Source: Bacteroidaceae bacterium | Lineage (GTDB): Bacteria; Bacteroidota; Bacteroidia; Bacteroidales; Muribaculaceae | Reading direction: 5' to 3' | Length of the DNA: 64,000 bases | Assembly: GCA_963612465.1 (NCBI GenBank) | Contig: CAVDUV010000006.1 | Coordinates: 36,732 to 100,731, forward strand | Shown: positions 1-64,000 of the stretch, piece after piece | Layout: each line of letters begins with the position of its first letter | Numbering within the stretch: position 1 is the first letter of the stretch | The notes under the pieces: generated by a model | Seen by the model: the letters and a program-made list of their open reading frames with translations, nothing else | Told to the model about the DNA's origin: nothing | Database searches by the model: none | Position numbers and translations under genes: made by a program

Positions 1-124
1 GCATGGAGGTCGACTCGCGCCGCATAGCAGCCGGCAAAACCACTGTTGACGTGAGCGGTGACGGAATCCAAATTTAGACTATCGCCACTGGTTTGTGAGC
101 ATTAACGAAAAACACTTCGATCAT

Positions 125-685
125 ATGGCAAAACTCCCTTTTTTAAACGACGATTTCGACGACGATTTCACGAAGCCTGAATCGCAGGTAGCTCAGCAGC
201 CCAAACAACCCACTCAAGAAGAGCTGCAGGCGCAGCGCGACGAGGAAGAACTGCGGGAAACCGTGATAGAGCGCCGCCCCAACCGGCTGCGCATCATGCT
301 TGTATGCATCACCGTGGTGGCAGTGGTGTCGGTGGCCGTCTGGCTGTGGCTACGCTATTTTCACCCATATAAAGTGGGGCAGGAGCGCGGCGTGATAATG
401 GAGATGAGCGCCAATGGGCATCTCAAGACCTATGAGGGCAAAATGATGAGCGAGCGTCTCATCGACTCTACTCACATATATCAGACCGATTTCCTTTTCA
501 GCACCACCAACGACTCGGTGGCTGCGCTTGCCTCGCGTCTGGCCGGCACTGGCCGCCGCGTGACGGTGTATTATGAGGAATTCAAGGGACGCCGATTGTG
601 GCGCGGCGAGACTAACCGTTTCGTCACCGCCATTGTGCCCGACGGATGCGACAGTGTGCCGACGACCGCGGGCGCGGGCGAATAA
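125..685 (+). CDS. hypothetical membrane-anchored protein (acidic/Q-rich N-terminus, one TM helix)
   Basis: ORF track 95..685. Position 95 is GTG; the first in-frame ATG is at 125. One hydrophobic helix (LRIMLVCITVVAVVSVAVWLWL). No family recognised. Confidence 0.55.
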   Translation: MAKLPFLNDDFDDDFTKPESQVAQQPKQPTQEELQAQRDEEELRETVIERRPNRLRIMLVCITVVAVVSVAVWLWLRYFHPYKVGQERGVIMEMSANGHLKTYEGKMMSERLIDSTHIYQTDFLFSTTNDSVAALASRLAGTGRRVTVYYEEFKGRRLWRGETNRFVTAIVPDGCDSVPTTAGAGE

Positions 686-810
686 TTGCGGCCAGATGGC
701 GATTTTAAGCACTATTAATAATCGCCATGCGCCTAAATTGAAATCTTTGTCATACTTTTGTGCCGTCTTGCCAGTGTGAGGCAGACAGCAAAAACCGGCA
801 AAGCACAATT

Positions 811-1470
811 ATGAATAGCAAAGTCAGCAAAAAAATATTGATGTTTGTGATAGCTGCCGTGGCAGTCATTGCAAGCCACTCACAGGCGGCAGCACAAGAC
901 GCGGGCTCGGTGGGTGCGGCATTGCCGTCGGCTCTGCGCAACGTCTACTATGGCCGTTACCACTTTGTGGACAAGGTGAGCGGCGACACCTTGCTGATGC
1001 TTGTGCTCAACACCATCACCATCTATCCGCCCGAGCGTTTCCGCAACAGTGCCGAGGAGCAATTCTACTGGCGCACGGTGCGCGACGTGAAGCGCACGCT
1101 CCCCTATGCCAAGCTCATCAATTCCACGTTGCAGGAAACTTATGAATATCTCGAGACTTATGCCACCAAACAGCAGAAGGAGCAGTACTTGAAACAGTTT
1201 GAGAAGGAGATATTCAACCAGTACAAGCCCGAGATGAAAAAGATGACCAGAAGTCAGGGTAAGATGATGATTAAGCTCATCAATCGCGAGACCAATCAAA
1301 ATTCCTACAACATAGTCAAGGCTTTCTTGGGCACTTTCCGTGCAGGCTTTTGGCAGACTTTCGGTCGCTTCTTCGGTGTGAACATGAAGACGGGCTATGA
1401 TCCGCAACACGACCATAACGATGCCATGATTGAGCGCATTTGCATCCGTGTGGAGCAGGGCACTATCTAG
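811..1470 (+). CDS. secreted protein, DUF4294-like
   Basis: ORF 760..1470. In-frame ATG at 811 gives the signal peptide MNSKVSKKILMFVIAAVAVIASHSQA. The body resembles the Bacteroidetes DUF4294 family from memory. Confidence 0.6.
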   Translation: MNSKVSKKILMFVIAAVAVIASHSQAAAQDAGSVGAALPSALRNVYYGRYHFVDKVSGDTLLMLVLNTITIYPPERFRNSAEEQFYWRTVRDVKRTLPYAKLINSTLQETYEYLETYATKQQKEQYLKQFEKEIFNQYKPEMKKMTRSQGKMMIKLINRETNQNSYNIVKAFLGTFRAGFWQTFGRFFGVNMKTGYDPQHDHNDAMIERICIRVEQGTI

Positions 1471-1648
1471 TGGCTTCCTTCACCTTTTTAGGTGCATAAG
1501 GGTGTGATTTTCCCCAATAGTTGGACATTAAAATGCACTGGCAATTACTTGATTGTCAGTTGTCGCTTGCGGTTTTATGCGCTGTGTGAGGTCGTTGAAG
1601 TGTTAAAAAGCACCTGGAAACCATACGCATTAACACATTTTAGTATTA

Positions 1649-1657
1649 CCCCCCCCC
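1649..1657. repeat. C9 homopolymer tract (intergenic)
   Basis: Nine consecutive C counted directly (tattaCCCCCCCCCattttt). Confidence 0.95.
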
Positions 1658-1958
1658 ATTTTTAACAAATTAGAACTAATTTTGAGGCGTCGATTCCTGC
1701 TGACGGTTGTCCCCCATGCTTGGCGTGCGGATAATCGGTTTGTCTTGCACTTGGCAAATGCGTGAATCGGCTATATCATTACTGCCTCTCTCTGGAGGCT
1801 CTAATGCCAATGCCATGAGCCATCTTGTGATGCAAGATGGGATTTTAGCGTTCACCCTTATGGGAAAGATAGTATTGTAATGAAATGATGTAACTCCACA
1901 CCGTTTGTGGCGCATGTTGATGGCGCAAGCCTCTGATATGCGCCGCAAATGTTTTGTG

Positions 1959-2140
1959 ACTACCGTTGCCTGTGGCGAAAGTAGGCTGCGCCTCGGCAAT
2001 GAGCAAATTCATACAAGTCCGATTTGTCATTGCGCTCGGCTTGCACTACCGTTGCCTGTGGCGAAAGTAGGTTGCGCCTCGGCAAAGGGCAAATTCGTAC
2101 AAGTCCGATTTGCCATTGCGCTCGGCTTGCACTACCTTTG
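1959..2140. repeat. 86-bp tandem repeat, 2 full copies plus about 10 nt of a third
   Basis: Copies start at 1959, 2045 and 2131. There are 5 substitutions between the two full copies. Each copy contains an imperfect hairpin (gcaatgagcaaat ... atttgtcattgc). Confidence 0.9.
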
Positions 2141-2165
2141 TGGGCAAGAAAAAACGGAGAATAGA

Positions 2166-2672
2166 ATGATGAGAATGAACGGCAAGTGCATATTGCATTG
2201 CATGGCCATAGCCGCTTTAGTGTCATTGGCTTCATGCCATAGCACCGAAGCTAACTACAAGGCCGCCTACGACAAGGCTGTGGACCGCACTAAAGACGGT
2301 GTGGGACTTGAGGTGTATAACAAGGTGCTCGAGGAGCGCAACCGCGACAACTATATTGTGAACGGTGACAGCCTGCGCATGGTGCTCGACCGGTGCAACA
2401 TTGTCGACGGCAAACCCGATGAGGTGAGGCCCTATGGCGTGGTGGTGGCTGAATTCAAGCAGAAGTTCAATGCCACGAGTCTGCGCAACCGCTTGCGCAC
2501 CGAGGAAAAGCTCCCGGCTTATGTGGTGTTCACTGGCAGCGAGCAAAAGTATTGTGTGGTGGCAAGTGGCTTTGACGATGCCACCGATGCTGCTGCTTTT
2601 GTGAAAAACATAGGCAAAAAAATGAAAATAAAGCCCCTTGTGCCTAAAGTATGGGTGCTTCAGAGAATTTAG
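2166..2672 (+). CDS. lipoprotein with SPOR-like C-terminal domain
   Basis: ORF 1905..2672. In-frame ATG at 2166 gives MMRMNGKCILHCMAIAALVSLASC (lipobox). The C-terminal part (YVVFTGSEQKYCVVASGFDDATDAAAFVKNI) looks SPOR-like. Confidence 0.55.
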   Translation: MMRMNGKCILHCMAIAALVSLASCHSTEANYKAAYDKAVDRTKDGVGLEVYNKVLEERNRDNYIVNGDSLRMVLDRCNIVDGKPDEVRPYGVVVAEFKQKFNATSLRNRLRTEEKLPAYVVFTGSEQKYCVVASGFDDATDAAAFVKNIGKKMKIKPLVPKVWVLQRI

Positions 2673-3331
2673 CCGAACTTAAGTGCGTCTGGAAACTCGG
2701 ATTTGGTGACGACGACGGGTGGATTAATGGCTTTTTTGAGCATTACCACACGGCGGGTGACTGCTATGTGTGGCGCGACAGCCAAGGCCACATAGTGGCA
2801 CAGATGCATGCATTGCCCACGAGTGTGGGAGGGGTCTACATCTATGGTGTGACCACACATCCCGCATGGCGTGGACGTGGCATTGCAAGGGCCTTGATGG
2901 CCGAGGCATTGTGCGACTTGGCAACGCGTGGTGTGCCTTATGCAATGCTGATTGCCCAGGAGCCGTCGCTGCGCCGGTGGTATGAGGGCATGGGGTTCTG
3001 CTTGGGGACTGAAGCCGTGGATGTGGTGGGCTATGACGGCGAGTGCTTGGGTAACGATGATCCTGCGCTCAATTTGCCCATGGTCAGGGTGGTGAATGCA
3101 CAGCGCTATGTGGCTGCCGGAATCGGTTGTGGGCAGTGTGGACTGAAGTTGCCGTTTCACCTGAGCGACGGCATGATTCCCGGCAATGACGGGGTGTTTA
3201 CTCCCGATGGCCGTTTCTTGCCGGGAGAAATGCTCCCGGGAGTGCCAGACCTTTTGCCGATAGAAGTAGCAAGGGCGTTGCCTGTGCCACTGTCGGGGCG
3301 AATAGATGTCATTGACCCTCGCGGCCTGTAA
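2651..3331 (+). CDS. GNAT family N-acetyltransferase
   Basis: Acetyl-CoA binding motif region VTTHPAWRGRGIARALMAEAL. Overlaps the upstream gene by 22 nt. Confidence 0.7.
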   Translation: MGASENLAELKCVWKLGFGDDDGWINGFFEHYHTAGDCYVWRDSQGHIVAQMHALPTSVGGVYIYGVTTHPAWRGRGIARALMAEALCDLATRGVPYAMLIAQEPSLRRWYEGMGFCLGTEAVDVVGYDGECLGNDDPALNLPMVRVVNAQRYVAAGIGCGQCGLKLPFHLSDGMIPGNDGVFTPDGRFLPGEMLPGVPDLLPIEVARALPVPLSGRIDVIDPRGL

Positions 3332-3445
3332 AGTGCCGATCCAATGTGGGTTACTCACCGCATTGTGCCCGTTGTGGCTGTATGGAATAAATCTGCAATC
3401 AATATAAATTCAGTAATGTGTAATCAAGAAAATTCTGCCGGCAAG

Positions 3446-4615
3446 ATGCCTTTGGCCAAGTGGTTGCCGCTTCTTGGCTTGACGTGTGCCGCTTTTGTGT
3501 TCAATACCTCGGAATTTGTCCCCATTGGCTTGCTGACCGACATTGCCGCCGACTTCTCCCTTACCGAAGCCCGTGCGGGCCTGCTGATATCGGTTTATGC
3601 CTGGGTGGTGATGCTGCTGTCGCTGCCGCTGATGATACTCGCCTCGCGCTTCGACTTGCGCCGGCTCATGCTGTGGATGGTGGGACTCTTTTCGGTGTTT
3701 CAGGTGTGCTCGTTTCTATCGGTAAGTTATGGCACACTGATGCTGTCGCGCATCGGGGTTGCCTGCACCCACTCGGTGTTTTGGTCGATAGTCTCGCCCA
3801 TGGCGGTGCGCATGGTGCCGCAGCGTTATCGCCAGTTGGCCTTAAGTCTGATTGTGACTGGCACGTCGGTGGCAATGATTTTCGGCCTGCCGCTTGGGCG
3901 TGTTGTGGGATTGCTTGTGGGGTGGCGCATGACCTTTTTGGGCGTGGGCATTGTGGGCGCTGTCACGTTTGTGTATCTGCTTGTCACCCTCCCGTCGCTG
4001 CCCAGTGTCGACCGTTTCAGGTTTGGCCAGTTTCCTGCATTGCTGCGCAACCGCACCCTGGTGGGTATATGGCTGTTCTCGTTTGTGCTGGCTACTGCCT
4101 ACTACACAGGCTACAGCTACATAGAGCCGTTTCTTGGGCAAGTGGCCCACTTCAGCAGCGGCATGGTTACTGCAGTGCTGATGATGTTTGGCGGTGCGGG
4201 CATCTTTGGCAGCATGGCTTTCTCGAAATTCTATGTGCGCTACCGCTGCGGCTTTGTGAGCATTGCTACACTGGCAATGGCTGCCGCGCTATTTATGTTG
4301 TGGCCGCTGGCATGCTCTGTGGTTGCGGTGGTGGCACTGTGCGCCATGTGGGGCGCAAGCGCCACGGCATTTAATGTGGCCATGCAGTCGGAGGTGATCA
4401 ATGTGTCGACGGCCGAATCCACATCGGTGGCTATGTCGGTATTTTCGGGCATTTTCAATCTGGGTATAGGATTGGGCGCATTGGCCGGTGGGGCAGTGTG
4501 CACGCTGCTGTCGATTTCGTGGATAGGCATTGCCGGCGGTGTGATTGCCGTGGTGGCTTGGGGGTTCTGGCAGTGCGACTTGTCGCGGCGCTTGCGGTTG
4601 CTGCACAAGCGCTGA
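3446..4615 (+). CDS. MFS transporter (sugar-efflux-like)
   Basis: About 12 hydrophobic helices. N-terminus MPLAKWLPLLGLTCAAFVFNTSEFVPIGLL resembles SotB/YdeA-type MFS. Alternative in-frame starts at 3416 and 3344. Confidence 0.8.
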   Translation: MPLAKWLPLLGLTCAAFVFNTSEFVPIGLLTDIAADFSLTEARAGLLISVYAWVVMLLSLPLMILASRFDLRRLMLWMVGLFSVFQVCSFLSVSYGTLMLSRIGVACTHSVFWSIVSPMAVRMVPQRYRQLALSLIVTGTSVAMIFGLPLGRVVGLLVGWRMTFLGVGIVGAVTFVYLLVTLPSLPSVDRFRFGQFPALLRNRTLVGIWLFSFVLATAYYTGYSYIEPFLGQVAHFSSGMVTAVLMMFGGAGIFGSMAFSKFYVRYRCGFVSIATLAMAAALFMLWPLACSVVAVVALCAMWGASATAFNVAMQSEVINVSTAESTSVAMSVFSGIFNLGIGLGALAGGAVCTLLSISWIGIAGGVIAVVAWGFWQCDLSRRLRLLHKR

Positions 4616-4650
4616 TGCGTGGCTGAGCCTTCAATAGACAAAATAAAAAC

Positions 4651-4679
4651 AAAGGCCCGGAACTCATTTCCGGGCCTTT
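4651..4679. terminator. bidirectional hairpin terminator between convergent genes
   Basis: aaaggcccgga / tccgggccttt form an 11-bp stem flanked by A and T runs. Confidence 0.7.
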
Positions 4680-4713
4680 GTGCTGTTATGAAAAGCCTGT
4701 TGCTGCGTGTGGA

Positions 4714-6048
4714 TTATAGTCCCACCGACAGTGATGTGTAGTAGCGGCCGCCTTCGCTGCTGAGGTTGAGGGTCACATATCCCCGTCCATCGCCGCCATA
4801 CCATGAGATGCACATTGAGCTGCCGCCGTTGTAACCTATGGGTTGCCCGTAGGTGGCGCAAAGGTCGCGGTATATGCGGTTGTAGCGGCTGCGGTCGTAG
4901 TATGGGGTTGAGTATACGAACTGTGCGTAGTTGAAGCCGCTGTAGGGGTCATAGCTCATCATCACGTCGGGCCAGGTGAAACTCAGTAGTGGCACGTTGC
5001 GCAGATACACCACGTTGTCATAGTATCCGTCGATGTCATATCCCTTATAATACAGGAAGTTGAGGGCCGAGTTGGCGAGAGTTCCGAAGTCAACTCCAAG
5101 GATGCTCACGATTGATGGTGCGCCATAGTATGGGCGGTAGCTTGCCGGAACAGTAGGGCGGTAGTACCAGATGCGCTCGGGCCGATAGGCTCTTGCGGGC
5201 GGCATCACGGGTCGGCGCCAGTCGTTGTTGCGGTAGTTCCAGAAGAAACGGTCGTTGTTGCTCCTTGGACGCATGTTCCCGTCGTAGCGGTAGCGGTCAT
5301 ACTTGTTGCTGCCGTTGTTGTAGCTGTAGTTGTTGGGACGGTTGTTGTTTGGGCGGTAGTTGCCAGTGTATCCGTAGTTGTTGCCGGGGCGGCGTCCGTC
5401 GCTGTAGTTGTAGCTGTTGCCAGGGCGGTTGCTGTTGTTATTGCCGTAGTTGTAATTGTTATTGTTGCCTGTGTTCCCGTTATTGCCGGTGTTGGGCTTG
5501 AAGCCGGTGTATCCGTTGTTGCCGGGACGCCGTCCGTTGTTGCCCGAATTACTGTTCGAGACCTCGTTGCGCACGGTGGCTGAGCGGTGGTTAACGCTGT
5601 TGTTGGCGTTGGTGGTGGCACTGTTGGCCCCTGGCCAGTAATTGATTGTCGGCTGAGTGCTGCGTCGGTCGGTGGTGGTGCTTTGGCTACCTATGTTGTC
5701 GGCGTTTCTGTTGGTGGTGGTAGCCGATGCCGGCATCCGGCCGTTGTTGTTGACCGAAACTGTGTTGCGCCGCTCGTTGGCCGAGCTCGACGAAGTGAAG
5801 CGTCCTACGCTGCTTGAGCTTGAGGTTGAGGCTGATGCTCGGCGGCTGTTGTCGAACTGGGTTGCCGACGGGGAGGCGTTGACTGCCTGGCGGGGTGCTG
5901 TCGCTTGGCTGCTTCCGCGGTGGCCGGTCACATTTTGCGGGCCGTTACCGCCTGCCGATATTCTTCCCTGTGCCGTCATTGCCGGCGATGCCATCATGCT
6001 GCCCAGCAGCATTGCGCAAATCATTAAGTTGTTAGTGGTGCGTTTCAT
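4714..6048 (-). CDS. secreted low-complexity (S/T then N/G/Y/R-rich) protein with globular C-terminal domain
   Basis: ORF 4714..6156. In-frame ATG at 6048 gives the signal peptide MKRTTNNLMICAMLLGSMMASPAMTAQG. Long N-, G-, Y-, R-rich stretch. No family recognised. Confidence 0.65.
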   Translation of the reverse strand: MKRTTNNLMICAMLLGSMMASPAMTAQGRISAGGNGPQNVTGHRGSSQATAPRQAVNASPSATQFDNSRRASASTSSSSSVGRFTSSSSANERRNTVSVNNNGRMPASATTTNRNADNIGSQSTTTDRRSTQPTINYWPGANSATTNANNSVNHRSATVRNEVSNSNSGNNGRRPGNNGYTGFKPNTGNNGNTGNNNNYNYGNNNSNRPGNSYNYSDGRRPGNNYGYTGNYRPNNNRPNNYSYNNGSNKYDRYRYDGNMRPRSNNDRFFWNYRNNDWRRPVMPPARAYRPERIWYYRPTVPASYRPYYGAPSIVSILGVDFGTLANSALNFLYYKGYDIDGYYDNVVYLRNVPLLSFTWPDVMMSYDPYSGFNYAQFVYSTPYYDRSRYNRIYRDLCATYGQPIGYNGGSSMCISWYGGDGRGYVTLNLSSEGGRYYTSLSVGL

Positions 6049-6173
6049 AACAGTATGCTTTTTGTTGATTATCAAATAAGTGTTTAACTTTTTCGTTTGC
6101 TTCTTTGACTTTTTGCCGGCTACTCGGTTTAATCGGTCGTTGCCGTGATAGACCAACGCGCTGTTTTTGCCGA

Positions 6174-6626
6174 CTAATGCCGTTCCTTAGCCTTGCACTC
6201 AGCGCACAGACCCTTGAGCACGTAGTTGATGCTGTGCACTTCGAAGTTGCCAGTAAGGGTGGCCACCGGCACATGGATGCTTTTCAGGCAGAACGTGCGG
6301 TGGCAACGCTCGCAATAGAAGTGTGCATGCATGTCGTCGGTGTCGCCGTCTTCCTCGCCGCAATGGCAGTTGTTGGCGCATACAGCATATTTCAGGGAGC
6401 CCGATCCGTCGTCGATGGCGTGGATTAAGTGGTGGGTGAGAAATAGCATTATGGTGCGGTAGATGGTCGACTTGTCCACGGTGTCGAGGTCGTATTCCAG
6501 ACTTTGCAGCGAAAAGGCATCTTTGCGGGCCATCATGGCCTTGAGAATGAGAATCCTTAGGGCCGTCGGCTTAATGTCGCGCAATGCGAGCTTGTGTAGA
6601 TACACGTCGGTTTGTCCTGTTTCCAT
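6174..6626 (-). CDS. Fur family transcriptional repressor
   Basis: Winged-helix region (TALRILILKAM ... STIYRTIMLF). Metal sites HHLIH, CxxC pairs (CANNCHC, CERCH, CAEC). ATG at 6626 checked in frame. Confidence 0.85.
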   Translation of the reverse strand: METGQTDVYLHKLALRDIKPTALRILILKAMMARKDAFSLQSLEYDLDTVDKSTIYRTIMLFLTHHLIHAIDDGSGSLKYAVCANNCHCGEEDGDTDDMHAHFYCERCHRTFCLKSIHVPVATLTGNFEVHSINYVLKGLCAECKAKERH

Positions 6627-6738
6627 TGTGGCTGGCCAAGGGCCGCTTGTGGCCTCAAGGCATTGCGCAAAAATAGTAAATATTGCTGATATTTGCCAAT
6701 CGGCGCGGGGTGCCGAAGCGCGCTTGCCCCGGAGGGGG

Positions 6739-8208
6739 CTATTTATGCTCAAGCGGGCAATTCACTAAATACAGGTGCTTGCGGGCACGGGTCATTGCCG
6801 TGTAGAGCCATCGCATGAAGTCGAGTGAACTTAGCGCGTCGGGCATAATCGAGCCCATGTCGACAAACACGTTTTGCCACTGGCCGCCTTGGGCTTTGTG
6901 GCAGGTTACGGCATAGGCAAACTTCACTTGCAGGGCATTGAAATAAGGATTGGCCTTGAGGGCGCGGTAACGGCTGCGTTTGTCCCCGGTCATTTCGGCC
7001 ATCAGCTCGTTGTACAGGCGGTCGCTTTGCTCGCGGGTGAGTGCAGGGGTGTCGCTGAACAGGCTATCGAGAATCACCTTGGCGTCGACCTCAATGCCGC
7101 CGTGGTCGGGAAACTCAAGTGTGACTTGGGCAAACCGCAGGCCATAGCGTAGCTCCACCTCGCCCCACACCCGCTGCACACGAGCCACGTCGCCATTGGC
7201 GATGAAGTCGATTTCTTTGTAGTCGGCAGCCCAGTGGTAGTTGTTTTTTGTCACTAGCAGCATGTCGCCGTGGGTGAGTTCCTCGTCGCGAAACAGAATT
7301 TGGTTGCGTATGGCCCCGTTGAACAGTTTGGCTCTGCGGTTGCTGCGCGTGATTATTATGGTGTCGTCTTGCCCGCAACTGTCGTAGCTGTCGCTGATTT
7401 TTTCGAGCAGGTACTCGCCGGTCACGGTTTCCACGTCGTCAAATTGCTGCAATTCTATAACCGGCGGCACCGTCTCGGCCGTGGTGAGCATGCGTCTCAC
7501 GGTGGTTGCGTTATACAGGATGCCGCTTTGTGCCGCTTGCCGGGCAATTTGTGTCAGCCAGATGTCGTATACGCTGAGGCCGTAACCACTCAGCACTTGG
7601 GCTTTCAGTGCCGGACTGTCGGTCTGGCCCACCGGCGGCAACTGGGCCGAGTCGCCCATCAGCACCAAGCGGCAGTTGCTTTGCCCGTTGGCGTAGACGT
7701 ATCCCACCAGGTCGTCAAGCAGTCGTCCTGTTCCGAATGCGGAACCGTCAAGTCCTGGCGAGTTAGATATCATCGATGCTTCGTCGACGATAAACAAAGT
7801 GTCGGTGTGCTTGTTGTCGGCAAGGGAAAAAGCTTGGTCGAGGTAGCTGTTTTGGCGGTAGATTTTGCGGTGAATGGTGAAGGCCGTGTGGCCTGAATAG
7901 TCGCTGAACACTTGTGCTGCGCGTCCCGTTGGTGCCAGCAGCACAGATTTCGAGCCGCGCCGGGTGAGGGCTTTCACAATCGCGCCTGTGAGGCTCGTTT
8001 TTCCGGTACCGGCATAACCGTTGAGCAAAAACACGGCTTTGGGACCGCCGTATAGCATGAAGTGTGCAAATGCGGCAATCATGGTCACTTGGTCGTTGTT
8101 GGGCTCATATGGAAGGAGGTCCATCACGTCGAGGGCAAAGTCGCGGATGGCTTTGTCGTCGCGCCCGATTGCGCTTGGGGTGGCATTATGGCTCGAATTT
8201 TCTTCCAT
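6739..8208 (-). CDS. RecD/PIF1-like ATP-dependent DNA helicase (AAA_30 / UvrD_C_2 type)
   Basis: Walker A GYAGTGKTS, Walker B/motif II FIVDEASMIS, LMGDSAQLPPV, C-terminal AVTCHKAQGGQW. Confidence 0.85.
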   Translation of the reverse strand: MEENSSHNATPSAIGRDDKAIRDFALDVMDLLPYEPNNDQVTMIAAFAHFMLYGGPKAVFLLNGYAGTGKTSLTGAIVKALTRRGSKSVLLAPTGRAAQVFSDYSGHTAFTIHRKIYRQNSYLDQAFSLADNKHTDTLFIVDEASMISNSPGLDGSAFGTGRLLDDLVGYVYANGQSNCRLVLMGDSAQLPPVGQTDSPALKAQVLSGYGLSVYDIWLTQIARQAAQSGILYNATTVRRMLTTAETVPPVIELQQFDDVETVTGEYLLEKISDSYDSCGQDDTIIITRSNRRAKLFNGAIRNQILFRDEELTHGDMLLVTKNNYHWAADYKEIDFIANGDVARVQRVWGEVELRYGLRFAQVTLEFPDHGGIEVDAKVILDSLFSDTPALTREQSDRLYNELMAEMTGDKRSRYRALKANPYFNALQVKFAYAVTCHKAQGGQWQNVFVDMGSIMPDALSSLDFMRWLYTAMTRARKHLYLVNCPLEHK

Positions 8209-8295
8209 ATCACAAAATTACTCACAAATTCCGATGATTGGCAAAAAATCATTATCTTTGTGTCCGCAATGCTTTGAAGCATGCGGTGAAATCAT

Positions 8296-8383
8296 GGAGT
8301 GATGCTCGAGTGGTTGAAGAGGCACGCCTGGAAAGCGTGTATACGTCAAAAGCGTATCGGGGGTTCGAATCCCCCTCACTCCG
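8296..8383 (+). tRNA. tRNA-Ser (anticodon GGA)
   Basis: Hand-folded. Acceptor ggagtga/tcactcc. Anticodon stem cacgc/gcgtg with loop ctGGAaa. Long variable arm atacg..cgtat. T arm ggggg-ttcgaat-ccccc. No encoded CCA. Confidence 0.9.
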
Positions 8384-8389
8384 CTCAGG

Positions 8390-8425
8390 CGCGCTTGGCC
8401 TCGATAGGCTGAGCGCGTTTTTTTT
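8390..8425 (+). terminator. rho-independent terminator after tRNA-Ser
   Basis: Stem cgcgct...agcgcg with an inner gcct/aggc pair, followed by T8. Confidence 0.75.
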
Positions 8426-8468
8426 ATTGTGTGAAAACATGGTGGGCGGCACAGTGGGGCGCGCAGAT

Positions 8469-8516
8469 GAAACAAAAACAAAACGGGAGGAAATCCATTC
8501 GGACTTTCTCCCGTTT
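8469..8516 (-). terminator. rho-independent terminator after the tRNA-Asn pair
   Basis: Stem aaacgggag / ctcccgttt. On the minus strand it is followed by a T-rich run (ttttgtttttgttt). Confidence 0.7.
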
Positions 8517-8517
8517 G

Positions 8518-8591
8518 CGCTTCAAGATGGACTTGAACCAACGACCCCATGATTAACAGTCATGTGCTCTAACCAACTGAGCTATTGAAGC
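8518..8591 (-). tRNA. tRNA-Asn (anticodon GTT), copy 1
   Basis: Reverse complement gcttcaatagctcagttggttagagcacatgactGTTaatcatggggtcgttggttcaagtccatcttgaagcg. Acceptor gcttcaa/ttgaagc. Anticodon loop ctGTTaa. One T-T mismatch in the T stem. Confidence 0.85.
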
Positions 8592-8623
8592 AGGTTGATA
8601 TTTGTTTTGTCTTATTATTCTTG

Positions 8624-8697
8624 CGCTTCAAGATGGACTTGAACCAACGACCCCATGATTAACAGTCATGTGCTCTAACCAACTGAGCTATTGAAGC
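8624..8697 (-). tRNA. tRNA-Asn (anticodon GTT), copy 2
   Basis: Identical 74-nt sequence, 32 nt upstream of copy 1. Confidence 0.85.
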
Positions 8698-8882
8698 AAG
8701 ATGTATTAGCAACCGCTCGGCAACCTTTCCGAGAATTGCGTTGCAAAAGTAACTTGATATTTTGATATATGCAACGTTTTGGCCGAAAATGTTGCTAAAA
8801 AAGTGCGTTTTTCACAATTTTATCAATGCGCAACACCGTTAATTCACGTTTTAGTAGTACTTTCGCACTAAAATCCAGTAAG

Positions 8883-10553
8883 ATGAATAAGACATTAAAA
8901 AACGTTGCCCTTGCGGCCTTTGTGGTTCTTGTGGCCTCGCCAGTGGCCACCGGAGCGCTCAAGCGTGCCGACAATGCCGCAATAGTGCGCAACCTCGACA
9001 TATTCAACAGCCTCTATAAAGAGCTCAACACATTTTATGTGGACACCCTGAATCCGCAAAAGTCGATTGAGACAGCCATTAATGCGATGCTCGACGACAT
9101 CGACCCATATACCGAATACTATCCGGCCAAGAAGCAGGACGACTTGATGATGATTTCTACCGGCGAATATGGCGGAATAGGGTCTTACATCATGCTGGGA
9201 ACCGACAAGGCCGTCTATATCTCGGAGCCTTACGAGGGCAGTCCTGCGGCCAAGGCCGGGCTGCGCCCCGGAGACCGGATTGTGAAAATCAACGGCAAGA
9301 GCGTGAAGGGTTGGACCCAAGACAAAGTGAGCGAGAACCTCAAGGGCCAGGCCAACACCAGCCTGACGGTGACTGTGGTGCGCCCCTATTGCACCGACAG
9401 CGTGAAGACATTCAACATTGTGCGTGAAAAGATAAAGGTGAACCCTGTGCCATATTATGGCGTGGTGAGGGGCAACATAGGCTACATCAACCTGACTACA
9501 TTCAATGAGCAGAGCGCCGAGGCTGTGAAAAAGGCTCTGCTGGAATTCAAGAAAAACCCTCAGGTGAAATATCTGGCACTCGACCTCCGCGGCAATGGTG
9601 GCGGACTGCTTGAGAGTGCCGTGCAAATCGTGGGCTACTTTGTGCCCAAGGGTACTATGGTGCTCAAGCAGAAAGGCCGGCTCAAGCAGAGCGAGAAAAT
9701 CTACAAGACCACCGAAGAACCCATAGTTCCCGATATGCCGCTGGCTGTGCTTATCGACGGCGGATCGGCATCGTCGAGCGAAATCACGGCCGGCTCGCTG
9801 CAAGACCTCGACCGTGCGGTAATCTTGGGCTCGCGGTCGTTTGGCAAAGGCTTGGTGCAGACCACCCGCCAGCTGCCTTTCGACGGACTGCTCAAGGTGA
9901 CCATTGCAAAATACTACATTCCGAGCGGACGCCTGATTCAGGAAATCGACTATAGCCACCGCAACGCCGACGGCACGTTCAAAAAAGTGCCCGACAGCCT
10001 CACCAACGTGTTTACCACTGCCCACGGCCGCAAGGTGCGCGATGGCGGTGGCATCACACCCGATATAAAAATCAACTATCCCGAGGTGAACCGGCTTGTG
10101 TATAACGTGGTGCGTGACCATTGGGCTTTCAACTATGCAACCAAATATGCATCGACTCATGCTTCGGTGCCCTCGCCTGCAAAATTTGAGGTTACCGACT
10201 CGATGTTTGCCGACTTCAAGCGTTTTGTCGACCCCAAGAAATTCAATTACGACAAGGTGTGTGAGGAAGGCGTGGCCAATTTGAAGAAAGTGGCTAAGAC
10301 TGAGGGGTATATGAACGACAGCACAGCGGCTGTGTTTGCCCAGCTTGAGAAGCTGCTCAAGCACGACTTGGGCCACGACCTCGACGTGAACAGGAAGCAA
10401 CTCAGCGGCATTATCGCCGACGAGATAATGAAGCGCTATTATTACCAGCGTGGCCAGATAGAGAACACGCTGAACAACGATGAGGCCATCGACAAGGCCG
10501 AGGCGATGTTTATGAAGCCCGGAGAATACAAGCGCATGCTGAACTTGAACTGA
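8883..10553 (+). CDS. S41 family C-terminal processing peptidase (PDZ domain)
   Basis: Signal peptide from the ATG at 8883. PDZ region GLRPGDRIVKINGKSV. S41 core LDLRGNGGGLL and SASSSEI. Confidence 0.85.
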   Translation: MNKTLKNVALAAFVVLVASPVATGALKRADNAAIVRNLDIFNSLYKELNTFYVDTLNPQKSIETAINAMLDDIDPYTEYYPAKKQDDLMMISTGEYGGIGSYIMLGTDKAVYISEPYEGSPAAKAGLRPGDRIVKINGKSVKGWTQDKVSENLKGQANTSLTVTVVRPYCTDSVKTFNIVREKIKVNPVPYYGVVRGNIGYINLTTFNEQSAEAVKKALLEFKKNPQVKYLALDLRGNGGGLLESAVQIVGYFVPKGTMVLKQKGRLKQSEKIYKTTEEPIVPDMPLAVLIDGGSASSSEITAGSLQDLDRAVILGSRSFGKGLVQTTRQLPFDGLLKVTIAKYYIPSGRLIQEIDYSHRNADGTFKKVPDSLTNVFTTAHGRKVRDGGGITPDIKINYPEVNRLVYNVVRDHWAFNYATKYASTHASVPSPAKFEVTDSMFADFKRFVDPKKFNYDKVCEEGVANLKKVAKTEGYMNDSTAAVFAQLEKLLKHDLGHDLDVNRKQLSGIIADEIMKRYYYQRGQIENTLNNDEAIDKAEAMFMKPGEYKRMLNLN

Positions 10554-10595
10554 CGTTAATAAAAAAGACAAGCTACATAATAACCGGAAATCGAC

Positions 10596-13500
10596 ATGGC
10601 TACCACACTTGGTGACTTTATGGAGATAGGGGCGTTGTGCGACTTGCTAAACAGCAAGGCACACACCAAGGCTCTTGCCCGCATGGTGGGCAACGAAAGC
10701 AACCGTGTGATGAGTATCGACGGCTTGGCCGGATCGGCTGCCGCAATGCTCATTTCGAGGCTGCCGGCCCTTGACACACCTTATTTGGTGGTGGCCAATG
10801 ACCTCGACGATGCCGGCTACATCTACAACGACCTGTGCCAAATCAACGGCGAGGCACACGTGCTCATATTCCCGTCGGGCTACAAACGCGACATTAAATA
10901 TGGCCAGATTGACGCCCCGCAAGAGATTTTGCGCACCGAGGTGCTCAACCAGTGGCACTCCAATGCGACTCTGCGCTGGGTGGTTACCTATCCCGAAGCC
11001 CTTGCCGAGAAAGTGGCCGACCGCGACACGGTGGAGAACAACACCCTTAATTTGTCGCGCGGCGGAACGGCCGACCTTACCGAGACTGTGTGCCGGCTCC
11101 GCGAACTGGGGTTCAGCGAAGTGGACTATGTGTACGAGCCGGGCCAGTTTGCCGTGCGTGGCTCAATACTCGACGTCTACTCGTTCAGCAACGAGTTGCC
11201 CTACCGCATCGACTTCTTTGGCGACGACATCGACAGCATGCGCACTTTCAACGTCGAGACCCAGTTAAGCGACGCTCAAGTCGACTCGGTGAGCATCGTT
11301 GGCTGTCATGGCAGTGAGGCCGATGCCGGCACATCGCTTCTGCAGTTTGTGGGGGACGACACGGTGCTTGTGTGCCGCGACGTGCAGTGGCTCAGGCAGC
11401 GGGTGAAGGCAATAGGTGAAGAGCAGATGTCGGCCAATGCGCTGATTGCGGGCGACACCGACACCGACGCCCTTGGCAAGGTGGTCGATTTTGCCGCGTT
11501 TGATGCCGCACTGGGCGCAATGCGCCGCATCGACATCTACAACGGCAAGAGCGGTGGCAAGGCTGATGCGGCTTTGCACATGCATTGCTCGCCACAAGGA
11601 ATTTACCATAAGAATTTCGATTTGATAAGCGAGTCGTTCGGCGGATTCCTGAGCCAGGGCTACCGCATTGTGATATTGAGCGACAGCGCAAAACAGATAG
11701 AGCGTTTGCGCATGATATTCAACGACCGCAACGACGACATAGCCTTCACACCGGTGCTCAGCACGGTGCACGAGGGATTTGTGGACGACGACTGCCGCCT
11801 GTGTGTGTTTACCGACCACCAGATTTTTGACCGTTTCCACAAATACAACCTTAAGAGCGACAAGGCGCGGTCGGGTAAGTTGGCCCTGTCGCTCAAAGAG
11901 CTGAATCAAATTGAGGTGGGCGACTACATTGTGCACGAAGACCACGGCATAGGCAAGTTTGGCGGCTTGGTGCGCACTGCAATCAACGGCTCTCCGCAGG
12001 AAATGATAAAGCTCGTCTATCTCAACGGCGACATAATCTTTGTGTCGATACACGCCCTTCACAAGTTGTCGAAATACCGTGGCAAGGAGGGACTTGAGCC
12101 GCGCTTGAGCAAACTCGGCTCAGGGGCGTGGGGCAAACTCAAAAGCCGCACAAAGAGCAAACTCAAAGATATCGCCCGCGACCTCATAAAGCTGTATGCC
12201 CAGCGCCGCAATGAGCGCGGCCACGCCTATCAGCCCGACGGCTACATGCAACACGAGCTAGAGGCGTCGTTTATCTACGAGGATACCCCCGACCAGCTTA
12301 AAGCCACACAAGCCGTGAAGGCCGATATGGAAAAAGACAAGCCCATGGACCGCCTGATATGCGGCGACGTGGGTTTCGGAAAGACCGAAATAGCCATTAG
12401 AGCAGCGTTTAAGGCTGCCACCGACGGTAAGCAGGTGGCAGTGCTTGTGCCCACCACCGTGCTCGCCTTCCAGCACTACAACACCTTCACCGAGCGACTT
12501 AAGGACTTTCCGGTGAGGGTTGATTACCTGACGCGCGCCCGCAAGCCCAAAGAAGTGCGGCAGATGCTTGCCGATCTTGCCGACGGCAAAATCGACATAA
12601 TCATAGGTACGCACAAGCTCATAGGCAAGACGGTGAAATTTCACGACTTGGGCCTGCTCATAATCGACGAGGAGCAGAAATTCGGCGTGGGCGTCAAGGA
12701 GAAACTGAAGCAGCTCAAGGTGAACGTCGACACGCTCACCATGTCGGCCACGCCAATACCGCGCACCTTGCAGTTCTCGCTCATGGGTGCCCGCGACCTT
12801 AGTGCAATCACCACCCCTCCGGCTAACCGTTATCCCATTCTCACATCGCTCAACTCGCTTAACGACGAGGTGGTGGCCGAGGCCATCAATTTCGAGCTGT
12901 CGCGCAACGGCCAGGTGTTTTTCGTCAACAACCGCATCGACCTGCTGCCCACGCTCCAAAACATGATTAAGCGCGTGGTGCCCGATGCCCGTGTGGTGGT
13001 AGGGCACGGCCAGTTGCCCCCCGAAGAGCTTGAGCGGCGCATCATCGATTTCTCCAACCATGACTATGATGTGCTCCTTGCCACCACCATTATAGAAAGT
13101 GGCATCGACATGCCCAACGTGAACACCATTATCATCAATAATGCGCAAAACTATGGCTTGAGCGACTTGCATCAGTTGCGAGGCCGCGTGGGGCGCTCGA
13201 GCCGCAAGGCATTCTGCTATCTGCTTGTGCCCCCTGGCGCCCCCCTCACCCCGGTGGCCCGCCGACGCCTGCAGGCTATTGAGAGTTTCAGTGACCTTGG
13301 CAGCGGAATCCAGATAGCGATGCAAGACCTCGACATACGCGGTGCCGGCAATCTGCTTGGTGCCGAGCAGAGCGGCTTTATCGCCGATTTGGGCTACGAA
13401 ACTTATCAGAAGGTGCTCAAGGAGGCCGTGCTTGAGCTGAAGACCGAAGAATTTGCCGACACTTTCGAGCAGCATGCCGACGGGCAACAGGATGCCGATG

Positions 13501-13982
13501 GGGCAGAGCCTGATTATGTGACCGACTGCACAATCGACACCGACCTCGAGCTTATGTTTCCCGCCACCTATGTGCCGCAGGAAAACGAGCGCATATCGCT
13601 CTATCGTGAGCTTGATGCCATGGAAACAGACGACCAGGTGGCTGAATTTGAGGACCGCCTGCGTGACCGTTTCGGCGAAATTCCCGAAATGGGCCGCGAA
13701 CTCATTCGCATAGTGCCGTTGCGCCGGCTTGCACGCCGGTTGGGCATCGAGAAGATAGCCCTGATGCAAGGCCGCATGTATGTGTACTTTGTGGGAAAAG
13801 AAAATGTGGCATATTATCAGTCTCCCGCATTTGGGCGAATACTGCAGTATGTGCAGATGAATCCTCGCCGGTGCAACTTCCGCAACGTCAATGGTCGCAA
13901 TTCCATCCTCATTTCGGGTGTGAGCCGCGTGGAAGAGGCTCTTGAGATATTGCGGACAGCCATCAAGTTGCCGTCGGCTTGA
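10596..13982 (+). CDS. mfd: transcription-repair coupling factor
   Basis: 1128 aa. CarD-like IVHEDHGIGKF. Helicase motifs GDVGFGKTE, DEEQKFG, MSATPIPRT, LHQLRGRVGRS. TRG/D7 C-terminal region. Confidence 0.95.
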   Translation: MATTLGDFMEIGALCDLLNSKAHTKALARMVGNESNRVMSIDGLAGSAAAMLISRLPALDTPYLVVANDLDDAGYIYNDLCQINGEAHVLIFPSGYKRDIKYGQIDAPQEILRTEVLNQWHSNATLRWVVTYPEALAEKVADRDTVENNTLNLSRGGTADLTETVCRLRELGFSEVDYVYEPGQFAVRGSILDVYSFSNELPYRIDFFGDDIDSMRTFNVETQLSDAQVDSVSIVGCHGSEADAGTSLLQFVGDDTVLVCRDVQWLRQRVKAIGEEQMSANALIAGDTDTDALGKVVDFAAFDAALGAMRRIDIYNGKSGGKADAALHMHCSPQGIYHKNFDLISESFGGFLSQGYRIVILSDSAKQIERLRMIFNDRNDDIAFTPVLSTVHEGFVDDDCRLCVFTDHQIFDRFHKYNLKSDKARSGKLALSLKELNQIEVGDYIVHEDHGIGKFGGLVRTAINGSPQEMIKLVYLNGDIIFVSIHALHKLSKYRGKEGLEPRLSKLGSGAWGKLKSRTKSKLKDIARDLIKLYAQRRNERGHAYQPDGYMQHELEASFIYEDTPDQLKATQAVKADMEKDKPMDRLICGDVGFGKTEIAIRAAFKAATDGKQVAVLVPTTVLAFQHYNTFTERLKDFPVRVDYLTRARKPKEVRQMLADLADGKIDIIIGTHKLIGKTVKFHDLGLLIIDEEQKFGVGVKEKLKQLKVNVDTLTMSATPIPRTLQFSLMGARDLSAITTPPANRYPILTSLNSLNDEVVAEAINFELSRNGQVFFVNNRIDLLPTLQNMIKRVVPDARVVVGHGQLPPEELERRIIDFSNHDYDVLLATTIIESGIDMPNVNTIIINNAQNYGLSDLHQLRGRVGRSSRKAFCYLLVPPGAPLTPVARRRLQAIESFSDLGSGIQIAMQDLDIRGAGNLLGAEQSGFIADLGYETYQKVLKEAVLELKTEEFADTFEQHADGQQDADGAEPDYVTDCTIDTDLELMFPATYVPQENERISLYRELDAMETDDQVAEFEDRLRDRFGEIPEMGRELIRIVPLRRLARRLGIEKIALMQGRMYVYFVGKENVAYYQSPAFGRILQYVQMNPRRCNFRNVNGRNSILISGVSRVEEALEILRTAIKLPSA

Positions 13983-14046
13983 TTTTAATTTCATGTCCTA
14001 TGTGCCGCTATGGCGGTAATCGTATTAAAATGTGTAGTGAAAAACT

Positions 14047-14076
14047 GAAAGCACAATTCTGTGTTGTGCTTTATTG
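14047..14076 (+). terminator. hairpin terminator after mfd
   Basis: gaaagcacaa / ttgtgcttt stem followed by a T-rich tail. Confidence 0.6.
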
Positions 14077-14159
14077 AAAATATGCGGCTTTTATTGGAAC
14101 TTTGTTACAAATAATTGCACATTTAGTGCAAAATAATAGCATAAACTGAAAAAAATAAT

Positions 14160-14167
14160 TAATTTTG
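14160..14167 (+). promoter_or_regulatory. candidate Bacteroides-type -7 box (TAnnTTTG)
   Basis: TAATTTTG lies 70 nt upstream of the 14237 ATG in an AT-rich spacer. Motif match only. Confidence 0.3.
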
Positions 14168-14236
14168 CCGTCATCAAGACTTGCTTTGGGTTGTAAAGTC
14201 TAATTATTTTTATTCATTTTCTAAACATTTTTCATT

Positions 14237-17200
14237 ATGCGTAAATTTACACTTATGCTTTTATGCGCCTTTATGGCGGTATTAGCATGCTCTGCTACGC
14301 AGTCACGCGACGAGTTCACCTTCACCAAGGTGCCCGTGGCAAGTGGCGTTGCGGCAGAGACAGCGACGCGCATCAGTGCCACCCAGCTGGCAAGCGGCAG
14401 TGTCTACACTGACGGCAGCCTCAGCTCTAAGGCACGTGTCGTGTCGGCTGCGCGTAAATCGCCGAAGGCCAAGGTCGCAATCGACGACTTTGCCGGCTCT
14501 CGCTACGTGATTTCCCATGCCACAACAGGTGTGGTCACGGCGCGTGAGGCCACAGTGACAAAGGTTGGCACCGACAGCCTTTCGATCAGCGGTTTCGTGT
14601 ACAGCGATGTAACTGTGGGCGCAAAAGTGGATGTGGCTACCGGCAAGGTGACCATTTATCCGCAATATGTGGCCACGGTGCAAGGTTATTCAGTATGGAT
14701 TTGTAGTGTGGATCAAGACAAGAACGTCTACAGCACTACCGACCCCATTGAAGGAACAATTGATGAAAGCGGCGCTCTGCATCTGGAGACCGCTTTCGGT
14801 TTTTTTGTGACTTCGGGTGACAGAAAAGGCGCCTATCTCACTATAGGCATTCAGAACTATGCCGATGTGGCAAAAGTCAACGGCCGCGTCACCACACAGG
14901 TCATCAAATATGATGGTTACTTTTCGACCAAGCGCCGCTCAGTCACTCCAGTCACCGACTGGGTGTATGTGCGCCAGACAGCAGCCGACAAGCTGCGCAT
15001 AACCCACTTGTCGAGCGACAAGGGCTACTTCGACTTCGATGCCAAGCTCAACTACGACAAGACCCTCAGCATCGACCCGCAGACTCTGCTCTCTATAGCA
15101 TATTCGGGCTCGTTCTGCTGCTACAAGTTTACCGAGACAGTGCAAGACACCACCGTTACAATCTCAGCTCAAATTCTGAGTCCCATTACCGGAACACTCA
15201 CACAAGACGGCGACTCGGCCAAGATTGCGCTGGGCAAGTGGATGGTGGGCAGCACCTCTGGCGGTGTGCTCAACCTGTTTGAGAGCAGTGCCTTCAGCAC
15301 TTCGGCCTCAATCGTGTTCCCCGAGAAGCCTCAAGCCAACTTCGAGGGCTCGGGTACTGAAGCCGACCCCTATCTGATTAAGACTGCGGCCGACCTCAAG
15401 GCCCTCTCTGTGACAGTCAATACCGACGCCTCTAAGCGCGGAAGCATCAAGACTGATGTTCAAGGCAATCAGTACTATCCGGTATATGCCGGCACCTACT
15501 TTGCTCTTGCCGCCGATATCGACATGGGCAGCTTCAAGGAGACCTTCGACCCCATTGGCACATCGGTAATCCGCTTTGCCGGTACGCTTGACGGTCGCGG
15601 CCATACAATCAAGAAACTCCAGTTTATCGACTACGCTTACGACTATGTGGGTCTCTTCGGAGCCACCGCACCCGAGGCTACCGTCAAGAACCTGCGCTTC
15701 AGCCAGCCCAAAATCACAACAGTGGGCTACAACGTAGGTGTGCTTGCCGGCCGTAACTTCGGTACTGTCGACGGTGTTACTGTCGACACCGCAACTGTAA
15801 GCACCAGCGGCTACAACGTGGGTCTTATCGGCGGTTACAACTTCGGTACAATATCTAATGTAAAAGTTCACAAAGCCTCTATTGCAGCCCTTGGCTACGT
15901 GGGTGGCGTGGCTGGATTCTGCTACGGCAACGTGCTGTCGTCGAGTGTTGAGGGTGCTACCATCCAACTCCTCTACAAGCAGCAGTTTGTCGGCGGTATT
16001 GTGGGCTACATTAGCCGTATCAAGGGCCAAGCCAACAGCAAGCTGCTCGATTGCTCGTTCTCAGGAACCATCTATTCGTCGGCTTCTGAGATTTGCATGG
16101 GTGGTATTGCAGGTGAGGCAGCCTACACCGAGATTGCCCGTTGCTACACTGCCGGACGCATACTCAGCGGTTCAAGCGTGCAAAACTACATAGCCGGCCT
16201 TGTGGGTGCAGCATGGGTGTGCGACATCCACGACTGCTACGCAACCGGTGTGGTCTACAACGAGAACAGCGCATATGCAGCCGGTCTCGTCAGCGAAGAC
16301 CCTGAAACCAGCGATGAATACGGCGGCACCACCATCACCAACTGCTATGCAGCCGTGCAGCTCACCACCGCTTCTACCGACTCTATTGCCGGCCTCGTGG
16401 GTAAGCCTAAATACATCACTGTAAAGAACAGCTACTTCGATGCCCAGCTGGCCAACATCAACCACTCTGAATGGGGCAAGAGCACTGCCGAGCTCACTTC
16501 GGCAGCCGGCATCTCGGGCTTCGACGCCAGCGTTTGGAATTTCACCGAGGGCCTGTATCCCCGCATCAAGGCAACCGACACAACCGATGTGGCTGTGGTT
16601 TCGGCTTCGCCCATTATCTTGGCTTCGGCCGACAACGTGAAACTCGTGAAGAGCGACTTCACTTACAACTCTGCGGCTAGCAACGTCAAGTGGCGTGCCG
16701 TGCAAAATGGCTCTTACAGCACCGAGGGCGGACACGCCTTTACGTTCAACAACGGCGTGGGTAAGCTCAACTATCAGCAGTATACCGATACCGTTGAGGT
16801 TTCGTGCAACAATGCATTCAAGCTCTACTTCGTCAATATAGCTCCGATGCCATTCAAGGGCGACGGCTCGGCCGAGAACCCATGGGAAATCGGCACACGC
16901 GAGGAGCTGAATCAACTGATCAGCATCTCTAACAATGCTACGCTCACGTTCAACGGCAAGTATATCAAGCAAACCGCCAACATCGACATGCAGGGCGACA
17001 CTATCCAGCCTATCGACAACGACAACAGCGGCAAGCTCCACTTCCTGGGAACCTACGACGGTCAGAAATACACCATCGACAACTTCGTGCTGAGCACAGC
17101 TGGCTTCCATGCCGAGGGCAACTCTTCGGGCAAGCCGGCAGGTGAGTTCAATCCGCGCGACGACCGCAGCACATACTATGGCGGTCTGTTTGGCACAGTG

Positions 17201-20200
17201 GGTGCCACTGGCGTGGTTAAGAATGTGACAGTGGGCAGCAAAGCCGTTTATCAACTCTTCTGCTACGGCGGCGCTATTGCCGGTCAGTGCTATGGCCGCA
17301 TTGAGGGCTGCTCTAACTTCGGTACTGTATACACCTACTATTCTCGCTCTGGCGGTATCGTAGGTCAGCTCAACAAGGACGGCGTGGTCAGCGGCTGCTA
17401 CAATGCTGGTAGCGTCTATGTAGACAACAACCAGGCTGGCGGTATTGCCGGCTATGCAGCTCAAGCAACCATCGAAAACTGCCAGAACGCAGGTGAGGTG
17501 GGTGCCGTATACTTCAACTCTTACCAAAAGGAAGGCGTGCAGGCTAAGGCCGGCGGTATCGTTGGTGAAGATTCGAAGTGTGTGATCAAGAATGTGCTCA
17601 ACACCGGTCATGTGGAAACCTACAAGCAGGTGGGCGGTATCAGTGGTGTCACTTCAAGCTCTACATTCACCAATGCAGTGAACTATGGTACTGTGGTTGT
17701 GAAGACCGACAAGTCTACTTCAGGCCACATCGCAGGTGCCAACACAAGCTCTACATTCGAGAATTCATATTATGCAAGCCAGCTGTCGAAACTGGGTGCC
17801 GTGGCTAACGGCAACCACGACGGTGTTGAGGGTGAGACCACAACAAATCTCGCCTCGGGCAGCATCAAGACTCTCTCCGACTCGATATGGACACAGAAGG
17901 CAGGCTGTTATCCCACTCTTGCCGCCACCAGCAATTGGCCTGAGGCTCAACTTGCATCAAAGGCAACTGTGTTCTTCGCCGATGGCAACTATGCAAGCTC
18001 TGTCTTGACTCCCGCCACTCTGGGTAACACCCAAGAGCTGACTTGGTCGGTTAAGACCGGAAAGGCATTCGCTGTTACCGACGGCAAACTTGTGCCCACA
18101 GTGCCCGCATCGGGCGCCGAAGCCGACACTCTGGTTGCTGTCTTTGGCAACTACAAGCGTTACTTGCCCATCGTCACACTCAATGCAGCAATCCTCGAAG
18201 GCAGCGGCACAGCCGAGGCTCCTTACCTCATCAAGACTGTGGCTGACTACAACACTCTGGCCGACTTCGTGAAGTCGACCGGACACGACTACGAGGGCAG
18301 CTACTTCAAGGTGGTCAACGACCTCGATTTCAAGGATGTTGCATTCCAGCCTATTGCCGACGGTCCTAACGGATTTGCAGCCGACTTCAACGGCAACGGC
18401 AAGACGTTCAGCAACATCAGCTACGACACAAGCACCGACAACGGAACTACGGCTCATGCCGTGTTTGGTACCGTGCTTGCCGCAGGTTCTGTGCACGACC
18501 TTACCATCGACGAGTCTTGCAAGTTCGGTTCTTACACCTATCCTGCAGCATTCGTATCGTCGCTTTACGGTAAGCTCTACAACCTCACCAACAAGGCCGC
18601 TGTGGCCGCAGGCAACTACTATGCCGGCGGTATTGCCAGCTTGGCCAATGCTGGTGCGTCAATCAAGAATTGCGCCAACTATGGCGACATCACAGCTAAG
18701 TATGGCTATGCCGGTGGTATCTTCGCCGTCAGCGTTGCCGGCTCTGCTATCCAGGTCGACAGCTGCGTCAACGAGGGCTTAATCTCGTCGGCAAGCTATA
18801 TGGGCGGTATCGCCGCACAGGCATCGGCCAATGTGAATGCAAGCGTCAACCGTGGCGCAATCGCAGCTACTGCCAAATATGCAGGCGGTATGCTTGGTGT
18901 GGCTCTCGCTCCGTCGAGCGCAACCTACTGCCACAACGAGGCCGACATTCTCGCTGTTGAGGATGCTGGCGGTATCTTCGGTCAGGTGGCTGCACACAGC
19001 GCTCCCTACCGCTGCACTATCGACAGCTGCTACAACACTGGCGCAATCACTGCCGCCACAAGCTCTAAGAAAAAGTCGTACTACATGGGCGGTATCGTGG
19101 GCTACGCTACCCGCGGCATCACCGTCAACAAGTGCTACAACATTGGCGAGGTGAAGGCTGAGTCGAGCGACATCATCCTCTACACTGCCGGTGGCATTGT
19201 GGGTTCGAGCAGCGCAACCAGCGCAGGCTACAACTATTTCACCGACTGCTGGAATTCAGCCAACGTGAGTGCATATAACAACGTGGGCGGTATTGGCGGC
19301 GCAATCAGCGGCGACACCACCGCAATAATTGTGCGCTGCTACAACTTGGGCAATATCTCAAGCAACAGCCCCACAGTCTCTAACGCCGGCGGTATTGTGG
19401 GTAATGGCGGATATGAAATCAGCGACAGTTACAATGCAGGTAACGTGACCGGTACTGGCTATCAGATTGGCGGTATCGCAGGTTACCTCACTGGTCACCC
19501 CTACGACTTCCACAATGTGGCCAATTATGGCACGGTGACCGGTACCACTACCAAGTCGACTAAGATCGGCGGTATCGTTGGTATGGGTCGTGTGGACATG
19601 AAGGATTGCTACAACTTTGGCGAAGTGAGTGGCTACGACGCAGTGGCCGGTATCGTGGGTTATCCCGGCAATGCGCTTGCCGAAAGCTACTACACCTATA
19701 TCACCCGCACCTATAATGTAGGTAAGGTGACTGCCACCAATGGCGCAGCAGGAAACATCACCACACTCAACAGCAACTGTAAGTATTATTCTTGCGACTC
19801 GGTTTATTTCGACAGCAGTGTCAACGAGGCTGGTAGCTACGACACCCAAAACGGTGTCAAGGGTATCACCAAGCGTGAGTTTGTCGACCTGAAGATAAGC
19901 GATGCCTTCGAAAATGCCGAGGCCACCTATCCTTCGCTCAAGGTGTTCAAGAACAATGACTACAACAGCTTTGCAGTGGCAATGCTCCTGCTTGCCGACG
20001 GCGAGAAGACCGACAGCGTGACACACAACTTCAAGGTGGGTACTCCCGCAGGTGCTGTGTGGACAGCTTCATCTAACCTTGTGATTGATGGCAACGACGT
20101 GAAACTGGCCAACAAGACCAATGGCGAGAGCGCAACCATCACCCTCACTGTGGGCGACTTCAGCCGCACTTATGAGCTCACGCTCTACTATCCTTCTGGC

Positions 20201-20365
20201 ATCTCGAGCAACATAGCCGACAAGGCAGTTGCCAACCGCGTATACTACAACCTTGCCGGTGTGCGCGTTGATGGCCCGTCGGAATACAACCCGGTAGTGA
20301 TTGAGCGCACCGTCTACACCGACGGCACTTCGGCTTCGGCCAAGGTTATCTACCGAGCCAAGTGA
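14237..20365 (+). CDS. giant (2042 aa) GLUG-motif repeat surface protein with T9SS C-terminal sorting domain
   Basis: Signal peptide MRKFTLMLLCAFMAVLACSA. Three modules each open with GSG/GDG-x-AE-x-P(Y/W)(L/E)I (nt about 15347, 16859, 18200). Each is followed by many roughly 20-25 aa GG(I/L)(A/V)G...N(C/S)YN.G.V repeats. The C-terminus (VYYNLAGVRVDGP...KVIYRAK) is like Por_Secre_tail. Confidence 0.85.
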   Translation: MRKFTLMLLCAFMAVLACSATQSRDEFTFTKVPVASGVAAETATRISATQLASGSVYTDGSLSSKARVVSAARKSPKAKVAIDDFAGSRYVISHATTGVVTAREATVTKVGTDSLSISGFVYSDVTVGAKVDVATGKVTIYPQYVATVQGYSVWICSVDQDKNVYSTTDPIEGTIDESGALHLETAFGFFVTSGDRKGAYLTIGIQNYADVAKVNGRVTTQVIKYDGYFSTKRRSVTPVTDWVYVRQTAADKLRITHLSSDKGYFDFDAKLNYDKTLSIDPQTLLSIAYSGSFCCYKFTETVQDTTVTISAQILSPITGTLTQDGDSAKIALGKWMVGSTSGGVLNLFESSAFSTSASIVFPEKPQANFEGSGTEADPYLIKTAADLKALSVTVNTDASKRGSIKTDVQGNQYYPVYAGTYFALAADIDMGSFKETFDPIGTSVIRFAGTLDGRGHTIKKLQFIDYAYDYVGLFGATAPEATVKNLRFSQPKITTVGYNVGVLAGRNFGTVDGVTVDTATVSTSGYNVGLIGGYNFGTISNVKVHKASIAALGYVGGVAGFCYGNVLSSSVEGATIQLLYKQQFVGGIVGYISRIKGQANSKLLDCSFSGTIYSSASEICMGGIAGEAAYTEIARCYTAGRILSGSSVQNYIAGLVGAAWVCDIHDCYATGVVYNENSAYAAGLVSEDPETSDEYGGTTITNCYAAVQLTTASTDSIAGLVGKPKYITVKNSYFDAQLANINHSEWGKSTAELTSAAGISGFDASVWNFTEGLYPRIKATDTTDVAVVSASPIILASADNVKLVKSDFTYNSAASNVKWRAVQNGSYSTEGGHAFTFNNGVGKLNYQQYTDTVEVSCNNAFKLYFVNIAPMPFKGDGSAENPWEIGTREELNQLISISNNATLTFNGKYIKQTANIDMQGDTIQPIDNDNSGKLHFLGTYDGQKYTIDNFVLSTAGFHAEGNSSGKPAGEFNPRDDRSTYYGGLFGTVGATGVVKNVTVGSKAVYQLFCYGGAIAGQCYGRIEGCSNFGTVYTYYSRSGGIVGQLNKDGVVSGCYNAGSVYVDNNQAGGIAGYAAQATIENCQNAGEVGAVYFNSYQKEGVQAKAGGIVGEDSKCVIKNVLNTGHVETYKQVGGISGVTSSSTFTNAVNYGTVVVKTDKSTSGHIAGANTSSTFENSYYASQLSKLGAVANGNHDGVEGETTTNLASGSIKTLSDSIWTQKAGCYPTLAATSNWPEAQLASKATVFFADGNYASSVLTPATLGNTQELTWSVKTGKAFAVTDGKLVPTVPASGAEADTLVAVFGNYKRYLPIVTLNAAILEGSGTAEAPYLIKTVADYNTLADFVKSTGHDYEGSYFKVVNDLDFKDVAFQPIADGPNGFAADFNGNGKTFSNISYDTSTDNGTTAHAVFGTVLAAGSVHDLTIDESCKFGSYTYPAAFVSSLYGKLYNLTNKAAVAAGNYYAGGIASLANAGASIKNCANYGDITAKYGYAGGIFAVSVAGSAIQVDSCVNEGLISSASYMGGIAAQASANVNASVNRGAIAATAKYAGGMLGVALAPSSATYCHNEADILAVEDAGGIFGQVAAHSAPYRCTIDSCYNTGAITAATSSKKKSYYMGGIVGYATRGITVNKCYNIGEVKAESSDIILYTAGGIVGSSSATSAGYNYFTDCWNSANVSAYNNVGGIGGAISGDTTAIIVRCYNLGNISSNSPTVSNAGGIVGNGGYEISDSYNAGNVTGTGYQIGGIAGYLTGHPYDFHNVANYGTVTGTTTKSTKIGGIVGMGRVDMKDCYNFGEVSGYDAVAGIVGYPGNALAESYYTYITRTYNVGKVTATNGAAGNITTLNSNCKYYSCDSVYFDSSVNEAGSYDTQNGVKGITKREFVDLKISDAFENAEATYPSLKVFKNNDYNSFAVAMLLLADGEKTDSVTHNFKVGTPAGAVWTASSNLVIDGNDVKLANKTNGESATITLTVGDFSRTYELTLYYPSGISSNIADKAVANRVYYNLAGVRVDGPSEYNPVVIERTVYTDGTSASAKVIYRAK

Positions 20366-20416
20366 TAGGCAATAAGCACACAAATGCCCGCTTATAGGCA
20401 GGCATCCCAATAACGC

Positions 20417-20452
20417 AAGAGCCGCGAGGACCCAAGTCCCCGCGGCTCTTTG
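20417..20452 (+). terminator. hairpin terminator after the giant gene
   Basis: agagccgcg ... cgcggctct is a 9-bp GC-rich stem followed by ttt. Confidence 0.55.
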
Positions 20453-20599
20453 CATATCACATGCAGTAGAAGAGTGAAACAAAACCAATCAGCGAGCAGA
20501 ACAGGGGCAAGCCCTATGGGATAATGCCATTGCCAATGCAGCATTGCAACAAATGCCACAATAACGAATGTTTTTCAGTGCTCTCGGCATGCCGCATCC

Positions 20600-20911
20600 A
20601 TGCCGATTGGCAGTGAATCCGTTACTTTTACAGGCCGCACCACTCGCTCGGAGTATTGGTGGTTTTATCTTGCCTGCATAATTATCAGCTTTGCCATTGG
20701 TCTTGTCGACGGACTTTTTGGGGAAAAGAGTATTGTGTCGAATATTGTGTCGCTGGGTCTCTGCATCCCAATGCTTGCTGTGGGCATCAGGCGGATGCAC
20801 GACACGGGCCACTGTGGCTGGTTTATCCTAATCCCCATCTACAATTTGGTGCTCCTTTGCACCAAGGGAGAGTCGCAAGCCAATGAGTATGGCGATGTGT
20901 CTGCCAAGTAA
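20600..20911 (+). CDS. DUF805 family inner-membrane protein
   Basis: FTGRTTRSEYWWFYL ... GIRRMHDTGHCGWFILIPIYNLVLL is characteristic of DUF805 (YhaH/YhaI-like). Confidence 0.75.
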   Translation: MPIGSESVTFTGRTTRSEYWWFYLACIIISFAIGLVDGLFGEKSIVSNIVSLGLCIPMLAVGIRRMHDTGHCGWFILIPIYNLVLLCTKGESQANEYGDVSAK

Positions 20912-20937
20912 GGCTCAAGGGCTGAACGTATAAAATT

Positions 20938-20974
20938 AAAGGCTGGCCGTGCGCGGATGCGCGGGCCAGCCTTT
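20938..20974. terminator. GC-rich hairpin (bidirectional terminator), left copy
   Basis: aaaggctggcc-gtgcgcggatgcgcg-ggccagccttt. Lies 27 nt after the DUF805 stop. Confidence 0.7.
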
Positions 20975-20996
20975 ACTGTGGGGTTGTGGTAACGGG

Positions 20997-21062
20997 TTAG
21001 TGGTCGTAGTGGGCGAGGGCGCGGCGCAGGTTGTCGGCCAGCTGCACGCGCATCTCTTTGGG
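20997..21062 (-). pseudogene. orphan 3' fragment (last 21 codons plus stop) of the WYL-regulator gene
   Basis: The reverse complement reads PKEMRVQLADNLRRALAHYDH-TAA. The intact gene ends PKEMRVQLADNLRRALALYDH-TGA at 26228. No upstream coding continuation. Confidence 0.85.
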
Positions 21063-21502
21063 GGATCGTGAAGTGACATGCGGCTACGTAATCGCTATTG
21101 CACTGGTACAACATTTTTGTTGTGTGTGACAAGGATAAATGTAAAAATATAGTTATATTTGCCGTGCACTTATATTCGAAAGGATAGAGGTGCTACATAT
21201 TAATACGGACGTTACTTAAGCGTTACCTCTACATTCAAAACTCGCAATTTTGTAAAAAACTTCGGAGGTGAAGTCGTAGCAGCGTCCACGTTTTGCGCAT
21301 ATGTCGCCAGCCCATACTTTCCGCTATGGAAGGTATGGGTCTTGGTGCTTGCATATTGGGCGTGGGCTGACTGGGTTACTTATTCTGAAGTTTGGGCATG
21401 CGAGGCCTTGAATGTGGAATAAGACAAGTACAGATTCCTACGCCCTTTTTGTGTTATGTTCAGCTATGGGGAATTCAGTTGGACGCCATAAAAACGTATG
21501 CT

Positions 21503-21730
21503 ATGATATTCATAGGCCCTATTATAAAGGCCGAGCTAGATCGCCAGGAGCGCAGCGTCAGTTGGTTTGCTCGCAAGATAGGTTGTGATCGCTCCACAGT
21601 GTATCGCATATTTCAAAGAGCCAGCATCGATACACAGTTGTTGATGCGCATCTCTACCGTACTTGACCATGACTTCTTTGCTGATATATCGCAGAGCATA
21701 CACCATGTACCATATTCAGATTCTCGCTGA
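21503..21730 (+). CDS. small helix-turn-helix DNA-binding protein (75 aa)
   Basis: ORF 21392..21730. In-frame ATG at 21503. HTH-like SVSWFARKIGCDRSTVYRIFQRASIDTQLL. Confidence 0.6.
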   Translation: MIFIGPIIKAELDRQERSVSWFARKIGCDRSTVYRIFQRASIDTQLLMRISTVLDHDFFADISQSIHHVPYSDSR

Positions 21731-21764
21731 TTGCGGCACAAGTGTGGCAATTGTGCAGCACAGA

Positions 21765-21799
21765 TTTCTTTTACGTAACTGCTATTGCCAATATCTTTG
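21765..21799 (+). promoter_or_regulatory. candidate Bacteroides-type promoter for the peptide/radical SAM operon
   Basis: TATCTTTG (21792-21799) fits the -7 consensus TAnnTTTG. A T-rich tttctttt lies at about -33. Motif match only. Confidence 0.3.
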
Positions 21800-21860
21800 C
21801 GTTGTTAAAGAAAAATCCGAATCGCTTGAAAGGACGTAGGAAGTAAACTTTAACAAAAAT

Positions 21861-21897
21861 GAGAAAGCCGAAATGCAAGAAAGAGAGTAGGCAAAAA
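21861..21897 (+). repeat. 37-bp perfect direct repeat, copy A (leader upstream of the 23-aa ORF)
   Basis: gagaaagccgaaatgcaagaaagagagtaggcaaaaa is identical to 22000..22036. Ends 18 nt before the ATG at 21916. Confidence 0.95.
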
Positions 21898-21915
21898 AAT
21901 TAATACTAAGATGAA

Positions 21916-21987
21916 ATGATAGTAGGAATTGGATCAATGCTGGGGATTATGTTGATTGGATATTTAGCCTTTAAAATTTTCCATTGA
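21916..21987 (+). CDS. 23-aa hydrophobic peptide MIVGIGSMLGIMLIGYLAFKIFH (putative small membrane peptide)
   Basis: Hand-translated; below the length shown in the ORF track. Sits at the same spacing from the 37-bp repeat as the 49-aa ORF. No Cys. Confidence 0.35.
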   Translation: MIVGIGSMLGIMLIGYLAFKIFH

Positions 21988-21999
21988 CAAACCAATACA

Positions 22000-22036
22000 G
22001 AGAAAGCCGAAATGCAAGAAAGAGAGTAGGCAAAAA
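22000..22036 (+). repeat. 37-bp perfect direct repeat, copy B (leader upstream of the 49-aa ORF)
   Basis: Identical to 21861..21897. Ends 18 nt before the ATG at 22055. Confidence 0.95.
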
Positions 22037-22054
22037 TTTTTAATTAGAACCAAA

Positions 22055-22204
22055 ATGAAAAAGTATCAGAAACCCAAAGTCGTGGCAAAAAATCTTCCGT
22101 CTGGTTCATATGCAGCTGGTTGTCCAGCGAACCGTTCCGGAGAGACTTGTTTTATGTTCAATGTGCAAGGACCCACATGCAAATATTGTGAACGCTCGAA
22201 ATAA
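22055..22204 (+). CDS. 49-aa Cys-containing putative RiPP precursor MKKYQKPKVVAKNLPSGSYAAGCPANRSGETCFMFNVQGPTCKYCERSK
   Basis: Hand-translated; below the length shown in the ORF track. Lys-rich leader-like N-terminus, 4 Cys in the C-terminal 27 aa. Lies immediately upstream of two RRE-rSAM-SPASM genes. Confidence 0.6.
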   Translation: MKKYQKPKVVAKNLPSGSYAAGCPANRSGETCFMFNVQGPTCKYCERSK

Positions 22205-22222
22205 AGGCAACGAAATTATTTT

Positions 22223-22258
22223 AATTCAAGGGGAGGATTCCCCTTGAATTTTATTCTT
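22223..22258 (+). terminator. 12-bp perfect hairpin plus T-rich tail between peptide gene and radical SAM genes (possible attenuator)
   Basis: aattcaagggga-ggat-tccccttgaatt followed by ttattctt. Lies 19 nt after the peptide stop and 9 nt before the rSAM start. Confidence 0.6.
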
Positions 22259-22266
22259 ATCATGTG

Positions 22267-23736
22267 ATGTATATTCAGCTATCAAAAAATTCCTTTATAA
22301 GGTGTACCCCAAATTATGGGTATATTACAAATCAATTAACTAGGCAAGATAGGGTATATAACGAATCTGGAGCAAGTTTTCTTAAAAAAATAGCACGTAA
22401 GCCGTTGAAGCTGGAAAATATAGTGGGGCAACTTTGTGATGAATATCCAGATGAACTCAAAGAAACCATTGAAAAAGACTTTGTCTCTTTTATAGAAGAT
22501 TTGGCAAATCATGGATTTGTAATACTGGGGGATAGTATTGATGACCTTGCAAAAAAAGAACAGGAATTTTCTTATTCAATAGACGCTCCGTTCACAATGA
22601 CGGAAGACTTTACACAGCAGACCCAAGAAAGGGTTAGCGAAAACACACAAGATTTTTTCCTCGAGGAAGTGCAAAAACGTCCAATGATTTCTGCATTGCA
22701 GTTTGAGCTGTCAAGTAGGTGTAATGAGAGGTGTATACATTGTTACATACCGAACGACAAGAAAAATAAAGGATTTGACATGCCTACGCAAGAAGTGAAA
22801 AGAGTGCTGGATGAATTTTCAGATATGGGTGGACTTTATGTTACATTGTCTGGTGGAGAAGCCTTTTTACACAATGATATCCTTGAAATAATTGAGTATT
22901 GTAGAAAGAAGGATTTTAGGGTTACAATATTGTCCAATTTAATTTCTGTAAAAGAAGAACATGTACAGGCATTGAAAAAGATGAATGTCTCTCTCATCCA
23001 GACCTCCCTATATTCTATGAATCCAGAAATCCATGATTATATAACTACTGTTAAGGGATCGTTTGAGAGAACTAAGTCGTCTATAGAAAAATTGGTGAAA
23101 TCCGATATTCCAGTCCAGATAAGTTGTCCTGTTATGAAAGCCAATAAAGATAGTATTCGCGATGTTTTACTATATGCCAGGTCTTTAAAGATAAAGGCTC
23201 AAACCGATTATATTATGATGGCACGCTCAGATCTGGATACATCTAATTTGGCTAATAGATTGTCCTTGGAAGAGACAGAGAAAGTAATCCAAGACATACT
23301 ACAATTTGATGCTGATTACATTGACAATACGCTTATGCAGAAACCTCTTTCTGATGAAGTGAAATTTAACATGGACAGATTTAAGTCTCAACCAGTTTGC
23401 GGTGTGGGCTATGATAATTGCTGTATAACTGCAAATGGAGACGTTTATCCGTGTGCAGGATGGCAGGACTATGTGATAGGTAATGTGTATCGTCAGCCCC
23501 TAAAGGAAATTTGGGAAGGTAGTAAAAAAGTGCAGGCACTACGTAAAATCACTCAAGCATCCTTTCCTTCATGTCTTAATTGTGAAGCACTTAACTATTG
23601 TAATCGATGCCTTGTTAGAAATTACAACGAAACGAATGGAAATATGTTTGAAATCCCAAAACGTTTTTGTGACATAGCTTTCTTGAACAAAAAGCTGACA
23701 GAAAAATTTGAACACGATTATATATACAAAAAATAG
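22267..23736 (+). CDS. radical SAM/SPASM peptide-modifying enzyme with N-terminal PqqD-like (RRE) domain, paralog 1
   Basis: CNERCIHCY (CxxxCxxC), SGGEAFL. C-terminal Cys cluster CGVGYDNCCITANGDVYPCAGW ... CLNCEALNYCNRC. N-terminal roughly 90 aa resemble PqqD. GTG at 22264 is an alternative start. Confidence 0.85.
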   Translation: MYIQLSKNSFIRCTPNYGYITNQLTRQDRVYNESGASFLKKIARKPLKLENIVGQLCDEYPDELKETIEKDFVSFIEDLANHGFVILGDSIDDLAKKEQEFSYSIDAPFTMTEDFTQQTQERVSENTQDFFLEEVQKRPMISALQFELSSRCNERCIHCYIPNDKKNKGFDMPTQEVKRVLDEFSDMGGLYVTLSGGEAFLHNDILEIIEYCRKKDFRVTILSNLISVKEEHVQALKKMNVSLIQTSLYSMNPEIHDYITTVKGSFERTKSSIEKLVKSDIPVQISCPVMKANKDSIRDVLLYARSLKIKAQTDYIMMARSDLDTSNLANRLSLEETEKVIQDILQFDADYIDNTLMQKPLSDEVKFNMDRFKSQPVCGVGYDNCCITANGDVYPCAGWQDYVIGNVYRQPLKEIWEGSKKVQALRKITQASFPSCLNCEALNYCNRCLVRNYNETNGNMFEIPKRFCDIAFLNKKLTEKFEHDYIYKK

Positions 23737-23742
23737 TTCCGC

Positions 23743-25083
23743 GTGTTTGTTAAAAGATTAGACTCGACAATAGTGAGAGCACTGAAAGATGGTTCTGCTC
23801 TTGCGTTTAATGTTGAAACGGGTGAACATATCGTCTTAGATGAAGTAGGAGGTGCTTTTATTAGTAAGGTGTTGACCAAAGCGCAGGATGTGGATAATAT
23901 ATGTTTATCGCTTATGTCAATGTACTATGGTGTCTCGCTATCTGAATTAAGGACTGATTTTATTGGATTTATTACGGAATTAGGGGACAAGGGAATTTTA
24001 AAGATTTCGGAAAAACCTGAGAATGAGCATGAACTTACTGATATACAGATAGAAATTATAACTGGTTGCAATGAGCGCTGCGTGCACTGTTACATACCAA
24101 ATGCGGAAAAAAACAAGTGTGTGTTGATGCCTAACAAAATGGTGCACTCAATTATTGACCAATTCAAAGTGTTAGGCGGCAAGAGCATAACATTGTCAGG
24201 AGGAGAACCGCTACTTCATCCAGACTTGTGCGATATGATAAATTATTGTGCATTAAACAATTTGCGAATTAACATTTTCACAAACCTAACTCTACTTGAC
24301 GATAAAATAACATCGGCATTATTAGACTCGAATATTGGCGTAGTTCAAACTTCACTATATTCAATGAATCCAAATGTGCATGATGATATAACAAAAGTCC
24401 CAGGTTCATTTGCAAAGACTTTGCATGGAATAGAGAAATTAAAAGAAAATGGGATTGAAGTGCAAATTGCGTGTCCAGTGATGAGTAAAAATAAGGAAGG
24501 TCTAAGTGAATTGGTCGATTTTGCTGTTGGCAATGGCATTAATTTAAGGCTAAACTCTCAGTTAATGGCTCAAAATAATGGCGATGATACTTTTGTCAAA
24601 GGCAATAGGCTCTCATTGATACAAAACAAGGAACTATTATGTGAATTGATGACCAATCATGCAGAATATGTAATACACCATTTATTTGAGTTGTCTGATT
24701 TGGATGCAGCATTGATTGATAACCCCAAAAAAACCTGTGAAAGTTCGATTTGTTCTGCAGGGAAAAATTCATGCAGCATATTGGTAAATGGCAATGTAAT
24801 TCCTTGCCCAAGTTGGGTGGAATGTGTGTTGGGGAATGTTTTTGTCTCATCATTAAGTGATATTTGGAATGGAAGTGCTCTCTTAAAGCATTTACGCCAT
24901 TTCAATAAACAAAAGTTTTATCCCGAATGTTTAGAGTGCAAGGCTTTATCGTTTTGCAAAAGATGTTTCGCTCAGAATGCATCCGGGAATAGTAAATGTT
25001 TCCTTGATATTGATGGGAGAGTGTGTGACGAGGCTTTTTTAAGGAAGGAGTTTTTTGATCGATACGCAAATGGAAATGGCTGA
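23743..25083 (+). CDS. radical SAM/SPASM peptide-modifying enzyme with N-terminal PqqD-like (RRE) domain, paralog 2
   Basis: GTG start 6 nt after the paralog 1 stop. CNERCVHCY, SGGEPLL. SPASM-like CSAGKNSCSILVNGNVIPCPSW ... CLECKALSFCKRC. Clearly homologous to paralog 1 along its length. Confidence 0.85.
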   Translation: MFVKRLDSTIVRALKDGSALAFNVETGEHIVLDEVGGAFISKVLTKAQDVDNICLSLMSMYYGVSLSELRTDFIGFITELGDKGILKISEKPENEHELTDIQIEIITGCNERCVHCYIPNAEKNKCVLMPNKMVHSIIDQFKVLGGKSITLSGGEPLLHPDLCDMINYCALNNLRINIFTNLTLLDDKITSALLDSNIGVVQTSLYSMNPNVHDDITKVPGSFAKTLHGIEKLKENGIEVQIACPVMSKNKEGLSELVDFAVGNGINLRLNSQLMAQNNGDDTFVKGNRLSLIQNKELLCELMTNHAEYVIHHLFELSDLDAALIDNPKKTCESSICSAGKNSCSILVNGNVIPCPSWVECVLGNVFVSSLSDIWNGSALLKHLRHFNKQKFYPECLECKALSFCKRCFAQNASGNSKCFLDIDGRVCDEAFLRKEFFDRYANGNG

Positions 25084-25396
25084 TGAATATGTTTCAATGA
25101 TAGTAGCAGGATCTTTTACTGTTTTAGGGGCTATGGTTAGCTCAATATCACATTGGTTAACGTCACGAAACAGTACAAGAACGCATAAGTTGGAAAAATA
25201 TGTCATGCAATTAGGAGATCAAGTTAAATCTTATTGGTACTTGGAGCGGTTATATGCTCACGAGCTATCTGAATTAAAAAAATGTAACGAGGAAACAACA
25301 TTGAAAAGGAACCGAGCTAAAATAGCAGATCAAGTGGGTGTTCGGCCCAAAATGACAGCTAATGATGTAGATAAACTTTTGGATGATATTCGGTGA
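25070..25396 (+). CDS. small protein with one N-terminal TM helix and charged helical tail
   Basis: ORF 25055..25396. ATGs at 25070 and 25076 overlap the rSAM-2 stop. Helix MIVAGSFTVLGAMVSSISHWL. No family recognised. Confidence 0.55.
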   Translation: MEMADEYVSMIVAGSFTVLGAMVSSISHWLTSRNSTRTHKLEKYVMQLGDQVKSYWYLERLYAHELSELKKCNEETTLKRNRAKIADQVGVRPKMTANDVDKLLDDIR

Positions 25397-26148
25397 TGAT
25401 TGTTGATAGCCACGTACATGTAGGACAATTCAATGATAAATATTTTTCCCCTGCGTTTGTATCAAGGCTGATGTCAAGCGTAGGGGTTGACTATTATGCA
25501 GTGTCGTCTACCACAATGTGTAATGAGGATTACCCAAAGGTGTTGTCTGAAATAAATGAATTGATTGGTCTTGATGGTGAACGAGTGTTGCCTGTTATTT
25601 GGATTACGCCATATGGACTTAAGGGTAGCATTGCATGGTTTCTTGAGTCGGATGTTAGGTGGCGCTGCTTGAAGGTTCATCCATTTCTACACCCCAATGA
25701 CTGGGAACCGAATGGCTCACAGTTTTGCGACGTGATAGACATTGCTCGTGAACTGCATGTGCCATTGTTAATACACACAGGGCATGATAAAAGTTGCATG
25801 TGTGGCAAATATGAGGAAATGATTGCTGAAAATGTTGATGTTGATTTCATCTTGGCTCATGGTCAACCATTGAAGCAGGTGATACCTATATTAGCTCGTT
25901 ATATGAATGCTTATGCAGATTCTGCTTTTATGCCTATTGGGCAAATGAGAGAGATCATTGACAATGACTTAGCACATAAACTTTTGTGGGGGACAGATAT
26001 GTGTGTGCCGTTACATTTTTATTCCCATATAGATCTTGCTCAGTGTTATGGCAAAAAACTGAAAGACTTTCGCGCGGTTTGCTCACAAGAGCAATATGTG
26101 TCAGTGACAAGTATTAATGCAAGAAAATTGTTTGGCATTTCATTGTGA
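25396..26148 (+). CDS. amidohydrolase-2 type metal-dependent TIM-barrel hydrolase
   Basis: N-terminal DSHVHV (HxH), LLIHTGH, ILAHG, WGTDMCVP. The ATG overlaps the previous stop (TGATG). Confidence 0.7.
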   Translation: MIVDSHVHVGQFNDKYFSPAFVSRLMSSVGVDYYAVSSTTMCNEDYPKVLSEINELIGLDGERVLPVIWITPYGLKGSIAWFLESDVRWRCLKVHPFLHPNDWEPNGSQFCDVIDIARELHVPLLIHTGHDKSCMCGKYEEMIAENVDVDFILAHGQPLKQVIPILARYMNAYADSAFMPIGQMREIIDNDLAHKLLWGTDMCVPLHFYSHIDLAQCYGKKLKDFRAVCSQEQYVSVTSINARKLFGISL

Positions 26149-26167
26149 TGGTTGAAGACATTAAAAA

Positions 26168-26293
26168 TAAAGGCTGGCCGTGCGCGGATGCGCGGGCCAG
26201 CCTTTATTGTGGGGTTGTGGTAACGGGTCAGTGGTCGTAGAGGGCGAGGGCGCGGCGCAGGTTGTCGGCCAGCTGCACGCGCATCTCTTTGGG
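26168..26293. repeat. 126-bp direct repeat, right copy (island boundary; part of the intact WYL gene 3' end)
   Basis: Matches 20937..21062 with 3 mismatches. Confidence 0.95.
26169..26205. terminator. GC-rich hairpin (bidirectional terminator), right copy
   Basis: Same hairpin as 20938..20974. Lies 20 nt after the amidohydrolase stop and 22 nt after the WYL gene stop. Confidence 0.7.
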
Positions 26294-27127
26294 CCGCAGC
26301 ACTTCTATTGAGGGGCCCAACGACAGCAGTTTCTGCATTAGGTCGTAGGTGAACCGCATGCGGTAGGTGAATATCGAGTAGGCATCGTGCAACTCTTCGC
26401 GCTGCGAGTGGTGCAGCGGCAGTCCGCGCAGATATTTGGCCTGTGTCACATTGGCTTTAATCACAATGTCCTTTGGCTCGCTTTGGTCGGTGCTGATGCC
26501 GAAGCAGTCGGCATAATACTCCCGCGGGCTGAAGCTTTCGGGCATCGTGAAACTGTGGTTGGTTATGACAAGGTGGCTCATGCGGTCGAGCGAGTAGGTC
26601 TTGATGCACTTGTCGGCCACGTTGAATCCTATCACATACCACCGTTGCTCGAAGATTTTAACAAAGTATGGCTCCACTTTCACGCCATAGTTCAAGTTCA
26701 CACGGCTATAGTTGTTGTAGCTGAAGGTGATGCGCTTGTTTTGCCGCATTGCCTCAATCACCACCGGCAGGTTGCCGCGGCTCGAGGGCACGTCTTCGAG
26801 CATAATGCGCGCCGACATGTCGTGTGAGTCGCTTAGCACGCCGCTTATCGACACCGAGTTGAGCAGCCACTCCTGGAACTGCAGGTTGCTTTCGCTGGTG
26901 TCAGGGTCGATATAGTATTCGTAGGTCGACGTGTCGCACATGATGTCGATGCTGAACGTGTCGGCAATGCCATGGCGGTAGTTATAGAACGTGCGTCTGG
27001 CCAGTGGCTCACCCTCGCTGATGTCGGCCTCGAGCCAGAGCCGGTTGAGCTCCTCGCGGGTGATGCGCTTGTAGCGCTTGATGGTGGTGATAATCCACAC
27101 ATATTTGTTGATCAGATTGCGTGCCAT
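26228..27127 (-). CDS. WYL domain-containing transcriptional regulator
   Basis: 299 aa. N-terminal wHTH-like region, central ...FEQRWYVIGFNVADKCIKTYSLDRM (WYL-type motif), C-terminal WCX-like domain. Confidence 0.75.
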   Translation of the reverse strand: MARNLINKYVWIITTIKRYKRITREELNRLWLEADISEGEPLARRTFYNYRHGIADTFSIDIMCDTSTYEYYIDPDTSESNLQFQEWLLNSVSISGVLSDSHDMSARIMLEDVPSSRGNLPVVIEAMRQNKRITFSYNNYSRVNLNYGVKVEPYFVKIFEQRWYVIGFNVADKCIKTYSLDRMSHLVITNHSFTMPESFSPREYYADCFGISTDQSEPKDIVIKANVTQAKYLRGLPLHHSQREELHDAYSIFTYRMRFTYDLMQKLLSLGPSIEVLRPKEMRVQLADNLRRALALYDH

Positions 27128-27160
27128 TTTCTCTGCGGAGTGATTGCTTGGGTGGGGGAG

Positions 27161-28621
27161 TTATGCGTTGACGGCTTTCTTGCCCGTCGACAGCAGGGCA
27201 AGGCCGGCCATGGTGAGCACGGCGTTGAGCAGGAGCAGCTCAAAGCCCAGCGTGTAGCCAAACGAGTTTTTGAGCCATTGCTGCACAAAGAAGCTGATGA
27301 TGGGTGCTGCGATGCACACAACGGGCACAAGGCGGTCACGCACGGCGCTCTTGCACATCATGCCAAAGGCAAAGAGGCCCAGGATGGGGCCGTAGGTGTA
27401 GCTTGCCAGGGTGTAGACGGCGCTTATGGCGTCGCTGTTGCTGATGAGGTAGAACACATAGATAACGATGCCCATGCCGGCAGCCATCGACACGTGCACG
27501 AGTTTGCGTGTGTGCGACAGCGTAGAGTCGTCTTGCTTGCGGTCGGCCTCAAGGATGTCGACGGTAAACGATGTGGTGAGCGATGTCAGGGCCGAGCCGG
27601 CAGCCGAGTAGGCAGCGGCTATGAGGCCGAGGATAAACAGGATGCCCACAATGATAGGCATGCCGGGGTCGGCAGCCACAAGGCCAAACAGCTCATCGCT
27701 CTTTTCGGGCTGGGCAAGGCCTTTGGCGCGGGTGTAGAGCACGAGCAGTGTGCCCAGAATGAGGAACAGGCTAATCACAAAGAATTGTGTGATGCCGCTC
27801 ACGATAAGGTTTTTCTGCGACTCCTTGGCGTTCTTGCAGGCAAGGCTGCGCTGCATCAGGTCTTGGTCGAGTCCGGTGGTGGCGATTACCATAAACACGC
27901 CGGCAATAAACTGCTTCCAGAAGTAGGTGCCCTCTTTGGGATTGTCGAAGAAGAACACGCGCGATGTCTCGTCGCCTGCCACAGCTTTCACCATGCCGGC
28001 GAAGTCATATCCGAGGCCCTTGGCAATGAAGAAGATGCATAGCACCACCGACATCACCAGGCAGAAGCTCTTGAGCGTGTCGGTCCAAATCACGGTCTTC
28101 ACACCGCCTTGCAGCGTGTACAGGAAAATGAGGGCGATGGTGGCCACCACATTGACTATAAACGGCACTCCAAGCGGACCGAACACAAGCAATTGCAGCG
28201 TGACGCACACCACATAGAAACGCACGGCCGCACCAAGCATTTTGCTGATGAAGAAGAACCATGCACCGCTCTTGTGGGTGCCGGCACCGAACCGCTGCTC
28301 AAGGTAGCCGTAAATCGACACCAAATTGCGCTTGTAGAACAGCGGAATGAGCACATAGGCAATGACAAAGTAGCCCACCACGAAACCCAGCACCATTTGC
28401 AGGTAGCTGAATCCCTTGGCCACCACCATGCCGGGAACTGAGATGAATGTGACACCCGAGATGGGGGCACCGAGCATGGCAATAGCCACAATAAACCACG
28501 GCGCCTGGCGGTTGCCGTTGAAAAAACTTGCGTTGTCGCTGCCTCGTGAGGCTATCCACGACACCAGAAACAAAACGATGAAGTAGCCGACAATTGTGGC
28601 CAATACAATCCAAGGGGTCAT
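27161..28621 (-). CDS. sodium:solute symporter family transporter
   Basis: 486 aa, about 13 TM helices, SSF-like N-terminus (ASRGSDNASFFNGNRQAPWFIVAIAMLGAPISGVTFISVPG). Confidence 0.85.
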   Translation of the reverse strand: MTPWIVLATIVGYFIVLFLVSWIASRGSDNASFFNGNRQAPWFIVAIAMLGAPISGVTFISVPGMVVAKGFSYLQMVLGFVVGYFVIAYVLIPLFYKRNLVSIYGYLEQRFGAGTHKSGAWFFFISKMLGAAVRFYVVCVTLQLLVFGPLGVPFIVNVVATIALIFLYTLQGGVKTVIWTDTLKSFCLVMSVVLCIFFIAKGLGYDFAGMVKAVAGDETSRVFFFDNPKEGTYFWKQFIAGVFMVIATTGLDQDLMQRSLACKNAKESQKNLIVSGITQFFVISLFLILGTLLVLYTRAKGLAQPEKSDELFGLVAADPGMPIIVGILFILGLIAAAYSAAGSALTSLTTSFTVDILEADRKQDDSTLSHTRKLVHVSMAAGMGIVIYVFYLISNSDAISAVYTLASYTYGPILGLFAFGMMCKSAVRDRLVPVVCIAAPIISFFVQQWLKNSFGYTLGFELLLLNAVLTMAGLALLSTGKKAVNA

Positions 28622-28672
28622 TTCAAATAAAGTGTTATTTTGTTAATAGGGTATAAAATGCGTCGGGCCGAA

Positions 28673-29917
28673 TCATTCGCTGTAGAGCAGGTACTGCTGA
28701 CGCTGTTTTTTGAATTTCTCGATATCGGGTTGCCATGAGGCTTTTATCTCGTCGGCACTCTTGCCGGCCATGATCATTTTGCGCAACCCGTTGCCACCGG
28801 CCAGCAGGTCGAAGAAGCGGGTGAAGAATTTCTCGCCAATGTTGAGGGTGCGGTAGGCGTCGATCACATAGTTGAGGTTGATGCCGCCGGCTATCACACT
28901 GTCGGGGTCGGCATTGCGCAGGTCGGTGCCGTAGCACAGCTTGTCGAGTTGCGGTGGGTTCTTGGCTCCGGGGATGCTGCGCGGTGTGAAGGTGAAATCG
29001 TGACCGGCTTTCATGTCGGGATGGCCATAGACTTGGAATGGAGCCAGTGTGCCACGGCCCAGACTCACCGGTGTGCCCTCAAAGAAGCATGTCGACGGGT
29101 AGAGGTAGACCGATGTCATGTTGGGCAGGTTGGGCGACGGAGCTATGGGCAGCTGGTAGCGAGTGTGGCGTGTGTAGTTCTCGCAAGGCACAACCGTGAG
29201 ATTGGCTTTTTTGCCGCCGTCGAGCCATCCTTCGCCGTTGGCCATGCGGGCAAGCTCGCCCATTGTCATGCCATACACGATGGGTATGGGCAGATAGCCG
29301 ACACCCGACTTGAACTTCATGTCGAGAATCGGTCCGTCGACATACATTATGTTTGGGTTCGGGCGGTCAAACACCACCACTTGCTTGCCATACTTGTTGC
29401 AGGCATCCATTATGTGAATCATTGTCACATAGTAGGTGTAGAATCGCAAGCCCACATCTTGCAGGTCGACCACCACCACGTCCACCTTGTCCATGGTTTC
29501 CTTGCTGGGCATAGGCAGAGATCCGTCGTAGAGCGACGCGATGGGTATGCCTGTGGGCTCATCTATGCTGTTGCCCACCTTCTCTCCCGCATCGGCCTTG
29601 CCGCGGAATCCGTGTTCGGGCGACAGAATGGTTACTACTTTTATGCCTTGGCCGAGCATCACGTCGAGCACGTGCTTGTTGCCCACGATGCCCGTCTGGT
29701 TGCTTAGCAGGGCCACGCGCTTGCCCTTGAGCAGTGGCACATATACATCGGTGCGTGCTGCGCCCACCACCACTGGAGCATTTTTGCGCTCGCAGTGTGT
29801 GGCTGCGCATGAGGCCTTGTTGTTGCTGTTGTTGTCGGCACAAGCCGTTATGGCCTGGGCCGAAGCAAAACATGCGGCGCAGGCAAGTGTGAGAATTGAT
29901 GTTTTAAGCAGATTCAT
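28673..29917 (-). CDS. DUF1343 family protein (NamZ-like exo-beta-N-acetylmuramidase)
   Basis: Signal peptide. RTDVYVPLLKGKRVALLSNQTGIVG, VVVDLQDVGLRFYTY and similar segments are typical of DUF1343. Confidence 0.75.
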   Translation of the reverse strand: MNLLKTSILTLACAACFASAQAITACADNNSNNKASCAATHCERKNAPVVVGAARTDVYVPLLKGKRVALLSNQTGIVGNKHVLDVMLGQGIKVVTILSPEHGFRGKADAGEKVGNSIDEPTGIPIASLYDGSLPMPSKETMDKVDVVVVDLQDVGLRFYTYYVTMIHIMDACNKYGKQVVVFDRPNPNIMYVDGPILDMKFKSGVGYLPIPIVYGMTMGELARMANGEGWLDGGKKANLTVVPCENYTRHTRYQLPIAPSPNLPNMTSVYLYPSTCFFEGTPVSLGRGTLAPFQVYGHPDMKAGHDFTFTPRSIPGAKNPPQLDKLCYGTDLRNADPDSVIAGGINLNYVIDAYRTLNIGEKFFTRFFDLLAGGNGLRKMIMAGKSADEIKASWQPDIEKFKKQRQQYLLYSE

Positions 29918-30114
29918 AATTTATGAAAATAGTACGTAAATACGTGGTTTTTAGGTTGCTGTTGAATTACGCGACAATTGCGTGCTGCATTGCCTGAGAA
30001 GGTGGCTTTAGGCGATGCTGAATGCAAAGTTAGTAAAAATGCGCTACTGTTAAAATAATTGTGGGCAAAAATGTAGCACACCCTTCACGGTGTGGGGCCA
30101 AAGTGCAAAGTCAC

Positions 30115-30155
30115 AAAAAAGATTCATGCCAACGCTTTTACGGGTTGGCATGAAT
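30115..30155 (-). terminator. rho-independent terminator after serpin copy 1
   Basis: attcatgccaac / gttggcatgaat is a 12-bp stem. A T6 run follows on the minus strand. Confidence 0.75.
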
Positions 30156-30193
30156 TACTTGTATGGCACAAATGTGCTATTGAAAAAGCGGTG

Positions 30194-31444
30194 TTATTTC
30201 GAGAATTGCTTGATGCTTATTGTTTTACCCATAAACAGGATGGCGCCGCTATTGCACTCGCGGATTATGTAGATGAATGGGCTGTCGACAATGAAACAGT
30301 TAGGGGCGACAGCGGTGTAGTCATCGGTTGCTCCTGAGGCTACTTTAATTTGGGTTCCGTGTTCGTCCACATCGATGGATGCAGATTGCTTGACAACGCC
30401 CAAAGCCGATTTCGTTGTTGAGAATTTTCCGAAATCAGCATTTTGTGATAATGCTTGATTAATGCCCATGGCAGTAAGAATATGCTGAAGGTCGTAATTG
30501 AATTCTCCTTTGAATTTGGGAAGCCCTATTTTATATGGGCCATTGCCGGGGTTCTTGGCGGCATTGTCGAGCATGTAGTAGAAATCATCCAAAGTCATTT
30601 CGGTTATGTATTTGTTGATGTCAATGCTCCGGTTGGGCAACAGGATGTCCATCTCGAAGGAGCCTTTGTAAGGAATTTTAAGCAGGCTCACGAAGTCGCT
30701 GTCGGCGTAGTGCTCAAGCATAAGGTCTTGGAACATCATGGGCACTTTTTCGCTTATGTTCTTGTAGTTGTGGAAGATGTCATCGCAGGTGTTTTTTTCG
30801 TCAAACGGGTTTGCCCACCACCCATCAAAAGTTGTTGCGTTTACGACACAAAAGCCCGCATTTGCTGGAATTCCTTCAAAAAGAGATGGTATTTTGCCGC
30901 TAGTGGCATCGCTGACCCATTTGTTCACAATGCCAACGGCCTCGTTGCTGTAAAAATCTGCTCCCTTGAAACTTGTGCCATAATTGCTGGTGCAGTTCTT
31001 TACAAACTCGTCGAGAACGCTATAGCGGTTGTTGTATACGAAGAAGTTTGAAGTCGTGAATTTTGTGTTGGGCACGCATTTTGGCAGGTCTTCGCGCAGG
31101 TGTTTATAGTAACTGTTCACCTCATTGATGTCGTAGCTGATGCCAAGCGCTTTCACTATTTCGTTGTAAGTGTTGCCCTGTGCTCCGTTTGCCAGCATTG
31201 CCAGCACTTGTGCCATGCTGTAGGGCGAGATGAATGTGTTGTCATTCTCGTGCGCATTGTTGAGTGTCTTGAAGAGGTTGAAGGCAAAGTCGTTGGCTTC
31301 GGTAGTTATTTTTTGCTCGGTGGCCGATAGTTGTATCTTTTGATATCCGTTTTCTTGAGGCTCATCGCCTGTGTGATTGCAGGCAGTGGCTACTAGCAAT
31401 GTGGTTGCCGCAATAACGGTGTGCTTGAAATTAAAATGTCTCAT
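30194..31444 (-). CDS. serpin family lipoprotein, copy 1
   Basis: Lipobox LLVATAC. Serpin signatures FISPYSMAQVLAMLANGAQGNT and hinge/RCL region DEHGTQIKVASGATDDYTAVAPNCFIVDSPFIYIIRE. Aligns to the alpha-1-antitrypsin C-terminus by eye. Confidence 0.85.
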   Translation of the reverse strand: MRHFNFKHTVIAATTLLVATACNHTGDEPQENGYQKIQLSATEQKITTEANDFAFNLFKTLNNAHENDNTFISPYSMAQVLAMLANGAQGNTYNEIVKALGISYDINEVNSYYKHLREDLPKCVPNTKFTTSNFFVYNNRYSVLDEFVKNCTSNYGTSFKGADFYSNEAVGIVNKWVSDATSGKIPSLFEGIPANAGFCVVNATTFDGWWANPFDEKNTCDDIFHNYKNISEKVPMMFQDLMLEHYADSDFVSLLKIPYKGSFEMDILLPNRSIDINKYITEMTLDDFYYMLDNAAKNPGNGPYKIGLPKFKGEFNYDLQHILTAMGINQALSQNADFGKFSTTKSALGVVKQSASIDVDEHGTQIKVASGATDDYTAVAPNCFIVDSPFIYIIRECNSGAILFMGKTISIKQFSK

Positions 31445-31467
31445 AATCAGTTGATTTTAAAAGTTTG

Positions 31468-32919
31468 TTAGTTCGTTGATTTGAATCCGTATAATAAATA
31501 TCTGATTTTTTCGACTGAGGTGGTGTTGTCTTTTGATAAAGTGACACCCCAGGTGGGCTCGTATGTGCACTCTACAGCGTCATAGGCGCCTGCGAAGTCG
31601 GAGCCTCCGGCATGGTAGGAGTAAGCCAAATAATATGTGTTGTTATAGCTTTGCCCCCATCCCCAATTCATCCGCAGGTAGGTGTATTTGATTCCGTCAC
31701 GCTCGATTTGCATTTCGGTGTCGCCTGATGCTGATTGCATGAACATCCATGATGGGTATCGGTTGTATTCCTCCTCGGTGATTCGGTGTGACTCGTCCCA
31801 CTCATAGTTTATGACCATCTTGTCCTCGTTGGTTCGCGCACCGTCAATGATGAATGTGTGCCCGCCGTCGGAAGCTCCATTGTTGTCAACCATCTTTCCG
31901 GCGACATAGACTGGGCATCCCGACCTTAAGTTGGACATTACCGTGGTAAAGTTGTAGTTGTCGCTCTTGCTGAATGACAACTTGTAAGGACTGAACGCTT
32001 TGGATTCCTTGTCTCCTGTTGTGGAACCTGCATCCCAAGTGTATGTTGTTCCCAAAATTGAGCCTAGGTAGGCGATGAACATGGCCTGGGTGTTGCTGGA
32101 TGAGAAAATTGAGCTCCATCCGTCGGTTGAAAATCCAGTGACGCCGAACCAGTTGTCATTAATTGTGGGCATGTGTGCTGCCGAAGGCAGTGTGGTGCCC
32201 AAATTGTTGCCGGCCCGATAGTGTGCTATGATTTGGCCGCAAGCCACAGGAATGCAACCGGCTGGACAATGCCGCCAAGATCCAGCAGAATCTTGCCGCA
32301 TAACAGTGTAGTTGTTGTAAGGACTGTTTTGATTCCAACTGGTTTTAATAATGTGTGGGATTTCGTCGGTGTTGCTTACATATGCCGAATCGGTGGCAAT
32401 CCACATTCCGTCGCCATATGCTGAGCGCCTTTTTGCTTTGCTGGCACCTTTTTCAAGGCCTTGCCGATTGGTGTCAATCAGCGCCCAAACAGGGTCTCTG
32501 TGCGTCTCTCCGCTTGCTCTCATTGCGGCTACGCGGTCAATAAGACCTTGAATGCTCTGGATGGCAGGATTCTCGACATCGAGCAGATTAAGCACGCCCT
32601 CGTCGGAGAAAGCGAGTACAGGCGGCATGCGTTGGTCGCCCGATATCAGTTTCCACCCTTTGTCGAGGTTTACACAATAGGCCAGGGTGTCACCGCCTTC
32701 ACAGATAGGTATAATACTCCTTACCCTGGCACTCTTGTGGGCTGTGTTTAGGAACTTGCTGAGCATCTGGCGAGTCACGCCATAGTTGATTGTGGATGCG
32801 TCTGCGCTGGTTTGTGCGCTTGTCACATCGGGCGAGCTCTCGAAAATGTCAGCCTCGTTGCAGCCGGTCAGCAATAGCCCGGCGGCAATAAGGTTTAGTA
32901 GTGAAAATGTTACTCTCAT
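31468..32919 (-). CDS. C10 (streptopain-like) cysteine protease lipoprotein with N-terminal propeptide/inhibitor-like domain, copy 1
   Basis: Lipobox LLLTGC. WNQNSPYNNY, candidate catalytic Cys in PAGCIPVACGQIIAHY, His in GGHTFIIDG, NWGWG. Confidence 0.85.
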   Translation of the reverse strand: MRVTFSLLNLIAAGLLLTGCNEADIFESSPDVTSAQTSADASTINYGVTRQMLSKFLNTAHKSARVRSIIPICEGGDTLAYCVNLDKGWKLISGDQRMPPVLAFSDEGVLNLLDVENPAIQSIQGLIDRVAAMRASGETHRDPVWALIDTNRQGLEKGASKAKRRSAYGDGMWIATDSAYVSNTDEIPHIIKTSWNQNSPYNNYTVMRQDSAGSWRHCPAGCIPVACGQIIAHYRAGNNLGTTLPSAAHMPTINDNWFGVTGFSTDGWSSIFSSSNTQAMFIAYLGSILGTTYTWDAGSTTGDKESKAFSPYKLSFSKSDNYNFTTVMSNLRSGCPVYVAGKMVDNNGASDGGHTFIIDGARTNEDKMVINYEWDESHRITEEEYNRYPSWMFMQSASGDTEMQIERDGIKYTYLRMNWGWGQSYNNTYYLAYSYHAGGSDFAGAYDAVECTYEPTWGVTLSKDNTTSVEKIRYLLYGFKSTN

Positions 32920-33098
32920 AATATTAATGTGCTGTTACGCTTGGTTTTTCTGCGACTATAATAAAATCGTGTGCGGCAAATATATTAATTGTTTGTCAAA
33001 CACCACCCCAAAAATGTAAAATATTTTAATACACATTGCATTTTTTAAAAAGTGTTTTAAAAAGCACACCCCTGCGTAGAGACAAAGTGCAAAGTCAC

Positions 33099-33138
33099 AA
33101 AAAAATTCATGCCAACGCTTTTACGGGTTGGCATGAAT
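33099..33138 (-). terminator. rho-independent terminator after serpin copy 2
   Basis: Same hairpin as copy 1, followed by T7 on the minus strand. Confidence 0.75.
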
Positions 33139-33176
33139 TACTTGTATGGCACTAATGTGCTATTGAAAAAGCGGTG

Positions 33177-34427
33177 TTATTTCGAAAATTGCTTGATGCT
33201 TATTGTTTTACCCATAAACAGGATGGCGCCGCTATTGCACTCGCGGATTATGTAGATGAATGGGCTGTCGACAATGAAACAGTTAGGGGCGACAGCGGTG
33301 TAGTCATCGGTTGCTCCTGAGGCTACTTTAATTTGGGTTCCGTGTTCGTCCACATCGATGGATGCAGATTGCTTGACAACGCCCAAAGCCGATTTCGTTG
33401 TTGAGAATTTTCCGAAATCAGCATTTTGTGATAATGCTTGATTAATGCCCATGGCAGTAAGAATATGCTGAAGGTCGTAATTGAATTCTCCTTTGAATTT
33501 GGGAAGCCCTATTTTATATGGGCCATTGCCGGGGTTCTTGGCGGCATTGTCGAGCATGTAGTAGAAATCATCCAAAGTCATTTCGGTTATGTATTTGTTG
33601 ATGTCAATGCTCCGGTTGGGCAACAGGATGTCCATCTCGAAGGAGCCTTTGTAAGGAATTTTAAGCAGGCTCACGAAGTCGCTGTCGGCGTAGTGCTCAA
33701 GCATAAGGTCTTGGAACATCATGGGCACTTTTTCGCTTATGTTCTTGTAGTTGTGGAAGATGTCATCGCAGGTGTTTTTTTCGTCAAACGGGTTTGCCCA
33801 CCACCCATCAAAAGTTGTTGCGTTTACGACACAAAAGCCCGCATTTGCTGGAATTCCTTCAAAAAGAGATGGTATTTTGCCGCTAGTGGCATCGCTGACC
33901 CATTTGTTCACAATGCCAACGGCCTCGTTGCTGTAAAAATCTGCTCCCTTGAAACTTGTGCCATAATTGCTGGTGCAGTTCTTTACAAACTCGTCGAGAA
34001 CGCTATAGCGGTTGTTGTATACGAAGAAGTTTGAAGTCGTGAATTTTGTGTTGGGCACGCATTTTGGCAGGTCTTCGCGCAGGTGTTTATAGTAACTGTT
34101 CACCTCATTGATGTCGTAGCTGATGCCAAGCGCTTTCACTATTTCGTTGTAAGTGTTGCCCTGTGCTCCGTTTGCCAGCATTGCCAGCACTTGTGCCATG
34201 CTGTAGGGCGAGATGAATGTGTTGTCATTCTCGTGCGCATTGTTGAGTGTCTTGAAGAGGTTGAAGGCAAAGTCGTTGGCTTCGGTAGTTATTTTTTGCT
34301 CGGTGGCCGATAGTTGTATCTTTTGATATCCGTTTTCTTGAGGCTCATCGCCTGTGTGATTGCAGGCAGTGGCTACTAGCAATGTGGTTGCCGCAATAAC
34401 GGTGTGCTTGAAATTAAAATGTCTCAT
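33177..34427 (-). CDS. serpin family lipoprotein, copy 2
   Basis: The 416-aa translation is identical to 30194..31444. Confidence 0.85.
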   Translation of the reverse strand: MRHFNFKHTVIAATTLLVATACNHTGDEPQENGYQKIQLSATEQKITTEANDFAFNLFKTLNNAHENDNTFISPYSMAQVLAMLANGAQGNTYNEIVKALGISYDINEVNSYYKHLREDLPKCVPNTKFTTSNFFVYNNRYSVLDEFVKNCTSNYGTSFKGADFYSNEAVGIVNKWVSDATSGKIPSLFEGIPANAGFCVVNATTFDGWWANPFDEKNTCDDIFHNYKNISEKVPMMFQDLMLEHYADSDFVSLLKIPYKGSFEMDILLPNRSIDINKYITEMTLDDFYYMLDNAAKNPGNGPYKIGLPKFKGEFNYDLQHILTAMGINQALSQNADFGKFSTTKSALGVVKQSASIDVDEHGTQIKVASGATDDYTAVAPNCFIVDSPFIYIIRECNSGAILFMGKTISIKQFSK

Positions 34428-34450
34428 AATCAGTTGATTTTAAAAGTTTG

Positions 34451-35902
34451 TTAGTTCGTTGATTTGAATCCGTATAATAAATATCTGATTTTTTCGACTG
34501 AGGTGGTGTTGTCTTTTGATAAAGTGACACCCCAGGTGGGCTCGTATGTGCACTCTACAGCGTCATAGGCGCCTGCGAAGTCGGAGCCTCCGGCATGGTA
34601 GGAGTAAGCCAAATAATATGTGTTGTTATAGCTTTGCCCCCATCCCCAATTCATCCGCAGGTAGGTGTATTTGATTCCGTCACGCTCGATTTGCATTTCG
34701 GTGTCGCCTGATGCTGATTGCATGAACATCCATGATGGGTATCGGTTGTATTCCTCCTCGGTGATTCGGTGTGACTCGTCCCACTCATAGTTTATGACCA
34801 TCTTGTCCTCGTTGGTTCGCGCACCGTCAATGATGAATGTGTGCCCGCCGTCGGAAGCTCCATTGTTGTCAACCATCTTTCCGGCGACATAGACTGGGCA
34901 TCCCGACCTTAAGTTGGACATTACCGTGGTAAAGTTGTAGTTGTCGCTCTTGCTGAATGACAACTTGTAAGGACTGAACGCTTTGGATTCCTTGTCTCCT
35001 GTTGTGGAACCTGCATCCCAAGTGTATGTTGTTCCCAAAATTGAGCCTAGGTAGGCGATGAACATGGCCTGGGTGTTGCTGGATGAGAAAATTGAGCTCC
35101 ATCCGTCGGTTGAAAATCCAGTGACGCCGAACCAGTTGTCATTAATTGTGGGCATGTGTGCTGCCGAAGGCAGTGTGGTGCCCAAATTGTTGCCGGCCCG
35201 ATAGTGTGCTATGATTTGGCCGCAAGCCACAGGAATGCAACCGGCTGGACAATGCCGCCAAGATCCAGCAGAATCTTGCCGCATAACAGTGTAGTTGTTG
35301 TAAGGACTGTTTTGATTCCAACTGGTTTTAATAATGTGTGGGATTTCGTCGGTGTTGCTTACATATGCCGAATCGGTGGCAATCCACATTCCGTCGCCAT
35401 ATGCTGAGCGCCTTTTTGCTTTGCTGGCACCTTTTTCAAGGCCTTGCCGATTGGTGTCAATCAGCGCCCAAACAGGGTCTCTGTGCGTCTCTCCGCTTGC
35501 TCTCATTGCGGCTACGCGGTCAATAAGACCTTGAATGCTCTGGATGGCAGGATTCTCGACATCGAGCAGATTAAGCACGCCCTCGTCGGAGAAAGCGAGT
35601 ACAGGCGGCATGCGTTGGTCGCCCGATATCAGTTTCCACCCTTTGTCGAGGTTTACACAATAGGCCAGGGTGTCACCGCCTTCACAGATAGGTATAATAC
35701 TCCTTACCCTGGCACTCTTGTGGGCTGTGTTTAGGAACTTGCTGAGCATCTGGCGAGTCACGCCATAGTTGATTGTGGATGCGTCTGCGCTGGTTTGTGC
35801 GCTTGTCACATCGGGCGAGCTCTCGAAAATGTCAGCCTCGTTGCAGCCGGTCAGCAATAGCCCGGCGGCAATAAGGTTTAGTAGTGAAAATGTTACTCTC
35901 AT
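34451..35902 (-). CDS. C10 (streptopain-like) cysteine protease lipoprotein, copy 2
   Basis: The 483-aa translation is identical to 31468..32919. Confidence 0.85.
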   Translation of the reverse strand: MRVTFSLLNLIAAGLLLTGCNEADIFESSPDVTSAQTSADASTINYGVTRQMLSKFLNTAHKSARVRSIIPICEGGDTLAYCVNLDKGWKLISGDQRMPPVLAFSDEGVLNLLDVENPAIQSIQGLIDRVAAMRASGETHRDPVWALIDTNRQGLEKGASKAKRRSAYGDGMWIATDSAYVSNTDEIPHIIKTSWNQNSPYNNYTVMRQDSAGSWRHCPAGCIPVACGQIIAHYRAGNNLGTTLPSAAHMPTINDNWFGVTGFSTDGWSSIFSSSNTQAMFIAYLGSILGTTYTWDAGSTTGDKESKAFSPYKLSFSKSDNYNFTTVMSNLRSGCPVYVAGKMVDNNGASDGGHTFIIDGARTNEDKMVINYEWDESHRITEEEYNRYPSWMFMQSASGDTEMQIERDGIKYTYLRMNWGWGQSYNNTYYLAYSYHAGGSDFAGAYDAVECTYEPTWGVTLSKDNTTSVEKIRYLLYGFKSTN

Positions 35903-36271
35903 AATATTAATGTGCTGTTACGCTTGGTTTTTCTACGACCATAATAAAATCGTGTGCGGCAAATATATTAATTGTTTGTCAAACGCCACCCAAAAAATGT
36001 AAAATATTTTAATACACATTGCATTTTTTTCAAAAAAGCATAATATGTTGATAGTCTGAACAGCTAGCGATAGAGTAAAAATAGAATGAAGGGTGGTCTT
36101 TTTGCTTGTTCAAATAATGTGGATTCGTCGTATTTTTTTGAATGGAAACTTATTCTTTTTGCCAAGTTTGTGGTAATTTTGCAATGCGCTGAGGTGTTTT
36201 GAAAATAGAATACGGCCATTGGCCATAAACCATTCAGCGAATAACAACCACTAAAAACACAGTTAATCATC

Positions 36272-36955
36272 ATGGCCGACAATGAAATAATAGAGCGCAT
36301 TAAATATTTGATCCGCAATCTCAATTACCGCCAAAACGAATTTGCCGAAAAAATAGGCATTAATGCCTCCAATCTGTCAAAGTACATCAATGGCCGCTTG
36401 CCAGTGAGTGAGTCGCTGGTCAATCGCATAGTAGTCAACATGGGAGTGTCGAAGCAGTGGCTTGAAAGCGGTACCGACCTCCCGTTTGCAAAGGCTCAGC
36501 CTGCGCCCGCATCGGTTAGTGTTTCCCCGGCCGATATTAGTGCTCCCTGCAATGGTACCCCCGTGTATGATATCGACGTGACGGCCGGCACCATGCCACG
36601 GGCTCAGATGTTTACCGACGAGCAGATAATAGGCACAGTGAACTTGCCCGATATGGTGAGCAGCGACAGCCGCATAGTGCGGGTGAGCGGCGACAGCATG
36701 AGCCCCGTGATACGCAATGGCGACTTCATAGCCGTGCGCGAGTTGACCAACACGCGCCAGATATTTTGGGGACAGATATATGTGGTGATGCTCGACGACT
36801 ATCGCATGGTGAAATATCTGCGCCGCAACAGCAACCCCGACATGGTGACACTGCATAGCGAGAATCCGGCCTATGACGACATGGAGGTGCTGCGCGATGA
36901 GATTCGCGACTTGATGTTTGTGCAGGCTATTCTGCACTTTGACGTGCGCATGTGA
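36272..36955 (+). CDS. XRE-HTH / S24 peptidase (LexA/CI-like) repressor
   Basis: N-terminal HTH (QNEFAEKIGINASNLSKYINGR). C-terminal S24 motif VSGDSMSPVIRNGDFIAV and a downstream Lys region. Confidence 0.8.
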   Translation: MADNEIIERIKYLIRNLNYRQNEFAEKIGINASNLSKYINGRLPVSESLVNRIVVNMGVSKQWLESGTDLPFAKAQPAPASVSVSPADISAPCNGTPVYDIDVTAGTMPRAQMFTDEQIIGTVNLPDMVSSDSRIVRVSGDSMSPVIRNGDFIAVRELTNTRQIFWGQIYVVMLDDYRMVKYLRRNSNPDMVTLHSENPAYDDMEVLRDEIRDLMFVQAILHFDVRM

Positions 36956-36990
36956 CCCACGGGCCAAGCAAAATCTAAAAAAAACTGACA

Positions 36991-38217
36991 ATGAATCAAG
37001 AGAAAATCACAACATATACCTTGCCCAACGGGTTGCGGTGCGTGCATGTGGCAAGCCAGTCGCCTGTGGGATGGTGTGGCCTGGTGGTGGATGCCGGCAG
37101 TCGCGATGATGCCGAAGGCCATTACGGCTTGGCCCATTTTGTGGAGCACACAATATTCAAGGGCACCACACACCGCCGGGCATGGCACATCATCAACCGC
37201 ATGGAGGCAGTGGGTGGCGAGCTCAACGCCTATACCACAAAGGAAGATACCACCATCTATGCAACCTTTCCGGTCGAGCACTTTGGCCGCGCCATTCAGC
37301 TCATTGCCGATTTGGTGACGTGCTCGGTGTTTCCCGAGGCAGAGTTGGAGCGTGAGCGAGGAGTGGTGCTTGAGGAAATCGACTCTTACCGCGACTCGCC
37401 GGCCGATGCCGTGTATGACGATTTCGAAGACCTGTTGTTTGAGGCTAGCGGCATCGGGCACAACATCCTTGGCAACTCTGCCCATTTGGCAACGATCACC
37501 AGCAGCGACTGTTGCGACTATTTGAAACGCCTCTATGTGCCAGCCAACATGGTGCTGTTCTCGATGGGAAACATAGCGCCGTCGAGAGTCGAGACCATGG
37601 CCGTGAAGCACTTTGGCCACTTGCATCACACCCTTGAGCGCAATCCGCGCCACCTGCCTGCGCCAGTGTCGCCGCGGCGGCGCAAGGAGTCGGCCGACTT
37701 GCATCAGAGCCACACCATAATAGGTGCCCGCATTCCCGGCATGCACGACGAGCGGCGCTATGCCCTGTCGCTGCTCAACAACATAGTGGGCGGACCCGGC
37801 ATGAACTCACTGCTCAATGTGCAGCTGCGCGAGCGGCGAGGATATGTCTACACGGTGGAGTCGAGCGTCACGCCTTTTACCGATTGCGGACTCTTTGAGG
37901 TGTATTTCGGGTGCGACAGCAGCAATGCCGACAAAAGTCTGCGCATTGTGGAACGCAACTTGCGGCAGCTTGCCGAAACGCCGCTCACACCTCGGCAACT
38001 CGCAGCCGCCAAGAAGCAATATTGCGGCCAACTGCTGCTTGCCAGCGACAATGCCGAGGCCAACGTCATAGGTGCCGGAAAATCACTGCTGTATTACGGC
38101 CGAGTGGGCACGCTGTCGGGGTCGATAGAGCACATCCAGTCGATAGATGCCGCCCAGTTGATGGATGTGGCCGGCTTGCTGCAGCCCGAGCTTTGCTCAG
38201 TGCTGACATTCGGGTAG
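36991..38217 (+). CDS. M16 (pitrilysin) family zinc peptidase
   Basis: Inverted zinc motif HFVEH in GLAHFVEHTIFKGT. 408 aa. Confidence 0.85.
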   Translation: MNQEKITTYTLPNGLRCVHVASQSPVGWCGLVVDAGSRDDAEGHYGLAHFVEHTIFKGTTHRRAWHIINRMEAVGGELNAYTTKEDTTIYATFPVEHFGRAIQLIADLVTCSVFPEAELERERGVVLEEIDSYRDSPADAVYDDFEDLLFEASGIGHNILGNSAHLATITSSDCCDYLKRLYVPANMVLFSMGNIAPSRVETMAVKHFGHLHHTLERNPRHLPAPVSPRRRKESADLHQSHTIIGARIPGMHDERRYALSLLNNIVGGPGMNSLLNVQLRERRGYVYTVESSVTPFTDCGLFEVYFGCDSSNADKSLRIVERNLRQLAETPLTPRQLAAAKKQYCGQLLLASDNAEANVIGAGKSLLYYGRVGTLSGSIEHIQSIDAAQLMDVAGLLQPELCSVLTFG

Positions 38218-38426
38218 ACCTGTGACGGCCGTTGGAATGCTGTTTTGCTCCAAAATCAGTCCCAAAATGGCGTGCTAAAGGTTTTTTTGGCTCTATTGCT
38301 TGCTGTGATGGCGCAAAATTCGTATTTTCGTAGCATTAACGGGTTTTGTGTGCGGCCGATGCCGCAACGTGATTTTCCCGTGACGGTTTGCCGAAAACTC
38401 TATAAAACAAATAAACAGTATTGACT

Positions 38427-38987
38427 ATGAACGATGTTAATCATTATCTGCAGCCTGCCGAGAAGAAAATGAGCGAGGCTGTAGGCTATTTAGACGAGTC
38501 GCTGGCACATATCCGTGCCGGCAAGGCCAATGTGAAAATTCTCGACGGCGTGCGTGTTGAATACTATGGCAGCAAGATGCCCATAAGCAATGTGGCCAAT
38601 GTCAACACACCCGACGCGCGCACCATTGTGATTACACCGTGGGAGAAAAACATGTTCAGGGTGATTGAGAAGGCAATCATCGACTCTAACGTTGGCATTA
38701 TGCCCGAGAATAACGGCGAAGTGATACGCCTGAGCATTCCGCCCCTTACCGAAGACCGCCGCAAGCAGCTCGTCAAGGAGTCGAAGGCTGAGGCCGAAAA
38801 GGCCAAGGTGAGCGTGCGCAATGCCCGCCGCGAAGCAATTGAGGGCTTGAAGAAGGCCGTGAAAGACGGTATGGCCGAGGATGTGGAGAAAGATGCTGAG
38901 AACAAAGTGCAGAAGTTGCACGACAAGTATCTTAAGACTATCGACGAACTCTTTGCCGCAAAGGAAAAGGAAATCCTCACCGTCTGA
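38427..38987 (+). CDS. frr: ribosome recycling factor
   Basis: Typical RRF sequence ([21 protein letters not shown]...[12 protein letters not shown]...). ATG at 38427 (the track starts at TTG 38421). Confidence 0.95.
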
Positions 38988-39015
38988 GAACGGTCGTGAT
39001 CGAATGACACAAGCA

Positions 39016-39046
39016 CGGCCCGGCTCCACTAATAGGAGCCGGGCCG
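39016..39046. terminator. bidirectional hairpin terminator
   Basis: cggcccggctcc / ggagccgggccg is a 12-bp stem between the convergent frr and hydrolase genes. Confidence 0.75.
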
Positions 39047-39084
39047 CGTCTTTATGCTGTGGCTCGGTTTGTGTGGCTGGCACC

Positions 39085-40623
39085 TTAGCGTGGCGCGCAC
39101 GTGATGACCACTGGTTTGTCGGGCTTGAAATTGTCGGTGATGGTGACCACGGGCGCGTCGGTGTCGAGTTTGCCTACCGTGAACGTGCGTGAGCTTATCC
39201 AGTTGGTATAAACCACACGGGCTGTGAATGTGCCGTGCTTGCGGTCGTAGGCATAGCAGCCGGCAGTGGTGTAGGGGATGGTGTGCCCGCTGATGCTTGT
39301 GAGCGGCAAGGAGAATGCCCCGTTGAAAAAGGGCGGCGCCATGCGTGTGGTGTGCCGTGCCCACTGCTTGTGCCCAAGCGCAATGCTGTCGCAGGTACCA
39401 TCGGTCATTGTCACCACAAGGGTGCGCTGCCTGTTGCCGCCGATTAGCTGCAGCGAACTTATTCCCAATGCGTTGCCGGTGAGCGATAGGTTGAAATCAC
39501 GGCCCGCGGCATTGCCGTCGAGCGTCGGTATTGACATTGATGCCAGTTTGCGGTCAAGAGATTGCTGCCGCTTGGCGTTTTGCCTTAGGGGCGCATCTTT
39601 AACTCCGGGCATCAGCTGCTGCCACACGCACCTCAACTCGTCGTATGGGCCGTGGTCGAGGCTGATGCCGTTGATGGCCACCACCAGCTGCTTGGCAGGG
39701 TCTACTATGATATATTGGCCATAGGCTCCGTCGGCCCGTGCCACGCCGGGTTCAAGACATCGCCACATTTGGTAGCCATATCCTTGGTTCAGGTCGCTCG
39801 GCTTGTTGCCCGGATGCCATTCAATTTGCACTTTCTGCATGTCGGCCACCCATTCGGCAGGCACCACTTGCTCCCCGTTCCACTTGCCGCCGTTGAGCAT
39901 CATTTGTCCGATTTTGGCCATGGCCTCAAGGCCGAGGCGCAGTCCCCAGCCGCCGGTGCACACTCCACTGGGGCTGAGTTGCCAATCGGCCTCGTCGATT
40001 CCGAGCGGTGTGAACAGCCGTTCACGCAGGTATTGCACCACAGTCTTTCCCGTGACTTTTTGCACGATGGCCGACAGCATGTAGGTGCAAAAACTGTCGT
40101 AGCGGAATCGGTGGTCGGATCCCAACTTGGGGTTGGCCAAAAAAGCCTGCTCCCAGTTGCGGTGGTGCAGTGGCAAGTCGCCTGGTGTGTGGGCTCCGGC
40201 ATCCATCGTGAGCAAGTGCCGCACAGTGAGTGTGGCAAGTGCTTCGCTCACGGTATCGGGCAGGATGTCGGGGAAAAATGCTGCCACGCGGTCGGTGAGG
40301 CGCAGGCGGTTGTCGCCTATGGCCATACCCACGGCAATCGACGTCAGCGTCTTGCTGCACGAAAACAGCGTGTGCACCTCGCCCTGCCTCCAGGGGGCAT
40401 TGTGCCCTTCGGCCACCACATAGCCGTTGCGCACTATCATAAGGTGGTGAATCTCGGTTTTGGGCAGGGCTTGAAGTGAGTCAACTAGTCGCTCGATGGC
40501 TTGCGGGTCGATGCCCTGTTCGGCTGCCGTCGACCGTGGCAGCCGGCTCTCGGCGGTAGCTCCTTGTGTGGCCGTTGCCATTAAGGCAAGGGCAAGAGCT
40601 ATGGATTTCAGTCTCATTGTCAA
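39085..40623 (-). CDS. serine hydrolase, beta-lactamase/transpeptidase-like family
   Basis: Signal peptide. SxxK motif in FSCSKTLTS. 512 aa with a C-terminal extra domain. Confidence 0.75.
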   Translation of the reverse strand: MTMRLKSIALALALMATATQGATAESRLPRSTAAEQGIDPQAIERLVDSLQALPKTEIHHLMIVRNGYVVAEGHNAPWRQGEVHTLFSCSKTLTSIAVGMAIGDNRLRLTDRVAAFFPDILPDTVSEALATLTVRHLLTMDAGAHTPGDLPLHHRNWEQAFLANPKLGSDHRFRYDSFCTYMLSAIVQKVTGKTVVQYLRERLFTPLGIDEADWQLSPSGVCTGGWGLRLGLEAMAKIGQMMLNGGKWNGEQVVPAEWVADMQKVQIEWHPGNKPSDLNQGYGYQMWRCLEPGVARADGAYGQYIIVDPAKQLVVAINGISLDHGPYDELRCVWQQLMPGVKDAPLRQNAKRQQSLDRKLASMSIPTLDGNAAGRDFNLSLTGNALGISSLQLIGGNRQRTLVVTMTDGTCDSIALGHKQWARHTTRMAPPFFNGAFSLPLTSISGHTIPYTTAGCYAYDRKHGTFTARVVYTNWISSRTFTVGKLDTDAPVVTITDNFKPDKPVVITCAPR

Positions 40624-40658
40624 TACAGGTTTTTATGAGTGTAATGGTGTGGCGTGAA

Positions 40659-41477
40659 TCAGGTGAGGGGGATGGTGGTCCAGTGGCTGGGCACCAAGTC
40701 GGGCATGGGTGCGGTTCTGCTCCAGTGCTCAGGGGCAATCACTATGCGGTCGGGGTCGGTGTTGAGCCATGCGCCCCACCAGCCGTTGAGCGACGGTGAT
40801 ATTATGCAGTGGCTTGCTCTCATCAGGTAGGCTATCAATGTGGCCTCATTGGCAATGGGATAACCCGATATCTGCACATTTGCGCCTTGGAAATTCACGT
40901 TGGCGCGAGTCCAGGCAGTGTCGGATGTGAATACCACAAACTGTGGCTTGTCGAGAGTGGTGAGCACGTTGGCCACAGCCCAGTTGAAGTAGTCGGCGGT
41001 GACTGCACCGTTCTGTGGCTGGCTCACCAGCATTGCCACGCATTGAGGCTTGCGCAACAGCTTGATCAGCTCCCACGAGCGTGCCGGCAGTTGGCGGTCG
41101 GTAACATCAAAAGCGGTTCTCACTTCATTCTCAACGCTGGAAAAATATTTGGGCGATAGCCACTTGCCGCGCAGGTAGCAGTTGTCGAGGCTTGTGATTT
41201 CCGGGTCGAATCCGGCATTGGGAGCCTCGCACACTATGCGCCCGCTAGGCTTTATCAGCTTCGACATCAAGCGCCCGGCGGCGCTGTGCATGCCATATGG
41301 CTTTAGTTGTTCGGGGGTGGCCAGGATGTAGTGTCGCAAGGTAAAGCGCGATTTTATCCACCCGCCTTTTTCGGCCACGTTCAGCAGCGTGTGCGGGTCG
41401 TTGACCCTCATGGCTGTGTATAGGGCGAATTGAAACATCTGCTCGGCCACACTGCCCTTGATTTCAATAATGTTCAT
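40659..41477 (-). CDS. GT11-like (alpha-1,2-fucosyltransferase-like) protein, motif-divergent
   Basis: The N-terminus IIEIKGSVAEQMFQFALYTAM resembles the GT11 GGLGNQMFQYA motif. I could not find the HxRRGDY motif. Confidence 0.4.
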   Translation of the reverse strand: MNIIEIKGSVAEQMFQFALYTAMRVNDPHTLLNVAEKGGWIKSRFTLRHYILATPEQLKPYGMHSAAGRLMSKLIKPSGRIVCEAPNAGFDPEITSLDNCYLRGKWLSPKYFSSVENEVRTAFDVTDRQLPARSWELIKLLRKPQCVAMLVSQPQNGAVTADYFNWAVANVLTTLDKPQFVVFTSDTAWTRANVNFQGANVQISGYPIANEATLIAYLMRASHCIISPSLNGWWGAWLNTDPDRIVIAPEHWSRTAPMPDLVPSHWTTIPLT

Positions 41478-41582
41478 CGGTTGTGCTTTTTGCTTGAGGC
41501 ATTTGCCTCAACTGCAAAAATAATGAAAATTGCCCCGGCGCGCCAATAATTTTTGTCTAAAATTGGCACGGGCAAAAACTAA

Positions 41583-44180
41583 ATGCTTACATTTGCATCT
41601 ATAATTATTTTGGCCAACATGGGTAAAAACGAATTATTTGCGATTCCCGGCCGCCTGTGGTCGGGAGTGAAAAGCGCTTTCAAGCGCTTTAGAGTATGGT
41701 ATAAATCCCTTTACAGAGGAAAGCCTTGGTATATAAAGACGGTGGTGGGTATAGCCACGTTCTTTGTGTGCTTTTTCATATATTTGATAGCCGTCGACAT
41801 CAATTTCTTGTGGCTCTTCGGCAAGTCGCCGTCGATGCACGACATCATGAATCCCAAAACGGCAAATGCGTCTTACATCTACAGTGCCGATGGCAAGATG
41901 ATAGGCAAGTTCTACAACGAGAACCGCACGCCCGTTAAGTTCGACGAGGTGAACCCCACCTTCTTCAAGGTGCTTATCGACACCGAAGACGAGCGCTTCT
42001 ACGACCATTGGGGCATCGATGTGCAGGGTCTCTTTGCCGCTGCCAAAGACATGCTTGTGCACGGTCGTTCGCGCGGTGCCTCCACCATCACGCAGCAGCT
42101 TGTGAAAAACATGTTCCGCGTGCGCACCCAGTATTCGACCGGCTTGCTCGGTTACATCCCCGGTGTGAGGATGCTCATAATGAAGACCAAGGAATGGATT
42201 TTGGCCACCGAAATCGAGATTTTCTATCACGACAAGCAAAGGATTCTTGAGATGTATGCCAACACCGTCGACTTTGGAAACAACGCTTATGGCATCAAGA
42301 CGGCGGCACGCACCTATTTCAATACCACCCCCGCCCAGCTCACCATTGAGGAGAGCGCCGTGCTTGTGGGCTTGCTAAAGGCCACTTCGAGCTATAACCC
42401 GCGCCGCAACTACGACCGCAGCCTCAAGCGCCGCAACGTGGTGCTCCGCAACATGCTTGAGCATGGCGACCTCACAAAGGCAGAATGCGACTCGCTGTGC
42501 AGCCTGCCAATTTTGCTCCAGTATCACCCCGAGGACGAGTTCACAGGCGTAGGGCCATACTTCCGCCGTGCTGTGCTTGAGGACCTTAAGGACTGGTGCA
42601 CCGACAATGGGGTTGACCTCTATACCGACGGACTGGAAATACACACCACCCTCGACACACGCATGCAAAAGTATGCTGAGGAGGCCGTGAGGGAACAGAT
42701 GAAAGTGGTGCAGCGCAATTTCCGGGCCCACTGGGGCGACGGTGACTGCTGGGTGGATGAGAACCAGCAGGTGATTCCGAATTTCGTGGCCGACAAGGCC
42801 CGCCAGTGTGATTACTACAAGACGCTTCAGGCCCGATATGGCGGTAACACCGACTCAATCGACTACTATATGAACAAGCCGCGCATGATGCACATCTTTG
42901 ACTACGATGGTGGCAAGGATATGGAGATAAGCGCAATGGACTCGGTGCGCCGCATGCTGCACTACATGCACTGCGGCCTGGTGGCTATGGAACCCGAGAC
43001 GGGCTACGTGCGCGCTTGGGTGGGCGACGTAGACTACAAGACGTGGAAATACGACAAGGTGAGTGCTATGCATCAACCCGGATCCACGTTCAAGTTGTTT
43101 GTGTATGCCGCTGCTATGGAGCGCGGTCTCACCCCGTGTGACCGCCGGCTCGACGCATATATCGACACCATGGTGCTCAACCGCCACACCCACCAGCTCG
43201 AACGCTGGGCTCCGCATAATGCCAACGGCCGATTCTCGGGAGCCAACATGACGCTGCGCTCGGCATTTGCCCAAAGTATCAACAGCGTGGCTGTGCGCGT
43301 GGGCAACGAGATGGGCCTCTCGAATGTGGCGCAGACGGCACGCGACATGGGCATCAAGTCGCCTCTCGATGAGACTCCGGCATTGAGCCTCGGCTCAAGC
43401 GATGTGAATCTGGAAGAGCTGGTGAGTGCCTATTGCACCGTGGCTGCCGATGGCATGGCGCATGAGCCTGTGCTTGTCACTCAGATAATGAGTGTGGGCA
43501 CCGACGGCGTGAAGAAGGTTATTTACACAAGCGAGAAGGAGAAGGGCGCTGCTCGCAGGGCAATATCGCACCGGGCTGCCTATCTGATGCAGAAAATGCT
43601 CGAGGCCAGCCGCACCGATGGCGGTGGCACCTCAATGCCCATCAATGCCTATGTGCCTTATGGCGACTGTGACTGGGGCGGCAAAACCGGTACCAGCAAC
43701 AGCCATGCCGATGCTTGGTTTGTGGCCGTGTCGCCAAAACTGGTGTGCGGCGCTTGGGTAGGCGGTGAATACCGTCAGATTCACTTCCGCACAGGCGCGC
43801 TCGGACAGGGAAGCCGCACGGCGCTGCCGGTGGTGGGTCTGTTCCTGCGCAAGCTGTTTGCCGATGCGGCGTTCAGCAAATATCGCGCACGATACACCAA
43901 CGACCCCGAACTCAACAATCTGGCAGTGGGATGCGCCAATGAATACCAGCGGGTGAGCAACGACTCGGTTGACTATGCCGCCGGCGACTCAATCGACATT
44001 GTGCAGGCTGCCGAGGAAGACATCAACGGGACTCCCGAGGGTGGCGCTACAGTTGCCGACCCTGTAATAACTGAGCCACAGGGAGGCGGCACTCCCGACG
44101 AAAATGTGAAGAAGGCCTTCGGCAACAAGGAAAAAGACAAGGAAAAGAAACAGAAGAAGACGGCAGAGCCAGAAGTATAG
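41583..44180 (+). CDS. penicillin-binding protein 1A (bifunctional transglycosylase/transpeptidase)
   Basis: GT51 motifs EDERFYDHWGID and GASTITQQLVKN. TP motifs GSTFK, SINS, KTGT. Alternative start at ATG 41619. Confidence 0.9.
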   Translation: MLTFASIIILANMGKNELFAIPGRLWSGVKSAFKRFRVWYKSLYRGKPWYIKTVVGIATFFVCFFIYLIAVDINFLWLFGKSPSMHDIMNPKTANASYIYSADGKMIGKFYNENRTPVKFDEVNPTFFKVLIDTEDERFYDHWGIDVQGLFAAAKDMLVHGRSRGASTITQQLVKNMFRVRTQYSTGLLGYIPGVRMLIMKTKEWILATEIEIFYHDKQRILEMYANTVDFGNNAYGIKTAARTYFNTTPAQLTIEESAVLVGLLKATSSYNPRRNYDRSLKRRNVVLRNMLEHGDLTKAECDSLCSLPILLQYHPEDEFTGVGPYFRRAVLEDLKDWCTDNGVDLYTDGLEIHTTLDTRMQKYAEEAVREQMKVVQRNFRAHWGDGDCWVDENQQVIPNFVADKARQCDYYKTLQARYGGNTDSIDYYMNKPRMMHIFDYDGGKDMEISAMDSVRRMLHYMHCGLVAMEPETGYVRAWVGDVDYKTWKYDKVSAMHQPGSTFKLFVYAAAMERGLTPCDRRLDAYIDTMVLNRHTHQLERWAPHNANGRFSGANMTLRSAFAQSINSVAVRVGNEMGLSNVAQTARDMGIKSPLDETPALSLGSSDVNLEELVSAYCTVAADGMAHEPVLVTQIMSVGTDGVKKVIYTSEKEKGAARRAISHRAAYLMQKMLEASRTDGGGTSMPINAYVPYGDCDWGGKTGTSNSHADAWFVAVSPKLVCGAWVGGEYRQIHFRTGALGQGSRTALPVVGLFLRKLFADAAFSKYRARYTNDPELNNLAVGCANEYQRVSNDSVDYAAGDSIDIVQAAEEDINGTPEGGATVADPVITEPQGGGTPDENVKKAFGNKEKDKEKKQKKTAEPEV

Positions 44181-44184
44181 ACTT

Positions 44185-44193
44185 CCCCCCCCC
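44185..44193. repeat. C9 homopolymer tract (intergenic, PBP1A-nadB)
   Basis: Nine consecutive C counted directly, 5 nt after the PBP1A stop. Confidence 0.95.
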
Positions 44194-44268
44194 GACCGCA
44201 ATTGACCTGCTGGCGATATCTGGCACTGATGCGCCGGCTCGAACATGAATGATTAAAAACACCATATA

Positions 44269-45861
44269 ATGATAAGAAAATACGACTATTTGATAATCGG
44301 TTCTGGCGTGGCAGGCATGAGCTTTGCACTAAAAGTGGCCAAAACCGGTACGGTGGCGCTGATTTGCAAGACGTCGCTCGACGAGGCCAACACCGACTTG
44401 GCACAAGGCGGCGTGGCTTCGGTAACCAATTTGCTCGTCGACGACTTCGACAAGCACATCCACGACACAATGGTGGCTGGCGACTGGCTCAGTGATCCCG
44501 ATGCCGTGCGCAAGGTGGTGACCGAGGCTCCCGGCCAAATCAAGCAGTTGGTGGAGTGGGGCGTGAGCTTCGACAAAAAGGCCGACGGAACCTACGACCT
44601 TCACCGCGAGGGCGGACACTCTGAGTTCCGCATTCTGCACCACGCCGACAACACCGGGCACGAAATACAGCAGTCGCTTGTGAAGGCCATCAAGGCCAAC
44701 GACAAAATCGATGTCTATGACAACCACTTTGCCGTTGAGGTTATCACCCAGCACCATTTGGGCAAGATTGTAACCCGACGCACCCCCGACATTGAGTGCT
44801 ATGGCGCTTACGTCCTCAATCAAGCCACAGGCAAGGTCGACACGTTTCTCTCGCGTGTGACGCTTATGGCCACTGGCGGCGTTGGTTCGGTTTATCGCAC
44901 CACCACCAATCCCCTTATTGCCACAGGCGACGGCATCGCCATGGTGTATCGTGCCAAGGGCACGGTGCAAGACATGGAGTTTGTGCAGTTCCACCCCACA
45001 GCCCTTTATCACCCGGGCGACCGCCCTGCATTTCTCATCACCGAGGCAATGCGTGGCTATGGAGCAGTGCTGCGCAACTTGTCGGGCGATGAATTCATGC
45101 ACAAGTATGACCCGCGTCTGTCGCTTGCACCGCGCGACGTGGTGGCTCGTGCCATCGACAATGAGATGAAGCAGCGTGGCGACGACCACGTCTACCTCGA
45201 CGTTACGCACAAAGACCCCGAGCAGACCAAGCTCCATTTCCCCAACATCTACAAGCATTGCCTGGGCATAGGCATCGACATCACCAAGGATTACATCCCC
45301 GTGGCACCGGCAGCCCACTATCTGTGTGGCGGCATCAAGGTCGACCTCAATGCCTGCTCTTCAATCAAGCGGCTCTATGCCGTGGGCGAATGCTCGTGCA
45401 CCGGACTGCATGGTGGCAACCGCCTGGCTTCAAATTCGCTCATAGAGGCTGTGGTATATGCCGATGCAGCTGCCAAGCACGCCATTGAGCACCACAACGA
45501 CTATAACTGGCGCGACGATGTGCCCGAATGGAACGATGAAGGCACGCAGCACCCCGAGGAGATGGTGCTTATCAGCCAAAGCGAGAAGGAAGTGGGCGAG
45601 ATAATGAGCACCTATGTGGGCATAGTGCGCAGCAACCTGCGCCTCGACCGCGCTTGGAACCGCCTCGACATCCTCTATGAAGAGACCGAGAAGCTGTTTA
45701 AGGAGAGCAAGGTGTCGCGTCGCATCTGCGAGTTGCGCAACATCATCAATGTGGGCTATCTGATTATGCGTCAGGCAAAGGAGCGCAAGGAGTCGCGCGG
45801 CCTGCATTACACCATCGATTATCCGCCGAAACCCAAGAATGCCGAAGACCTTAAGTTTTGA
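44269..45861 (+). CDS. nadB: L-aspartate oxidase
   Basis: FAD fold DYLIIGSGVAGMS. Typical NadB segments (HRAKGTV-like, FHPTAL, RLASNSLIE). Confidence 0.9.
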   Translation: MIRKYDYLIIGSGVAGMSFALKVAKTGTVALICKTSLDEANTDLAQGGVASVTNLLVDDFDKHIHDTMVAGDWLSDPDAVRKVVTEAPGQIKQLVEWGVSFDKKADGTYDLHREGGHSEFRILHHADNTGHEIQQSLVKAIKANDKIDVYDNHFAVEVITQHHLGKIVTRRTPDIECYGAYVLNQATGKVDTFLSRVTLMATGGVGSVYRTTTNPLIATGDGIAMVYRAKGTVQDMEFVQFHPTALYHPGDRPAFLITEAMRGYGAVLRNLSGDEFMHKYDPRLSLAPRDVVARAIDNEMKQRGDDHVYLDVTHKDPEQTKLHFPNIYKHCLGIGIDITKDYIPVAPAAHYLCGGIKVDLNACSSIKRLYAVGECSCTGLHGGNRLASNSLIEAVVYADAAAKHAIEHHNDYNWRDDVPEWNDEGTQHPEEMVLISQSEKEVGEIMSTYVGIVRSNLRLDRAWNRLDILYEETEKLFKESKVSRRICELRNIINVGYLIMRQAKERKESRGLHYTIDYPPKPKNAEDLKF

Positions 45862-45919
45862 TTAGGTTTTGCCTTTTGCCCCATGTGGGGCGGGTAGGGG
45901 CATTACATAACACATAGTG

Positions 45920-45965
45920 CTGCGGCACCGGTTCCTTTTCAGGCCGGTGCCGCAGTCGCTTTTGG
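45920..45965 (+). terminator. rho-independent terminator after nadB
   Basis: ctgcggcaccgg / ccggtgccgcag is a 12-bp stem followed by tcgctttt. Confidence 0.7.
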
Positions 45966-46190
45966 CGGATAACTGCGTGGTGAAGCGTAAGGAGGGTCCG
46001 GATTTTAATGGGCCGTCTGCAAAAAAATGAATTGTTTTTCAGCGACGGGAAAATCAACATTTCATTCACTTTTAACAATTGGAATGTTGCGATTATGTGT
46101 TCATTTCGTTAATTTTGTGACGCTTCAGCACTATTCGATACTTGAAGACCAAGATTCAACTAATTAATTATCATAAAACAACTACACACT

Positions 46191-47546
46191 ATGAACCAAG
46201 ACGCCATTTACGCCTTTGTCAGGCAAATCAACTCCGATTTTTTCGGGCCCGCATTAGTGTTCCTCCTTCTGGGCGCTGGACTCTATTTCACTTTCAGGCT
46301 AAACTTTGTGCCGCGTTATCTCTTTCGCACGGTGAAAGGTCTTTTCACCAAGCGCGATAAGTCGCGTGCCAGCCGCTCCGATGGCATCAGCGCATTCCAG
46401 GCACTGGCCACAGCGGTGGCCTCGCAAGTGGGTACGGGCAACATTGTGGGCGTGTCGATGGCTATGTTCATGGGTGGCCCTGGTGCTTTGTTCTGGCTTT
46501 GGGCAAGTGCCATGCTCGGCATGTCGACCAATTTTGCCGAGGCCATATTGGGTCAGAAATATAAAACCCACACTGCCGACGGTCACATAATCGGCGGTCC
46601 GGCTTACTACATACGCAATGGCTTGGGCAGCCGTGTGCTGGCCGGCATATTCTCGGTGTGCTTTATTTTGGCACTCTCAATAGGCATCATGGTGCAGTCC
46701 AACAGCATCAGCGGAGCCATGGACACTCTGTTCCATGGTCATGTGCAGGCTATTTGGTTTGGCGTGTGCTTGGCCATATTGGTGTCACTCATCTTGTCGG
46801 GAGGAATTGAGCGCATAGCCCCGTTTGCGGAGCGTGTGGTGCCATTGATGGCCGGATTGTTCATTGTGGGAAGTCTTGTGTTTATATGCCTGCATCTCAC
46901 AAGCGTGATTCCTGCCCTTGCCGATGTGTTCAAGTATGCTTTCACAGCCAAGGCAGGTGTGGGCGGAGCCACGGGCATAGCTGTGATGACGGCCGTGCGC
47001 TACGGCGTGAATCGTGGCTTGTTCAGCAACGAAGCCGGCTTGGGTACCACGCCACATGCCCACGCCATTGCAAAGGTGCGCAATGCTTACGACCAGGGTC
47101 TGATTGCCATGGTGGGCATTGCTGTCGATTTGCTTGTGTGCACGCTCACAGGGCTGTCGCTTTTGCTGTCGGGGGCGCTCGACCAAACCAGCCTTAACGG
47201 AATCCAGCTTATGCAATATGCCTTTGGCACCAAGTTTGGTGTGGTGGGCGACTGGATCATAGCCGTGTCGCTGTTCTTTTTTGCACTCAGCACCATGGTG
47301 GGGTGGTACTTCTTTGCGGCGCAAAACGTGCGCTATCTTTTCGGTGAGCGCCCAATCATAGCCTACCGTGTGATAGTGGTGCTGCTTGTGGTGCTGGCCT
47401 CAGTGGTTGAGGTGCCGCTTATATGGGAACTTTCCGACACGTTCAACTTCTTCGTGGTTGTGGCCAACGTCATAGCAATCCTATGGCTGTCACCCAAGGT
47501 GGTTGAAGAGGTGCGCCGCATGCGCAAGGATTTTGGCAGCAAGTGA
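46191..47546 (+). CDS. alanine/glycine:cation symporter (AGCS) family transporter
   Basis: ISAFQALATAVASQVGTGNIVGV and FSNEAGLGT motifs. 451 aa, polytopic. Confidence 0.85.
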   Translation: MNQDAIYAFVRQINSDFFGPALVFLLLGAGLYFTFRLNFVPRYLFRTVKGLFTKRDKSRASRSDGISAFQALATAVASQVGTGNIVGVSMAMFMGGPGALFWLWASAMLGMSTNFAEAILGQKYKTHTADGHIIGGPAYYIRNGLGSRVLAGIFSVCFILALSIGIMVQSNSISGAMDTLFHGHVQAIWFGVCLAILVSLILSGGIERIAPFAERVVPLMAGLFIVGSLVFICLHLTSVIPALADVFKYAFTAKAGVGGATGIAVMTAVRYGVNRGLFSNEAGLGTTPHAHAIAKVRNAYDQGLIAMVGIAVDLLVCTLTGLSLLLSGALDQTSLNGIQLMQYAFGTKFGVVGDWIIAVSLFFFALSTMVGWYFFAAQNVRYLFGERPIIAYRVIVVLLVVLASVVEVPLIWELSDTFNFFVVVANVIAILWLSPKVVEEVRRMRKDFGSK

Positions 47547-47644
47547 CATGGCCTTCTATATCGGCTTGATGCCGATGCAGTAATGATGCCAGCGTAAAGG
47601 CTAATTGCGCCTGACTGCGGCATTTGCCGGTCAATAACTTCTTA

Positions 47645-47691
47645 AATCAGGGCTCATTGTGTGGTAAAAGGGCACAATGAGCCTTGATTTT
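47645..47691 (+). terminator. hairpin terminator after the AGCS gene
   Basis: aatcagggctcattgtg / cacaatgagccttgatt (17 bp, 1 mismatch) followed by tttt. Confidence 0.65.
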
Positions 47692-47893
47692 GCTCACGGA
47701 CACTGATTTTAACAGTATGGTTATTGCCCTTTTGGATTTTATTAACTACTTTTGAATCCTTTTGTGCCTTTTTTGCCGTGCGAAGGCGTTATTGCTGTCG
47801 CTATATGGCAATGCCATGCACATGACCGGGCCTATCGTAGGATAAATTAAATATAAACATAAATACTCTTTTTAACAACACTGACACAAGGTT

Positions 47894-50650
47894 ATGAAAC
47901 TAAAACTGTTTTTGCTACTCACGCTGCTCGTGAGTCTGCCGGCAATTGCCCAGCAGGCATCGCTACGCGGCGTGGTGATCAACTCCAAGAGCAGCCAGCC
48001 GGTGGCAGGACTCACTGTGATGCTCAACGGGCAGGGGGCTTCGGCCACCACCGGGCCCAACGGTGACTTCTTGATTACTGGCGCCCAGGCCGGAAGCGAC
48101 CAGCTTCTGGTGCTAGGATATGGCTTTAAGGACTTGGCACTCGATGTGACAATTCCTGCCGGCGGAACCACCGACGTGGGCACCCTCAAGGTGGTGCCGT
48201 CAGACTTCAGCGAAGGTGCTGCCTACACCGAAGCCTCGCGCGACTTTACGCTGAGCGAGTCGCAACTTGAAGACGAGGAGGGTAACTCGCAAGCGGTGGG
48301 TATGCTCACCGGTGCGACCGACAACCCGTTCTACCAGGCTGCAAGTTACAACTTCTCGGCCATGCGGTTCCGCCAGCGCGGCTACAACAGCGAGTACACC
48401 TCCACTTACATCAATGGCATCAATTTCAACGATGCCGCACGTGGCCGGTTCAACTACTCGATGCTTGGCGGTCTTAACCAGGCTTTCAAAAACAAATCAA
48501 TAGGTATTGGCCTCGAGTCGACCAACTTTGGCTTTGGCGACGTGGGCGGTGCCAACAACATCACCACTTATGCCAAGGATTATGCCCCCGGCTTCCGCGG
48601 AAGCGTTGCTTACACTAACTCCAACTACCGCTGGCGTGGCATGGCCACTTACAGCACTGGCATGACCGAAAAGGGCTGGGCGCTGACGTTGTCGGCCATC
48701 GGCCGCTATGCCAACGAAGGCGTTATCCCGGGATCGTTCTATAATAGCTGGGGCTACTTCCTTGCCGTGCAGAAGCAACTGGGACAAAACCACTCGCTGG
48801 CTCTCACCACATTTGGCGCTCCCACATCGCGCGCAAGCAACTCGGCCACATTCGAGGAGGCTTATCAGCTCACTGGCAACAACCTCTATAACAGCAACTG
48901 GGGTTGGCAAAACGGCAAGAAGCGCAATGCCAAGGTGGTTGATTCCTTCGACCCCACAGTGCTGCTCAACTGGATATGGGACATCAAACCCGGCACCAAA
49001 CTCAACACCGGTGTGGGTTTCCACAAGTCGTTCTACGCATCATCGGCGCTCAACTGGTATAATGCCCGTGACCCGCGCCCCGACTATTACCGCTATCTGC
49101 CCAGCTACTATTCCGACAATCAGGAAATCGTAGACCTCTACACCGATAAGTGGACCAACGACGAGAGCTTCCGCCAGATTAACTGGGATGAGCTGTATCA
49201 GGTGAACCAACTCAACTCTTACATGGCCGATAAAACAGGCACTGAGAAAGGTTCAACCTACATTCTCGAGAAGCGCCACAGCAACCAGGCAAGCTGGATG
49301 CTGAGCACCAATCTCAACTCGCGCTTGAGCAATGTGCTCACCCTGCAAGGTGGTGCAAGCGCCAACTACACAGTGTCGTCATACTACAAGACCATAAAAG
49401 ACTTGCTTGGCGGCCGCTACTGGACCGACGTTGACCAGTATGCCGAGCGTGACTTCCCGAGTGACCCCAACATGGCACAAAACGACCTGAACAACCCCAA
49501 CCGTCGCGTGGGGGTGGGCGACCGTTTCGGCTATGATTACAACATCAATTCAATCAATGCACAGCTTTGGTTGCAGAACACGCTCAACCTGGCTCACTGG
49601 GATCTCAACTATGGAGCCGATGTGCGCTACACCTCATATCAGCGCGATGGTAAGATGCGCAATGGCCGTGCGCCCGAAAACTCTTACGGCAAGGGCGTCC
49701 GCCACAATTTCGTTGACTGGAGCGTGAAGGCCGGAGCAGTCTACAAGCTCGATGGCCGCAACAGCTTCCACTTCCATGCCTATTATGGAACACATGCTCC
49801 GCTGTCAAACAACGCCTATGTGTCGCCCCGCATCAAAGACGATGTGATCACCGACCTCAAGAGCGAGCGCATCCTGTCGGGCGACGTGAGCTATGTGTGG
49901 AACTACCGCCGCTTCATGGGTTCAATCACCGGCTATTGGACCGAGTTCTGGGACCAAACCGAGCGCACTTCGTTCTACGACGACCTCAATAGCACTTTCA
50001 TGAACTATGCCCTGACCGGTGTGCGCAAGGAGCACAAGGGTGTGGAAGTGGGACTTGCCTACAAGGTGACCTCGTCGGTGACAATGAGCATCGCAGCCAA
50101 CTTGGCCCGCTATCAATACAAGAACCGTCCGACCGGCACGCGCAGCTATGAGAATGGCTCGCAGCCCGATGTGACTCAAACGGTGTATCTGAAGAATTTC
50201 TATGTGGGTGGCACTCCGCAAGAAGCCTACTCAATCGGTTTCAACTGGGCGGCTCCCAAGCAGTGGTTCTTTGAGGTCAACGGTGTGTGGATGAACCGTG
50301 CCTATATCGACCTTTCGCCCATACGTCACGAGGCTATGGACAACCTCTACACCACAGTGGAAACCCAGGCTGAGCTTGAGGCCAAACTGAAGGAAATCAC
50401 CACTCAGGAGAAACTTAACGAGGCTTTGGTTATCAACATGAGCATTGGTAAGCTCATTTACCTCAACCGCACCGCTTCGCTTAACATCAACCTCACCCTC
50501 AACAACCTGCTCGACAACCGCAATATCCAGACGGGCGGCTACCAGCAGGGTCGATTCGACTACACCAACTTCACCACCACCAAGTATCCCAACAAACTTT
50601 ACTATGGCCAGGGATTCAGAATGTATCTCAACCTGGGAGTACGGTTCTGA
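47894..50650 (+). CDS. TonB-dependent outer-membrane receptor (CarboxypepD_reg N-terminal domain)
   Basis: Signal peptide. LRGVVINSKSSQPVAGLTVML regulatory-like domain, plug region, C-terminal ...YLNLGVRF ending in Phe. Confidence 0.85.
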   Translation: MKLKLFLLLTLLVSLPAIAQQASLRGVVINSKSSQPVAGLTVMLNGQGASATTGPNGDFLITGAQAGSDQLLVLGYGFKDLALDVTIPAGGTTDVGTLKVVPSDFSEGAAYTEASRDFTLSESQLEDEEGNSQAVGMLTGATDNPFYQAASYNFSAMRFRQRGYNSEYTSTYINGINFNDAARGRFNYSMLGGLNQAFKNKSIGIGLESTNFGFGDVGGANNITTYAKDYAPGFRGSVAYTNSNYRWRGMATYSTGMTEKGWALTLSAIGRYANEGVIPGSFYNSWGYFLAVQKQLGQNHSLALTTFGAPTSRASNSATFEEAYQLTGNNLYNSNWGWQNGKKRNAKVVDSFDPTVLLNWIWDIKPGTKLNTGVGFHKSFYASSALNWYNARDPRPDYYRYLPSYYSDNQEIVDLYTDKWTNDESFRQINWDELYQVNQLNSYMADKTGTEKGSTYILEKRHSNQASWMLSTNLNSRLSNVLTLQGGASANYTVSSYYKTIKDLLGGRYWTDVDQYAERDFPSDPNMAQNDLNNPNRRVGVGDRFGYDYNINSINAQLWLQNTLNLAHWDLNYGADVRYTSYQRDGKMRNGRAPENSYGKGVRHNFVDWSVKAGAVYKLDGRNSFHFHAYYGTHAPLSNNAYVSPRIKDDVITDLKSERILSGDVSYVWNYRRFMGSITGYWTEFWDQTERTSFYDDLNSTFMNYALTGVRKEHKGVEVGLAYKVTSSVTMSIAANLARYQYKNRPTGTRSYENGSQPDVTQTVYLKNFYVGGTPQEAYSIGFNWAAPKQWFFEVNGVWMNRAYIDLSPIRHEAMDNLYTTVETQAELEAKLKEITTQEKLNEALVINMSIGKLIYLNRTASLNINLTLNNLLDNRNIQTGGYQQGRFDYTNFTTTKYPNKLYYGQGFRMYLNLGVRF

Positions 50651-50737
50651 TGGTGAGGCGTCAACGATGAATCACAAACACCATATTACAATAAACAAAC
50701 AAAGAAAAAGTTACAATATATCACACATATAAAAATT

Positions 50738-53047
50738 ATGAAAGGTATAAAGACGATATTAAGTGCAATGCTCCTCGCCACCATGGCCGTGAGCTGCAAC
50801 GACAATTTCGACACCCCGCCAATGGTGACCCCTACGGCTCAAGACAAAGCCAATATCACCATTGCCGAGTTTAAGGAAAAATACTGGCAGGACGCTCCCA
50901 ACTACATCGACACCGTGAAAGAAGACCTGGTGATTGCCGGACGCGTGGTGAGCAGCGATGCCTCGGGTAACATCTACAAGAGCCTCTACATTCAAGACGA
51001 GAGCGGAGCCTTGACCATGAGCATCAACTCAAGCAGCCTCTACACCACCTATCGCGTGGGTCAGGAGATTGTGATTCCTCTCAAGGATATGTATGTGGGC
51101 AAATACAATGGCCAGCAGCAGCTCGGCTATCCCGATTATTATGAAAAAGGCAGTGTGTGGGAAGCCACATTCATGTCGCTCGAACTCTTTAAGGCGCATG
51201 CGCAGCTCAATGGTCTGCCCGACCCCGACAAGGTGCAGCCTGTGACTTGCAATATCACCGACCTTGCACACGATGCAGCCACCCTGCGCAAGTGGCAAGG
51301 CCAGCTGGTGCGCTTCGACAATGTCAAGTTCTCTGACGCCGACGGCACTGTGACATATGCCGATGAGAGTGCGTCGACCAACCGCAATATAGAAGACGAG
51401 TCGGGCAACACACTGGTTGTGCGCAACAGCAACTATGCCACATTCCGCAGCTCAATCCTGCCGCTTGGCAAGGGCAGCGTGATAGGTGTGCTCAGCTACT
51501 ACAACACCCGCGCAGGCAGCAATGGCACATGGCAGCTCTACATACGCTCTACCGACGACTGCATTGGTTTCTCAACCAGCACCAAGGGTACTGTCAACGA
51601 TCCCTATACCATCGATGAGGCCATTGAGGGACAAGGCACCAAGAGCGGATGGCTCACCGGCTATGTGGTGGGTGCTGTGGCTCCCGAGGTGACTACCGTA
51701 AAGAGCAACGCCGATGTGGAGTGGAGCGCTCCCACCACACTCGACAACACACTCGTGATAGCTCCATCGGCCGACTGCCGCGACTATACTAAGTGCGTGG
51801 CCATCTCGTTGCCGCAGAGCACACCGTTCCGCACTCAGGCCAACCTCAAGGACAACGTGGAGGTGCTCGGCACTCAAATTTGGGTGAAAGGCTCGTTTGC
51901 AAGCTATATGGGCATGGCCGGCGTGACCGGCAACAGCGGTTCTACCGACGAGTTCCGCCTCTCGGTGAGCACCGGCGGCGTGACAAGCCTCAACGAAGGC
52001 TTCGAGAGCGGCATCCCGTCGACTTGGACCAACTTGAAGGTGCAAGGCAACAAAGACTACTTCATTGCTACCTACAATGGCAACTCATATGCAAAGGTGA
52101 CCGGCTATAACGGCACCGCTCCGTTCGACTCTTGGCTCATTACTCCGGCCATCAACATCAAGAAGGCCGAGAAGCGCATACTCTCGTTCCGCACATGCGT
52201 CAATGCTTACAGCTCTACTGAGACTAAATTTGAGGTTTATGTGATGTCGACTGCCGACCCCAGCACTGCCAAGATGCAGAAGCTGAGCCCCGTTTTGGCC
52301 ACAGCTCCGTCTTCGGGCTTCAGCGACTGGGTGGAGAGCGGCAACCTCGACCTCAGCGAATGGGCCGACGGAACCTACTACATCGGCTTCCGCTACACCT
52401 CGCCCAAGGCCGACAACTATGCCACATGGCAGCTCGACGACGTGAAGTTTGGCGAGGGCTCGTCGGTTGATCCTCCCACACCGCAAAGCGGCACCCGTGC
52501 CGACCTTGAGACGCTGAACAATGGCACTGCCAGTGGCTTCTATGGCACCTATAAGACCTCGGCCGGATGGGTGGCTACCAACTGCAATGTGCTTAAGGGT
52601 GGTGACGTCGACAGCAACCCCACATTTAAGTTCATCGGTTTCAAGACGGGCTCTACTTCTGAATATGCCTACGCTGCTTGCCTCAATGGCAAGGTGGGCG
52701 CTGCAGGAACTCTGGTGTCGCCCGAGCTTACTGGCGGCATTGCAAGCCTCAGTTTCAACTATGGTCTGCCTTATACCGAGGCTAGCGGTGTAAAATTCCG
52801 TGTCGATGTGAAGCAGGCCGGTACAGTGGTCAAGACATTCACCGTTGAGAAGTCGGATGCTGCCAAGTACACAGCCTACACCTTCACTGAAGATGTGGAT
52901 GTGGCTGGAAACTACACTATCGAGTTCACCAACTTGTCGCCGTCGGCTAATTCCGAATCCAACAAAGACCGCACAGCCATTTGGAACGTGACTTGGACAC
53001 AACCCTCGACCAAGGTTGCACGCAATGCACGCTCTTATGTGCGCTGA
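50738..53047 (+). CDS. surface lipoprotein with OB-fold-like N-terminal domain (DUF5689-like) and choice-of-anchor-J-like C-terminal domains
   Basis: Lipobox ATMAVSC. Domain names are from memory of the families, not searched. Lies directly downstream of the TBDR. Confidence 0.6.
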   Translation: MKGIKTILSAMLLATMAVSCNDNFDTPPMVTPTAQDKANITIAEFKEKYWQDAPNYIDTVKEDLVIAGRVVSSDASGNIYKSLYIQDESGALTMSINSSSLYTTYRVGQEIVIPLKDMYVGKYNGQQQLGYPDYYEKGSVWEATFMSLELFKAHAQLNGLPDPDKVQPVTCNITDLAHDAATLRKWQGQLVRFDNVKFSDADGTVTYADESASTNRNIEDESGNTLVVRNSNYATFRSSILPLGKGSVIGVLSYYNTRAGSNGTWQLYIRSTDDCIGFSTSTKGTVNDPYTIDEAIEGQGTKSGWLTGYVVGAVAPEVTTVKSNADVEWSAPTTLDNTLVIAPSADCRDYTKCVAISLPQSTPFRTQANLKDNVEVLGTQIWVKGSFASYMGMAGVTGNSGSTDEFRLSVSTGGVTSLNEGFESGIPSTWTNLKVQGNKDYFIATYNGNSYAKVTGYNGTAPFDSWLITPAINIKKAEKRILSFRTCVNAYSSTETKFEVYVMSTADPSTAKMQKLSPVLATAPSSGFSDWVESGNLDLSEWADGTYYIGFRYTSPKADNYATWQLDDVKFGEGSSVDPPTPQSGTRADLETLNNGTASGFYGTYKTSAGWVATNCNVLKGGDVDSNPTFKFIGFKTGSTSEYAYAACLNGKVGAAGTLVSPELTGGIASLSFNYGLPYTEASGVKFRVDVKQAGTVVKTFTVEKSDAAKYTAYTFTEDVDVAGNYTIEFTNLSPSANSESNKDRTAIWNVTWTQPSTKVARNARSYVR

Positions 53048-53091
53048 TTACAATGAATGCTGATTAATTAGTAATATAAATCTGTAAATTC

Positions 53092-53142
53092 ACGGCGGGA
53101 AGCATGCCTTTTGTATGGGGCTGCTTCCTGCCGTTGTTTTTT
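53092..53142 (+). terminator. rho-independent terminator
   Basis: acggcgggaagca / tgcttcctgccgt stem followed by tgtttttt. Confidence 0.7.
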
Positions 53143-53256
53143 GGCTTGCGCTGCATTTTTGCAGCCGTGTGGTGATTATGAAATCAGCGTTTGCATCGTC
53201 GACAAATATTCTTTAACTTTGCATGTTAATATCAACACGATTAATATGTCCTTACA

Positions 53257-53964
53257 ATGAGAGTAAAGATACACCGCGAAGGTCAAAATATCATATTCGC
53301 CCTGCTGTTCATATTACTGGCAATTGATGTGCCCGCATATATGTTCATAGAATACCGTCCCATACCCATAGCCATGATAGTGGTGTCGGTGGTGGTGTTC
53401 TTGCTTGTGGTCAATTTCTTCCGTTTGCCTAAACGCCATTTCAAGCATTGCGACGATCCGTTGGCAGTGGTCGCCTCGGTTGACGGCACTGTGGTGGCGC
53501 TCGAAGAGGTGTACGAGGATGAATACCTGCACTGCAACATGATTCAGTTGTCGATATTCATGTCGGTTTTCAATGTGCATGCCAACTGGACTCCGGTTTC
53601 GGGTTTGGTGAAGTATGTCAAGCACCATGCCGGACGCTTCATGGCGGCCTATCTGCCCAAGTCGAGTACCGACAACGAGCGCTCGGCAATAGTGATTGAG
53701 GCCAACAATGGGCACGACATAATGGTCAGGCAGATTGCCGGTGCTGTGGCCCGCCGCATAGTCACCTATGTGGAACCGGGTGAGCGTGTTGACTTTGACG
53801 ACCATATAGGCTTTATTAAGTTTGGGTCGCGCGTGGATGTGTATCTTCCGCTCGATACCGAGATATTTGTGAAATTAGGCGACAAGACGTGGGGTGGAGA
53901 GACCCTGGTTGCCCGTCTAAAACCAGCTGAAAACAATGAAAATCCTGAAAGCAATAAGGAATAA
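53257..53964 (+). CDS. psd: phosphatidylserine decarboxylase proenzyme
   Basis: FMSVFNVHANWTPVSG and GFIKFGSRVDVYLP (GS cleavage site). Confidence 0.9.
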   Translation: MRVKIHREGQNIIFALLFILLAIDVPAYMFIEYRPIPIAMIVVSVVVFLLVVNFFRLPKRHFKHCDDPLAVVASVDGTVVALEEVYEDEYLHCNMIQLSIFMSVFNVHANWTPVSGLVKYVKHHAGRFMAAYLPKSSTDNERSAIVIEANNGHDIMVRQIAGAVARRIVTYVEPGERVDFDDHIGFIKFGSRVDVYLPLDTEIFVKLGDKTWGGETLVARLKPAENNENPESNKE

Positions 53965-54658
53965 TATACCCAATGCAATCACTTGCTGCAATTTGTTGTG
54001 CGGTGTGCTTGCCTCGGTAGCCTCGTTCAGCACTTTCGACCAGGTGGGCGTGTGTGGCCTTCAGGGCTATCAGGCCGCTTTCGCATTGATTGCCCTCGGG
54101 GCAGTATTCGACTTTTTCGATGGTTTCGTGGCACGCCTGTTAGGCGCGTCGAGTCCGCTTGGTAAGGAGCTCGATTCGCTCAGCGACTCGGTGAGCTTCG
54201 GCTTGGCGCCGGCCCTGGTGCTCTATAACATGATGCACTTGGCCAATCCGGGCAGCGTGCTTTGCTTTGGCGCTCTCATAATTCCGGTGTTTGGCGCATT
54301 GCGTCTGGCCAAGTTCAACGTCGACACCACGCAGACGACCACGTTCCGTGGCCTGCCCATTCCGTCGAATGCCATATTCTGGATAGGGTTCACGTCGTGG
54401 TATGCCAACCACCACACCGCAAGCCAGTGGTTTGTGCTCGCACTTGCGCTTGTGCTGTCGTTGCTCATGGTGTGCAACTTGCGCATGTTCTCGCTCAAGC
54501 TTCACAGCCTGTCGCTCAAGAAGAGTTTCCGCCAGTGGCTGCTGGCTGTGGCATTTGTGACGTTTGTGGCCATTGCCGGGCTTGAGGGGCTTGCATGGGG
54601 CATCGTGTTCTATGTGGTTCTCTCTGCCGTTGCCGGCACGGGAGCTAAGGAGGCTTGA
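53936..54658 (+). CDS. pssA: CDP-diacylglycerol--serine O-phosphatidyltransferase
   Basis: CDP-alcohol phosphatidyltransferase motif DFFDGFVARLLGASSPLGKELDSLSD. Overlaps psd by 29 nt. Confidence 0.9.
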   Translation: MKILKAIRNNIPNAITCCNLLCGVLASVASFSTFDQVGVCGLQGYQAAFALIALGAVFDFFDGFVARLLGASSPLGKELDSLSDSVSFGLAPALVLYNMMHLANPGSVLCFGALIIPVFGALRLAKFNVDTTQTTTFRGLPIPSNAIFWIGFTSWYANHHTASQWFVLALALVLSLLMVCNLRMFSLKLHSLSLKKSFRQWLLAVAFVTFVAIAGLEGLAWGIVFYVVLSAVAGTGAKEA

Positions 54659-54867
54659 TTGCCGACTGCGATACAATGAAGGATTGTTAACCTGATTTTG
54701 GCGTTTTTTAAGTGAACCTGATGCCGCCGTGGCACGATGTTTGCTCTTTAATAAGTGTCTGAGCAAGGCGGGGAGGAATGAGTTTGGCATCCTCGGCTCC
54801 AATTGCCAAGACGGAATTTTTTGAGACAAATCAGTAATAACTTGATTCCTTTAAAATCCACACGGCT

Positions 54868-55188
54868 ATGTTTACATTTCTCTTTTTACTGCTGCTGGTT
54901 TTCTTCCTTTGGCCCATCTTTGGCTTGGCGTTGAAACTGTTCAGGCTTAAGCGCAGTGTGCGCCGCGCTTGGGAAGGTGCGGGGCAGGCAGCCTCAGGAC
55001 GACCCGAAGGCTTCTCGGCCGACAGCCGTCAAAAGGTGTATGGCAGCTCCGTTGGCGAATATGTGGATTTTGAGGAGGTACCCGATGCTGAGCCCCGTCG
55101 GCAGTCCGTCAGCTCGCAAGCGGCCGACGATGATGATTTCGTGCCCGAGAGCCAGGTGGTGGATGCCGAGTTTGAGGAGATTCCTTAG
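54868..55188 (+). CDS. DUF4834-like small membrane protein
   Basis: N-terminal TM helix MFTFLFLLLLVFFLWPIFGL with an acidic C-terminus (YVDFEEV). Confidence 0.55.
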   Translation: MFTFLFLLLLVFFLWPIFGLALKLFRLKRSVRRAWEGAGQAASGRPEGFSADSRQKVYGSSVGEYVDFEEVPDAEPRRQSVSSQAADDDDFVPESQVVDAEFEEIP

Positions 55189-55306
55189 TGTTAAGGTTTA
55201 ATACGCACAGGCTTGAGAGGCTGTGCTCATGTGATTCGTGCCATTGCTTGATGGTACGTTTTTTTTCGCTACTTTTGCAAATAGAATAAAGAAAAATAAA
55301 TTCATC

Positions 55307-56284
55307 ATGAAGATGTTCAGCTTTGTAGCCACTATATTGGCTTTGTTGCTGTGTGGCAACAGTTGCCAAGGCAAGAACGGGGCTAGCCCCAATGATGCCG
55401 ACACTACCAGTCAGGCAGCGGAAGTGCCGCAGTTTAATGCCGACAGCGCCTATGCCTACGTCAAAGCACAGTGCGACTTCGGGCCGCGCGTGCCTGGCAC
55501 CGATGCCCACAAGCAGTGTGCCGCTTTCTTGGAAAAATCGTTGCGTGCGTCGTGCGACAGCGTTATTATGCAGCATGGCAACGTTACCACATTCGACGGC
55601 AAGAATTTGCTGATAAGCAATGTTATAGGCATTATAAATCCCACAGCCGAACAGCGTATATTGCTCATGGCACACTGGGATTGCCGCCCTTGGGCCGACA
55701 ACGACCCCGATGCGGCAAATCGCCGCAAGCCCGTCATGGGTGCCAACGACGGTGCCAGTGGCGTGGGCGTGCTGCTTGAGTTGGCCCGTGTGATGGGTGC
55801 TCACCGGCCCAGTGTGGGAATCGACATAGTTCTTGTTGATGCCGAGGACTGGGGCGACAGCGATAACGAAGACAGTTGGGCACTAGGCACGCAATACTGG
55901 GCGCACAATCCGCATTATGGCAACGCTAAGCCTATGTTTGGCGTTGTGGTGGATATGGTGGGCGCCACGGGTGCGAAGTTTGGCAAGGAATATTTTTCGA
56001 TGCAATATGCGTCGAGTTTTGTCAACTTGGTGTGGAATGCTGCCGCCACGGCCGGCTATGGCTCTTATTTCACTGCCTCCGATGGCGGGGGAGTCACCGA
56101 CGACCATGTGTCGGTTAACCGCATCACCGGGATTCCGTGTCTCGACATAATCGACATGCGCCCCGACTCACCTACCGGCTTCTACGACGGCTGGCACACA
56201 ACCCACGACACCCTCGACCGCATCGACCCCGCCACGCTGAAGGCTGTGGGGCAGACGCTTGCTCAGGTGATTTACAGTTATTGA
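55307..56284 (+). CDS. M28 family protein, glutaminyl-peptide cyclotransferase-like lipoprotein
   Basis: Lipobox LLLCGNSC from the ATG at 55307. FNADSAYAYVKAQCDFGPRVPGT, HWDCRPWAD, GANDGASGV, DAEDWG. Confidence 0.75.
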   Translation: MKMFSFVATILALLLCGNSCQGKNGASPNDADTTSQAAEVPQFNADSAYAYVKAQCDFGPRVPGTDAHKQCAAFLEKSLRASCDSVIMQHGNVTTFDGKNLLISNVIGIINPTAEQRILLMAHWDCRPWADNDPDAANRRKPVMGANDGASGVGVLLELARVMGAHRPSVGIDIVLVDAEDWGDSDNEDSWALGTQYWAHNPHYGNAKPMFGVVVDMVGATGAKFGKEYFSMQYASSFVNLVWNAAATAGYGSYFTASDGGGVTDDHVSVNRITGIPCLDIIDMRPDSPTGFYDGWHTTHDTLDRIDPATLKAVGQTLAQVIYSY

Positions 56285-56310
56285 CCGACAACTACACACA
56301 CAGAAAAAAT

Positions 56311-58431
56311 ATGACAGTAAAAACATTAGCGCTAATGTGCAGTAGCATGATTATAGGGGCTGGCGCCTGCCAGGCAGCCATAAAATACCCTATGGCAAAG
56401 AAAGTGGCTGTGACCGACGACTATTTCGGCACAAAGGTGGCCGACCCGTATCGCTGGCTTGAAAACGACACTTCGGTCGAAACGGCAGAGTGGGTGAAGG
56501 CTGAGAATAAGGTGACTCAAGACTACCTCAACCGCATCCCATTCCGGAACGACGTGCGCCGTCGCATCACCGAACTTGCCAACTATGAGAAGATGGGCGC
56601 CCCATTCAAGGTGAAGGGCAAGTATTACTATTTCGCCAACAACGGCTTGCAAAACCAGAGTGTGCTCTATGTGAAAGACGCTCTCGACGGCCAGCCGCGC
56701 GTGGTGCTCGACCCCAACCAACTGAGTGCCGACGGCACCGTGGCTCTGCAGCAGCTCAATTTCTCGCACGACGGGCGCTATTTGGCTTATGTGATAACCC
56801 GCAACGGCAGCGACTGGAATGAGATTTATGTGCTCGACCTTGCCACCGGCAACCAACTTGCCGATCATATAAAGTGGGCCAAGTTTACCGATGCCCAGTG
56901 GCTCGGCGATGGCTTTTTCTACAGCGCCTATGATGCACCGGAAGATGCAAAATCGTCGAAAAACGAATACCACAAAGTGATGTATCACCGCCTTGGCACT
57001 CCGCAAAGCGCCGACTATGTGGAATATCGCAGCATGACCAATCCGTTGCTGTTCTACCAGGCTTCGGTGAGCGATGACGAGCGCTATGTGTTTGTTTGGG
57101 AAAGTGGCGGTGAAGGCAATTGCCTATACGTCAAGGACCTTAAAGACCGCAACCCTCACTACGTGCGTCTGGCAGGCGACATGAAGTTTACCAACACACC
57201 GATAGGTGTCGACGGGGGCAAAATATATGTCCACACCAATGCCAATGCCCCATGCTGGAAAGTGGTGGCTTATGATGCCGAAAACTTGGGCGAGAACAAT
57301 GTGGTCGACTTCATCCCTGAAAAGCCGTGGGTGCTGTCGAGTGCCGTGATGGCCGACCACAAGTTTATTGTCACCTACGACCGCGATGCGTCGAATCATC
57401 CATACCTGTATTCGGCCGACGGCAAGGAAGTGGCCGAGATAAAGCTGCCCACATTCGGCTCAGTGGGCTTCAGTTGCAAGAATACGGACAAGGAGGTGTT
57501 CTACACCTTCACGTCGTTTACCACGCCGGCTAGCGTGTATAGCTACGACATTGCGTCGGGAACGTCGAAACTGGTGTTTGCGCCAAAGGTGAAGCTTGAC
57601 CCGGCGAGCTATGTCACTGAACAGGTGTTTTTTAACAGTGCCGACGGCACCCGCATCCCCATGTTCCTTATTTATCGTAAGGGACTAAAACGTGATGGCA
57701 AACGCCCGACACTGGTTTACGGTTACGGCGGTTTCAATATCAGTCTCAACCCGGCGTTCAGTTATTCCCGCGTGCCATTTGCCATGCTCGACATGGGCGG
57801 CGTCTATGCGGTGGTGAATCTGCGCGGAGGCGGCGAATATGGTGAGCAATGGCATGAGGCGGGCACGAAGCTGAAGAAGCAAAACGTGTTTGACGACTTT
57901 ATCGCTGCTGCCGAGTATTTGGTGAAGGAAGGATATACCTGCCCGGGTAAACTCGCTTGCAATGGCGCAAGCAATGGCGGCTTGCTCGTGGGTGCTGTGG
58001 TTAATCAGCGCCCCGACTTGTATGCTGCTGCAGTGCCTCAGGTGGGTGTTATGGACATGATGCGCTACCACTTGTTTACCATAGGGTGGAACTGGGCTCA
58101 CGACTATGGCCGCAGCGACGACAGCAAGGAGATGGCCGACTATCTGTTGCGTTACTCACCGCTGCACACCATCAAGAACGACGGCACCCGTTATCCGGCT
58201 ATCATGGTCACCACAAGCGACCACGACGACCGCGTGGTTCCGGCCCACTCGTTTAAGTATGCGGCCACGCTGCAGGCTTCAAGCACGGGCAATGCCCCCA
58301 AAATCATACGCATCGATAGCAAAGCAGGCCACGGTCACGGCAAGCCCATTGCCAAGGTGATTGATGAGTATACCGACGTGCAGTCGTTTATCATGCACAA
58401 TCTCGGAGTGAAGTACAAATACCGCAAGTAA
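56311..58431 (+). CDS. S9A prolyl oligopeptidase
   Basis: ATG at 56311 gives a signal peptide. DPYRWLEND N-terminal motif, catalytic GASNGGLLVG, later D and H (GHG) region. Confidence 0.9.
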   Translation: MTVKTLALMCSSMIIGAGACQAAIKYPMAKKVAVTDDYFGTKVADPYRWLENDTSVETAEWVKAENKVTQDYLNRIPFRNDVRRRITELANYEKMGAPFKVKGKYYYFANNGLQNQSVLYVKDALDGQPRVVLDPNQLSADGTVALQQLNFSHDGRYLAYVITRNGSDWNEIYVLDLATGNQLADHIKWAKFTDAQWLGDGFFYSAYDAPEDAKSSKNEYHKVMYHRLGTPQSADYVEYRSMTNPLLFYQASVSDDERYVFVWESGGEGNCLYVKDLKDRNPHYVRLAGDMKFTNTPIGVDGGKIYVHTNANAPCWKVVAYDAENLGENNVVDFIPEKPWVLSSAVMADHKFIVTYDRDASNHPYLYSADGKEVAEIKLPTFGSVGFSCKNTDKEVFYTFTSFTTPASVYSYDIASGTSKLVFAPKVKLDPASYVTEQVFFNSADGTRIPMFLIYRKGLKRDGKRPTLVYGYGGFNISLNPAFSYSRVPFAMLDMGGVYAVVNLRGGGEYGEQWHEAGTKLKKQNVFDDFIAAAEYLVKEGYTCPGKLACNGASNGGLLVGAVVNQRPDLYAAAVPQVGVMDMMRYHLFTIGWNWAHDYGRSDDSKEMADYLLRYSPLHTIKNDGTRYPAIMVTTSDHDDRVVPAHSFKYAATLQASSTGNAPKIIRIDSKAGHGHGKPIAKVIDEYTDVQSFIMHNLGVKYKYRK

Positions 58432-58808
58432 CCACCCTAAGGGCCATCTTCACTGGCGGGATGGTGGTAGTGCAAGGCTATTAGGCCTTCAGGTTGGAGA
58501 GCGCTTTGCGCTATTAATGCACTTAGCGTCAACAATATAGGTCGTACAGCGATGTGCGGCCTTTTTTATGACTGACTACGACATTAAACATGTGTTATGG
58601 TCACCGATTCCGCTTGGCTCAAGACTGATGGTGGTTTTAATCCAAGCGGTATGAGCCTGCATAAATGAGCAGGCCGAGCAATGTGGAATGAAGTGCCGGT
58701 GATGGCAATTTACGTTTATTAATTGCCATAAAGGCCCATAATCGCCCAAATTTGAGTAAATTTGCATTCACTACTATATCCTTTGATATATAAAAAAGAA
58801 GAAAAAAC

Positions 58809-59681
58809 ATGGCTAACAACAACCAAAACAATACGCCTGCCTTGCAGCCGGCTCCCGTGTATATAATAACTGGTGCCGCAGGTGCAATGGGCAGTGTGGT
58901 TTCACGCCAACTGGCCGAGCAGGGACACCCATTGGTGCTTGCCTGCCGCCACGTTGAACGCGGCATTGCCTTTGCCAACGAATTAAAGGAATCAACCGGT
59001 AATACCGACATTACTTGCCTGCACCTCGACATGGGGTCGTTTGAAGGTGTGCGTGAATTTGTGCGTGCTTTCAAGCAACTCAACCGCCCGGTGGCGGCGC
59101 TTGTCAACAATGCCGCCGTGCTCACACGCAACCGCGAGATGAGTGCCGACGGATATGAGCGCATGGTTCAGGTCAATTTCCTGGGAGCCGCCATGCTCAC
59201 GCTGATGATAGAGCCTATGGTGGTGCCTGATGGCCACATTGTGCTCACCACATCACACACACGCAACTTTGTGACACTGCCTTTTGAATTCCCGGCAGTG
59301 AGCTCGGTGAGCCGCTTTGTGCCGCTTGCAGTGTATGCTCAAAGCAAATTGGCTCTCACGCTATTCTCGATTTATTTGTCGACCACAATGCGCACACGTC
59401 GCGTGGCCGTCAATCTTGCTGATCCTGGCATCATCAATAGTAGCGTGCTTACCATGAATCGCGTGTTCAACCGTATGAGCGAGCGCATGATGACGCTCGT
59501 GCATAATCCTGAAAACAGCGCAATCTCAATTATGCGTGCGCTCAACACCAAGGACACCGGCTTCATTTTCAAGGGGCTTGAGAACCAAGTCAAGGTCTCG
59601 ACCACCATCAAGAGCCGTGAGGTGTTCCAAAAATTGTGTGAGGATACCATGCGTCTTCTCAAGAAAGAAATTGCGAAGTGA
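58809..59681 (+). CDS. SDR family oxidoreductase
   Basis: Rossmann motif ITGAAGAMGS, NNAAV, YAQSK (YxxxK). Confidence 0.8.
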   Translation: MANNNQNNTPALQPAPVYIITGAAGAMGSVVSRQLAEQGHPLVLACRHVERGIAFANELKESTGNTDITCLHLDMGSFEGVREFVRAFKQLNRPVAALVNNAAVLTRNREMSADGYERMVQVNFLGAAMLTLMIEPMVVPDGHIVLTTSHTRNFVTLPFEFPAVSSVSRFVPLAVYAQSKLALTLFSIYLSTTMRTRRVAVNLADPGIINSSVLTMNRVFNRMSERMMTLVHNPENSAISIMRALNTKDTGFIFKGLENQVKVSTTIKSREVFQKLCEDTMRLLKKEIAK

Positions 59682-59723
59682 TAACGCTTGTGTGAAACTA
59701 TCAAGAGAGACAAACATCATTAT

Positions 59724-60347
59724 ATGGGAAAAATCAAAAATCTGCTTTTCGACCTCGGTGGCGTGATAATAGGAGCCGACCGTGATGCTTGTGTGAGTGC
59801 GCTCACGCGCTTGGGCATGCGTGATGCCGAACAAATGATAGGGCTGTATGTGCAGACGAGCGCTTTCGGGAGCCTGGAGAGCGGAGAAATCTCGGCGGAG
59901 GAATTCCGTGACGAGATGCGCCGTCACTTCGACCGCCCGGTAACCGATGCCCAAATCGATTCGGCTCTCGACGCTTTCATCAGCGGCCTGCCGGTGCATC
60001 GCCTCGAGTCGCTAAGACAGTTACACAGCCGCTATCGCCTTTATGTGCTGTCGAACACCAATTCCATACTGTTCAACGGACGCATAGCAGAGCTTTTCAA
60101 GGGCGAGGGGCTGACCATAAATGATTACTTCGATGGCATCACCACCTCTTATGAGGCCGGGGCATGCAAGCCCTCCCGCAAGATTTTTGACTATGCGGTG
60201 GCCTCGATGGGCATTGACCCGGCCGAGACGATGTTTTTCGACGATGGCCAGGTGAATGTCGACGCTGCAATATCTTTCGGATTCAATGCGGCACTTGTGC
60301 CTGAGGGCGGAGAGTTTGTCGACGTGATGAAACAGCTTGGCTTATGA
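59724..60347 (+). CDS. HAD family hydrolase
   Basis: Motif I LLFDLGGV from the ATG at 59724. LSNTN, KP...IF and FFDDG motifs. Confidence 0.8.
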   Translation: MGKIKNLLFDLGGVIIGADRDACVSALTRLGMRDAEQMIGLYVQTSAFGSLESGEISAEEFRDEMRRHFDRPVTDAQIDSALDAFISGLPVHRLESLRQLHSRYRLYVLSNTNSILFNGRIAELFKGEGLTINDYFDGITTSYEAGACKPSRKIFDYAVASMGIDPAETMFFDDGQVNVDAAISFGFNAALVPEGGEFVDVMKQLGL

Positions 60348-61279
60348 TGCAAGGTGTCATAGGCCCTACCGACAGCCTGCCGCCGCATTCGCTTGCGGCC
60401 ACTATCGGCATGTTCGACGGGGTGCACCTTGGTCATGCCACAGTGCTCTCGGCCTTGTGCAGCCAGGCGTCGCGTTGCGGACTCAAGACGGCTGTGGTTA
60501 CCTTCAAGGAGCATCCGCAAAATGTGCTTGGCAAGGCCGAAACGCCGCTTAAGCTGATAATGCCGGTGAGTGAGCGTGTGGAGGCTATCGGGGCTATGGG
60601 CATCGACTATGTGATTTTGCTCGATTTCACTCCCGAGCTGGCGATGCTCGATTCCACTGAGTTTATGCGGTGGCTCAACAGCCACTATGGTGTAGACGTG
60701 CTTATGGTGGGCTATGACCACCATTTCGGCCACAACCGCAGCGAGTCGTTTGCCGACTATGTGCAAAACGGTGCGGCGTGTGGTGTGCAGGTGGTGAAAG
60801 CACCGGAATACCGCGGGCAATATGCCCCGGTGAGCTCGTCGATAATACGCCGCCTGATATCAAGCGGAAAGGTCGACGATGCCACACGGTGCCTCGGGCA
60901 CGGCTATTCAGTGAGCGGCATTGTGACTCACGGCTTTAAAAACGGGCGGAAAATAGGCTTCCCCACCGCCAATCTCGGCCACATCGACGAGAGCGTGCTG
61001 CTGCCGCACAATGGTGCCTATGCGGCCCGTGTGACTGTGATGGGGCGCCAGTGGCAGGCAATGGTCAATGTGGGCAGGCGGCCCACTCTCGACAATGGCC
61101 GCCAACTGAGCGTTGAGGCCAACATTTTCGACTTCGACCACGATATATACGGCCAGGCTATGACTGTGGAGTTTGTGCGCTTTTTGCGCCTCGAGATAAA
61201 GCTCGGCTCAATCGATGAGTTGCAAAGGCAACTTGTGGCCGACCGCGAGGCGGCGCGCCTCATCCTTTCGAATGGATGA
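60344..61279 (+). CDS. ribF: bifunctional riboflavin kinase / FAD synthetase
   Basis: IGMFDGVHLGH N-terminal motif. C-terminal kinase region GFPTANL ... EANIFDF. ATGA overlap with the HAD gene. Confidence 0.9.
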   Translation: MMQGVIGPTDSLPPHSLAATIGMFDGVHLGHATVLSALCSQASRCGLKTAVVTFKEHPQNVLGKAETPLKLIMPVSERVEAIGAMGIDYVILLDFTPELAMLDSTEFMRWLNSHYGVDVLMVGYDHHFGHNRSESFADYVQNGAACGVQVVKAPEYRGQYAPVSSSIIRRLISSGKVDDATRCLGHGYSVSGIVTHGFKNGRKIGFPTANLGHIDESVLLPHNGAYAARVTVMGRQWQAMVNVGRRPTLDNGRQLSVEANIFDFDHDIYGQAMTVEFVRFLRLEIKLGSIDELQRQLVADREAARLILSNG

Positions 61280-61337
61280 CGGCATGCGGCTGTCTTCGGG
61301 AAAAAATGCTGAATTTAACCAACACCTTTATACAACA

Positions 61338-61994
61338 ATGGATATAATTAATCTGTGTGACCAAAACTCACTTGTGGGTCAGTTTATGAGCGAGCTGCGC
61401 GACAAGAACGTGCAGACCGACCGGCGGCGTTTCCGCACCAATGTGCACCGCCTGGGGCAGATAATGGCCTATGAAGTGTCGAAAAGGCTTGACTATGCCA
61501 CCACACCCACCCAAACCCCGCTGGGCGTGGCAATGACCAATGTGCTCTCGAGCAAGGTGGTGCTTGCCACCATTCTGCGTGCCGGCTTGCCATTCCATGA
61601 AGGCTTTCTGAGCTATTTCGACGATGCCGAGAATGCGTTTGTGAGCGCTTACCGCAAGTATGCCGACGGCGGCGACGACTTCACCGTGCATGTGGAATAC
61701 ATAGCTTGCCCCAATATCGACGGCAAGACCCTGATAGTGGCCGACCCGATGCTTGCCACGGGCTCATCGATGGAGCTGGCCTACCATGCACTGCTCACCA
61801 AGGGCACTCCTGCCCATGTGCACATAGCAAGCGTGATAGCTACCGACCAGGCCATTGACTATGTGCGGAAGCATATTCCAACCGACAATCTGACCATTTG
61901 GTCGTGCGACATCGACCACGAGCTCAATGAGCACAGCTACATCATCCCAGGTCTTGGCGATGCGGGCGACTTGCTCTATGGCACAAAGGATTGA
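61338..61994 (+). CDS. upp: uracil phosphoribosyltransferase
   Basis: PRPP motif LIVADPMLATGSS. C-terminal YIIPGLGDAGD. ATG at 61338 is in frame. Confidence 0.9.
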   Translation: MDIINLCDQNSLVGQFMSELRDKNVQTDRRRFRTNVHRLGQIMAYEVSKRLDYATTPTQTPLGVAMTNVLSSKVVLATILRAGLPFHEGFLSYFDDAENAFVSAYRKYADGGDDFTVHVEYIACPNIDGKTLIVADPMLATGSSMELAYHALLTKGTPAHVHIASVIATDQAIDYVRKHIPTDNLTIWSCDIDHELNEHSYIIPGLGDAGDLLYGTKD

Positions 61995-62024
61995 CCGGTA
62001 GCAGTCATTTATTATTTTAGAACG

Positions 62025-62071
62025 CAAAAGGAAAGCGGCAAGGTGAGTGTCACTCTGCCGCTTTCCTTTTG
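62025..62071. terminator. bidirectional hairpin terminator
   Basis: caaaaggaaagcggca / tgccgctttccttttg is a 16-bp stem between convergent genes. Confidence 0.8.
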
Positions 62072-62098
62072 CCCTTAAGGCTGTTGCCTGTTGGGACT

Positions 62099-62770
62099 TT
62101 ATTTCTTCATGTTCATTCCCAAGCGCACGCCATCGTAGTTAGAGGCGATGTCGCCCACGGCCTCAATCTTTGAGTTGCCAGTGAGCTTGGTGGCTGTCTG
62201 CAGGAGCGATATGAGCTTCTTTGACTCAAACATCAAGCCGATGCCGCTGGTTGTGCGGGTCACATAGGCTGTGGTGCTGAAGAGCAGCGTCTTGAGCTTT
62301 ATGGCGCTTGTCGATGAGTCGTAGGTGTAGGTTCCGCTCAATGGGATTCCTTTTACTTTTGCGCTGAAGTTGTTGTTGCTGTCGAATGTGAAATAAGTGT
62401 TTGAGCTGCTTATTCCCAGATTGTTGTAGGTGGTTTGCAATTGTTCTTTCACCTTGGCTGCCGCTACGGCGCCACCTGCCTTGGCCAGCAGATTCTCGCT
62501 CGTGAATGCGCAACCGGGCTCGCTGTAATACCATGTGCCCACAAGTTGGCTTTGGTCAATCTTCACGCCGCCAATCACCATGTTGAGCAGCTCGCTTGCC
62601 GTGCCGCTGTTGGCAATGCCGCCAATGATGTTGCCCAGCACGCTGCCGGTGCTGCTTGATGAGCTTGAGGAAGAGCTGCTTGTGCTGCCGGTGATGCCCG
62701 ACATTGAGCCGCAACTGCTGCCTATCATGGCCACGGCTGCTGCCATTGCGATAACTGATTTTTTCATCAT
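62099..62770 (-). CDS. DUF4923-like lipoprotein
   Basis: MMKKSVIAMAAAVAMIGSSC lipobox from the ATG at 62770. Ser-rich linker. GTWYYSEPGCAFTSENLLAKAGG is typical of the family from memory. Confidence 0.6.
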   Translation of the reverse strand: MMKKSVIAMAAAVAMIGSSCGSMSGITGSTSSSSSSSSSSTGSVLGNIIGGIANSGTASELLNMVIGGVKIDQSQLVGTWYYSEPGCAFTSENLLAKAGGAVAAAKVKEQLQTTYNNLGISSSNTYFTFDSNNNFSAKVKGIPLSGTYTYDSSTSAIKLKTLLFSTTAYVTRTTSGIGLMFESKKLISLLQTATKLTGNSKIEAVGDIASNYDGVRLGMNMKK

Positions 62771-63118
62771 AATCTCGTTTTTTGTATGTTTTATCGTTCG
62801 GTTTGCAAAATTACAAAAAAACGGGTGAAACTGGTCGCCTTTGTGCCGCAACAATAGACAAACCAATGCTTTTCGCCGACCAAAGCCCGCTGTGGCACAT
62901 TGCTGCCGGTGGGTTGCCGTTACACTTTGATGGGTTATTAACGATATTTTTCACGTCGTGGGCAAGTGAATTGCCCGGCATGCCAATAATTTTGCAAGTG
63001 TAAAAGTTGAGTCATCGGCCTATTTTGACTATTTTTGCATAGTGTGCCGTGCAATGCGCAAGCCTGTGCAGTCAAGGCATGGCCGTCAAGAAGAAATAAA
63101 CAAAAAAACTAACGATAT

Positions 63119-64000
63119 ATGGCAACTAAAGAAAAGACAACAGACCTGGAATTGGGACTTGGCGCTCCTGGCCAGGAACCCGAAACCGCACAGGCAGGCG
63201 GCCGTAAAGCCGTTTCGCCCGAGAAACTCAAGGCTCTGCAGGTGGCTATGGATAAGATTGACAAGACCTATGGCCGCGGATCTATAATGAAGCTTGGCGA
63301 TGACCATATCGAGAACATCGACGTGATTCCCACAGGCTCGATAGGCCTTGATTACGCATTGGGCGTGGGCGGATATCCGCGTGGTCGCATTGTTGAGATT
63401 TATGGCCCGGAATCGTCGGGTAAGACCACTCTGGCCATCCATGCCATTGCCGAGGCACAAAAAATGGGCGGCATTGCAGCAATCATCGATGCCGAGCACG
63501 CCTTCGACCGCTTCTATGCCGAGAGTCTCGGTGTGGATGTGAACAACCTGTGGATTTCGCAACCCGACAACGGCGAGCAGGCTTTGGAAATAGCCGACCA
63601 GCTCATCAGGTCGTCGGCCATCGACATTATTGTCATCGACTCGGTGGCAGCCCTTACTCCCAAAGCTGAAATCGAGGGCGAGATGGGTGAGAGCAAAATG
63701 GGCCTCCAAGCCAGGCTCATGTCGCAGGCGCTGCGTAAGCTCACTGCCACTATCAGCAAGACCAACACCACTTGCATCTTCATCAACCAGCTGCGTGAAA
63801 AACTTGGCGTGATGTTTGGCAATCCAGAGACCACTACCGGCGGCAACGCGCTTAAGTTCTATGCCTCGGTGCGCATCGACATCCGCCGTCTTGGCCAGCT
63901 CAAGGACGGTGAGAATGTGGTGGGTAACCTCACTCGCGTGAAAGTGGTGAAAAACAAGGTGGCTCCTCCTTTCCGCAAGGCTGAGTTTGAAATCCTTTTC
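63119..64000 (+). CDS. recA: recombinase A (3' end beyond window)
   Basis: Hand-translated open frame from ATG 63119 to the window end (294 codons). Walker [28 protein letters not shown]. Absent from the ORF track, presumably because no stop lies inside the window. Confidence 0.95.

What the first reader, a model, noticed from the sequence alone, without database searches (positions are those of the whole stretch)
30099..36029. Near-perfect 2983-bp tandem duplication of a C10 protease plus serpin operon
Both 416-aa serpin and both 483-aa C10 translations are identical. Even the non-coding-frame ORFs repeat exactly at +2983. Differences are confined to the unit ends: a 1-nt indel in the A-run by the terminator, a synonymous ttc/ttt change in the serpin's third-from-last codon (Phe), ggcacaaatg vs ggcactaatg, and tgcgactat vs tacgaccat and caaacaccacccc vs caaacgccaccca upstream of the C10 genes. 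So the coding parts appear to be either very recently duplicated or homogenised by gene conversion, while the promoter and terminator flanks drift. The module is also lower in G+C than its neighbours (spot count 21/60 at 30421-30480). Tandem amplification of a protease/inhibitor pair could be a dosage adaptation and is likely unstable.
Basis: seen in the sequence. Interest (0 to 1): 0.62.

Follow-up and report, generated by a model that had tools for sequence, protein, structure and literature searches.

The report
Tandem protease-serpin duplication, identity likely artefactual
A gut Bacteroidales clone carries two head-to-tail copies of a cysteine-protease-plus-serpin operon, but their base-perfect identity is most likely produced by short-read assembly; the real copies probably differ, including in the serpin's bait loop.

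Summary
The repeat is in the sequence as described. Units 30099-33046 and 33083-36029 share a 2,748-nt identical interior, and 7 differences lie within about 105 nt of the unit ends. Each unit has a promoter motif, a C10 zymogen gene, a serpin gene and a terminator.

The junction recurs in two other assemblies of the same clone, so a duplication is probably real. The "near-perfect" identity is not trustworthy. Four assemblies of this clone have zero differences across 14-15 kb of flanks each. They carry four different interior mosaics (38 biallelic sites, 15 patches, random order), mirrored in both copies wherever two copies are written. One assembly shows a single unit with copy B's 5' end and copy A's 3' end.

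This is what a de Bruijn assembler gives when it walks one collapsed repeat edge twice. The retained end differences are chained by gaps under 55 nt, which fits k=55. The true copies probably differ at 38 or more sites, including the serpin reactive loop (DDYT vs GDVI) and a C10 patch.

Recent duplication and gene conversion are therefore unsupported. Within the species the locus is highly polymorphic: C10 is destroyed by two independent deletions, single or doubled, while the serpin is always kept. Read-level proof was not obtainable.

The parts
33083..36029 (-). Unit B, the upstream unit in the direction of transcription: promoter region, C10 gene, serpin gene, terminator
   Evidence: Offset-2983 identity with unit A. 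Its 5' end carries the allele found in C10-deleted conspecific strains.
33047..33082 (-). Duplication junction. This 36-nt sequence is unique to the duplicated clone. On the minus strand it reads TCTCTACGCAGGGGTGTGCT TTTTAAAACACTTTTT.
   Evidence: It is present identically in L008 and L019 and absent from all single-copy strains. It was not found in JGI metagenome contigs.
30099..33046 (-). Unit A, the downstream unit: promoter region, C10 gene, serpin gene, terminator
   Evidence: At the four sites where the two units differ, its 5' end carries the allele of single-copy strains L017, L018 and L001.
34451..35902 (-). C10 (streptopain-family) cysteine protease zymogen, copy B, 483 aa, lipoprotein-type signal peptide (LLLTGC)
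   Evidence: PF01640 1.3e-16 and PF13734 2e-6. Q197, C222, H354, N418 and W419 are invariant in 31 homologues. The AF2 model matches SpeB zymogen 1dki/1pvj and prointerpain 3bb7, E about 1e-11.
33177..34427 (-). Serpin, copy B, 416 aa, lipoprotein-type signal peptide (VATAC); starts 23 nt after the C10 stop
   Evidence: PF00079 1.3e-85. PDB best matches are conserpin 2.8e-55 and miropin 5ncs 2.7e-42.
31468..32919 (-). C10 cysteine protease zymogen, copy A
   Evidence: Translation identical to copy B.
30194..31444 (-). Serpin, copy A
   Evidence: Translation identical to copy B.
35960..35967 (-). Bacteroidetes -7 promoter motif TATATTTG (TAnnTTTG), about 58 nt upstream of the C10-B start, inside the repeated unit
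   Evidence: The motif definition comes from established knowledge of Bacteroides promoters.
32977..32984 (-). Same -7 motif upstream of C10-A, so the second unit has its own promoter
33098..33138 (-). Intrinsic terminator of unit B: 12-13-bp stem followed by U7
   Evidence: Fold -22.5 kcal/mol, z = -5.6
30115..30155 (-). Intrinsic terminator of unit A: 12-bp stem followed by C U6. The 1-nt indel lies in this U-tract.
   Evidence: Fold -20.6 kcal/mol, z = -4.4
30308..30365 (-). Serpin reactive-centre-loop codons (also at 33291-33348). This patch of 7 variable sites switches between assemblies of the same clone: ...ATDDYTAVAP vs ...ATGDVIAVAP.
32012..32053 (-). C10 hypervariable patch, residues 292-303 (also at 34995-35036): TTYTWDAGSTTGD vs TKYSWNAGSTAEG

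Best explanation
One clone of an uncultured, Muribaculaceae-like gut Bacteroidales species carries a head-to-tail duplication of a self-contained transcription unit. The array has at least two units in at least part of the population. Each unit comprises a promoter, a lipoprotein C10 cysteine-protease zymogen gene, a lipoprotein serpin gene and a terminator. The base-perfect identity of the 2,748-nt interior is not a property of the DNA. It arises because a short-read de Bruijn assembler (SPAdes/metaSPAdes type) merges the two copies into one edge, pops the single-base bubbles between them, and then walks that consensus edge twice (flank - unit - junction - unit - flank). Only differences chained to unique sequence by gaps shorter than k survive, and those are the 7 'end' differences. 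The real copies probably differ at 38 or more interior positions (about 1.4% or more). These include the serpin reactive-centre loop (DDYT vs GDVI) and a surface patch of the protease. The array therefore holds two allelic versions of the module that also circulate singly in the species. The array most likely arose by unequal or illegitimate recombination (TGCT microhomology at the junction), possibly between a resident and an incoming allele. It can collapse back to one unit by homologous recombination. Shown: the repeat, the junction in three assemblies, the mosaics, the locus polymorphism, and the family membership of both proteins. Inferred: the assembler mechanism, the true divergence between copies, the origin of the array, and inhibition of the C10 by the serpin.
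For: (1) Window vs L008 (GCA_963599845.1) over 21,251 nt shows 50 differences. All lie inside the units, 25 per copy, and they mirror each other exactly. None falls in about 15.3 kb of flank, the junction or the unit ends. (2) L019 (GCA_963601825.1) gives the same result with a different set of 22 mirrored sites and zero flank differences over 17.4 kb. (3) L020 (GCA_963614815.1) is the same clone, with zero flank differences and an N scaffold gap. It is written as one unit with copy B's 5' end and copy A's 3' end, and it carries a fourth mosaic. (4) There are 38 variable sites, all biallelic, in 15 patches. No two sites within 55 nt are discordant. The order of choices along the unit is indistinguishable from coin flips (runs tests P = 0.71-0.87). 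(5) The phased end differences are separated by 22, 49 and 33 nt at one end and 38, 7, 45 and 5 nt at the other, all below 55. The nearest between-assembly variable sites lie 105 and 60 nt further in, both above 55. This fits the largest default k of metaSPAdes (the k value is from my own knowledge). (6) Sister records of the same accession series are named 'Spades_..._contig_...'. metaSPAdes deliberately masks such bulges to give a consensus backbone (PMC5411777). (7) Both alleles of the variable patches exist in other strains. DDYT occurs in L021 and GDVI in L017 and L010, so they are real alleles and not errors. (8) The phaseable ends differ at 7 sites in about 200 nt plus a fully diverged 12-16 nt. 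A 0% interior would be odd next to that. (9) The junction sequence cannot be made by an assembler and recurs in three assemblies. Tandem arrays of diverged C10-serpin pairs exist at the same site in relative L003.
Against: No reads of the source samples could be obtained. All served runs hold the locus at 2-9x as 150-450-nt Logan contigs of other strains, and none covers the junction. Depth and allele ratios at the 38 sites were therefore never seen. The assembler and k-mer size of the window's own record are inferred from sister records. SPAdes' handling of such loops is recalled from memory and was not tested. Independent short-tract gene conversion in sublineages of the clone would in principle give the same mosaics.
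Confidence: 0.7

Rival explanations
1. The interior identity is real. An older duplication is kept homogeneous by gene conversion between the copies while the unit ends escape conversion.
For: The assembled sequence shows a 100% interior with diverged ends. In each two-copy assembly the copies are identical to each other but differ between assemblies, which formally is the pattern of concerted evolution.
Against: This would need about 15 separate short conversion tracts to go to completion independently in each of three sublineages. No patch could be left unconverted, and not one substitution could occur in about 15 kb of flank. The choices along the unit are random rather than tract-like. The boundary of 'unconverted' sequence coincides with a 55-nt chaining limit. 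The single-unit assembly L020 is a random mosaic, not a one-crossover chimera.
Confidence: 0.1
2. The duplication is very recent, and the copies have not had time to diverge.
For: 2,748 nt of identity in the assembly.
Against: The ends already differ at 7 sites in about 200 nt, plus a completely diverged 12-16-nt stretch and an extra stretch of about 9 nt at the junction. The two 5' ends match two different alleles circulating in the species. The interior varies between assemblies of one clone.
Confidence: 0.03
3. The chromosome has one unit, as written in L020. The junction would come from a minority form: a subpopulation with the array, a higher-order amplification, or an excised or circular unit. 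The assembler then threaded that form into the main path.
For: The assembly graph E-X-F plus X-J-X is compatible with all of these. One assembly of the same clone has a single unit with exactly the outer ends. No junction-covering contig appears in 8 low-depth runs of other strains.
Against: Three of four assemblies of the clone include the junction. The unit carries no replication or recombinase gene. A relative has an unambiguous chromosomal array of diverged pairs at this site. The interior mosaics imply two alleles at near-equal depth, as expected for 1:1 copies.
Confidence: 0.1
4. Mixed conspecific strains in each sample, not paralogues, created the bubbles and the apparent repeat.
For: The locus is highly polymorphic in the species, and many contigs break in it.
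Against: Other strains differ from this clone by 0.4-1% in the flanks as well. Yet the four assemblies show no flank noise at all. A junction joining a unit's 3' end to a unit's 5' end must exist physically.
Confidence: 0.05

Closest known systems
Collapsed or consensus repeats in short-read de Bruijn assemblies (metaSPAdes bulge projection and repeat resolution; Nurk et al. 2017, PMC5411777)
   Same: Single-base differences between two near-identical paths are masked into one consensus edge, and that edge is then used wherever the path passes. Only variants linked to unique sequence within k survive.
   Different: Here the masked 'strains' are two paralogous copies in one genome. The collapse was not observed directly. 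It is inferred from four assemblies of one clone.
Spontaneous tandem duplication and amplification in bacteria, formed by microhomology or unequal recombination and lost by RecA-dependent recombination
   Same: A head-to-tail repeat of a chromosomal segment with a novel junction. It is single-copy in relatives, and copy number appears variable within the clone.
   Different: The copies seem to be two different alleles and not a fresh copy. The junction carries extra, diverged nucleotides where a clean microhomology join would be expected.
C10 protease-inhibitor operons: bfp1/bfp4 with staphostatin-like bfi genes in Bacteroides fragilis (Thornton et al. 2010, PMC2873492); speB-spi in Streptococcus pyogenes; staphopain-staphostatin operons
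   Same: A C10 or papain-like cysteine protease zymogen gene is directly followed by, and apparently co-transcribed with, an inhibitor gene. Both are in Bacteroidales, and the protease genes are strain-variable.
   Different: The partner is a 416-aa serpin, not a small staphostatin-like or prodomain-like inhibitor. No paper in the searched library describes a C10-serpin operon. Here the inhibitor outlives the protease in most strains.
Miropin of Tannerella forsythia and other Bacteroidetes/gut serpins (PDB 5NCS; siropins)
   Same: A lipoprotein-type bacterial serpin of a host-associated Bacteroidales, with phmmer E = 2.7e-42 to miropin.
   Different: The hinge is EHGTQIKVA where the consensus is ExGTEAAAA. 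The reactive loop is two residues longer than in conserpin. The gene is genetically coupled to a cysteine protease.

Membership tests
Tandem segmental duplication (real, in the DNA) | Head-to-tail repeat with a novel junction sequence | tested here: met
   The junction lies at 33047-33082.
Tandem segmental duplication (real, in the DNA) | Junction found in independent assemblies | tested here: met
   L008 and L019 carry the identical junction, but they are the same clone. L020 lacks it.
Tandem segmental duplication (real, in the DNA) | About 2x read depth over the unit, and reads or read pairs across the junction | not testable with these tools
Available runs hold low-depth Logan contigs of other strains.
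Tandem segmental duplication (real, in the DNA) | Single copy at the syntenic site in relatives | tested here: met
   L002, L004, L006, L017 and L018 have one unit between the HTH-S24 gene and namZ.
Concerted evolution / gene conversion between paralogues | Copies within a genome are truly identical in phased data while differing between genomes | not testable with these tools
   Only unphased short-read assemblies are available.
Concerted evolution / gene conversion between paralogues | Tract-like exchange, i.e. neighbouring variable sites switch together over hundreds of nt | tested here: not met
   Fifteen patches switch independently, and the runs tests fit a random order.
Peptidase family C10 (streptopain) | Profile match above the curated threshold | tested here: met
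   PF01640 at 61.9 bits against a cut-off of 26. The prodomain PF13734 scores 28.6 against 25.
Peptidase family C10 (streptopain) | Catalytic Cys-His with an oxyanion Gln and the NWGW motif | tested here: met
   Q197, C222, H354, N418, W419 and G420 are invariant in 31 homologues.
Peptidase family C10 (streptopain) | SpeB/interpain zymogen fold | tested here: met
   AF2 model with pLDDT 79.7. Foldseek prob 1.00, E 1e-11 to 2e-10 against 1pvj, 1dki and 3bb7. There is no sequence-level PDB hit.
Peptidase family C10 (streptopain) | Proteolytic activity | not testable with these tools
   Needs expression and assay.
Inhibitory serpin | Serpin fold or profile | tested here: met
   PF00079 1.3e-85. 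There are 176 PDB serpins at E < 1e-20.
Inhibitory serpin | Hinge consensus P17-P9 ExGTEAAAA, allowing loop insertion | tested here: inconclusive
   The sequence is E-H-G-T-Q-I-K-V-A. P17, P15 and P14 fit. P12-P9 are I-K-V-A, not Ala-rich. No charged residue sits at an even position, so insertion is plausible but unproven.
Inhibitory serpin | Covalent SDS-stable complex with a target protease | not testable with these tools
   Biochemistry needed.
C10 protease + cognate inhibitor operon (Bfp-Bfi, SpeB-Spi type) | Inhibitor gene directly adjacent and co-oriented, in one transcription unit | tested here: met
   The gap is 23 nt, with one promoter motif upstream and one terminator downstream of each pair. 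The pairing is conserved in a clade at 41% identity in another genomic context. Co-transcription itself was not measured.
C10 protease + cognate inhibitor operon (Bfp-Bfi, SpeB-Spi type) | Inhibitor is staphostatin-like or prodomain-like | tested here: not met
   The partner is a serpin.

The most novel reading that the evidence does not exclude
The C10-serpin module is a polymorphic effector-protector pair, and the two-unit array fixes two specificities in one genome. On this reading the protease is a surface or secreted weapon, or a costly tool, that is repeatedly lost. The serpin is kept as an 'orphan' protector against the proteases of neighbours, or of the host. Its bait loop (DDYT, GDVI, DGLI, GDII and others) would co-evolve with a variable patch on the protease. 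The duplication would then be a haploid way of holding two alleles of a balanced polymorphism, not a dosage change.
Probability: 0.12. Interest if true: 0.7.

Novelty: new variant of a known kind. Interest (0 to 1): 0.35.

Why it matters
There are two lessons. The first is methodological. A "base-perfect" multi-kilobase tandem repeat in a short-read MAG cannot be read as a young duplication or as gene conversion. Comparing several assemblies of the same clone exposes the collapse without reads, through mirrored differences, random mosaics and zero flank noise. The same test can be applied to similar findings in this scan.

The second is biological. The locus shows a cysteine protease genetically coupled to a serpin, which the searched literature does not describe. 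The protease has been lost by at least two independent deletions within the species, is broken in two relatives, and is doubled or arrayed in others. The serpin is always intact and varies mainly in its bait loop. That pattern is a testable lead on what bacterial serpins are for in gut Bacteroidales.

Tried and rejected
1. Read depth and junction reads. Three run searches and two read-laying runs returned only low-depth Logan contigs of other strains, and none covered the junction. No conclusion on copy number was possible.
I could not look for further copies in the window's genome or count copies in relatives by that route.
3. An exact scan of JGI metagenome contigs for the junction gave 0 hits.
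4. A search for the MAG project's paper via 'cleanbin' found nothing relevant.
5. I considered strain mixture as the source of the interior variation and rejected it, because the flanks carry no noise.
6. I considered an ancient duplication shared with relative L003 and rejected it. L003's two pairs group together with 100/100 support, and the species in between have one unit, so the duplications are independent or at least not orthologous.
7. A sequence-level PDB search with the C10 found nothing. A fold search was needed.
8. The sigma-70 promoter scan is uninformative for Bacteroidetes, so the TAnnTTTG motif was used in its place. That motif is not significantly enriched in the window as a whole (41 observed vs 32 expected).
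Full report
**Observation**

A self-comparison at offset 2983 confirms the repeat.
- Unit A is 30099-33046 and unit B is 33083-36029, joined by a 36-nt junction.
- The interior, 30204-32951 against 33187-35934, is 2,748 nt at 100% identity.
- Both 483-aa and both 416-aa translations are identical.
- The module has lower G+C (0.43-0.50) than its neighbours (0.53-0.59).

**Anatomy**

All genes lie on the minus strand.
- Each unit starts with a Bacteroidetes -7 motif, TATATTTG, about 58 nt upstream of the start codon.
- The first gene encodes a C10 protease zymogen.
  - Pfam gives PF01640 at 1.3e-16 and the I69-like prodomain at 2e-6.
  - Q197, C222, H354 and N418-W419-G420 are invariant in 31 homologues.
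  - The AlphaFold model (pLDDT 79.7) matches SpeB zymogen and prointerpain A at E about 1e-11.
- After a 23-nt gap comes the serpin (PF00079 1.3e-85). Its best PDB matches are conserpin and miropin.
- Each unit ends in a strong hairpin with a U-tract terminator (-20.6 and -22.5 kcal/mol).
- Both proteins have lipoprotein-type signal peptides.
- Flanking genes are namZ, an SSF symporter and a WYL regulator downstream, and a divergent HTH-S24 repressor-like gene and an M16 peptidase upstream.
- The organism is an uncultured Bacteroidales. Its NadB is 95% identical to a protein labelled 'Bacteroidales bacterium' and 85-88% to 'Muribaculaceae bacterium'.

**Comparative survey**

Exact-protein look-ups brought in 25 further loci that carry the module or the syntenic site (L001-L006, L008-L025).
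- Related species (L002, L004, L006; C10 77-82% identical) have one unit at the same site.
- Within the species (flanks 98-100% identical) there are four haplotypes.
  - C10 destroyed by a 1,207-nt microhomology deletion, with the serpin kept. This is the commonest form, in L010-L016 (16 contigs).
  - C10 reduced to 250 aa by a different in-frame deletion that removes C222 and H354, with the serpin kept (L021, L023).
  - One intact unit (L017, L018).
  - Two units: the window, L008 and L019.
- A more distant relative, L003, has two clearly diverged pairs in one operon plus the start of a third C10. Its pairs are 80% (C10) and 75% (serpin) identical and form their own clade with 100/100 support.
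- The C10-serpin pairing also exists in a clade at 41% identity, in a different genomic context.

**The key result**

The window, L008, L019 and L020 are one clone.
- Over 21.3, 17.5 and 17.3 kb of alignment there is not one difference in the flanks, the unit ends or the junction.
- L008 nevertheless differs from the window at 25 interior sites and L019 at 22 others. Every one is mirrored at +2983 in the second copy.
- L020 has a single unit with copy B's 5' end and copy A's 3' end, a scaffold N gap, and a fourth interior mosaic.
- In total 38 sites vary. All are biallelic and they fall in 15 patches. No sites within 55 nt disagree, and the order of choices along the unit fits coin flips (runs tests P = 0.71-0.87).

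**Interpretation**

A short-read de Bruijn assembler produces exactly this pattern.
- Two paralogues about 1-2% apart merge into one edge.
- Their single-base bubbles, at roughly equal depth, are popped one way or the other.
- The consensus edge is then traversed twice because a junction edge exists.
- metaSPAdes is designed to mask such bulges into a 'consensus backbone' (PMC5411777). Sister records of the same accession series are named Spades_..._contig_....
- The end differences that survive are chained to unique sequence by gaps of 22, 49 and 33 nt at one end and 38, 7, 45 and 5 nt at the other, all below 55. The first between-assembly variable sites lie 105 and 60 nt further in.
- This fits k = 55, the largest default k of metaSPAdes. 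The default k and SPAdes' loop handling come from my own knowledge and were not tested.

The biological alternative is independent gene conversion in each sublineage.
- It would need about 15 short tracts to go to completion three times over, with no flank substitution and no residual heterogeneity.
- I give it about 0.1.

**What the real DNA probably looks like**
- There are two units, or more, or a mixture of one-unit and two-unit cells.
- The copies differ at 38 or more interior sites on top of the 7 end sites and the fully diverged tail.
- Both versions of the variable patches circulate in other strains, so they are genuine alleles. The serpin loop reads ...ATDDYTAVAP in L021 and ...ATGDVIAVAP in L017 and L010. 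The C10 patch at residues 292-303 reads TTYTWDAGSTTGD or TKYSWNAGSTAEG.
- At the four sites where the two 5' ends differ, each matches a different population allele.
- The junction-specific 3' piece is found in no single-copy strain.
- The array therefore looks like two alleles set in tandem, not a fresh copy. The junction shares TGCT with both parental sequences but also carries about 9 extra nucleotides.
- Pooled over the variable sites, C10 has 13 non-synonymous and 4 synonymous differences (pN/pS about 0.9). The serpin has 8 and 13 (about 0.16), with three replacements clustered in the loop.

**Function (inferred)**
- By analogy with SpeB-Spi, the staphopain-staphostatin operons and Bfp-Bfi of B. 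fragilis (PMC2873492), the downstream inhibitor probably restrains the co-expressed cysteine protease. Here that would be cross-class inhibition by a serpin.
- The variable loop residues sit about P6-P3 relative to conserpin's P1. The loop is two residues longer, so the scissile bond is uncertain.
- The hinge (EHGTQIKVA) is non-canonical but has no charged residue at an inserting position.
- C10 is recurrently inactivated while the serpin stays intact: two deletions in the species, frameshifts in L006 and a nonsense codon in L003a. The serpin therefore also has a role independent of its own protease.
- No paper in the searched library describes a C10-serpin operon.

**Limits**
- No reads of the source samples were available.
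- Copy number and allele ratios are therefore inferred, not seen.

**Verdict**
- The 'near-perfect' identity, and with it the readings of recent duplication, gene conversion and dosage, is most likely an artefact.
- The duplication itself is an ordinary kind of event.
- The polymorphic C10-serpin locus is a modestly interesting new variant of protease-inhibitor operons.

Noticed in passing
window 34511-35717 (and the equivalent in unit A); loci L010-L016: In the commonest haplotype of the species, a 1,207-nt microhomology-mediated deletion removes most of the C10 gene. It leaves a frameshifted remnant of about 60 native codons, while the serpin stays intact.
   Followed up: partly
L021 7225-7977; L023 4952-5704 (window equivalent about 34717-35393): A second, independent in-frame deletion (TCAGCAT microhomology) gives a 250-aa C10 that lacks the catalytic Cys and His. 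The serpin is again intact and carries the DDYT loop allele.
   Followed up: partly
L003 7257-12818: A relative has an array of C10a-serpin-C10b-serpin plus the start of a third C10, at 34-nt spacing and without internal terminators. C10a carries a TAG in place of the first Trp of the conserved NWGW motif. The contig ends inside the third copy.
   Followed up: partly
L006 10001-11447: The single C10 gene of this related species reads through three frames (two frameshifts). It is either a pseudogene or carries assembly errors. The serpin next to it is intact.
   Followed up: no
L005, L006 record titles: MAG records that carry this Bacteroidales locus are titled 'Bacteroides fragilis' and 'Agathobacter rectalis'. 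These organism labels are evidently unreliable.
   Followed up: no
L001 10001-11473 vs window 34430-36030: In a strain whose flanks are 0.4% diverged from the window, the C10 gene is 2.5% diverged. Its contig stops 21 nt after the C10 stop. Many other contigs also break in this locus (L005, L009, L018, L022).
   Followed up: partly
window 30077-30094 (-) and 30025-30032 (-): Between unit A's terminator and namZ lie a short CACACC/GGTGTG hairpin and a further TAnnTTTG motif. The hairpin region is the fully diverged stretch that differs between the junction and the flank, and between species.
   Followed up: no
window 21000-26200; L010-L017: The radical-SAM peptide island next to the WYL gene is present only in the duplicated clone (window, L008, L020). 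It is absent from the other conspecific haplotypes, where the WYL gene is followed directly by the giant Glug-domain gene. No public run served here holds more than 7% of its words.
   Followed up: partly
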